Shown here in pieces: positions 1 through 64,000 of a stretch of 64,000 nt of DNA; positions within the stretch are counted from its first letter, which is position 1; every line of letters starts with the position of its first letter. Source of the stretch: Phoronis australis. Lineage: Eukaryota > Animalia > Phoronida. The notes beneath the pieces are model-generated. The model was not told where the DNA came from. It searched no databases and was given only the letters and a program-made list of their open reading frames with translations. The stretch lies in contig NMRA01000443.1 in the NCBI GenBank assembly GCA_002633005.1, positions 118,251 to 182,250 of the forward strand, in the 5' to 3' direction. The position numbers and the translations under genes are program-made.

Positions 1-1257
1 GAAAACCCCCGCTTAAGATACCGTTTTTTTCACGAAAACAGAAGTGGTGTAGATAATCAGTAGCGGGTGAACCTAACAGAAGTAACGTTCGTGCCCACGT
101 GACACACATAAATGATATTCTTGGAAATTTTCAGATCATGTTGTCTTTCGTAACAGGAAGCGACAGGGAAATGTTTTGACAAAGTTTGTGGCTTCTAACC
201 CCCCAACCTCTTGCAAGTTTACTTCCTTGGTTTGCATGACGACGTATTAACCTCAATTACAAATGCGGCAGAGTACCTCCGGTTGTCGTTAACACGAGCA
301 CTGGTTAGGAAGGCGTTTCGAATCCTTTTAAAATTTTCTTTACACTTTGGCATTTTTGGTCAGGTATTATTTTAAATAACTGAAAAGATCTGAGTAGAAG
401 AGAAAAGAACACCCGTCGTGTTGGTGGGAAAGCAAGATCAACAACTGTGAATATGAGTACTAGGTGGTGCAAACTAAGGAGAATCCATCCGAAAACGCAA
501 GCATAGCGTCATCTCAATAATAGATACCTATATGCCAAATTTTATGAAAATCCCTTGAGGACCTTTGAAGATACAGAGGTAAACATAAAAGAACAAAAAT
601 TGCTACTAGGGGGCACACCGGTAGTCAGATCCGTTGGAGAGACCTGGTCGTTTGTTGCCAATATCACATAAATACACTTGCTAAATTTAATAAAGATCCT
701 GCACACGGTTTAAGAGATCCAGCCATAGGAGGAAAAAACACAACTACCACTAGGAAGCGCCACAGTCGTTGAAGTCGTCGGAAAATCATCATGGGTTGTC
801 TTCTTCATAGTAAGAACACACATGCCAATTTTCACAATCATCCTTAGAGCGGTTTGGTTGATAGAGGGGTGGACGCCAAAAAACAGACTCAAAAACAATA
901 AAATTGGCCACTAGGTGGGGCAAGCTAAGTCGAATCCACCCAAAAACAGAAGGATAGTGTCATCTCACTAAAAGATGCATATAGGCCAAATTTTATGGAA
1001 ATACATTGAGTACCCTTGAAGATAAATAAGAAAACGTAAAAACCTAAAACTGCCACTAGGGGCACACCGGTAGTCGGATGCGTTAGAACGTTTGCTCATG
1101 CCGTTCCATCCATGAAAGGAACACACGTGCAGAATTTCATGAACTTGAGTCAAAGGGTCTTGGAGATACAGCAGCGAATGCCAGATGGATGCCGTAGGGA
1201 CGGACAGGGATGACGGCATAATGCGTCCACATATTAGTTTGTGGACGCATAATAAAA
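1..1257 (+). mobile_element. 3' part of a Helentron/HINE-like non-autonomous rolling-circle element
   Basis: Degenerate internal repeat blocks (CCAAATTTTATG.AAAT..CTTGAG near 535 and 987; CTAGGGGCACACCGGTAGTC near 606 and 1056). Ends in hairpin ATGCGTCCACA (1221-1231)/TGTGGACGCAT (1240-1250) followed by AATAAAA, the usual HINE 3' architecture. Confidence 0.55.
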
Positions 1258-1476
1258 GGGTGCGGTCGCCAACAAAGTCTGGATAAAAGAGAGCCTTTCC
1301 AATTTAATCCCCTAAAAACATTCACTTTGGTAGTTCAAAATACTTTGAAATGTTTCTTTTTCCAACTACATAAATCAACAGTATTTCTAACATTGCCAAT
1401 GTTTTTAAAACTTTGGTCATTTTAGGCAACATGTCACCTCCTCTTGTACTGATTCAGCCATAATGGGTTGAAAGAT

Positions 1477-1633
1477 CAGGGGCGGATCCAGGATTTTGAG
1501 TTAGGGGGGCCAGGGCAGCATATTAGTCAGGATTTTGCCTGTCACACATTCGCACCTCCGAACTGCCCAATGGAATCTGGGAGAATTTTAGGGGGGCGAT
1601 GGCCCCCTTGACCTCCCTCTAAATCCGCTATAG
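1477..1633. mobile_element. MITE, CAGGGGCGGATCC family, 5-bp TSD
   Basis: Termini CAGGGGCGGATCC...AAATCCGCTATAG, flanked by AAGAT/AAGAT (1472-1476, 1634-1638). An inverted homologous copy lies at 20154-20309. Confidence 0.75.
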
Positions 1634-1829
1634 AAGATAGCTGCCCAAAAATCACTATGAAAGTTTATGCAAATGACTACAAAATGGTGATCAACTGGAA
1701 CAAAACACACATATCATGACAGTGGCAAAGGTTCTTCAAATAAACTTAATCAGGGCAACCAATGCCAGGCACTTTTTTCATTTTTCAACTAAAGGGCTCA
1801 AGTCACCTACAATCTACAACCAGACTTAA

Positions 1830-3322
1830 AGGCGAAGGCAACCTTTTTTCATGTCATTTTTAGCAAAAATAAGGTTCGTTGGTTATCCCAGACAAATTTT
1901 ACACTTAATTATAATTTTTCGTAATTTAATTAATTACTCATCCTCTACTCTGGAAGTGACGTTTTGGGAGGCAAGAATTTTGCGCTTATTTGGCTCTGCA
2001 TTCAGTTAAGTGTGAGGATCTGTTACTACTTTTGTTTTTGGGCTGTTTTTCTAAAATTGTCGTCACCACTTCCCATCGATGAGTTTTCTATGACAAACTA
2101 GGTTGTTAGAGAACCCAAACACGTTGGATTTCGGGGATTCTTTAGGTTGTATTAACTGGAGTCGGGGACCCATATCACAGTGACAGTAGTGATGTACCGG
2201 AGACATTGTTCATATAGCAGTGGTGATGAGGAATTTTTTTAGGGACAGTCAGTGGGTGGGTATACTTTGTATGTTTGAACCCGAGTATGAGGCAGGGTAC
2301 GCACAGGCACAACTGTCCCACTTGCCCCAGTGTCCCACGACACACTCCCACTGGATGGTGACCTGAGCACCCAAACTGCTTACATCCCGCAGTGTGACTC
2401 CCTCGCCACACACCTGGCAACTTTCTAAATAGCTCCAATACTTTAGACAAGTCCATAATAACCTTATCAAAGTTTGGCTCACGGATCTGTTCGTTGGACG
2501 ACGAACTGCAATTTTCACTGGGTGTCGAACTGGGCCTGTGATCACTCCCACAACTCAACATCGCTGCAGGGCTGCTTACAGGCTCTGTGTTAGAGACAAC
2601 AGCACAAGGCGAATCACTGCTAGTTCCCAGAATTGCACGCTCTGTACCTTCGGAGACACGGGCGACAGTAGGTGGAGTGCCTCCAGTCACTGTAGTGGCC
2701 ATAGCTCACGAGGCTTCTCGCTTCAAAAATGTACTTCTCGGGGGTGGCGACGGAGCAGTGCCGGGAATCAACAGCTATGGTATCGCACCCTTCTTCAGGC
2801 GTTGTTTCGCAGGGACCTTCATCAATTCAGCGTACACATCTCTGTCGTAATCTGACAGCAGAAAATGCTTGCCACACACTCGGTAACCCTCCACTGCTTT
2901 GAACATTGCGTTGACGGGTAACGCTGCGTTCCTCACACGAACGAGCCAAGTACGGCGAAGTGTGTCATCCTTTGGAAAGTAATGCAAAGCCTGGTATTCC
3001 CAAAGCGCGCGTGAGACGATAATAAGTACATCACGGTACGCAGCAACAGTGTGGCATGCTGTCTGACTCGTAAACAAAAGCAAACGACAACCGAACTTGT
3101 CACAACCGAGGTAGAACAATGTCTGACTCGACAGCTCTCACAGTCAGAGTATATGAAAAGAAATTGGCGTGAAATTCTTGCCTCCCAAAACGTCACTTCC
3201 GGAGTAGAGGACGAGTAATTAATTAAATTACGAAGAGATGTAATTAAGTGAAAAATATGTCTGGGATAACCAACAAACCTTATTTTTGCTAAAAATGACA
3301 TGAAAAAAGGTTGCCTTTGCCT
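1830..3322 (-). mobile_element. Kolobok DNA transposon, internally deleted (THAP + C2CH zinc-finger remnant)
   Basis: About 155-bp TIRs starting AGGCGAAGGCAACC, flanked by TTAA/CTAA. Minus-strand THAP remnant FPKD..W..RVCGKHF..LKKGAIP (2775-3119) continues through a stop and a frameshift into [25 protein letters not shown], typical of Kolobok transposase N-termini. Confidence 0.85.
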
Positions 3323-3356
3323 CTAATGATTGATGAAAACAAGTCAACAGTCTTTG

Positions 3357-6300
3357 CAAATCCATTACTGATTTCTGAAGTGCAAAGGGAACCTCAAACT
3401 CATTTCCTTCAAGAGAAATGACACAAGTGTACACCGAAAGAATTTGTTCTTTCACCGGAAATTTTAGAAGCATGAAATCACTTACTCGTATATCAACACT
3501 TCTTACTGAAGTGCTCATCATCATCAAAGAATATCAAAAACATTTTTCAAGTCTGGTCAGCACGCCACCTGTGGCCACCATTGTAAAGCATTACATATCC
3601 AAACCACCAAAGAACTGTTTTCTCTTTCTTTGTATGTCATAGGCATGTTTATTGGTATACAGTAACTCAAGTTAGCACCATCTGATGTCAATCAATAGTG
3701 TAGTGCAGGCAAGGAAGTCACAAAGTACATTAAGCACTTCTCATCATGCCTATAATAGATTTACATACCAGCACAAAACTTTTTTACTCTAAACTGTAAA
3801 GAGACACACGTGAGCTCTTAATTAGAGAATTAAGAAAAATGTAATTTCATTGTGTACATTTCATTTTCTGCAGGCCTACAGACAGTATCTTGTAAAAATT
3901 ATCATCAAACCTTTGTAGTTCAACTCCAGCAGATAAAAAAGATTTGCAAACAGGTGTCCCTTTACTAAACCAATTTTCAGTTCATATGTAAAAGTTTTCA
4001 TTCACAAAATGATGAAGCCAGACATGTTTTTCAGGTCAAGCATGACTTTTTAATTGGTCATGAGATTCATTAGAAGCAACACAGTGCAAGGTAAGTATTA
4101 TACTTGAGTATACCATGCTATTCATGTCATTCAATGAACAGTTGTGCACAAAACAGATGATAAAATGTCTCTTCTCTACGAGGCATAATACACATATTAT
4201 ATATCATGTTTATATCCTGTAGATTCCATGACATGCTGAATTAGACAATCAAGATATCTACCAACCGGTTACTAGTTTACACTCATTCCAGTAAATGACC
4301 CCTGTCCCCTACTTTCACTTGTTAGTAGTTGAAAATGCCTGTCTATGCCCGACCAGTTGACAGCACAACCACAGGTGTAGCCCATGAGTCCGTCTCCAAT
4401 TCATCTTGGAGTTAAATGAAAGAAACATGAGGACAGAGTAGCCTCAGTGGCCAAGAATATCGAACTTTGAAGGCTGGGACTTAAACAGATAGTAAATAGC
4501 GATATTGTTTATCACTATTGTTTGTTCCTCGACTTTGAGAAACTGAGCACGAAGGTGTGTCACACGGTGATATAACGGGATTCAAGAGCATGCTTGAAGC
4601 ACGTAAGAGTATTTTTACCTGAAGTCTTCTGAGCCAACTTAGCTTTACACAATCCGTCACGGATCTAGAAACACAAGGGTTGTTATTCTCACCAACACAA
4701 GTCAAGACATAACAGCCGAGTCAGTGCAATTGTCCGATAAGAGGTCAAGTTAAACACCGGATGTGAGTCATGTTGTAGCGAATACCTTCCTTCGATTACG
4801 AGTATCCATCGACACATTTGTAATCAAACAATTAGTTTCTATATTGCTCTCGATAATAAACTTACCTTTGGGTCATGGTGAAACATACTAAAGGTCTTCT
4901 GACTGAAACACAGGTGTAAATTTCCTTCCTCAGATCCGCTACTCATTAATTTCGTATTTAGCGCCACCTGTGCGGACTCAGGTGAACGTGCCGAGGCTAC
5001 CGGCAGACCGTCGTCTCGATGATAAACAAATACCGGCATTTATTAATGACGGCAAAACTACTGAGGCAAACTCAAAAAATGTCATTGGTAATCGTCATCT
5101 CCGAAGTCTACTTATAAACGGCACATCTGGCACCCTCGCTCAAGCATAGTAAGCCTAATTCAGTTCGGGGCTGAGATCCGTCCCGCGACTAAGAGTCATG
5201 GACCTCCCGGCCGCGCTCATGACTCAATGAGACCAAAGACGTTAACTGATGAGACTTCGGCTTCTTGTGGTGAGAGGCGAATATACCAAGAACCAATCAT
5301 AAAACTTCAGGACCCCAGTGCCGGATTCCTCAATAAGCCTCCGTCAACGGATTCGACACAAGGGCACTGTTCGGACTCGAACTAAAAGCTGTATGATGGG
5401 GTCAGTCCCGTCACTAATGAGTCCGCACCGACGTAAAAAGTCTGCCGGCACCCAAGGCATTCACGTAAATCATGATAATCCAATGGAATACAGATTAATA
5501 GACACTTTCTTTGAGGTCGCGTAAACGTAGAACGGGAAATGTAATAAATAATATTGAATATTCGAATACGAAGCGGATTAGACCGCCTGCCTTTGGTTTC
5601 GAGGGGCCCCGGCCCTTAGCTGACCAAGCCCTTAGCTGACCAAGCCCTTAGCTGACTAAGCCCTTAGCCACTACATGATTTCATGAAGCTACTGAATGAA
5701 ATACTTGCTGAGTGTCTTGTATCTGATAAACTGTTCCGGGTGTTTCGACAAAACTGGTGAGATTTTGAACAAAATTTGCCGAAGTACGGCGTCTTTTGAA
5801 ATCGTTTGATCATTTAGTTTCCAAACAAATTCGGTCATTTATAATTGTAGGGATACCGCCGCGACGAGTGGTGAATGAATCTGTGAGCAGGTCTGCAGAA
5901 CACTTTAAACATTTCAAGTTAAATAGTGGATTGGTGCGGCTGCGTTAGAATAAGTGCATTGTCGTCATGATTTAGCATGGAATTGAAGTTAGGTCTTGTC
6001 ACAGAAAACAAGAAAACGAAAATCAGGGACAACACAAGCTAACGTAAACGTTTCCTGGGTGCAACAATGGTGGGTGGGAGCGAAAGCTAACTTGTCTGAC
6101 AGTGAATGCCACCAAATGACATCTCGTTGGACAGGTATGTCCTTTGAAGATTTAATTTTTATAAAACAATAAAGTTAAAATCTAAATGCAAAGTCCTATC
6201 TGGGGAGCATGCGAATACGAATTGTTCAAGTATGACTAGTCTACATCATTTGCCGATTCATTAAATCTTTGTGGATATGTAATTGGTAAAAGACCATGGT

Positions 6301-9300
6301 TCCTTATTGTCACTTAAAGCCCTATAAAACATCTTTTGAGTCTAATCGATGTATACGACTCGAATATTGATCAATGCATGTCACAACGTGGAGTACAATT
6401 GCAAACTCGTACTCAAATCAATCAGCACGATTGTCAAAATTTCGAGTCTGAGACAGTTCTGAGCCATTTGATCACGTGGTATCAAATTAACTTTCATCTC
6501 ACACATGTTTTACTCTTTTAAAATGGCGTCAACGTAGTTTTTTTGTTTGAATTGAAATTGATTACAAGAAAAATCTAGATTTCCTTTGACGCTCACACTG
6601 CTTTGGTGCCTGAAGCCAACCCGGCGTAAGTTTGGTCTGAACAAGTGACCAACTATTAGTTCTTCTTAGTCTCAAGCAAGAAATTCCTTTTCGTACCTGT
6701 ACGGAACAAGATGAGACCGATTTTATGGCGTTAAGTGTTGTTTTTTAATACAAAAGGCTTCAGTTTATTTCCTCTTTAAATATTTACCAAAGATTTTTAA
6801 GCACCAGTGTGTACATCAGGACCTAATGAATCCGAGTAAATGAATCCGAATCTTTCTTAAGTAACTAAAATTATCTCAAAATATTGTCTGCGATTGGTGA
6901 AAATTATGCTTTGAAAGTAAGTCCCAGAAAGAGATATGACTCGGTAACAAGTAAATGGCATCAGCTTTCTTTTTGAAAGTCGGCTGCAACAACGCCTGTA
7001 CATATATTAGTATTAGTTGGATTTTAATTATTGTGTTCGACTAAGATTGATACGCATTTGTTTATCAAAGATCCAGACAAAACTTAATATAAAGGACATA
7101 ACAATCCTGCTGTGAACAATTTAATATATTCATGATCTATTCATCAAGTAACAACTGACAATTATCATAATAGTATTTGTGATATAAGGCTTGTTCAGTG
7201 TTTCTTTTTAAATAAAATTCTTTGCGTAGTGGTGAAGAAGTTCGATGATGGATAANCAAATCCATTACTGATTTCTGAAGTGCAAAGGGAACCTCAAACT
7301 CATTTCCTTCAAGAGAAATGACACAAGTGTACACCGAAAGAATTTGTTCTTTCACCGGAAATTTTAGAAGCATGAAATCACTTACTCGTATATCAACACT
7401 TCTTACTGAAGTGCTCATCATCATCAAAGAATATCAAAAACATTTTTTAAGTCTGGTCAGCACGCCACCTGTGGCCACCATTGTAAAGCATTACATACCC
7501 AAACCACCAAAGAACTGTTTTCTCTTTCTTTGTATGTCATAGGCATGTTTATTGGTATACAGTAACTCAAGTTAGCACCATCTGATGTCAATCAATAGTG
7601 TAGTGCAGGCAAGGAAGTCACAAAGTACATTAAGCACTTCTCATCATGCCTATAATAGATTTACATACCAGCACAAAACTTTTTTACTCTAAACTGTAAA
7701 GAGACACACGTGAGCTCTTAATTAGAGAATTAAGAAAAATGTAATTTCATTGTGTACATTTCATTTTCTGCAGGCCTACAGACAGTATCTTGTAAAAATT
7801 ATCATCAAACCTTTGTAGTTCAACTCCAGCAGATAAAAAAGATTTGCAAACAGGTGTCCCTTTACTAAACCAATTTTCAGTTCATATGTAAAAGTTTTCA
7901 TTCACAAAATGATGAAGCCAGACATGTTTTTCAGGTCAAGCATGACTTTTTAATTGGTCATGAGATTCATTAGAAGCAACACAGTGCAAGGTAAGTATTA
8001 TACTTGAGTATACCATGCTATTCATGTCATTCAATGAACAGTTGTGCACAAAACAGATGATAAAATGTCTCTTCTCTACGAGGCATAATACACATATTAT
8101 ATATCATGTTTATATCCTGTAGATTCCATGACATGCTGAATTAGACAATCAAGATATCTACCAACCGGTTACTAGTTTACACTCATTCCAGTAAATGACC
8201 CCTGTCCCCTACTTTCACTTGTTAGTAGCTGAAAATGCCTGTCTATGCCCGACCAGTTGACAGCACAACCACAGGTGTAGCCCATGAGTCCGTCTCCAAT
8301 TCAGCTTGAAGTAAAATGAAAAAACATGAGGACAGAGTAGCCTCAGTGGCCAAGAATACCGAACTTTGAAGGCTGGGACTTAAACAGATAGTAAATAGCG
8401 ATATTGTTTATCACTATATTGTTTGTTCCTCGACTCCTGAGAAACTGAGCACGAAGGTGTGTCACACGGTGATATAACGGGATTCAAGAGCATGCTTGAA
8501 GCACGTAAGAGTATTTTTACCTGAAGTCTTCTGAGCCAACTTAGCTTTACACAATCCGTCACGGATCTAGTAACACAAGGGTTGTTATTCTCACAAACAC
8601 AAGTCAAGACATAACAGCCGAGTCAGTGCAATTGTCCGATAAGAGGTCAAGTTAAACACCGGATGTGAGTCATGTTGTAGCGAATATCTTCCTTCGATTA
8701 CGAGCATCCATCGACACATTATTTTGTAATCAAACAATTAGTTTCTGTATTGCTCTTGATAATAAACTTACCTTTTGGTCATGGTGAAACATACTAAAGG
8801 TCTTCTGACTGAAACACAGGTGTAAATTTCCTTCCTCGGATTCACTCCGCTACTCATTAATTTCGTATTTAGCGCCACCTGTGCGGTTTTGATTGGGATT
8901 CTTTGGTGAATCAACTTAACCTCCACACAGAAAATTGAGGGGTAATAATTCTTTAACTTGAATAATGTCACACAAGATTTCTAGGTACGGTCCATTTCGT
9001 TTATGGGCCTACAAAGAATTCTGGGCTCAGAAAAATCAGTTATCTTTACAATGCACTGAGATAATTCCTTGAAGGACATGTTTAAACTGGATTGATAACC
9101 CGAAAATAAGTGGGAAACATTAAATATTAAGCCAAAATCGATGGAATATCACTAATTTAGGGGTCTATAATGGTGCAGTGTTTAAATATACACTCACACA
9201 CACACCAACATATAAATAAAGAGTAGGCCCCTATGCCTTCGTTTTATGAAGAAAAAAAAACAAGTGTCAGTTCCAGTTTTTCTGGCGCCAGCCAGAGTAA

Positions 9301-12300
9301 AATCCCATTTCGGGTACGTTGAAGTACATGCATTTTCAGTTTGACGTTATAAGCGATTTACATCAGGCCCGTAGGCTGACAATTTTCCAGCAGGAGACTT
9401 CTCGCGCAAAATAAGTATGAAAACGAAATATCCGCGATCAACCAAGAATACAAAGTCAAGCAGTTTTGCAAAAACGTTTAATTAAAAATAGGATACTAAA
9501 TTCTCAAGTTTTGCGAAAGATACAAAGGCTTTCAATTTCTTTGGTCAAGAAATAATTTTCTTCGACATTTTTAGTCTTTGCGAATTCTTAAGATTGATAA
9601 CTTTGTTTTTATAAGGTTTGATAGGCACCTTATTTCAATTCACGCAGGATACTCGTTCGTCTTGTTCCCGCATGAAGCAATTCCTACTACATATATATTT
9701 GCAAGTTCCTTGATATACTACACTATGGAATATAACAGACTTAAAATAGTCTTGTTAATCAAAGATTGATCTCAGGCTTCATTTTAGGAGCGCTCCACGC
9801 GCTCAGGGCGCATTCAAAGATTTTTAATCTGAAATGTTGTACTTGCGAATTCAGTTTCCTTAGCAAGAAAGTGTAAATATTTTACTACAATTTTTACCCA
9901 TTGTGGCTGCGATGGTCCAATTTTCCAAATTTTCGTGTGATTTTTTTAAAATGATCTTAGAGTTTTCAATATTTTTCCTGATTCTCGATAATTATTTCGC
10001 TTGCTGGAGCTTTCCTAAACCGATTTTGAAAATTTCCCTTTTTCCGAATCTTATGAACCGAATTTCCTGGAAAAACAATGTTTCCAATTTCTGTGTTTTC
10101 TTTTAGTGTACATTTTTTGTAAGACTTTTCTGAAAGATGCGTTTGATGATGTAGGAACGCTATTTCACACACTACAGGACACCTATTTTCTCCAGGATCA
10201 TCGCCTTTTGTCATACAGGTGGGCGTCGATTATTTTTAACTTATTACGTACCACAACAAATGATAATGCCTTACTGGGAATATACCCAACCGAGTATTTT
10301 TACCCATTCGATTATTTCTGACATATTCTTGAAGGAAATTCAGTACAAGCGAAAAAACACTCAGATCAGAGTGAGGACGAAGAGCGTCTTCACCGCGACG
10401 GCCTAAGGTCGGGCGACGCCCAGGCCAGGAAATGAAATTCAGAAATATTTTAATCTTATGAATCAATTATAAGTATATATTCTACAGAATGTCACTTTTT
10501 TGAAAGAGCTTTTTACTAATTTGCCTTTCAACAGAGGACTCCCCGGTCCGGATGCACTCCACGGCAGTCAGGGTCACGATCCTACTTAGCTAACGGGATT
10601 TGTCCCCGCAAGTAGAGAAAAAGAGACAGAGAGAGCGAAACAGAGGGTGACAGGTAATATTAGCTCATAATATAGTTTACAGAGTACCATATGTGCGCAA
10701 GTCTACTGACCCGCGACTGATTTGAAGTAAATCTAGTTACAATTCATTTACCAATGCCTAACATAACACTGGCAATTGACCAAAATCGTTACATTATCAC
10801 ACACGTAGTGAATTTCTATTTTTAGGCTTATTTTACAGCTGTGCTTTGCCGTTTTCGTTTGGGAAGAAATTTCACGGGGGAAGAAATTATATGCCTTAGA
10901 CATAAAATAATTTCCCCTCAATACCCCGCATGCGCAAAAGGGTCAGAGTGGGAAGAAATTTCACGGGGAAGAAATTTTACGTGACACCGGCAGACCGTCG
11001 TCTTGATGATTAACAAATACCGGCATTTATTAATGACGGCAAAAACTACTGAGGCAAACTCAAAAAATGTCATTGGTAATCGTCATCTCCGAAGTCTACA
11101 TATAAACGGCACATCTGGCAAGTATAGTTGTACACCCTCGCTCAAGTATAGTAGGCCTAATTCAGTTCGGGGCCGGGATCCGTCCCGCGGCTGAGAGTCA
11201 CCATGGACCTCCCGCGCTCTTGACCAGGAACCAATCTTAAAACTTTAGGACCCCAGTGCCGAATTCCTCAATAAACCTCCGTCAACGGATTGGACTCACA
11301 AGGGCATGTTCGGACTCAAACTAAAAGCTGTATGATGGGGTCAGTCCCGTCACTAATGAGTCCGCACCGGCACCCAAGGCATTCACGTAAATCATGATAA
11401 TCCAATGGAATACAGATTAATAGATAATTTCTTTGAGGTCGCGTAAACGTAGAACGAGAAATGTAATAAATAATATTGAATATTCGAATACAAAGATTAG
11501 ACCACCTGCCTTTGGTTTCGAGGGGCCCCGGCCCTTAGCTGACTAAGCCCTTAGCTGACTAAGCCCTTATCCGCTACATGGTTTCATGAAGCTACTAAAC
11601 GAAATACGTGTCTTGTATCTGTTCGGTGTTTCGACAAAACTGATGAGATTTTGAACAAAATTTGCCGAAGTACGGCGTCTTTTGAAATCGTTTGATTCCT
11701 TCAGTTAGCAAACAAATTCGGTCATTTATAATTGTAGGGATACCGCCGCGACGAATGGTGAATAAATCTGTGAGCAGGTCTGCAGAACACTTTAAACATT
11801 TCAAGTTAACTAATGGATTGGTGCGGCTGCGTTAGAATAAGTGCTTCGTTTGTAGATAAGTCGCATTGTCGTGATTTAGCATGGAATTGAAGTTAGGTCT
11901 TGTCACAGAAAACGAGAAAACGAAAATCAGGGACAACACAGGCTAACGCAAACGTTTCCTGTGTGCAACAATGGTGGGTGGGTTGCGGTACACCAAATGA
12001 CATCTCGTTAGACAGGTATGTTCTTTTGATGATTCAATTTTTATAAAACAATAAAGTTAAATTCTAAATGCAAAGTCCTATCTGGGGAGCATGCAAATAC
12101 GATTTGCTCAAGTGTGACTAGTCTACATCATTTGCCGATTCATCAAATCTTTGTGGATATGTAACTGGCAAGAGATCATGGTTCCTTATTGTCACTTAAA
12201 GCCCTATAAAACATCTTTTGAGTCTAATCGATGTCTACGACTCGAATATTGATCAATGCATGTCACAACGTCGAGTACAATTGCAAACTCGTACTCAAAT

Positions 12301-13029
12301 CAATCAGCACCATTGGCAAAATTTCGAATCTGAGACAGTTCTGAGCCATTTGATCACGTGGTATCAAATTAACTTTCATCTCACACTCGTTTTACTCTTC
12401 TAAAGTGGCGTCAACGTAGTCTTAGCTTTTGTTTGAATTGAAATTGATTACAAGAAAACTCTAGACTTCCTCTGACGCTCACACTGCTTTGGTGCCTGAG
12501 GCCAACCCGGCCTAAGTTTGGTCTGAACAAGTGACCAACTATTCGTTCTTCTTAGTTTCAAGCATGAAATTCCTTCTCGGATCTGTACGGAACAAGATGA
12601 GACCGATTTTATGACGTTTAGTGTTGTTTTTTTTATACAAAAGGCTTCAGTTTATTTCCTCTTTAAATATTTACCAAAGATTTTTAAGCACAAGTGTGTA
12701 CATCAGGACCTAATGAATCCGAGTAAACGACATCAGCTTTCTTTTTGAAAGTCGGCTGCAACAACGCCTGTACCTAATAATCACTATTAAGTTGGATTTT
12801 AATTATTGTGTTCGACTAAGATTGATACGTATTTGTTTATGAAAGATCCAGACAAAATTAGCATAAAGGACATAACAATCCTGCTGTGAACAATTTAATA
12901 TATTCATGATCTATTCATCAAGTAACAACTGACAATTATCATAATAGTATTTGTGATATAAGGCTTTTTCAGTGTTTCTTTTTAAATAAAATTCTTTGCG
13001 TAGTGGTGAAGAAGTTCGATGATGGATAA
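3357..13029. repeat. Tandem near-identical duplication (3357-7255 vs 7257-13029) joined at a single N
   Basis: Both copies start CAAATCCATTACTGATTTC and end GATGGATAA. The first ~1 kb is almost identical, later parts differ by SNPs and indels, and N lies at 7256. Probably two haplotypes left uncollapsed. Confidence 0.85.
8887..10990 (-). mobile_element. ~2.1 kb insertion present only in the second duplicate copy; probable truncated DNA transposon
   Basis: Replaces about 23 bp of copy 1 (near 4976-4998). The right end reads CCGGTGTCACGTAAAATT on the - strand, with subterminal direct repeats GGGAAGAAATTTCACGGGG(G)AAGAAATT at 10861 and 10950. Weak HTH-like peptide GRRPTLG..GEDAL near 10380-10420. 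Confidence 0.5.
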
Positions 13030-13747
13030 ATTGTAATATTTCCATGTCAACATCATCATTTAACTACCCGCCGGAATGTGCATTAAAAACTCAAGTTTTT
13101 AAACGAGAGAGTGAAAATGTCTATTTCCAGAGCAGACAGAGTTTGGTAAATCTCTTCTCCACGCCATCTATTGGTCACATTTATAGTCTAAAGTTTTTTG
13201 ATCATTTAATCGGATAGTGAAACCTGTATCAACAAAAGTTTTTGTTCCGAAATGTTTCCAACTTGAAACTCACACGCAATGTAATCACCGAAAGATGGCG
13301 CTTAGAAGCAATACAATATTAAGCATCATTCTACTCCTTCCAACTACATGTATAAAAATTGCAATATTCAACAATACAATTGGCACATCTAAAACACTGT
13401 TGTTTAAGCTGCACTAAATTGATAGTTGAATTCTAATTTGAGAATCGGTTGTCCAGCGGAAACTGCGTGTGCTGCATTTGAAAAGATTCCGTTGATGTTA
13501 ACCACAATGCCAACGTAAGTGGACTTTAAAATTCGGTGTCGTCGAAATTTAAATACAGAATATGGCCACGTGTGCAATGTAATAGCAAGCAAATATTCCT
13601 TCGATAATTAACAAACAAGTAATTGACAATGGTAAAAATGTGTGATTGCTGCTACAGGAAACGAATAAAAAGCGCATCATTTGTCAAGCATTGAAATACT
13701 TCACACCCTGATCCCGTTACCAACACATAACAATAAATTATACAGGC

Positions 13748-15439
13748 CTAATTTTTCTTTGGCGTACTAACTGGTTTGTGCTTAGCTACGCCCCGCCTCC
13801 CTAGAACTTTCTGCAACTGTTTTTGTTTCGTATGAACGGGTGTACTCGGCCTAGAGATTCTACTTGCGCGTCCCTCATTATCGATAGTACCCTCTCTGAA
13901 TGTCACAGACTTCCGGCTAGGAGTTACACTGCGCAACTCCGTTCGAAATGTTGCAAATGAACTCGGTGAACCTCGTGAAAACTCGTCATCATCCGGGAGC
14001 CCAGTACCTTCTTCCGGTTCGTCTTCATCGTCGTCTATTTTGAAAGTAACACTTCTGCGACCGGACATCGCACTTACACTTCGTGGACCGGGAGTGCCAG
14101 GCCTGGATCGTGACGGTGTCGGAGTTCTACCACCTGGACCCGGCGTTCCCGGTCGAGGTGTAGCACTTCTGCGCTCCATAGTTGGCTCAGGAGTGTCTGT
14201 TCCGTCATCGAAGAACGTCACTGATTTGCGAGAAGGTGTAACACTCCTTCTCATAGCCGATGGCGGTTTTTCATGGCTAAAGAATATCGGACCCCTACTT
14301 TGGGGCCTACCTATGTCCAGATCACTGTTATTTATGGCATCATTGTTATTGTTCTCATCGCTGGCTTCGTTCTGTGTTTCTTTTTGGTCACTATTTTCAC
14401 CACCGATTCCACTGTCGTCTGATACGGCAGTTTCAAGCACGTTCCCTGGTGTCGCCGGACGAGCGCTTATTGGTCGCGATTTCCCCGGACGCGCGCTGCC
14501 AGGACGGGCACTTGTTGGTCGACCTCCGCTGACAGGCCGTGCAACTGCAGTAGTCGGACGCGATATTGTCACTCTCTTTCCAGTTGATGGTCGAGCAGGT
14601 TTCGTCAACGAATCCGCGTTTTTCACCTCTCCTTCTCCTGTTCCGTCGTTACTTAACTGAACACCCTGTTTGTCATCCCCTGAAGACAAGTCAGTTAGAG
14701 TAACATCCTCGCCAACTTGTATTGCTATCGATACAGTATTTGGTTTGTCCTTAGAAGTGTTCGTACCATTAGCACCACTGTACGGTGCCTTTCCTTCATT
14801 TGTTTTATTGTCTGCGAGAGTAATATCATCGCAGCTATCCTTATCATTGTCTTCTATAATTTCACACGCGACACAAGCTAGCACCAGCAGACGATACAAC
14901 TGCAGCAGAACCATAATGGCATTTTTCACAGCGAAGAAAGTGTTAGCGTAGGTGAATACTCGATAATGAGCAATTGAGACGATGCGTATGGCTAAGAATG
15001 GCAGGTCTTGCATGAATAACGACACAATAATGGCAAACTTCTCGTCGAAAATAAATCTACAACTGTCTGTCTTTAGCTTATCCTCTTGGTTATCCCAGTT
15101 ATTCGCTATTTCAACATCGACAACTTGTCGTCTGGTCGGACGTCTTCTCTTTCGCGGAGGTGTCAAGAGAAATGTGAACTGTAGTAGACTCCAGCAAAAC
15201 GCGGTCAAAACGATATAAACGAATGTCTGATCTTGTAAGATCTTTGGCTCTTTGAACAACTCGAACAATTCTAGAATATCAATGCCTGTGCAGAGGTAAA
15301 CCAATAGCAGCTGAGATAATTTTTCACGTGATATGCCTCCTTTTGGCAGTATCCATCGCCCGATGAGAAGCAAAAAAATCATAGACTGTTCCAAAGCTAA
15401 AGCCCATTCGGTAGTTCTCAGGGTTACTTCAAGGGAAAA
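13748..15439 (-). CDS. TMEM26: TMEM26-family protein, last coding exon (TM helices plus long disordered C-tail)
   Basis: Acceptor ttttttctag at 15440-15441. Encodes EWALALEQSMIFLLLIGRWILPKGGISREKLSQLLLVYLCTGIDILELF..WSLLQF..MQDLPFLAIR..FFAVKN, which are TMEM26 signature motifs. Confidence 0.9.
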   Translation of the reverse strand, partial: FSLEVTLRTTEWALALEQSMIFLLLIGRWILPKGGISREKLSQLLLVYLCTGIDILELFELFKEPKILQDQTFVYIVLTAFCWSLLQFTFLLTPPRKRRRPTRRQVVDVEIANNWDNQEDKLKTDSCRFIFDEKFAIIVSLFMQDLPFLAIRIVSIAHYRVFTYANTFFAVKNAIMVLLQLYRLLVLACVACEIIEDNDKDSCDDITLADNKTNEGKAPYSGANGTNTSKDKPNTVSIAIQVGEDVTLTDLSSGDDKQGVQLSNDGTGEGEVKNADSLTKPARPSTGKRVTISRPTTAVARPVSGGRPTSARPGSARPGKSRPISARPATPGNVLETAVSDDSGIGGENSDQKETQNEASDENNNNDAINNSDLDIGRPQSRGPIFFSHEKPPSAMRRSVTPSRKSVTFFDDGTDTPEPTMERRSATPRPGTPGPGGRTPTPSRSRPGTPGPRSVSAMSGRRSVTFKIDDDEDEPEEGTGLPDDDEFSRGSPSSFATFRTELRSVTPSRKSVTFREGTIDNEGRASRISRPSTPVHTKQKQLQKVLGRRGVAKHKPVSTPKKN

Positions 15440-16106
15440 CTAGAAAAAAACAGATAAGACATTCAGATCCATTTCGTTCATTAAAAGAGGAATCAAGATG
15501 AAACAGATATGTGAAATCTCAGCACATTGGTGGATTACTTGTTGAGTGGTTGACTGGGATTTTAATGTCGGAATGACGTTTGAGAGTAGAAACTCCGCGA
15601 AAAAGAGAAATTCATATCAATATTTTTAAAGCCAAAAGCGAATGTTGACAACTTCAAGAAGTTAGTAGTTTTCGAATTTGGTTTTGTTTTAAGGAGCATT
15701 CTCGGATAAATATAAATATATAAAATTTAGCAGTAGTGTAGATTCTAAATCTCTAGTTCTTGCATTTTGCCTCTGAGCCAAATCCCTCACAGTATGTATT
15801 ATGGCACATTAAACGTACCTAAATAGTTAAAAACCGGTATGATTTCAGCGAATATCTGCTGGATATCAGCGAGAATTGTCTACTTGTGATCAAAACCCAA
15901 AAACCGGGACGAATTTTGCAGTTTTATACCTTCCGTCAATACTAACGACTTCAGAGGTGTATCCCACTCAACAATAATCGCAAAACTGCATTTTTTCGGC
16001 CGTCACACCAAAACTGCCCCATTAACATTTGATTCTGCATATTTACCCCAATCCCTCCCGGAGATAGTGTTCATCACAGCAAAACAGAGGTTCTGAACCT
16101 GCCTCC

Positions 16107-16256
16107 CGTTCAGTAACGCTAGGACCTAGCATAAAAGCAAGACTTTGCGAGATTACGCGAGATATTGCCGTGTATTTTAAATAAGAGCACGTGACCTTGC
16201 CTAGCTTTTGGCTAGGTCCTAGCGTAGGTCCTAGCGTCTACTGAACGCACGCCTGC
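16107..16256. mobile_element. ~140-150 bp MITE family (CGTTCAGTAACGCTAGGACC TIR); other copies near 19990-20110, 20315-20427, 23667-23810, 44211-44356
   Basis: Inverted termini CGTTCAGTAACGCTAGGACC / GGTCCTAGCGTCTACTGAACG. The core AAAAGCAAGACTT..CGAGA..TTTTAAAT.AGA.CACG recurs five times in both orientations. Confidence 0.75.
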
Positions 16257-16287
16257 TTTGGCGTAAAACATAACCATACTCCCTTAC

Positions 16288-16423
16288 CCCTCCAAAATCA
16301 GCAGTCGAAGTTTGGTTGAATGAAGCTGCCTCATCTTTCCGAAGGGAGTCCAGGCGGTCTAGTTCTATGCACCAGACGGCAGGTAGCGCTCCAAGTAGAT
16401 AGAAGAAATAGCTGGGACAAAAT
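16288..16423 (-). CDS. TMEM26: TMEM26-family protein, internal coding exon
   Basis: ttcttcag acceptor and GTAAGG donor; 136 nt, phase 2 to 0. Encodes FCPSYFFYLLGALPAVWCIEL, matching the TMEM26 FCPS..YL..P..W.LEL motif. Confidence 0.88.
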
Positions 16424-17080
16424 CTGAAGAAATAAAAGATTAAAGCTTCACGTTTTGTCTATATTTTATTTTATTGCATTGGTGAAATACGCTAGAAACA
16501 AGGTAACCGGGAGTTCACGGCTTTGCCCCCCCCCCCTTGACACGCAAATCACTGTCTATATGCGTGCATGAAGTTCCACGCAACGCCATTGTTTAAGTTT
16601 GTGTTTCGGGATGGACCCTTTGTTTTGTTTTAAATACTGCGAGTTACCGTTCCTAATTACACTTCATAATATCATATATAAAAAAATAATTGCAGGCGGT
16701 CTGGTACAACGTGTGCGCATGCGCGGCCCGCGCACGTCTGGTACACGTTGTACCAGACGTGCGCGGGCCGCGCATGCGGGCCCATTGCAATGATCACCTG
16801 GAAATATTTTTGTGCTTGATTAATATATAGTTAAAATATCATGGACTGAACAGCGTTATTTCTTGTCTTGGTATGAAGAATTCCCGTCGCTTCATTTGTT
16901 CCAGTTTGAAGTTTGCGATTTGAGCTTGAATTAATCAGCGCTGCGGTAGTCATCAAACCTGCAATCGCCATCTGCGTCCTTGACCTTCACCCGCCCTTAT
17001 CATATCATCTTAATCACCACCATTATCATCGCCGTAATTATCATCTCCATCGCTGTCGTTGCTGCTTTCTCCTCTCTTAA

Positions 17081-19541
17081 AGGAGAATGCCACCCAAAAA
17101 AACCCTATTTTGTATCAATTTAGATCGAGTAGTTCCACTCGATAACAGCAAGTTCAGTTGTTTTACCCGACACCTGACGACAGACGGAGGTGTTGAAATT
17201 GAACAATGACGTAATCGGGTCGAACGCAGTCTGTTCAGCGGTTCACAACACGCTTACTAGTGTCAACTTATTGCTTGAATGCATGGTTTTACACCAATAA
17301 ATCATCAAATTTCGATGTAAAACCCTTACAAATACAACGAGTTCTTGAACAAACGTGTTGTTTTATTTCACTGTTACGGATTTATAGGTATTTGAACGTA
17401 CCGTAGCCTACAGAGTTCGGTCAAGGAGTGTAGACTCCTACTAGGTTCGGTAGGCCAATTTATCATGGTCGGTTGCGGGAGTTTGGGTCTGTTTGGTGAT
17501 CAATTCGAATCATTCTTCCGTGAAATACAGACATGAACGATATTTGTGTGTTGTACTTTTAGACTTGCGATTTTTTTCAGTTCTAAACACACAAAACGCT
17601 TGTTATCCCAGCCAGTGCCTCGATCGCCAGGAACCCGATCAGGTCCGTGACGGCCGCCGGGACAGGACATCACGAACATAAACCAGCTTAAGTTGGAAAC
17701 TAAACCTCCGGTCACTAAAAGACTATACTAGTGAGCCAAAGAAATAATGTGCACGTAATTATTTTGATGACTTAGCCACGAAACTGCAAATAATCTACTT
17801 ACTTATCAGGGGCCGCGAAGTCAAGTTGCCCTTTTACGAACCGTCAGGGCAAAAGTTGTACAGTAACAATCATGTAAATAATATATTTGTTTATCTAAAT
17901 AAAGATTCCCCTAACATGTGACCATACGATATAAATCTAGTTATAGTTTCACGACAGCTTTCTGTCAGCAAACACTCATGCGCTAACACGGCCTCGGTGC
18001 CCGGTCAATTACCTTTATTGCATCTGAACCCCGGTAACGCAGTGGTTTATTCATTGCTATCTTCTCAAAACATTTGACAGCACTCACGAATACATACTCC
18101 AAAGACATTATGAATTGTATCTAATGAGACAGACTTTTTTTCAGATTTATATAAGCATTGGTTAGGGTGAGAATAATTCATTTTGAAACAGAAAGTAAAA
18201 TAATAAACGTCAACATGGCAACTCGCAATCCCGACTTAAACGAGAGCTCATTCGACGAAGACTTCGCAGTTTCACAGGCTATCAGTTCGAACCTGAATAC
18301 AGCGATCAAGAAATACTAGAGGCGCCGTGAACATGCACAGGCTGCATAGTTCCAACAAGCGGGAACGATGCACCGCAACATAGCGGCATTCACTGTGCAA
18401 ACGAACCACTTACGTCGCTGCGTCGTTTCTCACCTTCCTCACAGGTTAACGCGACACCTCTCGGCAAGGTAATGTCGACCGTATACGAGGCGATGTGGAT
18501 ATAGACTGATTAAGACGGTAAAAAAGCAGTGGCGGATCTAGGCTATATCACAGGGGGGCAACATTTTGTCTGTAAACATTTGTTCAAAGCACGATTGTAG
18601 ATGCGCATAGCATCGAATGGGGAGAAGTCCCAGGAAAATTTTCTGTTTTTCCTCTAATATTCAAGCATTTTCCTTGATTCCCAAAGTATTATCCAAGAAA
18701 AAAAGACAAAAAAAAACAGAGAAAGAGTAAAAAAAAAATTGCGTAAAGGAAAAATTGCGAGCGCCACAGACTCGAACTTACGTCCTGGCAAATAGAGTGC
18801 GTGTGCTTTACCACTGCACCACCACGATTTAACTCTTAATTTAATACTAAGAGACCTACTTGTTTATGGTCCACAGCGTTTTCGCGCGAAACCTCCTTCT
18901 TTTTGTAATGTTTATTACATGTTTTATATTTTGTGCAATCAGTTCGTAACAAATTTATTGTATTTAAAATAGTCTTCAATTGCCCAAAAGACCAAATCCG
19001 TTTTTTGTGTTGGCAATAATGACGCGATGGCTTTGGAGAGAAAACTATGAGTTTATGAGTGATTCACTTAAGCTTCGATTAAAATTTACATCTTGCCAGC
19101 AGCTTCTGTTTTTTCATCATCACTCAGATTCCATTTTCTTTAAAAAATGAAGTAATTTTCTTCATTGCACAGTGGAGCAGACGACGGAAACGGAGTCATA
19201 GTGCCCAGAGAGATATCGCGGGAGATCCTATACTTAGCCATAGTTCCGTTACCGTTTGCGCCGTGTTCCGAATTTGACACTTGAAATTGGATCTGAGCCC
19301 ACCCCCCCCNNNNNNNNNNNNNNNNNNNNNNNNNNNNNNNNNNNNNCCCCCCCCCCCCAACACTAAAACTGCACACATTTAAATCTTGTTTCAGCCCTAT
19401 AATTTTAATTACCCGGGGTTAATTGATAAACTCAACATTTGCAACGCTCTTGTTGTCTTATTTTTTGCGGCAGCCAAGGGGGGCCCTGGGCCCCCCTGAA
19501 TCCGTCTATGGAAAGACTATTAAATCGGGTAGCATTCTCCT
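17081..19541 (-). mobile_element. Kolobok non-autonomous element (short-TIR family) with a nested insertion
   Basis: TTAA|AGGAGAATGCCACCC ... GGGTAGCATTCTCCT|TTAA. Colinear with 24370-25978 but most of the THAP coding region is deleted. Inserted in a (CAT)n-like tract of the TMEM26 intron. Confidence 0.85.
18527..19510. mobile_element. CAGTGGCGGATC-type MITE nested in Kolobok, carrying a tRNA-derived segment
   Basis: CAGTGGCGGATCT...GAATCCGTCTATG termini with AAAAG/GAAAG flanks, absent from the 24370 sister copy. Minus-strand A box TGGTGCAGTGG and B box GTTCGAGTC lie near 18760-18827. Confidence 0.65.
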
Positions 19542-20153
19542 TTAAATGTAGTCATCGTCATCGCCATCTTCATCAACGTCACCGTCACCATAGTCATTAT
19601 TAAAATTATCGCGATCTTCAGAAATAGCTATACATGTATATTGACGCATTGTGACAATTGTGACAATATATTGGTGGCCTTATTCGGCAGGTTGGCTCAT
19701 CGCCCTTGACAGATACTTGAAACTTTATACTTTTCTATAGTACACAATGACAGCCATGGACAAGACCTGAGAATTTCGTTGCTCTGACTTTGGCTGGACT
19801 GTGTAGAAATACATTCTCATACATGCAATCATGTGCGTTCGATTTGGATTTTACCTTATTAGCGCACTTGTGTACTGAAAGAAACACTGGAATGCGGGCA
19901 AGGGTAACCCAATCAAAATTCTGCGATAAAAAGCTAGATCCCAACATGTTTCATTGGCTTCAACAAGGAATTGTTACACAAACCAAGACCAGGGTAGGAC
20001 CTCGCTAAAATCTAGCCAAAATCGCGTGTTCTGATTTAAAATACATGACATTAGCTCACGTAATCACGCGAAGTCTTGCTTTTTAACAAAGAGGTCCTAG
20101 TGTTACTGAACACAGGGCAAAGAGTTCAGTTACGCTGGAACTTACGCTTGGAC

Positions 20154-20309
20154 CAGAAGCGGATTTAGAGGGCGGCCAAGGGGGCCATGGCCCCCTAAAA
20201 TATTTCCTGATTGCATTTGGCGGTTTGAGAATGAAAATTTCTGACGGGCAAAATCCTGGCTAATACTCTGCCCTTGCCCCCCTAACTCAAAATCCTGGAT
20301 CCGCCCCTG
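20154..20309. mobile_element. MITE, inverted copy of 1477-1633
   Basis: Reverse-complement match (AACTCAAAATCCTGGATCCGCCCCTG end). No clear 5-bp TSD here. Confidence 0.7.
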
Positions 20310-20693
20310 ACTGAGAACCTCGCTAAAAGTTAGCCAAAATCGCGTGTTCTCATTTAAAATATAAGGCAATTAGTATCTCACGTTATCTTGCGAAGTCTTG
20401 CTTTTTAGCGAGGTCCTAGCGTTACTGCCACTGCGTTCCGTAGATGTTACGTAAGAAATATCGCCATGTGTTGCACGTGAAGCACGTCATCTAACTTCCT
20501 TCGCGCGACTCTACCGTCTACGTGACTCGCCCCTGATTCAGTCGCAACAACGAGGGCATTTCAGATAGCAATTTCGGCAAATGGTCAATAGTTTGCATAT
20601 GAGTTGTAAAAAAAATATTCCTTAGAAAATGTCCATGTTATCGTATATAACCTGGACACCACATTAAACGAGGTCACTGGGCGAATAACTCAC

Positions 20694-20971
20694 CGCCTCC
20701 ATTCCTGCCCGTCACGTTTATGCAGAACCACCGCCAGTTCTCCTAACATGGCCACTAACGCCGTGGCCAGCCACCACATCCACACATTTTCTCCGTAAAG
20801 GTTCCAGCATCTCCATATGAGTAGCAGAAGATGCAACATGAAAACGAGGCGCGTGAGCACGCACCTCAGCCCAACCGAGGTCTTCCCCAGACATTGCGTC
20901 ATATTTCGGCGGGAAATTTCTTTACACGTCTTGTGAGTGTTGAAATTAAGTTCTTCAATGTCCTTGCACAT
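20694..20971 (-). CDS. TMEM26: TMEM26-family protein, first coding exon
   Basis: ATG at 20971 preceded by an in-frame TGA. Encodes LTRLVFMLHLLLLIWR..WWL..GEL..KRDGQEWR, then GTGAGT donor (phase 2) joining 16423. The spliced CDS is 278+136+1692 nt, about 701 aa. Probable UTR acceptor at 21222 and upstream donor at 22428. Confidence 0.85.
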
Positions 20972-23900
20972 TCAGACTTTGGCCACCATCACTCGTTGTC
21001 GTCATGTCCAGCAACTGTGGCATCGTTCATCTCTTTTATCTCGAAGACGGTGTTGAGGACACGGAAATTCCGTAGACAACATTGTTAGGTGCAATCACAT
21101 GATGCTGCTGTCGTTACACCCACTTGTAGACTTCAGTAAATTGTTGCCGACGTAATTATTCCACTGTAAGATATCTAGGAGGTCTAGTTATTAACCTCCT
21201 GGGGAACGTTCTCAGTTGGAATCTGAAAGAACCACAGGATTATAATGTTTGCCTAGGTTGACGAATGACGAAGTGAGAAGAACATCAAACCTACTGAATA
21301 TTGTTGATTACGTGCACTCGTGTCGTTATATTCACAGTAGAACTGACTCATTTTGGCTAGCAAGTGATTGGTTGCATTAACTAGTGTTAGGCATTGGCTT
21401 GGACAAAACACTCGTTCACCTGCAGCGTTTATGTAAAACTAGTGATCAGTGTACACTTGATGGGACAAGTCAATATCATTTAATAGACTTATGGTATTTT
21501 GTCAAAACACGTATGAGTGGCATTGGACCCAGCGGCATTGGTGCCAATTCTACGATGACATAACCACTTTACATATAGGTAGATCTATTGTACACAAAAT
21601 AAATCATTCGTACTCAGTGTGGAGTTGCAGGACATGCGATGTTGGGGTTAACGTGATCAAATATAATCCAATCAAATTAAAACGGTTACTACAGCATATA
21701 AATAACTCATCTGATTTCCCTAAGGCAAAATATTTCAGAATCCACGGAAGTCAATTATTGAAAAACAAAAAACAATTGTTATATATTAGAGATTCATTTT
21801 CTGAATTCTGACATTTTATTTACATTTATTTTTAGAGCCATGGTGTTAATTCTGCCATATTATCTACAAATACATTTTACAATTTGCTTTACGTTTTAAT
21901 GACCCAATAAATCCTGGAATTGTAACGTGTGTGTGTGTGTGTGTTAAAACATACCACTAAAACCTTTAAAACGAATTCATTACACTGATGCAGTCTGATG
22001 TTGAAATCGAGGTACCTGTTGAACATGGCATGCTCTCAAGAAAACGAGAGCCAATGCCTTTAGCCATAGGTATTAAAATACAAAATGGCGACACGTAATT
22101 GAATGCAGAAACACAATTTAGATGACGAATTCATGATGGTACATCAGCATTTTAGACACTTGAAACGAAAACATGTCGTGAACATCAGACAACTCACTAA
22201 GAGTCTCTTCTGGCTTTAAATTGTCCCCTGAGTCGCAAAAAAGCGAAAATATTCTCGGTTTTCGATGCATGGTATGCATGATAACAATCGTATTCAGTGC
22301 CACACTCGTGCACTTTTTGGTAATAGACAGTCTACGACGAAGTATTATTATGACTACAGTTGAAGTGAGTAGTCATAGTCTAATGTAAACCAAAGTAGTA
22401 GAAAATACTCTACAACTACTACCTTACCTCTTGCCTCGTCCGCCATTACACACAACTCAAACTCTTTATTACTTTCCGTGTAACGTCATAACTAATAATG
22501 CAAAAATAGAAGCTATTTAGTAAACACTCTACTCGTTGCCAGTGGCAACAGCGACTTTGAACGGATCGCGAATCAAAAATAGGAACATTGGTTGTCTTCG
22601 CGTCTTACGAAATAGCTTAAATCAAAGTCGCTCACTACTGAGTAAAGAAGGTTCAAGTTTCAAACTGCTAAAGTTTTGTCACTAATTCCCATTTTAAAGA
22701 GCAAAATTTCGAGACTATATTTTGTAGTATGTCACGTTATTCTCCTTGGGGGAATTAAGGTTTGACTAGCAAAATAAATTAGAACAAACCAACACAATGT
22801 CCATGAAAAGGCATATTCAGTCCAGTTGTTTATTCTCTTATTAAGAAATTCACTAGTGCTTGAAAGCAGTTGATACCGTTAAAGTACTACGTTCATCGTT
22901 AATCCAAAGGCCTGACTGTCAAAGTCCTGTTTTATAAACAGCAAAACAAGTGAATAAATAAAGGGCCATTTGTAGTGCTGTGTTAGGCTTTTAAAGAAAC
23001 CTTGCAGCCAGACTGTTAAGAAACATTGTCAACTAGGCTTTGTAACTTATAATCGTGAATGAATGAATAGGTTGTTTTGTGTTTCGTTTTGTATGGTATT
23101 TCAATGCCGGCAAATGTTTAGTTTCCAAGCGACAACAGGGGACGTGTGTGTAAGCTATATAGTATTTTGTAACACTGTCATTTTTGAAAACTTCAACATT
23201 TCGCGCTATTTCGAAGGACCAAAAACTGCCCTTTCAAACTAAAATAATTGACTCAAAAAGTTCCGCTCATGAGCTCCGTCTCGAACATTGGAAAATTGAA
23301 CACGTTTACTCGCACTAACCAATGACTTGAATTATTGCTGCTCTGAAACACGATGGCGTTGAAATACACAGGTGTCTCAATGTAGCAGTCTCACCAGCTA
23401 CGAGCACAGGATCAATGGGAGAAAGACTCAGCCGTGGTAATTGCGGTCGTACGTTAAAGATTTCGACACAGTTTTAATTTATCTTTCGTCTTTTTTGAAT
23501 TTTCGTGTTTTGTATTTTGGTCGTTGCCTAGTGCAAATTTCCAAATCAATTGGAAGTTGCCGAATTAGTATATTTTTCATTTACACCCACTTTGCTGTAT
23601 TATCTGGGCGTCTGTTCGTTTGGGTTTACGCATTCACAGATCTTTTAGAAAAACGCATTGGGTCAACCTGGCGTGCGTTCAGTAGGACCTACGCTATGAC
23701 CTAGGTAAAACCTAGTCAAAGTCACGTGTTCTCATTTAAAATGCACCGCAACATCTCACGAAATCTCGCGAAGTCTTGCTTCTTAGCGAGGTGTTAGCGT
23801 TACTGAACTAGCCGAGCATTACCTCAACATATAGGAACTGTTTATTCATGGCAACTCAGGAATCACTTCTCAACTGAGAAAGGAACAAGTTGACATCCAT

Positions 23901-24369
23901 TCTACAGGTGTAAATGGTCTAAATCAAAAGTCTGTGATTTGAAAATTTGGCATGCACAAAGGAAATCGATCATTCAAAAAACCATAACAGCGTTTTTGAG
24001 ATTTCATATCGAACATTTACATCGAATGAAATTTGGTTCTGTTATTGATATCGTCGTTTTATTATGGGCGTAGTTTCTTGCTAAATTTTACTAAAAGTTA
24101 TGGTCACGTGACCCAAATAAGAGCAAATTGGTCAAGTCAAACATCAAATTCTACAGGCTTTCTCACGTTCAGAAAGTATTATTTTACTGAGTTAAAATCT
24201 ATAGGTTTGTAGATATTTGGCCAAATGCACAGACTTGTAGACAATCTCAAATTAGGCCGTAGTTGCAGTCGCGTCCGCACCGGATGTACGTATACAGTGT
24301 TCACCTCGCTGGTTCCTTGCGTGCCGCTAGGTGGTAGCCAGCATGCTGGTTAGGCCATAGATATCTTAA

Positions 24370-25978
24370 AGGAGAATGCCACCCAAAAAACAACCTATTT
24401 TGTATCAAATTAGATCGAGTAGTTCTACTCGATAATGGCACGTTCAGTTGCGTTACTTGACGGCAGACGGAGGTGTTGAAATTATCCAATGACGTCATTG
24501 GTTTCACACACAGTCTGTTTAGCAGTTCACAACACGGGTTACTGGTGTCGGATTATCGCTTGAATCCATCGTCTAACACCAATAACTTCGATGTAAAACC
24601 TTTAAAAATACACCACCGAGCTCTTATAAAAACGTGTTGTTTTATTTCGATTTATTGGTATTTGGACACACCGTAGCCTACAAAGTTCGGGAGGCCAATT
24701 TACCAAGGTCTGTAGCAAGAGTTTGGGGTCTGTTCGGAGATAAATTCGAATCCGTGAAATACAGACAGGAGAACCTAGATCTATGCTGTTTAGACTTGAG
24801 ATTTTTTGAGTTCTAAATACACAAAACGCTTGTTATCCCGGCCTGTGGCTCGGAACCCGATCGCTTCCGTCGCGGCCGTCGGGACTGGCACGAACATGAA
24901 CCAGCTTGAGTTGGAAACTAAACCTCCAATCACGACAAGACTATAATAGTGAGCCAAAGAAATAATGTGCACGTAATTATTTATGTGAATTAGCCACGGA
25001 ACTGAAAATCTACTTACTTGTAGGGGGCCGCGAAGTCTGGTTCCCCTTCCACAGATCGTCAGGGCAAAGATTGTACAGTAAGAATGATTTGAATAATGTA
25101 TTTTTATTTCTAAATAAAGATTCCCCTAATATATAAAATCGAGTAATTGTTTCACAACAGCTCTCTGTCAACAAGCACTGAATTAGCATGCGCTCACACG
25201 GCCTCGGTGCCTGGTCAATTAGCTTTATTGCATCTAAAGCCGGTAACGCAGTCTTTTATTCATTGCTGGCTTCTCAACATTTGCACTCACGAATACTGTA
25301 AAGGCATTACAAATTGTATCTAAGGAGACAGACTTTGTTTCAGTTTTATATAAGCATTGGTTAGGATGAGAATAATTCATTTTGAAACAGAACGCAGAAT
25401 AATAAACGTTTACACGGCAACTCGCCCGGTGCCAATCCCGACTTAATCAAGAGCTCCTCCGACGAAGATTTCACGGGTCGGATCGTTAGGTTTCACAGGC
25501 TATCAGTTCGAACCGGAAACAGATCAAGAAATACTATGAGATGTGCCGTGAACGTGCACAAGCAACGGAACGTATGGATAGTTCTTTGGTAAGCCAGAAT
25601 TCCTCAGAGAAATCACTGTCGATGAAATGCCGGCCATAGACACGGAGATGTTTTACGGCCTCATACTTGCTATTAACAGCGTACCTTTCATTCTTCACTA
25701 CCGCGAGCCACTTCCTAAGCATTTCGGGCTCTCGAGGAAGTCGAAAAAACCATATACCCGCTTTCTTCGCAGCTTCATAGTTCGGACAAGCGGGAACGAT
25801 GCACCGCAATATAGCGGCATTCACTCTGCAGACGAACCACTGACGTCGCTGTGTCGTTTCTCACCTTACTCACAGGTTAACGCGACGTCTATCGGCAAGG
25901 TGAGGTCGACAGTATAAGAAGCGATGTGAATATAGACCGATTAAGACGGTAAAAAAGCTAATCGGGTGGCATTCTTCT
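24370..25978 (-). mobile_element. Kolobok non-autonomous element with THAP-domain ORF
   Basis: TTAA|AGGAGAATGCCACCC ... GGGTGGCATTCTTCT|TTAA. ORF 25824-25534 reads CIVPAC..FFRLP..W..RVYGRHF, a THAP C2CH with the third Cys changed to Tyr. Confidence 0.85.
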
Positions 25979-26278
25979 TTAAAAGGCTTCACGAAGGTTG
26001 CCGATCGTCGCGTGTAATCGATACAGATTGCATAATATATGTTACGACAGCACTGGTTATTTGTCGTTCAATTATTCATGCTGAGTGTAAATTGCCCGTA
26101 TTGTCTGCTCTTGGAGATAATAATGGCGCACTGCAAAACGTACTGTACCGCCGCTGAATATTCACTTGGTCTCAGCTGGCGAAATGACAAGCCGTTTTGC
26201 TTCATGTAATTTACCTCGAGTACAGCGCTCATCTGAAAACAGTTTGAGACAAACAACTAACAAGAGAGAAAGTAGAAA

Positions 26279-26806
26279 ATGACTGAGTGGATGAAAATGA
26301 CTACATCAGAAAGTTCACAAGATTCGGTCTCTGAAACCGATGGAGAGAGTCGTCAGACGATTTGCAAAGTGAACCTAAACGTCGGCGGTCGTCGTTTTAC
26401 AATTCAACATGAGAGGTTAGTGTCAATGCCGGGTACAAAATTGTCGGATTTGTCCAAGCTAGGTGATTACTGGGACCAGGACGAGAATGAATATTACTTC
26501 GACAGAAATTCAAGTTATTTTGACAGCATCCTGGATTATTATCGAGTAAGCGAAATCCACATGTCCAAAGACACATGCGTTTCGCGTCTTCAAGAAGAAA
26601 TGGAATTTTGGGAAATCCCTCCCACTGCGCTCCTCAACTGCGTAAGAGAATGTAAATTTGCCAAGGATTGCATTCAAAGTAAATTCAAACTATCCCTCAT
26701 CAGTGAAGACAACATGACCCACGCTACTAGCGATACCCGCTGGAGAGCTTTCCAACGAAAGGCTTGGCTGTTTTTAAATCAACCATCGTCATCCAAGTAT
26801 GCAAAG
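26279..26806 (+). CDS. Voltage-gated K+ channel subunit (Shaw/Kv3-like, divergent), exon 1: T1/BTB domain
   Basis: VNLNVGGRRF..PGTKL..EYYFDRN..F..ILDYYR..H.....C...EEMEFW..WLFLNQPSSSKYAK, followed by a GTAGGT donor in phase 0. Confidence 0.9.
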
Positions 26807-27841
26807 GTAGGTAATTTGAAAACACCGTTTATGGTCGGGTGATAAAACACATAGCTCTGCATTCGAAAAGCTTTTCGTAACAATTATGAAGGTAGAACAC
26901 TATTCCATATTTTTGGAGACGTTTGTTGGACAAAACTGCCAAAGACAAAATTAACTGGTTAGTTGTTTATCATACTGATACTGGAAAGTTTCTGTGGTCA
27001 CCAACATGACCATTCATACCACGTGTCAAAATTGTGCTACGAAAACCAAACCACTGATATAGAGTTTTAGGTATTTCTAATATAATCGACCAATTCGATG
27101 TACGAATTCAATAGCCTGCAGGTCGTGTATCTCTGTCTTACTCAATGTGAACAACGTTAACCATGAATCAGCTTTTCAAATAACACAAAATATTTCCACT
27201 CCGTGATAGAAATAAAAATAATTTCAAGTCAACAATATGTTAATCAAACATCAGCAACTGACTGCCAAAAACACTGCTACGATTGGCAAACCACGGCTCG
27301 CGGCAAAATTTGACCTGTTTAAACCAATCACAGAATGTTCTCTAGTTTCCTTTTGGAGGCAGAAATCAATTTCTATTGCAAGAAAAAGTTTTAGGCCAGT
27401 TTCTTAAAGATAATCAGATTACTTTATTCTTTTCTGCAGCTGTTTCGGCTGTAGGCTGGGAGGAAAGGCTGTCCAGACTGAGAGATACTTTTATGTTAAC
27501 GATTTGACCCTTATACACGGATGCGCTCCGCAAACGCAAGACTGTCCACACAGCACGAGCGGATAATAGTCTATTAAAATAGGTGGCAATAGCATGTGTA
27601 GTCACTGAAGTATCTAGATATTCACTGCATCCATTCTGTGTTATGAAGGTTACGCAAGACCACGTAAAACCACTCCAGTGAAAAGCGAGTATTTCGCAAA
27701 ATACCCTCGTGAGCAGACGTGACCTTACTCCAGCGGCGGATCTAGGATACCATAAGGGGGGGCCCAACACTTTGTCTCGGGCAATCGCGTAAACCACGAC
27801 TGCATGCGCGCAACCAGCCGGAAATGAAGGAGGGCTTGGAC

Positions 27842-30800
27842 TGTTGAAATAAATCACTTTTGGTTGCAAAAAAAGAAAACCGCAACACGTGGTGAGAATG
27901 ACCCAATCTATTGTCAAAAAAAAAACTAACTACAACGAAACAACTAATCGTACTAATGCGGTCGATGTAACGTAGAAGGAACTTAAACTAATAAATGATT
28001 TTCAACACTCCTCCTCAGTTGTTAGTGTTTAAGTTCAATCATAACTAATAAAAGACTTTCTCAAAGTCCTCAATACAGGTATGATAAAGTATTCACTAGA
28101 CGTTGACTAATAAATGCCAACACTCCTCACTTATGTTAACCGTTGAGCAACTAACAAACTAATGTTTAACTAACACCTGCCATGGCCCTGAGTTTTTCAA
28201 ATGTTTCTCTTGGCAATGGCTTCGTCAACATGTCTGCTATCATTAGTGCACTGCAACAATACTTTAAGTCAATAGAACCAGTGCTGACCAGATCACGGAT
28301 AAAGTGATGTTTGATTTTAATATGTTTGGCACGACCATGAAATTTTTGATTGTGACACATTGATATGGCTGCCTGGTTATCCTCAAAAATAGTTACCGGT
28401 TTTTTGAATTCCACTCAACTCGAGCACAAGTTTGGAAAGCCACATGGCTTCTTGCGCAGCCATCCCCAAGGCAACATACTCCGCTTCAGCTGATGACAGA
28501 GCAACACATGATTGACGTTTGCTTCTCCAGCTGACAACTGATCCAGTCACATAAAAAATATATCCAGATGTCGAATACGATATCTCCTCTCCAGTCGGAG
28601 TCGGAATATCTAACACAGTCCGAGAGCTCACTACTTGGAAATCGCAATCCGAAATGAACCGTTCCTTTCAAGTATCGCATTTTCCGCTTAACAGCAGACC
28701 AGTGCTGTTCGGTCGGTTTCGAGCAGAACTGAGAAACACGACTCACTGCAAATGCTATATCTGGCCTTGTCCACTGACTCAGATATAGTAAACTTCCAAC
28801 AGCAGACTGATATAATTCCTGATCAAAAGTAGCAACATCATTTGGTTCANTGTATTCGTCAAACACAACATCACGAGTAAGAATGACTCAATCACGAGTT
28901 ATATCATACACACGATATGCCTTACTATCAGGTGCATAACCCAGAAAGATGGTCTTCCTAGATTTTGAATCAAACTTTGAACGTTCGTCCTTAGGGATAT
29001 GTGCATATGCTCTGCAGCCAAAAACACGTAGAGTATCAACTCTCGGTTTCTCGCCCATCAAGGCCTCAAATGGAGTTTGACCTTTTACTGCCCTCGTAGG
29101 ACTTCGGTTTTGCAAATAGGTAGCAGTGGAGACTGCCTCTGCCCAAAATTTCTGGGGCAAAAGCGATTCAGCAAGCATTGAGCGTGCAGTTTCGACAAGG
29201 GTGCGATTCATTCTTTCGGCAACTCCGTTTTGCTCTGGTGTCTTCGGAACAGTTACTTGGAGTCTGATTCCCTCTCGTCTGAGGTACTGTTCAAATTGCT
29301 TTGAAATGTACTCTCCTCCATTGTCAGATCTGAGAGTTCTGAGTTTCTGACCAGTAAGATTCTCAGCCATAGACTTCCATTCTAAAAAGGTATCGAATAC
29401 CTGATCCTTACGCTTGATGAAGTACACCCAAGTATACCGGGAATAATCGTCGACAAATGATAGAAAGTATTCACAGCCACTGAGGGAAGCTGTGCTCACT
29501 TTACCATAAACATCAGTGTGCACGAGTCCCAGAGGAACATTGCTACGATGGGCCTTGCCTTCTGGAAAGCTGGCTCTGTGCAGTTTACCTTGAACACAAG
29601 GCTCACAAACTCCCAGTTCACAATCCGACTTACAGTCAAGTCCAATTGTCATCTTACTGCGTATCAATTGTTTCAAACTTTGGCCACCTAAATGTCCAAA
29701 ACGACGATGCCACAACTCAAACTGTGAGTTAGTCTCTGCTACTGACACACACTCAGTCACGGGATTTACATTTAAGTAATACAGGCCATCGACTTTACGG
29801 CCTTTTGCAACTGCTTTACCAACATCATTCATAATGTTACATTCAGTATCAGTAAATTCTATGGTGCCAAGTTTGCTGGTAGCTTGTGAAACGCTTAACA
29901 AACTGAATGACAGGCCTGGTACAAACAGAACATTTTCTAACACGCATTTTGTGTTATTCCCGTTCAGGGAATCAAGTTCGAGTTCAACCGCTCCTTGGCC
30001 GGTTCCTTTTAAAACACGTCCATCCTCAAGCGTTACGTTTCTACTGTCCTGAAGCTCCGTAAACTCGGTATATTTTGCTCTGTCGTTGCACATGTGATGC
30101 TCCCGAGTCTATGATCCATTCATGAGTAGACCTTGCATTAGTAAGCTTTGCATTGATCAGCAAGCCAACAGACACCTCACTGTCACTGTCCTTAGTCGCA
30201 GTGTTGGCTGTATCGGCTTTGTATTTTGTATCACTGCCATCTTTGTTTGGACAATTACGTTTTATGTGACCATACAATTTACATCCATAACACTGAGGAC
30301 CCTTGTTTGACCTAGTCTTTTCCCGAGCGACAAGTGCTTCCCCGGCTGACTGTTCGCTAAGTTTCCGCTCCTCGTGTAATAAACGCTCAGTCACTAATTC
30401 CATCCTAGGCACCTCCTCGCAAGCTTCCAATGCTGTAACCAACACAGCATACATATCGGGAAGACTTGGAAGAAGATGCACAACACGATCTTCATCGTTT
30501 ACTGGATCGCCAATAACTGGAAGTTCATTAAAAACCTCAGTCATGGATTTGATATGAGCACTGACGTCATCACCTGCATTTAACTTCAATGAATATATAG
30601 TTTCTTACGTAAATGCAGCTTATTTGCCCAAGTTTTCCTTTGAAACTGGTTCTGCAATTTCTGCCACACTTCACAGGGATCCACCGGGTCTCCTAGTATG
30701 TACAACAAACTAGTGTCCACTGAGAGAACTATGGTAGCAAGTGCTTTGTCCCTTCTCACATTGTATTTCTCGAGTTTTGAAGCATCATCTCCCGAAAGAG

Positions 30801-31247
30801 GAACTTCCTTACCCGCGACAATGCTCCCTAGGTCATCTTTCATCAGTGCCATTTGACACTGAACCTTCCACGTTGCTTAGTTTTTACCAACCAGCGGTGA
30901 AATTACCGAAATCACTGATTTTTCCGCACTCTTTGATTTTTCACGTTCAACAGTCGTCCGTCTTTCAAGTCCAAAAACAACGACACAACGTCACAAATCA
31001 ACCTATTAGTGGCACACAAAAATCGTCCAGATTTCATTCAATTCCTCTACAAAGTCACAATAGCGTCCTGGGCCCATAACCTGTTGAAATAAATCACTTT
31101 TGGTTGCAAAAAAAGAAAACCGCAACACGTGGTGAGAATGACCCAATCTATTGTCTAAAAAAAAACTAAGTACAACGAAACAACTAATCGTACTAATGCG
31201 GTCGATGTAACGTAAAAGGAACTTAAACTAATAAATGATTTTCAACA
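27842..31247 (-). mobile_element. Ty1/Copia LTR retrotransposon (defective) in the Kv intron
   Basis: 166-bp TG..CA LTRs at 27842-28007 and 31082-31247 (3 mismatches) and TSD TGGAC/TGGAC. PBS GGTTATGGGCCCAG (copia half-tRNAiMet type) follows the 5' LTR, and PPT GAGGAGGAG precedes the 3' LTR. Confidence 0.97.
28166..30930 (-). pseudogene. Copia gag-pol, frameshifted (gag, CCHC knuckle, protease, GAG-pre-integrase, rve integrase, RNase H)
   Basis: CYGCKLYGHIKRNC; WIIDSGAS; LWHRRFGH..CEPC; VHTDV..DDYSR..RSDNGGEY..PEQNGVAERMNRT; SSAEAEY; EDNQAAI; ADMLTKPL. Most of the RT is absent across the N at 28850. Confidence 0.93.
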
Positions 31248-32407
31248 TGGACTTCTCAGAATGTGGACCTCCTTGCTGAAATGCAACCGCACCCCCCCCC
31301 CCCCCCCCCCCNNNNNNNNNNNNNNNNNNNNNNNNNNNNNNNNNNNNNNNNNNNNNNNNNNNNNNNNNNNNNNNNNNNNNNNNNNNNNNNNNNNNNNNNN
31401 NNNNNNCCCCCCCCCCCCCAGCCCCTAAATACGCCTATGTACTCAACTCATATATACTAGCAATTGAAGCTGGTGGTCAATGAAGTCATTGGTCGACGAG
31501 GCTGAAGTGTTGTATAATGTGATAGAATTATTTTTTCCATTCTAACGTGAAACTTTCTCGTCTCTAGTGCCTCGCGTTTACGGAACGCGACCCGGTATCT
31601 AATTGCTTTTTAGCCCCGTGGCTGCAGACCCCACCTAAGGCCATTGGTTTCATTACCTGTTCAGGCACAAAGTGAACTCACTGTCAGACGACTATACAAT
31701 CTGTCGTAAGCCTTTATCCCAAATGAACGCCTTATTTTACAATGTGTTGCGAACGTTGGTTCGTGAAAATCAAACTGTTTGTAAAAACTAATTGTGGTTA
31801 ACGAGAAAAGAAAAGACAAGTCTGAAAAGACCGTTTTAGAGAGACCGCCGAGTTACGAGGAGGAAGGCAGGCAATCTAGTCCGATATGTTTGCTAGGGTA
31901 AAAGGCCTAAACGAAAAAATTAAGAAACATCACGTTTGTGGTCATCCTGAGCGTAGATGTACATGTATAGAGATAGATTGGACATAACTCATTGAACCGG
32001 ACGTTGAATAACCGTAAAAGCACTAGGCTCGCCACGTGGCGTCATGTTGTTGTGTTGAACATAACGCTTAATCGTCGTGAGAGACCGTCCCGAGTTGGTA
32101 TGTGGTGCAACTCGGGACGGTCTGGAGTCTACAGAAAACCATAGTTCAACTGTGAGTCTACACCAATGTGATAAACGAGAGTAGTTCTACTTGCTGCGTC
32201 AGCTGCTGGTATGCTTATCTCTTTTACGACACACAATGTGCGACTGGGCAAAGCGTTTTCAAAATAATGTGGATAAATCAGTGGAGTGTGAAACCCCTGA
32301 GGTCCCTGTCAAGTCCTCACGGCAATTTTACGTTATGGCTCACCGTAAACAAACCAGCGTGACCGTAGGCGGACAAGGGATCTTGCTATATCAAATACAA
32401 AATAATA

Positions 32408-32651
32408 GAAAACAAGAACACACAACACAAAAATACGTTGAGCATTATTAGCGAGATACTTCAATAAATTAGGACTTATGAGGATTTTCATTTCACTTTC
32501 AAAACACTTCAAAAGTGATCACTGGCCAAAGAGCATTTTGGTAGCTCTATTATCGAAACCGACCAAACGGTTCCGAAGTTAGATTCTTTTTGTCCACCGG
32601 CTTTCACCGCGATCCACAACACCAGGAAGAGATAACTACTCTTCCTGATAA
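32408..32651 (+). mobile_element. Short Helentron/HINE-like element
   Basis: Starts near AAACAAGA and ends in hairpin CAGGAAGAG-ataacta-CTCTTCCTG followed by ATAA. Confidence 0.4.
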
Positions 32652-32819
32652 CACTCAGTTCCATGAATACAGAGCCACGTGATAGTCAATCTCTCGCACT
32701 ACATGCATACTCTATGATCCTGGGTAATTCGGATATTAATTAAGACTACGGAAATATCTCAGGTGTTCCAGACGCGTTTGTGACATAACGATGCTTCATC
32801 ACAGTCCATTCCGTTGCAG

Positions 32820-33707
32820 GTACCTCTCATTTTGTACACTGTAGCTGGGTTCATATCTGCGTGCACACACATCCTGTCTACGTGCTCCGATCTGCGCATG
32901 AGCTTCAGAGAAAATGAAATCGAATTCATCAATTCCACCTTTAAAAACATATTCGCGGACAGTCCGAAGATGAAGCAATTCTATATCACCGGCACTCATC
33001 CTGCGTTGCACGTTACTGATTTGATCACGTTGATGTACTTCACATTCGATCTCGTTGCTAGGATTTTGTGCTGTCCGTCAATCAAAGAATTCAGATCGAA
33101 TCATAACAACGTTCTGGATGTGATATGTCTCGTTGTCGGATGGATTCAGTTCTCATGCATAACAATGTACGCAGAGGCTGTCACCAGTTTACGGAAATTG
33201 TCAACAACAACGTACCAGGTCGTCATTAATCTGATTATGATTATGAAAACCCTTGCCATCCTTCGAATATCGAGATTCGTCCGTTTCATCTCGACAACCA
33301 TGACAGGAAAAGCAATCTGGCTAACTTTAAAATCCTGTTGGAAAGTCACTTTGTGTCTTTTAATATATTTAGTGAGCCTTTCCTACGTGTTTGGAAGTTT
33401 GGCGTACACGTGCGAACTCAGCGACCCGTACAATATGCCAAGTATACCGCACGCCATCTGGTGGGCACTCATCACCATGACGACCGTTGGATATGGTGAC
33501 GAAGTACCGAAAACAGTCTTAGGGAAAGTGGTCGGTGGTTTTTGTGCAATGACTGGAATCGTTTCTACGGCACTTGTCGTAGCCGTTGTCAGTGAAAAAT
33601 TCTCCACTACCTTAGAGAATCTGAATAGAGAACAAACCCAAATATCTTCGGCCAGGCGGAACACCCTAATTCGCTTGTGCAGCGCTTTAAGAAGTACGAG
33701 AATGTAA
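32820..33707 (+). CDS. Voltage-gated K+ channel subunit, exon 2: S1-S6 and pore
   Basis: Acceptor ccgttgcag (32818-32819), phase 0. S4 KTLAILRISRFVRF, pore SIPHAIWWALITMTTVGYGD, S6 GIVSTALVVAVVSEKF. The spliced protein is about 471 aa. Confidence 0.92.
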   Translation, partial: VPLILYTVAGFISACTHILSTCSDLRMSFRENEIEFINSTFKNIFADSPKMKQFYITGTHPALHVTDLITLMYFTFDLVARILCCPSIKEFRSNHNNVLDVICLVVGWIQFSCITMYAEAVTSLRKLSTTTYQVVINLIMIMKTLAILRISRFVRFISTTMTGKAIWLTLKSCWKVTLCLLIYLVSLSYVFGSLAYTCELSDPYNMPSIPHAIWWALITMTTVGYGDEVPKTVLGKVVGGFCAMTGIVSTALVVAVVSEKFSTTLENLNREQTQISSARRNTLIRLCSALRSTRM

Positions 33708-34009
33708 GGTTATGCAAGTCATTTCGTTTGTCTATTTATGGGTCTGTTGACGTCAGCGATCATGAAGGTGTTAGTACATACCTATTTACAAAGAATAGTT
33801 TATTTTAGCATTTTCAAATATCTAAAAAGATTTAAAGTAGCACTTCCTTTCATTTTAATTACTGATCAGTCGCTAAAGAGTCGTTAAATATGCTAGGCAT
33901 GCGAATCAAACTGCTACCGTAGGCCCTATATGAGCACCTTTCGGTCCATGCGCCTATATTTAAAGCTTCAACCGTATCAGAAATCAAGCGCATGCTCCTA
34001 TACGCAAAG

Positions 34010-34130
34010 CACGAGGTAATCTGGCCTATTGGGATATGTCGGCCTCCTTTACTAAAGGTCGTGGGTTCGGGTCCCACTGGGGTACACTGACAGACACTTG
34101 AATCAGGATTCTAGCTCCTCAGTTCAGTTC
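34010..34130 (+). mobile_element. tRNA-derived SINE head
   Basis: A box TGGCCTATTGG and B box GGTTCGGGTCC, followed by CTTGAATCAGG, similar to the SINE near 59300-59503. Confidence 0.5.
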
Positions 34131-34569
34131 CAACTACATATTAATAAAGCATGAAATTGGTCCCAGGTGATCAGTACAATGGGCCTACCACAGCTGTTCA
34201 CCGCAACACATTTAGTTAAAGCAAGGTTATGTAATCACTTATGGCTCTTTGCCTAGGCTAACAGGGCGACATCTGTTGGATCAGTTTTTACTATAACATA
34301 CCCAAGTTGGTTCAAAGGTCTTCTGCATTTAATATTGAGACAACTTGACACTGCAGACTTAATTGAATTATAGCCAAAGCATACAATAACATTCCTGGCT
34401 GGTCCAGTCCAAAATATATCGGGGGTTAAGATTGAAATATGATGTTGAAAGTGAACAACAGACTCTTGCATCAAAAATAGTTACGCCATTTCAAACGTAA
34501 TTTTTTCATATAAAAAAGTTTTTTTAGATAATCTGTTGTTATACAACAAAAATATTATATTTTTTCCAC

Positions 34570-35803
34570 TAGTTTAAATAAAAATGAAAGCGCTCCGAGG
34601 AGCGAAACGTGGCGAAATTAACCAAAAAGATGACGATAAAGATGATGACGATGATGACGAATATGACGACGATGGTGGCGAGGATGAACAAAAGAAGTAA
34701 TAATAACATACACATGACGAACGTAGAAGTCCGAAAGCAGTATGAAAAAGGCTACAGTCTTGAGCGACACTTGGCGAAATTAACGGAAAAGACAACGACG
34801 GAGATGATGACGAAGATGATGACGATGATGACGAATACGATGATGGTGGTGGCGATGATGAACAACATCACAACAGTCATATGACGAACTTAGATGTCAT
34901 AAATCAATAAGAAATAGTCTACAGTCTAGTTCAATAGAAGATAAACCAACATCAATGCAGCAAGAGCGCTCAACAAAGGAACAGCGTTATCATAAAATCT
35001 CAAATAACTCAAAAAGTAGACGTCCTAGCGAAAAATGGAAAACATCTCCTGAAAGCCCGTTCAAAATTCTACCTAAACTGATGATATCGCCTAATTCCGT
35101 AAATTTTTCGAACAAAATGAAATTTTGCGTTTTTTTTAAAGAAATTCAAAGTCAAATAACTCGAAAACGGTAAGTCTGAGAAAAAATTGTTACAGACCAT
35201 TTGAAAGAATATACTTCAAAGAATCCACATGCAAAAAATCACGTCTTTTTCTCTTCCCGTTTAAAATCGCACTCCAGCACGGCTGAAAATGGGTCAACAT
35301 GCGCCAGATCCGCCATCTTGAAAGCAACTTCTGGTTTTTTGGCTTTGTATAATAGCATGTCATAAGAAACTAATACCTGTAAAAATTCGAAGGAATTGGT
35401 CATATAATGCGCCTTCTACAGGAGAAAACGTTTTTAGGCCAAAATCGAGGTGCGCATGCGCGGTCGCCGATATTTCCGCCATATTTAACCGGAAGTGAAC
35501 AATTTCCGAGATACTTGTAGCAAACTTCCGGTCCATTTACTGTGCCTATTCTTAGCCTTTTACGTAAAAAATTGTAGCCTCCAGAAGCATTTGAACCTTT
35601 AAATGAAAAAAATAGCCGTCACAGCCGCCATCTTGGATCCGATTTTGACGAAAAACAATAGGCTTGCAGTACTTCCGGAAGTACGTGTTATGTGTAAATT
35701 TCGTGATGATCGGACGAAAATTGCGACCTGTATCGTGCGACCAAACAAAAAAAAACTTAGTGGAAGAGCAACATATTTGGCGAAATTTATTTCGCCAAGT
35801 AAT
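34570..35803 (+). mobile_element. Helentron/HINE-like element nested in the Chapaev element, with a 162-bp (GAT)n-containing tandem dimer
   Basis: TGGCGAAATT at about 34610 and 34772 (162-bp period with GAT/GAC microsatellite) recurs in the terminal hairpin TTGGCGAAAT-TT-ATTTCGCCAA near 35777-35798. Internal blocks CCGCCATCTTG are repeated. Confidence 0.55.
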
Positions 35804-36069
35804 CACTTAGTTGGCATATGTCAAATTAGTATGGTAGAGCATCTTTTCCCCCTGTTTCCCCCCTACATTTGCAGTTCAACTCTCCTAAAATCCAGTTACT
35901 GAAACAGGATGTCACTCTGCTTTTATTTACTATCCAAAGAGACAAATAGCAAATGAACTTTACACTACAGTATTAGACAGTAACAAAATGTATAGGATTT
36001 GTTTCTATCTCTACACATAGGATTTGTGTACACTAACTGAGGTCAGAGCAAGAAGGTGAGTCCAGTTGA

Positions 36070-36245
36070 CCAGTGATTGTAATTTGTTCTGAGTTCCGGT
36101 GAATTCTTTGTCCAGTGTTTTTTCATCACTGAAGTAACTGAGAGTAATGGGTTCCTAATTCCCACAAATGTAATTTTAAATGTGTTGAATGTCAGTTTTA
36201 TGGATGGATTCCCCTCCTTGCTCTCCAAGTAGTCCTAACCCAAAT
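36070..36245 (-). pseudogene. Chapaev transposase C-terminal catalytic fragment
   Basis: FGLGLLGEQGGESIHK, then after a frameshift TFNTFKITFVGIRNPLLSVTSVMKKHWTKNSP. This matches the G.G..GEQG.ESIH..FN motif that carries the third (E) DDE residue. Confidence 0.75.
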
Positions 36246-36829
36246 CAGGTTTCTCTCAAAGAGGATATGACATGATTCACGAGTCAGTGCTGCTAAAATG
36301 CGAGAATCAGAGAATGCACACCTATAATATTTCAAGTATTCTCGGATACATAAGTGAGCATTGTCTATTTCTTATTCGACATGTAATTACTAGGTCAGAG
36401 GCTTTTATGAACACTAGAATACAGTCTGGTCAGTTTGGAGAATTTAGTACTGATTGCCACTGCTTTGTTTATCATACACATGTCTCTCGTCAGTGCTTGT
36501 GTTATGTTCACACTTGAATTCGATTCAGTTATGTACGTGTTGCAGTGATTACCAATTAGTGATTTACCGTGATGGACTTGTCTATGTATTGTAAGTTGCT
36601 TTAACGACTGAAGATGTTTAGTTAAATGACCTTCTCCATACGATAAAATACTATTTGGATATTCCCCTTCTAACTGCGCTTTAAGTTCAGGTAATTTTTA
36701 CTGAATATGAAGTTTTCTAGTGTTATTCCGAGCTAACCGTGCAAAAGAGAATTACCTCCTCACCGACGTCTAATCGCTCGAACTCATTCTCCAGGTTACT
36801 AATTTACCTCCTTAAGTATATTTATTTTT

Positions 36830-37091
36830 TCAGGCGTTTGACATGCAACTTGTATAAACTGGTCTCCGTTTAGCACTGGCAATTGAATGATAACATTTAG
36901 AACAAAAGTATTGTGAAAGCGGTTTAGGGTCATCCGAGCGAACATCTATTCCAAAATGAAAAGCATTAGGATCAATGTATTTACTGCATAAAACATTTTT
37001 TTTACCTTTTGAGTAACATAAGTTGCAAAGACAGATACGGCAGAGGTAAAGAAATGCTTTGTTTGTGAAAACCGTCATGCATGTCTGACAT
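36830..37091 (-). pseudogene. RAG1 N-terminal-like (Chapa) Zn-binding domain fragment
   Basis: MSDMHDGFHKQ, frameshift, then AFLYLCRIC..FHFGIDVRSDDPKPLSQYFCSKCYHSI. This resembles RAG1 non-core [34 protein letters not shown]. Confidence 0.75.
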
Positions 37092-40000
37092 TTTTTATGA
37101 AACTAACCATGTTACAGTCCTGGTAAGTTCCTTAATAGGACTGCAACATGATTATTTGCTTAAAAGTAAAATGCTGGCAACTATAACACCAAAATCAGAC
37201 CAAAGTAGTCCTGAAAAGTCATAAGGAAAAACACAATTCTATAACAACTGATGTCCCAAATCGCATAAAAAATCAGTACGAACTACTTCAAATTTTGGAA
37301 AATTCTGACATGCCAACTTGACAAAATACACCATCACATGAAATTAACATTAGCAATTTAAAACATGTTAATCATTTTTCAATCAAAACTTCCAAAAGTT
37401 TTAAATTATTTGTCTAATTAACCTCACTTCCTGAACCTATAGATTGACTACCTTCCATAAAATCTCTTTGGAAACTAATTTAATGAGACTAACTGGAATG
37501 CAATCACTCCTACACATTCTTGAGTAATTTATTTATTTATGAACTTGTGTAAGATCACATTTTAATTGCTTCAGACTGTTTTTTAAGAGAGTTCAAAATC
37601 AAGTAAAATCAAGTCTAAAACCCAAGCTGCTAAGCAAGTGTCTGTTCAGTGGCTCTAGCGAGTGATTACGTAACACCTCACTGAACTAAATGTTACTGTT
37701 CTGGGTATTCTAACCAGCTGTGAAGTGTCTGTTCAATGGCTGTGGCGAGTGATTACATAACACCTCACTGAACTAAATGTTACTGTTCTGGGTATTCTAA
37801 CCAGCTGTGCCACCTGAGTAGCTTGTGCACGTCTGCAATTATCTTATACGCAAACCGTTTGAGTGAAACCATGCTTGACGCTCCGGATGAAAACACTTCC
37901 GATTTGCTTTTTTTTACAAATGCACTCTCAGCTACTTGGCCTAGAGAACACCTGAGTGAAGAACCTTGTGAATAGCTCGCCTAAACGTACAACGCCGCTC
38001 ATGTTAGTCATTAGAAGGAGAGCTGTGACACAGCAGAAAATATCTTGAAAACCTGAAACCGCTTTAATCGTCGTCCAATCGATTTTCTAGTGCATACTTG
38101 TGGTTGGACAATGCTTGTCGAGAGGAGCGGGACTAGTTGTTTCAATGGAGGGGGGGGGGCTTCAAACGAAGTTTCAGTGCAATACTTTACCACGTACGTG
38201 GTATGCGAAGTCAACGCAAGCCAAGCCACACAGATCAATATTTAGCTTTTGTCTCTCATCATCCCATGGAGCAGATGTATAGTGCTATTCGCACTGTTTA
38301 ACGGAGTTGAGAGTGCATAGTTACAGACCCTGTTGAGAACGAAGAAAAGTTACATTCAAGTCGTGCTCTTACAAAATGTGGCTATCAGAAAACAGACTAC
38401 CATTTTCTGGTTCCGTACGTAAAAGGTGTGCCTGGGAAGATGCTTCGAATCCGTAGTCGTTTGGGCTCTAGAGTAGCACACAAACCAGGCAAAACATAGA
38501 TGCACATGATGGTACATTCTATGGACAAAGAACAGAAAGACTGCATTCAATACCAAGTTAATGGTGTATTTTTTGGTATTCAATGTGAGGGAGAACGTGT
38601 CCAGTACCCATGGTAGTGAAACTCAACGACCCCTCAAGAAACGCATGTAACAACAAGAAAAATAACTACTGGGGAAGACATTTCAGGTTACGGTACGACC
38701 ATTTCCATGACTCGTGACATGAGTTCGGCAATGAAAACGTTCAATTGGCACTGAAAACTCGTGTAGAGAAAAGAACTGGTTTGAGAGAGGAGTACTGGAG
38801 GCTATACATGCAAGCCTCCAAGACACTAGGTGGCGCCAGATACAAACTGTCCTCAGCATGGAACGAGAGTGTTGACAGAACTACAAGACAAACAAGTTCC
38901 CACGTGACCAGAGTTCCCGCCACTAGGACTTTACATCAACCCAACGAAGGAGAGGATAGGTCTCCGAGGTACTAGGAATATAGGCAAATATTCAGTCCAG
39001 TAGAGAAGTCTTATTATCAGTGTATAGACTAATACAACAGTAATGAATTACATTAAAAATCAATTCGTTGTATGTGGACATTTTTGTCGAATACTACAAT
39101 AAACTGTTTTACGGGTACATTTATGAATAGCATAACACTGAGAAAACACCATTTATGATGTCAATATGTTCTATGAGGACGTTTCTTGTCCACCACAAAA
39201 TAACATTATTCTTCATATTCTCTGTTGTATATAGGAATTTTTTGTCCAATATGACAGTGACAATTATATTCTTTCTACTGGATTTTTATGCAACTGAATA
39301 ATAAGTGGTATAATTATGGAAATTTAATTCCTTCAACGTAACAGAAAAATCCCGATCATATCAATTATCAATTGTGGTATACAAACATTTTTGTTGTACA
39401 CCAAAAACTAAGTCTTTAGATGAACTGACTCCACGTGGAAATATTTATCCAATATACTTTACAGTAAATATCATTAATGATCGTCATTCTGTGGCAGAAA
39501 CTGGTTCTCCAAACCAGAGATGATTGCAGCAGATGTCCCACAGCCACTGAAAACATCCAAGTCACTGATGACGTCATGAATGAAATGCTGAAAAAAGGGC
39601 AGCCATTGTTCCTCCGTGTTGAAATTGTACTACAGGTGGCTAGCCACAAGTCTGGTGTAACGCAACGTGACTATGGGTATGGAAACATTCCCCCATGGAA
39701 CAGCTTTTGAACTCCTGAGTAACCCGCTTTGTGCATGGACTGAGGTAACAACGAATTTCGTGAATCACAGGTGGCGTTCAGCAAGGGCTATTGCGCACAG
39801 CGGGATCAAGCGTTTACTCTTTATGCTACGTGTCAAAATATATGACGATAAGCACTGTGGGCATTTTGTTTTGCCTTCATTTGTTCAAATTTCAAAGGCA
39901 TTTGACAGAGTTTAGTCCTCAATTGCCACTACGGCCGTAGATTACTAATAGCGCCCATGGTAACGTATCCGGTACTTAAACGAGAATACCACTCAGCTAG

Positions 40001-40499
40001 TTTGTATCAATTTAGATCGAAACATATGCCTAGCAGCAAATAACGATCATGTGTAAGGATTCGAGAAGGTATATTTAATTGGCTTTCTTGAGTGTCACCA
40101 GACAAGGGCACGCGATTACCCCGTTGTTTTCGTCATGCACCTGATTTAATTTATGGAACGCATTTTAATGTCCAAAATATAAATGGAATTATATGGATGA
40201 AAATGCAACGGAAGTCGGGTGAAATCGCACCGGAAGGCGGGTGAAATCACTCCTATATATGGATGATAGTATGTGTGTGTGTGCGTGTGTGTGCGTGTGT
40301 GTGTATGCGTGCGACGTGTTTGTGTGCGTGGGTGTGTAAATAAAACAACAATAATGGATCATCTGATATTTTCGGATATAAAAATATTCTTTGTCAACAG
40401 AAAGAGAAAAAAGTAGAATAAAACACAACATGACAAATGGGATCTGGTACTTGGTTTAATGAACATGATAGATTGTTGCGGAAAAAAGTTAAGGATATA

Positions 40500-41260
40500 A
40501 TTTAAGAAGTCTTTATGTTTAATCCATTGGGTTCAAGTGTGTTACGCTTATCTATCTAAAATTGTTCTCTTTTGAGTCTGTGGGGGGTACTGGGGTATTG
40601 GAGTTTTTCCATTATTTGTACAGAAAGATCTTGTAGATTATGATTTTTGGAATTTAAATGATAACCTTTATATATATATCAGGAATGTTTTTATATATTA
40701 TGTTAAATCTATGATTGCGAAACCGAGTTTGTAAATTATGTTTAGTTTGTCCTACATATTGAATGGAACATTTTCTACATGTTATTAGGTAAATGATATT
40801 GTTGGTGGTGCAGTCAGAATAATGTTTTATTTCGAATTTTTCATTGGTTTGAGAAGACTGGAAGAAAGTATTGTCGTTAATAAAGTTACACATTTTGCAT
40901 CTAAATTTGTTACATTGTGTGTTGCCAATAGATTTGTCAGGTTGGTTTTTATTGTCCATATTTGCTCTAACTAAATAATTTTTAGGCTTTTGCATTTTCT
41001 CCAAGAAATTATAGGTGGATGAAGAAATAGGTTTTTCATTTGAGGGGAAAATGCAGCGTCGAAAGGTGTTTTCTGAAGACGTGGCTAATTCCGTTTAAGC
41101 ATGGATTGAACATGGTATTGAAAGGTATTCTATTATTAGTATTGAAGTCATTCGTTTTAGCTCTTAAAGATTCATTTATTGTGACTGGGCGGACTTTGTC
41201 AAACTGTTTGTGTATAAAATGTAAGGCATTACTTACTTCAACGTCGTTAGTCGAGCGGGC
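40500..41260 (-). mobile_element. Penelope-like element 3' fragment (GIY-YIG endonuclease)
   Basis: CNKFRCKMC..CTTNNIIYLITCRKCSIQYVGQT..LQTRFRNH, then RLKREQF*IDK..TLEPNGLN. Contains frameshifts and stops. Confidence 0.9.
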
Positions 41261-41299
41261 AAATATGGGCATGTCGCGTAGGAAATTACAATAGCATAT

Positions 41300-41585
41300 G
41301 ATTATATGTCAATTTAGCCGTGTGTCAAAAAGCGGGACATTTAGAAGGGGTGGCGGGATGGCGGAAAAGATATGAAGTGGGACAGTCCGCCAAGAGCGGT
41401 GCAATTGCCAAATACAATGTACGCTGTCAGCAACGCAAAGTACTGGATTGGGTTCTTTTACAAGATAAACACTTCATTTTTTTAAAATTATATTTCACGT
41501 AAATACTACGGATAACAGTAGGCCTACTTCTTCGAAATCAAATTAATAAAAAACGGCATCTGGGCAACAGGTAAACATTACACAA
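41300..41585 (+). repeat. Dispersed ~280-bp direct repeat, second copy near 43200-43490
   Basis: Both copies share ATTATATGTCAAT..GCCGTGTGTCAAAAAGCGGG..AAGTGGGACAGTCCGCCAAGAG..GGATTGGGTTCTTTTACAAG. Confidence 0.75.
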
Positions 41586-41629
41586 ATGACTGAAAGCAGT
41601 AATAACACACACGCACACACACACACACG

Positions 41630-41660
<31 letters not shown>

Positions 41661-41884
41661 TATATATATATATGAATTAAAAATAACTTATCTTTTGCTT
41701 TCGATATAATCATCAAGAATTGACAAAGGGCTTTCTAAGGATATGGCTTACTATGGGATTCGGTTGAAAAACGGCGGAGTTGAAAAAAGTTTTAATGACA
41801 GTAACTTCCAAAGCAAGTGAAGACACCGGAACAAACGAATGTAAACAACTCTCGCGCATGCGCAGCGCAACTTTCATTAANACG

Positions 41885-41933
<49 letters not shown>

Positions 41934-41934
<1 letters not shown>

Positions 41935-42263
41935 ATGAATTAAAAATAACTTATCTTTTGCTTTCGATATAATCATCAAGAATTGACAAAGGGCTTTCTA
42001 AGGATATGGCTTACTATGGGATTCGGTTGAAAAACGGCGGAGTTGAAAAAAGTTTTAATGACAGTAACTTCCAAAGCAAGTGAAGACACCGGAACAAACG
42101 AATGTAAACAACTCTCGCGCATGCGCAGCGCAACTTTCATTAAAACTAATCGCACAACTCAGACGTTTTTCAACCGAATTGCATAAGAACCATATCATTA
42201 GAAAGTCCTTTGTCAGTTCTTGATGATCATAACGAAAGCAAAAGATAAATAATGTAATTCATA
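41934..42263. mobile_element. Fold-back MITE inserted next to a (CA)n(TA)n microsatellite; left part duplicated at ~41670-41880 across N41881
   Basis: About 95-bp inverted arms TTATCTTTTGCTTTCGATAT..ATTCGGTTGAAAAACG / CGTTTTTTCAACCGAAT..CGAAAGCAAAAGATAA. Confidence 0.7.
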
Positions 42264-42789
42264 AGTAATTATCATTTCGCGTACCAGATTGGTTTAAAAA
42301 TATTTTTTAATCCTAAAAACCAAGAGCATTACCAAAATGCGAAAAATAACAGCGTGTAATAGTAACATAAAAAGGAAATGTACAAGAGATTACGATATAT
42401 ATATAAATGACTAGTTGAGCCATTAGGGAAATAATTTCAGTGATTCAAAAGCTTTTACCCTATGGAGACAAAGGTTTTAGAATACGGATCCCTCACACTT
42501 GCTGTGGATAATTTAGTCACGCATTCATCCAAAATTATGCGTATTTATATATTATAATTCATTGGACCCTTGGTGCCTTATGATACAATTACATTCTTCA
42601 GTAAAAAATCTAAAAACACTGACGTTTAGGAAAAATGCGATGAACTACTCCAAGTACACTATCCGAAATTTACAGATAAAAGTTTTCTGATAGATAAAAA
42701 TGGGCAAACATCTATCAACTAGCGTTAAAACGTACTGTGAATAGCTCATCCCATTGGTGTGAGGGCAGGACTGTTCTTCGGAAAGTAAA

Positions 42790-42870
42790 AGTTCGTGATC
42801 CTGATACAGGTAGTGTATGTTACCGTAAACAAGAGACAATAGAACACATTTTTACGATTGTTACGTTACT
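42790..42870 (+). pseudogene. Non-LTR retrotransposon C-terminal CCHC (zf-RVT-like) remnant
   Basis: SVCYRKQETIEHIF/YDC pattern with one frameshift. Confidence 0.4.
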
Positions 42871-44450
42871 TAAGAAAGCGGATTTTGGAAAAGAACAGTT
42901 TTCTTAAAAGAGACAATGTTATTTTGAATACTTAATTGTTGCATGGCCAACATTCGGGAACGAAAAAAACGGAACAACTGGATTGAAAAGCGGGACTATT
43001 GGGTCTAAGGCAAAACGCAAGGATGAAATGTTCGCTGCAACAAACAAATGACTTACCGGCGTTTTTTTTGTCGGATGGGAGATATCACACCCAAAAATGC
43101 CCGACAATTTTTTTACGGTTGAATGGGAAATTGCATACATGAAACGTTCCGATTTTTAGTTTTCAGTCGAGTGGAAAATTTGGCTATGTCTTGTTGGAAA
43201 TTACAGAAGTATTATATGTCAATCTGGCCGTGTGTCAAAAAGCGGGGACATTTAGATGGTGTTGCGGGATGGCAGAAAAAGAATTAAAAAAGTGGGACAG
43301 TCCGCCAAGAGAGGGACAATACAATGTACGTTGTCAGAGACACGAAGAAATGGATTGGGTTCTTTTACAAGGTAACCTTTTAATTTTTAAAAAGTTTATT
43401 TCAGCCGTTTAAATACTACAGATAACAATAAGCCTTACTAATAAATCGAATAAACAATAATGGCATCGAGGCAACACGTAAACATCGCTCAGATGAATTT
43501 TATAGAAACAATTGAAAACCGCAATAAACTACGCTCATTGTCCAGTCAGAGCCACAGGTCGGTGCTCAGAATGCCCATTGTAGTTGTCGGGTTTGTTGAC
43601 TAATTTTGCCGAGAAATCGTTGATTGTGTGGAACCATGCCTCCAGGGTCAGTCTCGCTTGATGAATAATTATGATAATAAAATGAAAATAAAGCAATGAG
43701 ATTAGGTTTGATTTAATAACTACAGCTGTCGATGAAAACTCAGTAAGTCGAGTATGCAGCCGGAAATTCTCAGTGCAAACTCTCGTGGCTAGTCTCGGGG
43801 ATACACAGGTCACGTGCGGGAGTTGGCATTCCAGGGGCCTCCCGCGGCTCCAACAAAACGGACCTAGCTAAGACAAACCTTAAAAATTTTAATAAATTTT
43901 AAGCTAAAACTTAAAATTTTCTCAATACCGTGTCTAGCAAACGATCTTTAGTTAAACTGAAGTTTTTGATGTAAGTTTTCAAAATTGTCTTAATTTCTTT
44001 ATGTAGCAGTTTCAATTTGGAAGTTAAGAGAAATCTTAGACTTTAAGTCAAGACTGAACTTTAAGTCAGTTTCTTAGAACGGGCCCCAGGGCTAGAGTTC
44101 TATGGAACCAGGTTAAGCGGCCGCGGAGTGGCATTCCAGAATCACGGTAACGCTCAGCCAGCTAGTTGTAAGAAGACTATCGTCAAAATACGGTATACAG
44201 CTTTGCGCCAAGTAACGCTAGGACCTCGCTAAAAAGCAAGACTTCGCGAGAGTACGTTTGATATTGCCGTGTATTTTAAATGAGAACACGTGATTTTGTC
44301 TGGATTTGAGCAAGGCCGGTCCTATCGTAGGTCCTATGCGTCCAATGTACTGAACATTCCCATTGTTGCCGCTGCACAGGAGACAATCACTGGTAGACGG
44401 CAGAGGGCAACACTTTACACCAGCATCGTATCTTTGCCAGCATGAAGAGC

Positions 44451-44585
44451 ACGGAAGTCAATGACGTCACTGTTTTGGTGGACGTGTTGTACTTGACGAC
44501 AAACTTCTGAAGATTCGAGCCCATCCTCTGAAGATGGTTTCAACTATCTTGGACTTATTTATTTTGACTTTAATTTGTTGTTAAG
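44451..44585 (+). promoter_or_regulatory. Putative kinesin promoter and non-coding first exon
   Basis: ETS-type CGGAAGT (44452-44458) next to a full CRE TGACGTCA (44462-44469). Donor AAG|GTAGGT at 44585/44586, about 1 kb upstream of the ATG exon acceptor (45555). Confidence 0.45.
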
Positions 44586-45565
44586 GTAGGTGAGATTTCT
44601 ACATCAGCTTCTAGACCGCTTTGACATGATATTGGAGAATTGGCCGGAACCAATGACATATTTGTAAATACGTCATGAGGGGAGTTTTAATCAGGCTGAG
44701 GGAGGTGAGGCTGGTGAGGAGGAATTTATAAATTCCGTCTAAAGCTGGATGTCTGCCTATAGTGACAGAGTTGGAGCCTGTGACTTGCAGGTCGGTGTGT
44801 TGTCTTTGGGACTGTGCATCTCTCATACTTCAGATATGAGTTCATTGAGTTGTCTAAGTTGCCCACACTTGGGGTAACTCTCAGCTGCCTTATTCCATGG
44901 GCATGGTCGGCGCACCGTACTATACAATAGCCTATGGTATAGGCTATCCGTATAGGCTATGGTCATGGAGTAAGTGAGGGCTACAGCCCCCCACTTTTTT
45001 CAGTGCTAGGCCGCACATGGTCAATAGGCGGTGCACCACAGGGGGGCTGAGGGGGCTTTAGCCCTCCCGCTTTTTTCAGTGCTGCGCCGCCCATGTATTC
45101 AGAGTACTCTTGGAGTAATCGGTTCAAACGTGCTGCAAATTGACATGTTTTCGCGTCCTAATGTTTCTTTCTCTTCACAAAAAACTGAAGTTGTACATTG
45201 TACAATTGCTTTCACTTGTTAAACACGTCACTACACTACTTTTTTACTCCGCTGCGACTCACATGACATTAATCTACCCGCTTCAAGAAGTTAATATATC
45301 AGGCAGTGTTTCATTGATCTACCAACTTCAAGGAGTTATTTGGGCCAGTGTTTTATTGCCATCAGGTCATTGCTGATGCTATAATTGTTGTGTATAACCC
45401 AAAAGGAAGTTAGGTCATTGTTCTAGATATTGAGGGTTGATGACTCGTGTGGTTTTTGTACAAATCTATGAATCAAGCACAAAGTGCTGTGAAATGTGTC
45501 AAGGTTTTAATGGAACATATTTTTACTTATAACATGGGGATACTTTTTGGTTCAGCCCATGGAGG

Positions 45566-48500
45566 ATGGGTTCAGGAGCTTCTATAGATGGTGGAGGTAC
45601 CTCAGGGCAGGATGACAGCCAGCAAACTGGGCGTACTCACAGATCGGCCCCTCAGCGCCGAACACAGGGATTCCAGGAAGTGGAGATACGTCCCTCTACT
45701 GACAATAACATGAATCGAAATTTCCCGACACAAGAAAATTCAGGTAAATTGCATTTGAGATGCTGCTGATCATTTCAACAGAAGAAAGTTCGCGTTAGGT
45801 TAAGTAAGTGTAATTGTTATATAGACTAGGGCAATGTGACAAACCTTTGACACCNNCCACCCCCCCCCCCCCGTACCTTATTGAGATAGGGTAACGCACT
45901 CATTAGACTGCAGAGTTGGACATTTTGCTCGTTCTTCAGTCTTGACTAACAATAGCAGTGGCTGAGGTATTGAAACTGGTGGGTATTTCATTGTTACAAT
46001 AGACTTGACAAGATCTGCTCTACCTAACTATTGTTGCACCTTATTTCCCACGGGAGATCACCCTTAGAATCACCATGTATGCACATTGATTAGGATCTTC
46101 AACTATTGTTAGTGCAGTGAGATGAGGTAATCCCCAAAACAAAAAATCTCATGGGAGATTCCTGTGTTCACACCTGGTGCTCCCTCTGTTGGCTGCAAGC
46201 ATGCCCTCTACTGTGAAAAATGTTTGGTGCTAATTATGTATTTCTGATACAGGCACAAGCAGTGTTGTTCAACCTAATCATGATGGGGTTGAATATAAAG
46301 CCATGTACAAGCATCTTGACAAACAAGAACAACAACAAAAAAGTCAGGAAAAACGAGAACCAAAATATGGGGTAAAGTTGTGATTTATTGTGTAAATTAG
46401 TTTAGTGGCCAAGGCAGGCTTTACTTTTTGGCTCATGATTTCCTGCTTGAGGTACAAACTGTGATAGTGAGGAGCTTAATTTATAATCTCCAGTTTCTCT
46501 ATTTCATCATGTAATTTGTTCTCATTTTAAGTAGTTTTACTTTATGTTGTTGCTACATTAGTCAACCACACATTCCGGTTGTTGCTTACTACACCTGCAG
46601 TCTGTGTGGTTGTGGTATAATATGCCAAGTAAATGTTGGAATCGTACTGTGACCTTACATGATATAAGTGATTCATTTTCAGCGTGGTTAGTTGCGAGCA
46701 GCCTCGTGTGAAATTGGGACTGTCTTTGTGAACTAAATTTGTGATTCTTAAAAGTGGCCCAGTCTTGTTTCTTATTTGGTCTTTCTGTCAAAGCTACATG
46801 AGATCCTACTGGTATCCTAATCCTATCACTAATGGTTTTAGCAGTCATGCTTCATTTTGAGACTTGCATATTCAGCCTATTGTTCTGCACCAAGTAACTC
46901 AGATTTTCTACTAAACTGTGAGTGGGAATTTAGTCACTAAGTCCTGTGTGTAAGTTAGACTGGTCGTTTTACATTGATGTGGACCAATAACACAATGCAA
47001 AGCTTTGTTGTAAAACCTTGCACTACTGTAGGCTTTTCGTTGGTATGTATTTTGAATGTGCTACTGAACCCAACGTTCCCTATTACACAAGAGTTTCCAT
47101 GGAAACTACTGAGTGAGGTTAGATTCATTGTGTACACATGTTGATGGAAGCCTGAAGATATGGTCTATTATTGCGCATTCACCTATTGATTTGCTGTTTT
47201 TCAGAATGACGACATTGTGTTTGAGACATTTTTCCACCATGATGGCTCTGACTACACTTGCCTGTACCAGAATGGTGAGAGGTATTATATGCAGTGGCAG
47301 AATGGAGTAAGTGTTATATCTTTCTGTGCTTTCTCTATTTAATGATGCTTATGGGTAAACTGTACACTCATCTAGCAAGCCAAAATAAAAGTGCTGTTCT
47401 AATTTCCCACTTTTATTTGACGTTTTCACTTAAATATACTTTTTGCCAAACATTTTTTTTTAAATTTCACTTTGTCCGCATTAAGTTTGTTGCGTTATTT
47501 AACATTTCTTGCTACTGCTAGCTCACAGGTTACAAAGCATTTTAAATTTATTTCTTAAATTGAAAAGTGTGCTATATTTTTGTTAGTAATGCATTGCTAT
47601 TAAGATTTGAAACTGGGGTGTCCTATTGTTTGGTTGTGGTTGGAGATCATGTACCATGTTTTATCTTAAAGTTATGTTGAATGGAACTTCAGCTGGTGAA
47701 AAATCACCAATTTCAAACTAAGATAAAGGAAGGGGTTTATTCAGTAGAAATTAAAATCTATGAGTTATATTCCAACCCCAGTATAATCATAGAAAACAAG
47801 AAATGTTTCACTAGTCAAGTTTTTTCTAACAGCCATAGTTAAACCAAGATATTCTGCAGTGGCTATTTTGTGAAATGGGATATCCCAATGTAATAGTTAT
47901 ATAGTCTAAACAGCCATTAATACACCTTAAATAATTCTGAAGTGCAAATTTCATGGCATATGAACTCCTTTTTGGAATGTCCCTTCTGCTTGTATGGCTT
48001 CTCCCTAGAATTGGCTGCCATTTCCTCCTGAATGGTACAACAAAGGGCTTTTGGTCACAGACAGCAAAGTGGAAGATGTGAGTTGTTGGCAGATACAGTT
48101 GCACAGATACTCTGGAGAAAGACTATTTCTTATTGACTTCAACTTTTATTTAAAGCTTCATTTCATCCTGCTTAGCTTAATAGAACAAAAATCTAATTAG
48201 GCCGTATAACCGGCCTGGTAGTTCTCTGTCTTGTGATAGGATTCTATTTCTGTTACCATCTCAAGCCTCCTACAATTAATTATAAGGTCTGCCAACCCTA
48301 ATAAATTCATAACTGCTTTCTTGAGTCACTGGTGGTGTCCATGTTCTTATTGGTAACAAAAATAGAATGCTATTGCAATAAAGAATATTACGAGACTGAT
48401 TTTATAGAGAGTAAAAGGCCGACTTCAATTTTCTTTTCTTTAGCTATTTAAGCAGGACAAAATGCAGCTTTAAGACTCGAATTCTTTGATAGTTGAGTTT

Positions 48501-51500
48501 TATCCAGGAATGTCCTGACATAGTAGACAAATTGGCCCATTTGACTATTACACAACAGAACACTACGTTCATTTGTTAGATTGCCAATAGCTTAAGTGCA
48601 TAATTACTGCTTCTAAGTGACTTCAGGTTTAAAGGAGAAGGTAATCTTTTTTCATGTCATTTTTTATAAAAATACAGTTCGTTGATTATCCCAGACATTT
48701 GTTTCAGCTCTATGGCTTCCCGTAATTTTGTTAGTTAGTTGTGTCCTACTCCGGAAGTGGCGTTTAGGGGGTTAAAAATTTCCCGCCATTTTGTTTACTG
48801 TGAGAATTTGTTCTACTGTTGTTTTCATGCTGGTTTCCTAACTTTGTTGTCACCACTTCCCATCGACGAGTATTCTGTGACAAGCTAGGTTGTTAGAGCA
48901 CTCAGTTACGTTGGATTTAGGGATCATTTAGTTTGTAGTAGCGTGAAAATATATGGAGTCGGCGACCCATATCACAGACACAATGACGTGGTGACAAGGA
49001 ATTTTTTCATGAACAGTCAGTGGGTGGATTTTGAGCCCGAGTTTAGTGAGGCAAAATGCTCACAGACAGCTGTTGAGAGGTATGAGGTAGAGACTGTGGA
49101 CAGACGTGGTGGGACATCTTGGTCTAAATGACAGTGTGCGCTGTTGTGCCGACCTCAGTGGAATACCTATGCTCATGCTGTTCCCACTGGATGGTGACTT
49201 GAGCACCCAAACTGCTTACATCCCGCCATGTAACTCCCTGGTCATACACCTGTCACCCTCTCAAATAGCTCCAATACTGTAGTCAAGTCCACACTAAACT
49301 TATCAAAGTTTGGCTCACCAGCCTGTTTACTAGACGACAAACTCTTTTCCTCACTGGGTGTCGAAATGGGCTTGTATTCATTCCCACTACTCGACATCTC
49401 AGCAGGGCTGCTTACAGGCTGTGGGCTGGAGATGACACTGGCACAGAGTGAATCACTGCTAGTTCCCGGAATTGCATGCTCTGGGGTACGTTTGGAGGTA
49501 CGGTGACATGAGATGAAGGGGTTTCACTCACTATAGGGGCCACAGCTAGCGAGGCTTCTCGCTTCAAAAATACACCCCTCGGGGTTGGCGACGGGGCACT
49601 GCTGGGAATCAACAGCGTTGTTTTACGGGAACCTTCATCAATTCCGCGTGCATATTTCTTTCGTAAACCGACGGCAGAAAATGCTTGACACATACTCAGT
49701 AATTATCCACTTATTTGTACGTTGCGTGGATGGGTAACGCTGTGTTCTTCACACGAACATGTCAAGTATGGCGGAGTGTGTCATCTTTCGGAAAGCGAGC
49801 AGCAACTGTGCGGTGCGTTGACTGACTCGTAAACAAACGCCAACGGCGACTGAACTTATCACAACCGAGATAAAATAAGGACTGACTCAACAGCTCCCAC
49901 AGTCAGACTATATGAAAACAAATTGCCAGGAAATTCTTAATCCCCTAAACATCACTTCCAGAGTAGGGCGCAACTAATTAATGAAATTATGAGAAGCTGT
50001 AATTAACTGAAAAATACGTCTGGGATAACCAATGAACCGTATTTTTACTTAAAATGACATGAAAACAGGTTGCGTTCTCCTTTAAGACTAAATAATTTTT
50101 TACTGAAAATCATGAAAGAAGGTGTAAATTGCTTATCACCCACAATAATTAGTTTGTTATTTTTGCACCTCATACCAGAAGATACGGACTTAAATTTGAC
50201 ACCTGTGTTCCCTAAAACTGGCTTGAGTAACAACTTGAATGATTCATTTTGCTTGCCTACCAGGACAGTGGAGTTGAACTGAACACTTCGGACGCTGAAT
50301 TGTGTCATGTTTCAAGTGACGAGGTAGAGCGCGATAGCACCACGTATGACGATAGAGCCGGAACTCTACAGCATCCAAAGAGGGGCATGTTGTCTACTTA
50401 CCTGTTTGAGGTAATAAACATTTTGCTAAACTTTTAATTCTAATCTGTCCATTTAGTTCTCAGTACTGTACCATTCTTTTAAAATGGATACCCAAAATAC
50501 AAAGATGAATTTTTAATACTGGAGGCCTTGTGGCTGCCAGTGGTGTAACTTGTCCACACTTGAAAACAAGAGAAGATTTCCATTACCTGTATGAGATGAT
50601 GAACTTATTTGATTTCTATTGTAATTAATTTCAGGAGAAAAGAAACGTCCACTATTTTTTTGATGATGAGTCTGGAACATGGCTCAAGTTGCCTATTGCT
50701 TGGGAGTTGCATTCAGACAAAGTTGATCTTATTATTCAACAAATCTGCGTAAGTAACCCTTCTTGTTACCACGCTCATACTTCACTATAATTGTGCATCT
50801 AATTTGAAAGGAATATTTCATAGACTCATTTGTTATAAATGGTATTATCTGTTTTAATTGGTAAAACAATCAATGTGCGGTGTGAGGACAAGAGAATAAC
50901 TTGTTATTGTATTTGTCGTTGTTGGCGGTAATTATATGATGGGATCAAATAGAAAGATTTAATTTAGTGCTTGCTGAAAGTCACCTTGCCTGACATCTAG
51001 CACTTAGCTAACACTAAGCTTGGTTACTTGATAAATTCATTAGATGTCTGTCACATTGTTAGTAAGGTTATAAAGCCTAGTGTGGAATCTGAATAATATT
51101 GACCAAGCTTGAACAAGACTGGGTGTGCTTTAGCAGGACAATTCATGCCAGGAGTGTTTTAGTGTAGCCAGGCTGTCACTATACATTTCTACGCAATACA
51201 AGCTTACTCACAGTTATAAGCTGTTTTTTGCTCTCTTAAATAACTTTTACCAGACTGGTAGTCTGTCTATGCTCACAGATGTTGTCTTTGATTCAATACT
51301 GAAGCCCAATAATCTTGGCTGGAGACAAATTGGTCATACCTGTAGATTGGTTCGCTCAGTTGTATATGGTAATTTCTCTTGATTACGTCCACTCTAACTT
51401 TACGACCACCAAACATTTTTCACCATTTTCAATGTCCTGTATAGAAAGTACAACCAGTGAAGATTGTCACTCCGAGCCCTTTCTACAAATACGAATGAGT

Positions 51501-53183
51501 TTGCGTCCAGGATTGCGTTTCTTCCCTCACGAACGGTCACACTAAAACGTAATGCTAATGTGGAATTTGTTTCTTTGTTGAAATGCTTTTGTTGGCGATC
51601 TCAATGACGTGCAACGTTTGTGTTATCGGTCAATGTCATTGTGCGCTATCTCGCTGAGGTTGAGATTTATCTGCCATGTCGCACAAATATTTTACGTTAG
51701 CTAATGCCTTTGCAGTTTTGCTGATTGAGAAAGCGACATCCGAGACAAAGACTTATTTGACTGGCACTGACAACATGATGCAAAACAAAAATGCTAACCT
51801 CTCTGTACATCAGTGTATGAACTGAACGTGTCCCCTTGACCAGTAATCCGTCTGCTACTGTAACCGGAAAATCTGTGCATTCAAGTTTTGCCGTAGTTCA
51901 TTTTTGTAACAATGTGGTAACACATTTTCTATCTGTGGCAAAGCGATTAAAGTTGTTCACAAAAGTGCACGTGCCCCCCCCCCCCGAGATGCTGTGTTAA
52001 AGATCAACCGGGTGCATAGTTGCTACCTGTCTATCAAGTCGATGTAACTAATCCCGTTCGATTTAACTTGCTGTCACTGTGACTACCACCCTGCCTTCTT
52101 TCAAAATGGGAATCATTGACTATTTGCAGCCTAGTAGGTCTAATCAAAATTATAAACCCCTGATACGGCGTTTACAGTTTTGTTTGTTACACGATTCGAA
52201 AGAACAAGACACATGCGTGGTCGAACACTTTTTAATGGGAGCTGTGATGCCAAAGTTGCAAGCTGACCCAGTGCATGGGAGACCATCCGCTGGGCATGAG
52301 TGTCGCACTGACCTGCACGCGTTTGTTTGCTGACATACGAGCGCCTTATTCAGCGATTGCGCGTACGCCCCATTCAAATACGTGAGCCGGACACAGAGTG
52401 GAGGCGATGCTGGATACTTGTTGACTGGGAACGACTCAAATGTCATTGGATACCCAAAATAAGGACTGAAAGCAGTGCTTTACCACTCGCGCTTAGTACA
52501 CAATTTGAAACTTTTGATTTGACCGATCATCCAGTTTGATAAAATATGCGTTCAAACAACTCTTCATCCGTCTGTGCCTATAATTGGAAGGAAATTTATT
52601 TTTGTGTATTTTGTAAGTTGTACTGTTACAGTAAAGCATACTCCAATTTTCTTGACCGCATCAGGCGAAGTATTCAGATAGTTATGTTTGTGCTATCAGC
52701 TTTTGTAGTGCAAAATTATTTGTTATTTTGTACTAACAGCACCTGGCTTTTAAGTGTAGAATATATTACATGTTGAGAAGGCTTGAAGTTTGAATTATAA
52801 CAGATGTGAAGTTTAACTGAGGATTATTTCAGTGTGAGCGAGTTAGTTACAATAATTGCACTTACTAGAAGAATCAATCAGAGGAACATGTATTAGTTTT
52901 TGCCCTCTTGTCAAAAATATCACATCTGTTTTCACAAGCGTACAGGACCATACATCCATTTCTTCATTGTTGAGCCAACCTGACATAAATAGCAACCTCT
53001 GTAACTGAAGTCATGAAATTTTTCGAATGCTAGGCATTATATTGCATAAATTCATTAAATATCCATTCCTATTGTCTCCATTTTTTATCATATGTTCTTT
53101 TTTTAAATCTGTTTCGCTGGACCATTGTAACTTTATATTATTTTGTAACCATCGTTTATGTTTTGATAGTCACTAAAACTAAA

Positions 53184-53214
<31 letters not shown>

Positions 53215-56200
53215 TTACCTGTGGCCTCAAGAAAGGAACTGAAATCAATGTCACAGCTACGATCTACCATTCTGAAGTAAAAAATCACACATCAACAGAG
53301 TTTGTTGTTAGGGTTATAACTACCAGCTGGCAAAAGGGGTTTCATTACCAACCAGATCCACAGGAAGTTAATTGACAAGGAACACAGCAACCATGTACCA
53401 AGACTACAAGTTTGATGCAGTTCTGCACGGACATCAAATATCAGTTGTATTGGACACCCGGAATCGCTGATGAACTTGAATGGATTTTCACTGCTCATCT
53501 CATGAAGTGTAAGTCTGCATTTTCCAAACACAACACGTACATAATACTATTAAATGAAAGCTGTTGAATCAAGTAACGGACGCTGTCTCGTTGCGTCGTC
53601 TTTGCAAGTACAATATCAATTTTGTTAGTAAGGGATAACGAATGTTTTTCTATTACTCTGTCCTACTTGTGTCGTTCAGTTTTCAGTGGAGTTGTATCCC
53701 AAAGCTAGTACTTTTCAAGGGTACTCAACCGTTAATCATTCAGGGTTACCATTTTCGTGACATTTTGTGGTTTATGCTGGTTCTGTTTCCAACGACCACA
53801 AACTGCAACGTAATAACATTTTTTATGTACTGTAGAGCCAAAAACTTGTGCGACACTAAAAAGGGAACAAAGTAGATATGTTGGCCACATCTCAAGGGTG
53901 CCATCTCACACCCTGAGAAATTTGCTTGAACACAATTGGGACTGTTAAGTGTGTGACCAGCATAATTTTGCAAGATTGAATTTTACGTTAATCTCTGATA
54001 AATTAGTAGTCAGATCTAGATAAATTTTGGGTCGCTTTATCATTTCAAGCTCTTGATTTACATAACTTGTGTGTGGTTGCACTGCATATAGCTTTAATTC
54101 TTCCAGGACATAGTGAGGCAGGAGGGGTGCAGTTACATTCAGGATGGTGTCGAGGAGCTCATGAAAAGCTGGGACGCTGGTGGTTTAAGGCCCACCACCA
54201 TACAAAGTGTGGGTGACCTGGTTTCATCGGCATGGGGCAAAATGGATGAAGATATGGTTAGGTGGTCATTTGCAGTATGCAAACTTTTGGCATGTTCGAG
54301 TGCCAGCTAGATCCTTCAGCTACTAGTCATCCGATAGCATGTTTGATGGCTTGACCAATTATGCAGATGATCCGTTCATTGGATTATAGAGTGTTATCAT
54401 CATGGGATACTGGTTTTACTGGGTCCAAAATTGATGTAGACGGATGGAATTAGCATTAATGTAATGTAAGGCGACCCACTAATTCCATATTCATCTCAAT
54501 ATTGGATTGAGTAAAGTATGTAGATGTTTCATGAACTTTCGAAGCCATTAGGGTTACCTTGCATCTTTCTGCAAAGCGTGCAATAAAGACTTGTTCTATC
54601 CAGGGAGTTTGTAGTTTTCTTTTCCTGAAGAGCAGACATAAAACAACAGGTATCCACTTGTAAGTGTGGTCCACCACAGTTGCTGAAGTATTAAGAATTC
54701 TGCATTTTGAACGCCTCCGTTACACAATCAAGAAATACCTGCGTATGTGTGGAACTGTGCAGCTCATATGAGAAATTTAGGCACATGCGTGAATATGCGA
54801 AGCACTTGGGTACAAAATAGCTGCGCCAAAAATTCATTATTTCGCATATAGGCTCATGGGCCTTTAAGGCACGGCAATATGGTAAATTGCTAGCAAGCAG
54901 AGTGAGGTTCCGGAAGGAGATATGTTTCGCATGATTTCTTTAGCCAGTGGACCTTTTAAGAACAGACCCTGTGCATACCTGAAGGGAGGTCGTGAATGTG
55001 ATTGGGCACATGCTGTATACCTACTTGTGCATACCTCTTGCATTTTGTCAGAGTCTTTTAACAAACACGCAATTACATGTTTCAGTGCCAATCTGTCTGT
55101 AAAAAAGATCCAAGAGTAGTCCTACTTGTACAGTGAACTGGTGGACAACGCACCTAATATGTTGTAGATTCAGACGATTTAATCTCTGTGTAACATCATT
55201 CGTCGCGTTGGTTTATTCACTAACAAATGCTCCAAGGCATTATAAGTATTGGCAGTGGTCATGGTGGTGCGATAAAAAGTCGACGTTTCTAATAAAAGAC
55301 GCAGAGGTTGAAATTAAAATGAATACCGTTAGTACTGTTGTAAAATTTGCATTTCAGCCCTGTATTTTTGCAGCCTTCTCCTGCGAAAGTCACTTACTAA
55401 TTATTCAAAAGCGTGTGTCTTAAAGATCGTGCGTCGTCCACTTCTGAGTGTCGCGGAGCGTCGTGAATGGCATGTCTTTAACCGTTTGCGGGTTCACTGA
55501 ATGATTCACTGTTCATCTGTACTCAGTAGTACTAAGTCTTCAGGCAACAGTTCCTGATCTGTATTTTTAACTGAATGGCCACTAGCCAAATTTGGGTAAG
55601 AGCACATCACCGAGGAGTTAATAATTTCACGATTAAGCGTCATCGGCTTTAACTTTCATGTGTCTCGGTAAATATACGCTTGACTCCGTTTCTTAGATTA
55701 ACCAAGCTCTGATTTGTTGTCGCCAGCATGTGTCTTGATGGTATTTTTTCTTTTCTTGAAATACGAACCCTAAGCGCGGCGTACCCTGACCAACATTCTT
55801 CAATATACATACACCACAAGATCGCAAACACTGGTATTTCTAAGTTGCGGCCGGTTCTAGGTTATAATTGTTTTTTCGTGGTCGTAATCTAGCGAGATTA
55901 CCGAATATTATTATGTTTGTATCAATCCAGTTAGTCCGTTTGCCTGTCTATGTTTAAGTGCCTGTTCTCTTGTCTGTCTGTTCTCATGTCTGTCTGTTCT
56001 CATGTCTGTCTGTTCTCATGTCTGTCTGTTCTCATGTCTGTCTGTTCTCATGTCTGTCTGTCCACTCTTTCTTTTCACCATTGTTACACAGTATTTTTAG
56101 TTGCCAAAAATGAAGACTATCATTAATTTTGTTAATTTCATAACTTTGATATAACTATTGCATCATCTCTTCAGCTTCACATGAAAGAATTCAATAGCAT

Positions 56201-59200
56201 GTATACTCTTATGGGTAAATTTCATCTAATGGTTTATCCACTCTCTGTCGTTAGCTGATCATCCAATTTACAATAATTTATTCAACCCGTTATGAGTCCA
56301 GGTGTACATTTTTAGGATGCTTTGCCTGTATGGGAAGACAAACATGACATGTTGTCAGCGCTGCGTGCCTGTAACTATGACCAGTATGACTGTATAGACA
56401 ACTACTTGACTGTTGGGGATCAAAGTAAGTTCTTTTGTATAGGTCACAACCTGACTGTTGGGGATCAAAGTAAGTTCTTTTGTATAGGTCACAACCTGGC
56501 TGTTGGGGATCAAAGTAAGACAGTTCTTTTGTATAAGCCACAACCTGACTGTTGGGGATCATAGAAAGTTTGGTTATAAACATTCTGAGGCATCATCTTG
56601 GTTGAATAAAATGTTGACAGTATCATCTTTAGTGGATACCTTGACCTTGTGATATTATGTTTTGTGGGTAACCTGGCTTTACAACAATTGGGATAGTATT
56701 CAGTCTTAATGTTAACTAGTATGATTTTTCGTCACGTGGTGTTTGCTCAAGCAGTTGTTTTCACATCGACAGTATTGTAATAGACATGTTTGGATTTCAT
56801 GTTTGTGGGGGCATCCCTCTAAACATTTTATGAAAGCATTGGGGTTGTGAGTGTTTTTGTTCTCTACCATTGTGGTGTTTGGAGAAAATGAAATGTAAGT
56901 AATTCAAGTGAATGTAATAAAAGTTGCTTGTAATCATTCCTACTACAATTGAAATTTATGTTCTGGCGATAGTGTTCGTTTAGGAACGGAATTTTGGTGA
57001 GAGTCACTGTTGAGTCAGTGTTGTACACTTACAAGTTGTCTTTATTACAGAACCCCTGGCTTGTCCGAGAAACATCTCTGATGCCAAACAACTGAAAACT
57101 AAAGACAACAAAATAAAAGAACTGGAAAATCAAGTTAACAGATTGGTAAGATATATTGGGTTTTTCTTACAGTTTATTGTCAAAACATTTTGTAATTTTT
57201 TAACAGTAGAGCCACCTTGTCAAAAATGATGTGTTGTGACTTAGTGTTGGAGATGTAGCTTTGAAAAACACATGTTATCACAGTTTAACTTTAAATCGTT
57301 CTTAATGTTCAAAAATCCTTTTCTTTCCAGAACAAACTATATGAACATGTTGCAACTCAGTTGAGTATTGCTCATGTTGACAATTCACAGCTACAAGAGG
57401 AGGTAAATTATAAGTTTCTTATTTTAGAGTTTTATGACATCAGTGTTTCGCATAAGTCAATTTCAAATTTACCCAAGAAATATTCATTATTTGTATTATG
57501 ATTTTGTAAACAGCTAGCTCTCATGCAAATAAGCCTTTAGTTAATAAATCAATAAATATTCTTAATGTCCAACGTGACTTGCCAAGTTTTGTAAACTATA
57601 TTTGGTGCTATGTTATTTCTTATAGATTTACGTGTTGCAAGGCCGATTGTCGGAGCAGGAAGCATCCAGCCGTCAAACTAGAATACGAGAAGATTCCCTC
57701 AGAGCAGAACTGGTCAGGCTGAAGGTACTGTCCTGTGTTCACTGAACTTACAGCAACGCTGTGAACTCCGTGAGAAGCCATACAACTTGACTAGTTGCCA
57801 TGCAACTTGACTAGTTGCCATGCAACTTGACTAGTTGCCATGCAACTTGACTAGTTGCCATGCAACTTGACTAGTTGCCATGCAACTTGACTAGTTGTCA
57901 TGCAACTTGACTAGTTGCCATGCAACTTGACTAGTTGCCATGCAACTTGATCTAATGTGTTGGCAGTAAGTAGTGATTACCATTATACTGGGGATCTGGC
58001 AAAGTATTGCGTAGCGTGTAGCAATCGATTAGATGAAGTTGACTCAGTAGTTAACAATGGCACAGATTTTCACCCAAGCAGAAGAATGGGCTGGGTTTAA
58101 CAGTTATGAGTTACAAAAGGGTTTTTCATGTAACAAAAGTTAATAGTAAAAATAACTACTAGTAGATTATTCCTTGTTGAATACTTGAAACATTGCTCTG
58201 GATAACAATGTAAACTAGCGGCTTTAAATTAGAGTAGAAAAGCCCCAGCGTGGTTTTTAGCTGTAGCTTTGAAATTTTGGAAAATTTGTGCCCTCGAGGT
58301 TGTTGTAATGTGTCATCTTTGTCCTGACTTGTAGTTAATGTATCGAATATGATCAATAGTGCACTCTGGTGTATTTCTTGTTGCTGTCTTTTAAAGAGGC
58401 ATGTAACGTGAAAAAGAGAATAAATTGTATTATTCAGAATGTTTCTCTGCTACTAAAACATAATTCAATCTGCTCACTGGGTATTTTTACGGTTTCTTCT
58501 TAAAGATTTTGAATTTCTGTTGATGTCAAAGCATTTTTCTTTTAGTTTCAAATTTCAAAAAACAATCTGTCATCTGCTCGTGACTTAGTGGATTTTTCTC
58601 CCACAAGTTAAAGGACTTCTCCTTATTTGGTATGGCAGACATAGACATAGAACATATCCCTTTTATGGAAAATGTGACCTTTGACCTTTGATATAAACAA
58701 AACAAATGTGACTTAAGCAGCAGCCAGTCTGTTTTAGTCTGAACTGTTTGAAATTAGTCACAAATAAAGCATTTAAACATGTTCTAAAGTTATTTTTATA
58801 AAATTACTTGCTTCAAAGGCTTACCGCATTGTTGACTTCAGATTCGGAGTGCAATCACACATGATAATCTGATGTTAATATCAATCTTATCAGTCAGCTG
58901 TTTGTCGAATGACTGAGTGCATGCGCGCATTCCTCGTAAGTGGGAAGGAGATCAGAAGCTCTGTGGTGACTGCAGAGATTTTCTTTTCGGGTATTTCAAA
59001 AACTTGTGAATTCTGCAAAGGTGTTCAAATATTGCTTTGTTATTTGCTTATTAAACAGTAGTCTGATGAATTCAGTTCAAACCCGTCTAAACCTATGACT
59101 GGATTTTCAGCCCGAGTTTGCAAAGGTAGCTGATGTTAGCAACCTTCACCAGGTGGTGCTGCATGTGCTGCAGAAACAAGAGGAAAAACTGAGATTACTC

Positions 59201-62200
59201 GAGAGAAGGGTTCAAGAGGAGAAAATACTGAGAGAGGAGGCAGAGGAGAAGGTGATTTTATTCTATCAGATGAAGGTGCTGTAAATAAATGCACTCAGGA
59301 GAATTTCATTGGTGGCTATACACCCCACAGCAGCTGTTTGTAAAACATGAGCAGACCACTGAGCCGGGCTCTTTGCACCAGACACCTGTGCCAGGAACTA
59401 GAGACCTGACTCAAGGGATTAGCAATGGGGTTTAGTGAGATTCGAACCTACAACCTGGTGAACAGGAGGCAGACACTCAATCCTCTAGGTCACACTGCCT
59501 CCTACAGTTGTTTGTAACTCCCAGTAGAATTTGTTTACTGTGTCGTCACATGAATCATTAGGTCTGGTAACCTCTCGTCTGAGAAAGGAACCAGTTGAGG
59601 CCAGTTGTATAGCAGTGGTTAAAATTAGAAGTTTGCTTCTTGGACTGAATGCAAGTTTATTGCAGCTTTAAGTGAAGGTCCAGAAAACTTAGTGTTGAGG
59701 TGTTTCATGTATGTTGATGAAGAAAAGGGAAACACTTGTTGAAATACTGGAAACAGTAATGTACTAAAACTTATTCAAATGTGCATCATAGACAAGAATG
59801 AACTTTATTGCATCTTCTTTTTTGGATTCGAACAATCTTAAGAGATGTGTGCTGCTTTCATGTGGACATTGTCGGACACATTGGTGATAATGGTTAACCA
59901 TATTTTGTACTTACAAATGATGCAGGCCTTGAATTTTCAGATGAGGGAGAATGTGCTGTATAGAGAGCCTCAAAAAACTGAAGACCATCAGGTGCAAATG
60001 TCTTCCATCCAAGAAGGGTTGATGAATGAACAGAGAAAGGTGCATAAGCTTGAGCAAGACAAGGTGAATAATTGAATCATGTGGTCACTGCAGGTGTAGT
60101 GTCAATGTTACTGTGCCACTGGTATAGTGTCAGTGTTACTGTGCCACTGGTATAGTGTTAGTGTTATTGTGTCACTGGTGTAGTGTCAATGATACTGTGC
60201 CACTGGTGTAGTGTCAATGTTACTGTGTCAGTGGTGTAGTGTCAGTGCTACTGTGCAACTGGTGTAGTGTCAATGTTACTGTGTCAGTGGTGTAGTGTCA
60301 GTGCTACTGTGCCACTGGTGTAGTGTCAATGTTACTGTGTCAGTGGTGTAGTGTCAGTGCTACTGTGCAACTGGTGTAGTGTCAATGTTACTGTGCCACT
60401 GGTGTAGTGTCAATGTTACTGTGCCACTGGTGTAGTGCCAATGTTACTGTGCCACTTTTGATAGTTCTGTTCTCAGATTGGCTAAAACACTATTAAAGAC
60501 ACTTTCTTTTTGAATAAAGATTTGTCCATATTTGTATAATACTGTGGATGTTCATTGTTAAATTATTGCTCTTCATCTCATGAAATTGTCATCATCTTTT
60601 CTTTTAAGACTTTAATGTGCAGCACCCCAAAAAGCTATTTTTCTGTTAAGTCATAGGTCTCAATGACTTCATGACTTTGCTGTGGACTGGACAACCACCA
60701 CACTTATCTATAAAGTTCGCCCATAAACTATTCCTTGCATACTTGAGAGGCATTTAGTAGATTGAAATAAGAATGCGTTTGAGCTTTTAAGTGGTCGGAC
60801 TCATTTCATTGTTTGACAACTCAGTAAAGAGGCAGGGCTATTTTTGCTCCTACACAATCTTTATCTCAGATTTCAAGTTGTGATATGAGTCATGCGGATT
60901 ATTCCATGTGCAGTTGATGCTTGAACAACAACTTCAACAAGAACGTGAGTCTTCGAAATTAAAGCAAGCCGATGTGGGGAAACTGAAAGTTGTCTGCGCA
61001 GTTGCAAAGGAGTTGCAAAAATCCAACATCAAGTTGAAGCTGTCTGTCCAGTCAAATTTCAACAGCATTGCACAGCTTTGTTCACAGGTATGATTTGTTT
61101 TTAACTCTGCCTTGTAAAGAGTAGTGACTGGCGAGCCAATTATGTCCAGCTAGAACAAGAAACTATTTAATAGACTTACAGTATTGTATGTGATAAGTAA
61201 GGGTTTTGGTGCTTCTGTTATTATTATTGTTATTAGTATCATATCTGTTGTTATTATTAGTATCATATGTGCTATTGTTGTCAGTTTCACATCTGTTATT
61301 GTTGTTAGTATCACATCTGTTATTGTTATTAGTATCACATCTGTTACTGTTATTAGTATCATATCTGTCATTGTTTCTAGCATCATATATGTTATTGTTT
61401 AACTTATTAGTATCATATCCACCTGGTTTTATAATCACTTGTTAAGTGAATTTATTTCACTAGAATCAGTGCTATGAAACTTTTTTCACAGGCTCTTGAA
61501 GCATCGAGCAAGATTGATACCGTACGAGATTCTGCTGCAAAGGAGGAAGTTGAACAGTTACGAGCACTTTATAGAAAAGAAGCCCTTCAGAGGAAACTTT
61601 TATTTAATCAGGTATTTGCACTTTACTGTTATGTTAAGTGAAACGTTCACACTTTGAATTGTTGGTTGTTATTGCAACTGACTTATTGCATCCTCCTGCT
61701 TTAGTTTGTTTCAAGGTTATTTTGTAAAGTTGTGTACATGTTTTCTCTGACTGTGACTGGGTTTATTTTGTCCTTAAACATCTTTACAAGCATATGTATT
61801 TATGACATGGAATGCTGCCCTGTGAATTTATTAACTTTTAAGTCTTTGGTCACGATTTAAGGATAAATGGCAAAACAAACACAAAGATGTTCATTTTCAA
61901 CATTATCACAAAATTGTTATCAGGGACAATGTCAGAGAGAACAACACAAATCCACAACATGTACAATGCAATCATTGGATGTCAAAATGCAAGCACTTGT
62001 TAGTGTGTCATTCTCTATTGTTACCCATGGAATTTTGTGGCATGCTCTCTGTTACTGTCGAAACGATTGTTATAACACAGACTTCAAAGTAAATTTGGGT
62101 AGACATGTTACATTGTTTTGTGTTAATTATTCTTGATGAAGTTAAAGCTTCAACAAAGCAAAAACATTTTGTTCTGTTATTCATTTGTGTTGCGTTTATG

Positions 62201-63998
62201 TACACTGTTATTCAAGATGTGCAATAATTGTGGTGCCACAGACTGTGGTTGATAAGTGACACTGGAGCATCAGTGTCAGGACTGCACCCGGGGACACATG
62301 AAACTGGCCAACTACTTTCGCCTAGAAATCTATGCTTCTGGAATAGAAACAATGAATTCTATCCCATAATTCAACATTCCAACCTCACTGACCAATCACC
62401 ACCATTTTGATGTGCCACTCCCGAACGTGCTTGCATAACACTTGTGTGGTCTTGAATCTACAGAACACACCCCTTAAACTGGGCAACAAATAGTGATTCC
62501 TGTATTTGGACTGCCTCTCCAGTACAGTAAATGTCAAAAGTATTCAGACAAAAGTACCCAGAATTCCTTGTCATGTTGGCTGGACAGAAGGCAGATTCTT
62601 TGTCAGTCAAGCTTTCTGTTATGAGTGAGCGCGAAGAGGAATTCACAGAAAAGTTTAATGGCTAAACCATTCTATTATTAGAATTTTGCAGAATTTTTGT
62701 CTACCTAATAGCTTCAAGATTTACGAGGCAACATTCGCGTCTTTGCGCGCTGTCGTAAGGATTTGCTGGTGGACTGTTGTATGGAGTTCCCTTCAGAGGA
62801 AGAGCTTGTGGTCAGAGTGAGTGGAAGTGTGAAGAGATTTGAGTTTAACAGAGTGTTTGGACCAGACACATCCCAGAAGCAGGTGTGTACTCCGTAGAAT
62901 GGGGTCTTTCTAGTGCTCTACTAGTGCTCTACTAAGTTTGATTTTATTGAAGATTTGGGTAAAGCCATGTTTGAATTAAATTTTGTTTGCTTATATAGAG
63001 TATTTTGACTAATATGTGATGCGTATTTTCGATGATTACTATTTATATTCAAGACCATGCACTGAAACTTTTCACTAATTTGAACTGATAGTATTCAATG
63101 TACTTATTTTCTGTCACACTCCATTTACATCATCCAAGTTAAGGCTCAATTGAACTCTCCATGTTCCTTATAGGTGTTTGAGGATACGCTACCCATAGTG
63201 ACATCTTGTGTTGATGGATATAACGTTTGCATCCTTGCTTATGGACAGACAGGCTCAGGCAAAACACATACCATGATGGGACCGTCCAGTGACCCTGGAG
63301 TTAACATAAGGTCTGTGGAGGGATCACATGAAGAGATTGTATTGTTGTAATTATTCTTGTTATTGTTGTTGTTGTTATTACTAGTACTAATTGAATATCT
63401 TAGATAAGTCTTGTCACGTGACCTGTTAAATACAAGTCACTGTTTGGAACTGAAAACTTGTAGTTTGATTTTTATGTTTGATCAGTGGTCTGGATGTCAC
63501 ATTGGAATAGATCATCTGTATGGACTGTGCTCTACCAGTGGTATGGATATCACATTAGACTAGATTGTCTGCATGGACTGTGTTCTACCTGTGGGCTGAA
63601 TATCACGTTGGACTAGATCATTTGCTCGAACTGTGTTCTACCCCTAGTCTGGATAGTGCAGTGAACTAGATCCTCAGCTCAGACTGCTAAAAGGACCGAA
63701 GTAATCCTGATAGGTACAGAATTCTTTTCAGACTTGCAGTTTTCATGTCACTTGATGTGACTTTTCAGATATAACTGTGTATGGCAAACTAAGTGACATG
63801 GGGTGTTTTTGAAGAAGTTGATTGTGTTTGTTTCACTTCATTCTCAGGGCTATTCAAGAACTGCTGCGCATCACCTCTGAGCGATCACAGGTTGAGTATA
63901 CGCTCAAAGTGTCAATGGTCGAAATATACAACGAAAACGTGATTGACCTTTTGACCCCTGGTGCGTCTGTACTCAATGTGCAGTCAAATGGGAATCAG
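45566..63998 (+). CDS. Kinesin-14 (KIFC3-like, C-terminal motor), multi-exon, continues past the window
   Basis: Phase-consistent GT-AG exons: 45566-45743, 46253-46371, 47205-47306, 48009-48077, 50264-50410, 50635-50748, 56316-56424, 57051-57145, 57331-57402, 57626-57724, 59111-59251, 59941-60063, 60914-61087, 61492-61611, 62712-62882, 63174-63310, 63848-63998 (707 codons, no stops). Neck [30 protein letters not shown]-loop [21 protein letters not shown], and VSMVEIYNE. Confidence 0.9.
48154..48469. mobile_element. Kolobok-type MITE
   Basis: TTAA|AGCTTCATTTCATCCTGCTTA ... TAAGCAGGACAAAATGCAGCT|TTAA, with inner inverted blocks ATTCTATTTCTGTTACCA / TGGTAACAAAAATAGAAT. Confidence 0.7.
48633..50081 (-). 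mobile_element. Kolobok element, diverged sister of 1830-3322, in a kinesin intron
   Basis: TTAA|AGGAGAAGGTAATC ... GGTTGCGTTCTCCT|TTAA, with long TIRs and a colinear decayed THAP/zinc-finger coding region. Confidence 0.85.
53170..53217. repeat. (ACT)n microsatellite
   Basis: Direct reading of the ACTACTACT run. Confidence 0.9.
54113..54310 (+). pseudogene. pogo/Tigger DDE transposase C-terminal remnant
   Basis: [35 protein letters not shown] resembles the pogo motif G.L+.P..V..WV..AW..I...MV..SF..C. Confidence 0.55.
55963..56061. repeat. 16-bp minisatellite (TGTTCTCATGTCTGTC), about 6 copies
   Basis: Direct tandem repeat. Confidence 0.9.
56407..56561 (+). repeat. 45-bp tandem repeat overlapping a kinesin splice donor
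   Basis: Unit TGACTGTTGGGGATCAAAGTAAGTTCTTTTGTATAGGTCACAACC starts at 56407, 56452 and 56497, with a partial unit at 56546. Confidence 0.9.
57779..57950. repeat. 20-bp hairpin-forming minisatellite, about 8.5 copies
   Basis: Unit TGCAACTTGACTAGTTGCCA. Confidence 0.92.
59300..59503 (-). mobile_element. tRNA-derived SINE
   Basis: On the - strand: GGCAGTGTGACCTAGAGG (A-box-like) and GGTTCGAATCTC (B box), followed by a CCCTTGAGTCAGG body. Confidence 0.6.
60086..60456. repeat. 28-bp minisatellite, about 13 copies
   Basis: Unit CCACTGGTGTAGTGTCAATGTTACTGTG with variants, starting just after the exon 59941-60063 donor. Confidence 0.92.
61214..61417. repeat. 24-bp AT-rich minisatellite
   Basis: Unit approximately TCTGTTATTGTTATTAGTATCACA. 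It explains the low-complexity ORFs in four frames. Confidence 0.85.
63485..63675. repeat. Degenerate 53-bp tandem repeat, about 3.5 copies
   Basis: Units GTGG..TGGAT.TCAC.TT.GA.TAGAT..ACTGTG.TCTAC start at 63485, 63538, 63591 and 63644. Confidence 0.7.
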
Positions 63999-64000
63999 GT

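Follow-up and report, generated by a model that had tools for sequence, protein, structure and literature searches.

The element and its features

The window analysed here, a stretch of 64,000 nucleotides from Phoronis australis (contig NMRA01000443.1), contains a Chapaev-type, RAG1-related transposon. Chapaev transposons reportedly go back to Kapitonov and Jurka in 2007. The element, almost certainly a non-autonomous copy, comprises or adjoins the following features:

34185..34188, plus strand: candidate left half of a 4-bp target duplication (3/4 match to 37810-37813)
34189..37809, minus strand: whole element, an internally deleted Chapaev transposon with its gene directed right to left
34189..34239, plus strand: short end (3' of the gene), with heptamer CACAGCT (34189-34195), 12-bp spacer, block 2 and block 3
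34583..35800, no strand: nested 1218-bp very high-copy repeat, missing from other copies and not part of the transposon
36073..36748, minus strand: what is left of the transposase's C-terminal third, interrupted by stops and frameshifts
36200..36223, minus strand: EQGGESIH motif, with E, Q, E and H the same in 40/40 aligned relatives
36836..37091, minus strand: residual N-terminal Chapa (RAG1-NZD-like) zinc domain, with the reading frame shifted close to its start
37636..37722, minus strand: inner tandem copy of the long end's terminal 87 bp (4 differences, first 52 bp identical)
37748..37809, minus strand: long end (5' of the gene), with heptamer CACAGCT (37809-37803), 22-bp spacer, block 2 and block 3
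37810..37813, plus strand: candidate right half of the target duplication (3/4 match to 34185-34188)

The element is 3621 bp long, or 2403 bp once the nested insert is removed, and is present in roughly ten copies, with a read depth of 251-566 inside it vs 31-44 outside. Its termini read 5'-CAC ... GTG-3', as in Chapaev, and other copies confirm the boundary at 34189. The nested 1.2-kb segment was rejected as part of the element because other copies (one X1 contig and 7 X7 reads) join 34582 directly to 35801; runs X5 and X6 (shares 0.09 and 0.07), being mostly nested repeat, were left out as evidence. With the insert removed, the stretches of ~270 bp and 390 bp lying 3' of the gene contain no frame >100 aa in this deleted copy. 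No RAG2-like gene was seen within the element, and Rfam gave nothing credible at the left flank.

Architecture of the ends

Both ends contain three exactly shared blocks, of 8, 10 and 14 bp. At the short end, block 2 (ACATTTAGTT, 34208-34217) is followed after 8 bp by block 3 (GTTATGTAATCACT, 34226-34239); at the long end, read on the minus strand, the same blocks lie at 37780-37771 and 37761-37748, 9 bp apart. All coordinates given in the original prediction proved exact. Since the terminal identity between the ends is 8 bp (CACAGCTG), the spacers measure 12/22 bp after a 7-mer or 11/21 bp after an 8-mer. The blocks are offset by 0, 10 and 11 bp, near one helical turn, and reach 51 bp (short end) and 62 bp (long end) inward. 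The inner tandem copy is 95% identical to the long end and also has a 22-bp spacer. It supplies the third of the three heptamer-gap-decamer matches in the window, a pattern that occurred 0 times in each of 100 shuffles. The gapped end-to-end score of 42 was reached by 0/5000 random inverted window pairs (best 29), and two ordered exact blocks of at least 10 bp on different diagonals were found in 28/3,487,572 random pairs. The inner blocks are likely to be transposase sites.

The ends had been called RSS-like, which holds for their layout (the 12/22 spacing) but not for their sequence: the heptamer matches the RSS heptamer at 5/7 places, and the block 2 decamer agrees with the RSS nonamer at no more than 4/9. 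The two spacers share little sequence, and a simple 10-bp indel between them was rejected, as no one clean indel separates them. The difference in length has thus outlived sequence turnover.

Our best explanation, held tentatively at slightly under an even chance, is that a trans-mobilised Chapaev element is handled by a transposase whose RAG1-like core and NBD-like dimer (NBD, nonamer-binding domain) favour a short/long pair. It is less probable, though a serious alternative, that the family genuinely has asymmetric ends but no pairing preference, the ends being bound singly and a one-turn indel being tolerated because the inner sites stay on the same helix face. Offsets of 10 and 11 bp fit such phasing alone; the persistence of the length difference between spacers so little alike, and the short spacer length kept across divergent copies, count against it.

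Recurrence of the ends in other copies

In other copies the element starts at 34189-34191, next to four flanks that differ from the window's own. Two divergent contigs cover the short end from heptamer to block 2 gap-free there (12 and 16 substitutions), and among 12 of 16 indel rows, listed from two samples, 0 indels fall in the short-end spacer. The short end is therefore not private to this copy, since the 12-bp end recurs with the four other flanks; a private indel was the case raised against the offset in the original prediction. Recurrence of the long end at independent sites is supported indirectly, by the tandem copy, by the depth, which drops to the single-copy level past this end, and by an assembly breakpoint. 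Three observations run against the short/long pairing: an X4 contig is 4 bases longer at some point within 34203-34222, 34214-34282 is missing from an X1 contig, and a 4-bp insertion splits block 3 in 8/38 X7 reads. The asymmetry is very probably a design of the element's family. For the ends of other families, viral contigs gave 0 loci and plasmids no match, and the genome contigs gave 1 locus (L001), whose end was not recognisable.

That the offset is an accident of the window copy, or that the ends come from different insertions, is very improbable. A contig of depth 124.5 and 7 reads bridge the nested insert and link the side of the short end with that of the coding region, which bears out the earlier claim that both ends come from one element; between the ends, the remnants of the gene follow one another in order on a single strand, and the short end recurs with other flanks. 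The 4-bp flanks match at 3/4 places (chance 0.056), as compared with 3/5 for 5 bp and 0/3 for 3 bp, in one complete copy. An accident would be consistent with the lack of a perfect target duplication around 34189..37809 in the compared flanks, with the high-copy repeat adjoining the short end and with the indirect nature of the support for long-end recurrence.

Transposase remnants and intact relatives

The predicted RAG1-N-like zinc domain and EQGGESIH motif do lie between the ends, both on the minus strand, in a broken gene. The Chapa domain is recognised by a profile of 14 relatives (28.8 bits, E 6.7e-9) and by tblastn, and shows C-R-x-C and D...F-C-x2-C motifs when compared by eye with supplement 5 of PMC4411706, in which the Chapaev-1/2_NV, _BF and _ACa rows are closest. 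The C-terminal remnant is likewise recognised by profile A1 (102.9 bits, E 7e-32) and by tblastn. The window copy retains the last third of the core (profile 498-724 of 735); the middle of the gene is gone, including the two Asp motifs and C(2)C, all present in relatives, and the NBD-like segment described below. The third catalytic residue is probably the second E of EQGGESIH. Searches of Pfam and PDB with the window fragments gave no meaningful match, and a word-index protein search with the broken frame gave one match. In a 31-row tree built without named Chapaev, Transib or RAG1 sequences, the window fragment sits on a long unplaced branch.

The intact relative P0010, which is ~28-40% identical to the window copy in the matched pieces and is not the same family's own enzyme, gave a model with a pLDDT of 86.4. 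Its best Foldseek match is RAG1 (E 4e-15; HzTransib, 2.5e-7), and VIA-align matches it to several RAG1 chains, including the nonamer-binding domain (Z 27.7), at a structural identity of 12-15%. The Chapaev-like, RAG1-related identity originally proposed is thus borne out by profile, tblastn, Foldseek and VIA-align matches. Among the matches listed, the alignment extends to P0010 residues 264-277 in 9 of 31 RAG1 rows, where these residues fall opposite the beginning of the RAG1 chain (392-412 in mouse, 409-413 in zebrafish), and shows no such extension in the other 22. In the 4 HzTransib rows it starts at P0010 331-332, so the NBD region is unmatched. The segment is helical, basic and conserved among relatives, and the alignments that include it have an rmsd of 6.2-9.8 A vs 3.3-5.2 A for core-only rows. 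On the strength of the model, intact relatives are predicted to carry an NBD-like domain.

At the sequence level, 38/40 relatives match DUF1280 and 3/40 match RAG1_imp_bd (E up to 1); the Pfam RAG1 core family was found for none of the 40 among the 25 of 92 families listed, and the best PDB profile match to RAG1L has an E of 0.08. A single-sequence fold of another relative, P0003, was unusable (pLDDT 37). In the ESM Atlas, P0003 falls near eukaryotic clusters (0.96-0.97), the nearest named RAG1 fragments being at 0.89 and 0.85; recognition there is low, and the observation is a lead only.

Comparison with known systems

Chapaev elements have CAC...GTG termini (PMC4079192) and an N-terminal Chapa zinc domain (PMC4411706); the present element shares these and the single gene, and its candidate target duplication is 4 bp long. 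Further marks of Chapaev are a DDE core with C(2)C and H(3-4)H motifs and a target duplication of 3-4 bp. A 10-11 bp offset between three-block ends goes unmentioned in the parts of both papers that were covered. Chapaev3 ends differ, being described as short simple TIRs with TWA duplications (PMC4079192, supplement 2; PMC3014272). The original prediction knew of no earlier description of such ends for Chapaev elements. For Chapaev this stands, no report of short and long ends having been found in the literature searched, with Repbase Reports outside its scope; asymmetric ends have been published for Transib, ProtoRAG and RAGL-A, so that for the superfamily as a whole the novelty is smaller than the prediction suggested. 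Ends resembling RSS12 and RSS23 were described in 2005 for five Transib families (Transib5, Transib2_AG and TransibN1-N3_AG), which like this element are single-gene and RAG1-related (PMC1131882). They differ in their 5-bp duplication, A-rich nonamer, lack of a Chapa domain and short end 5' of the gene (PMC1131882), the latter polarity being shared by ProtoRAG (PMC8289069), whereas here the long end is 5'. Transib transposases are described without a Chapa/NZD domain (PMC4411706; bioRxiv 10.64898/2026.01.24.700457), and membership in Transib was rejected because the element has one.

PflRAGL-A, with its 10-bp end asymmetry (PMC10629977), and ProtoRAG/BbeRAGL-B, with 27/31 ends (PMC8289069), resemble the element in having a heptamer, unequal spacers, an inner conserved block and an NBD or NBD-like domain. 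They differ in having RAG1L and RAG2L genes, a 5-bp duplication and a conserved TR2 beside the heptamer, whereas this element shows no conservation beside the 8-mer and no visible RAG2L. The RAG1 core can be detected by sequence in TransibSU (>30% identity; PMC4411706). Membership in RAGL was rejected, as the deleted copy shows no convergent RAG1L/RAG2L pair and, among the families listed for the 40 relatives, no RAG1 core was recognised by sequence. V(D)J 12RSS/23RSS share the CAC heptamer (5/7) and a distance of 12 vs 22 bp to an AT-rich block, so that the two signals differ by about one helical turn, as in 12/23-rule recombinases, and RAG1-RAG2 has the same core fold, as predicted in a relative. 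Unlike V(D)J RSSs, the element has a third block and is mobile.

PiggyBac, of an unrelated superfamily, also has shared blocks at unequal distances from its tips; it requires unlike ends in cells and reads them through a cysteine-rich domain (PMC7351741). By analogy, the Chapa zinc finger, a C-terminal tail or a second transposase dimer might bind the inner blocks, the likeness to 12/23 being convergent. This is unlikely. The three blocks reaching so far inward, unlike the two-part RSS, the reversed polarity and the weak nonamer match would suit it; the segment of the intact relative that is predicted to align to the NBD at the RAG1 NBD position would not, nor would an offset of one turn, unlike that of the 35/63-bp piggyBac ends, whose target is TTAA (PMC7351741).

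Proposed pairing of short and long ends

Under the preferred short/long pairing, a transposase supplied by an intact copy elsewhere would mobilise the element in trans. Its RAG1-like catalytic core would read the tip, a hinged NBD-like dimer (predicted) would read the inner blocks, and cutting and pasting may proceed by nick-hairpin chemistry, as in RAG and Transib. On blocks shifted by one turn, such a dimer would favour one short and one long end. The RAG1 NBD dimer on its flexible linker enforces 12/23 (PMC10629977), and because intact relatives are predicted to have a hinged RAG1-like pairing domain, the family may favour the short/long pair. Going by the predicted structure, the chances are even that the NBD-like segment reads the inner blocks; a measurable preference for the short/long pair is possible, and a strict rule doubtful. 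Against this explanation stand the lack of a visible RAG2-like gene, the reversed polarity, the nonamer match of 4/9, the weaker rmsd of NBD-inclusive alignments and the requirement for asymmetric ends in the unrelated piggyBac (PMC7351741).

The RAG rule needs RAG2: RAG1 alone does not strongly prefer a 12/23 pair, and 12/12 substrates are transposed by HzTransib (PMC4840297). These results, the apparent lack of RAG2 and the presumed insensitivity of many RAGL-B elements to asymmetry (PMC7204232) speak for ends without a pairing preference, whereas ProtoRAG prefers its asymmetric pair (PMC8289069). To return to short/long pairing, its boldest form is improbable: that Chapaev transposases alone enforce a one-turn/two-turn rule via the NBD-like hinged dimer, free of RAG2, and that the design and its reading domain are older than the divergence of Chapaev, Transib and RAG, the 12/23 rule being an inherited transposon trait.

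The origin of the 12/23 rule is debated between a Transib seed and a RAGL-A origin (PMC8355894, PMC10629977), and only Transib and RAGL have so far supplied evidence. If a third lineage, further removed, combines one-turn-offset ends with a predicted NBD-like domain, the design would reach back deeper, and Chapaev would serve as a one-protein system for asking whether end discrimination needs RAG2. If Chapaev has no preference, helical phasing alone can yield 12/23-like spacing, and arguments from spacer numbers are weakened.

End architecture

On re-reading of the sequence, the coordinates originally given for both ends of the element all proved exact. The window contains three instances of the heptamer CACAGCT followed after a gap by ACATTTAGTT, against none in 100 shuffles.

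Element and occurrences of the heptamer-gap-ACATTTAGTT pattern
34189-37809, minus strand: transposon
Left (short) end, at 34189: 12-bp gap
Right (long) end, at 37809: 22-bp gap
Inner tandem copy of the right end: 87-bp unit, 22-bp gap

Exact blocks of 8, 10 and 14 bp are common to both ends at offsets of 0, 10 and 11 bp, the difference between short and long spacers is not reducible to one indel, and none of 5000 random inverted pairs drawn from the window matched the end-to-end score. The ends had been called RSS-like, after the V(D)J recombination signal (RSS); this holds for the layout and not for the sequence, in which the heptamer agrees with the consensus RSS at 5 of 7 places and the 10-bp inner block (block 2) at only 4 of 9. 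The long end's terminal 87 bp are tandemly doubled (37636-37809), giving two potential cleavage points, and the two units do not differ in their first 52 bp.

The short end in other copies

The short end was surveyed over 34168-34575 in public sequencing runs, taking in 20 of 36 loose ends and 12 of 16 indels. One contig in each of X1, X2 and X4 starts at 34189, those of X1 and X2 with the same flank, as do 10 reads of X7; in X2, one contig starts at 34190 and another at 34191. Among the loose ends listed, at least four flanks of other copies are unlike the window's, and two of these resemble a single short repeat. From the tip to beyond the 14-bp block farther in (block 3), two divergent contigs show 12 and 16 substitutions and an ungapped spacer. 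Position 34202 is substituted in most copies (depth 228.5 of 271 in X1; 25 of 32 reads in X7); the short spacer thus keeps its length while its sequence varies. Among the 12 of 16 indels considered, none lies in 34196-34207. Counting against a fixed short end are one X4 contig with 4 extra bases somewhere in 34203-34222, one X1 contig without 34214-34282 and a 4-bp insertion interrupting block 3 in 8 of 38 X7 reads. The short end with its 12-bp spacer is family-wide, and its anatomy is solid. In most other copies the substitution at 34202 also gives a second CACAGC at 34199-34204, set in from the terminal one by exactly 10 bp.

Copy number, unity and nested repeats

Seven public runs were listed (four from one sample of organism A, one from a second sample), and their reads and contigs were placed over 33700-38300 for depth and joints. 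In X1 the flanks have a depth of 31-44 and the element bins without other repeats one of 251-566, which corresponds to roughly ten copies, an estimate from depth that is itself no copy number. The element is interrupted by a nested repeat of very high copy number (34583-35800), across which 34582 is joined directly to 35801 in one X1 contig (depth 124.5) and seven X7 reads. This joint links the side of the short end with the coding side and speaks against the two ends being different insertions. The nested repeat itself (1218 bp, X1 depth >100,000) shows head-to-tail joints that lead from ~35750 back to 34580, and a short hairpin lies close to its right end; it resembles a non-autonomous Helitron/Helentron-type element. 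A second high-copy repeat, SINE-like (34020-34188), stops at the element's left boundary, with no continuation on the right. It bears a tRNA B-box-like motif, and an Rfam search with it gave no credible match. Over 16 bp the window's copy is similar to the subterminal sequence of the right end, and at this stretch most copies of the repeat are different.

The long end and a candidate target duplication

Evidence for the long-end anatomy across copies is indirect. Besides the tandem copy, it comprises the X1 mean depth over the last 106 bp of the element (~360) and the start of the unique right-flank contig at 37782. If the assembly was built with 31-mers, this start implies another sequence that has the heptamer, two flank bases and all but one of the 22 spacer bases in common with the window; it may represent a second insertion or just an allele. 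The left flank of the X4 copy would yield such a right flank under 4-bp duplication. Read as a target duplication, the window flanks match at 3 of 4 places for 4 bp (chance 0.056) and at 3 of 5 for 5 bp.

Gene remnant and relatives

A focused search returned one homologue, and phmmer with it 1095 at E ≤0.001; from the 150 of these listed, 40 long homologues were aligned. DUF1280 is matched by 38 of the 40, RING models by 3 to 5 and the RAG1 N-terminal model by 3 (E ≤1), and all 17 relatives scanned at a stricter setting passed the DUF1280 cut-off. Within the window, the relatives' profile aligns to 36733-36176 with 102.9 bits and, past a frameshift, to 36195-36073. The Zn frame is hit by an N-terminal profile built from 14 rows (E 6.7e-9), and its motifs agree by eye with rows of Chapa, the RAG1-NZD-like zinc domain, in supplement 5 of PMC4411706. 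Both the RAG1-N-like Zn domain proposed between the ends and the Chapaev-type identity are borne out by these matches. No part of the 64-kb window matches the remainder of the profile, in which both aspartate motifs lie. Matches to both gene ends around an unmatched centre indicate that the window copy is a non-autonomous Chapaev derivative, with ~600 central residues lost. The gene reads from right to left, hence the long end is 5'. Elsewhere, a genome-contig search found a Chapaev-type transposase fragment (L001, 22-1705; 38% to the relative P0006). Its 2.9-kb contig is assigned to a gammaproteobacterial MAG, although host DNA that ended up in the bin is the probable source.

The predicted model of P0010, an intact but distant relative of the element's enzyme (921 aa, pLDDT 86.4), matched RAG1 best in Foldseek (E 4e-15), then HzTransib (2.5e-7); VIA-align Z was 27.7 for RAG1, 25.8 for ProtoRAG RAG1L and 25.7 for HzTransib. 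In 9 of the 31 RAG1 rows listed the alignment reaches model residues 264-277, opposite the chain start (mouse 392-412), the region of the nonamer-binding domain (NBD), with an rmsd of 6.2-9.8 Å, as would be expected if the hinge angle differs. The other 22 RAG1 rows, the ProtoRAG row and four HzTransib rows start at 331-333. The NBD-like segment, predicted for this distant relative, is basic and conserved.

Possible pairing of unlike ends

Cut-and-paste movement, dependent on transposase provided in trans, is the most likely mechanism for the family. The transposase core would read the CAC tip and a predicted NBD-like dimer the inner blocks, which the one-turn offset would keep on the same helical face. 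Reading of these blocks by another domain, in the manner of piggyBac (PMC7351741), seems quite improbable. With an NBD-like dimer as reader, a pairing rule can be hypothesised. Because the RAG NBD dimer pivots to accommodate a 12/23 pair (PMC10629977) and ProtoRAG favours its unlike end pair (PMC8289069), a preference for short/long pairs is, by analogy, tentatively plausible. Somewhat less likely is that the helical phasing is tolerated without any end-pairing preference. A strict short/long rule is less plausible than a preference and on the whole unlikely, since RAG1 alone lacks a strict 12/23 rule (PMC4840297) and no RAG2-like gene was seen in the element, an internally deleted copy.

RSS12/RSS23-like end pairs are described for five Transib families (PMC1131882; reviewed in PMC8355894), a 10-bp asymmetry for PflRAGL-A ends (PMC10629977) and 27/31 spacers for ProtoRAG (PMC8289069). 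The short end is 5' in Transib5-type elements and ProtoRAG, whereas the window element is reversed, with the long end 5'. For Chapaev ends, no short/long report was found in the literature available; the defining Repbase Reports, subscription papers and preprint supplements lay outside the search and may note end structure. The short/long ends appear to be genuine and shared by several copies of a known family, Chapaev, for which they appear undescribed.

Other frames in the window, with tentative names
26276-26842 and 32784-33707, plus strand: resemble voltage-gated potassium channel, BTB and pore exons
13748-15439, minus strand: resembles a TMEM26-like protein
28888-30604, minus strand: resembles a copia-type retrotransposon remnant
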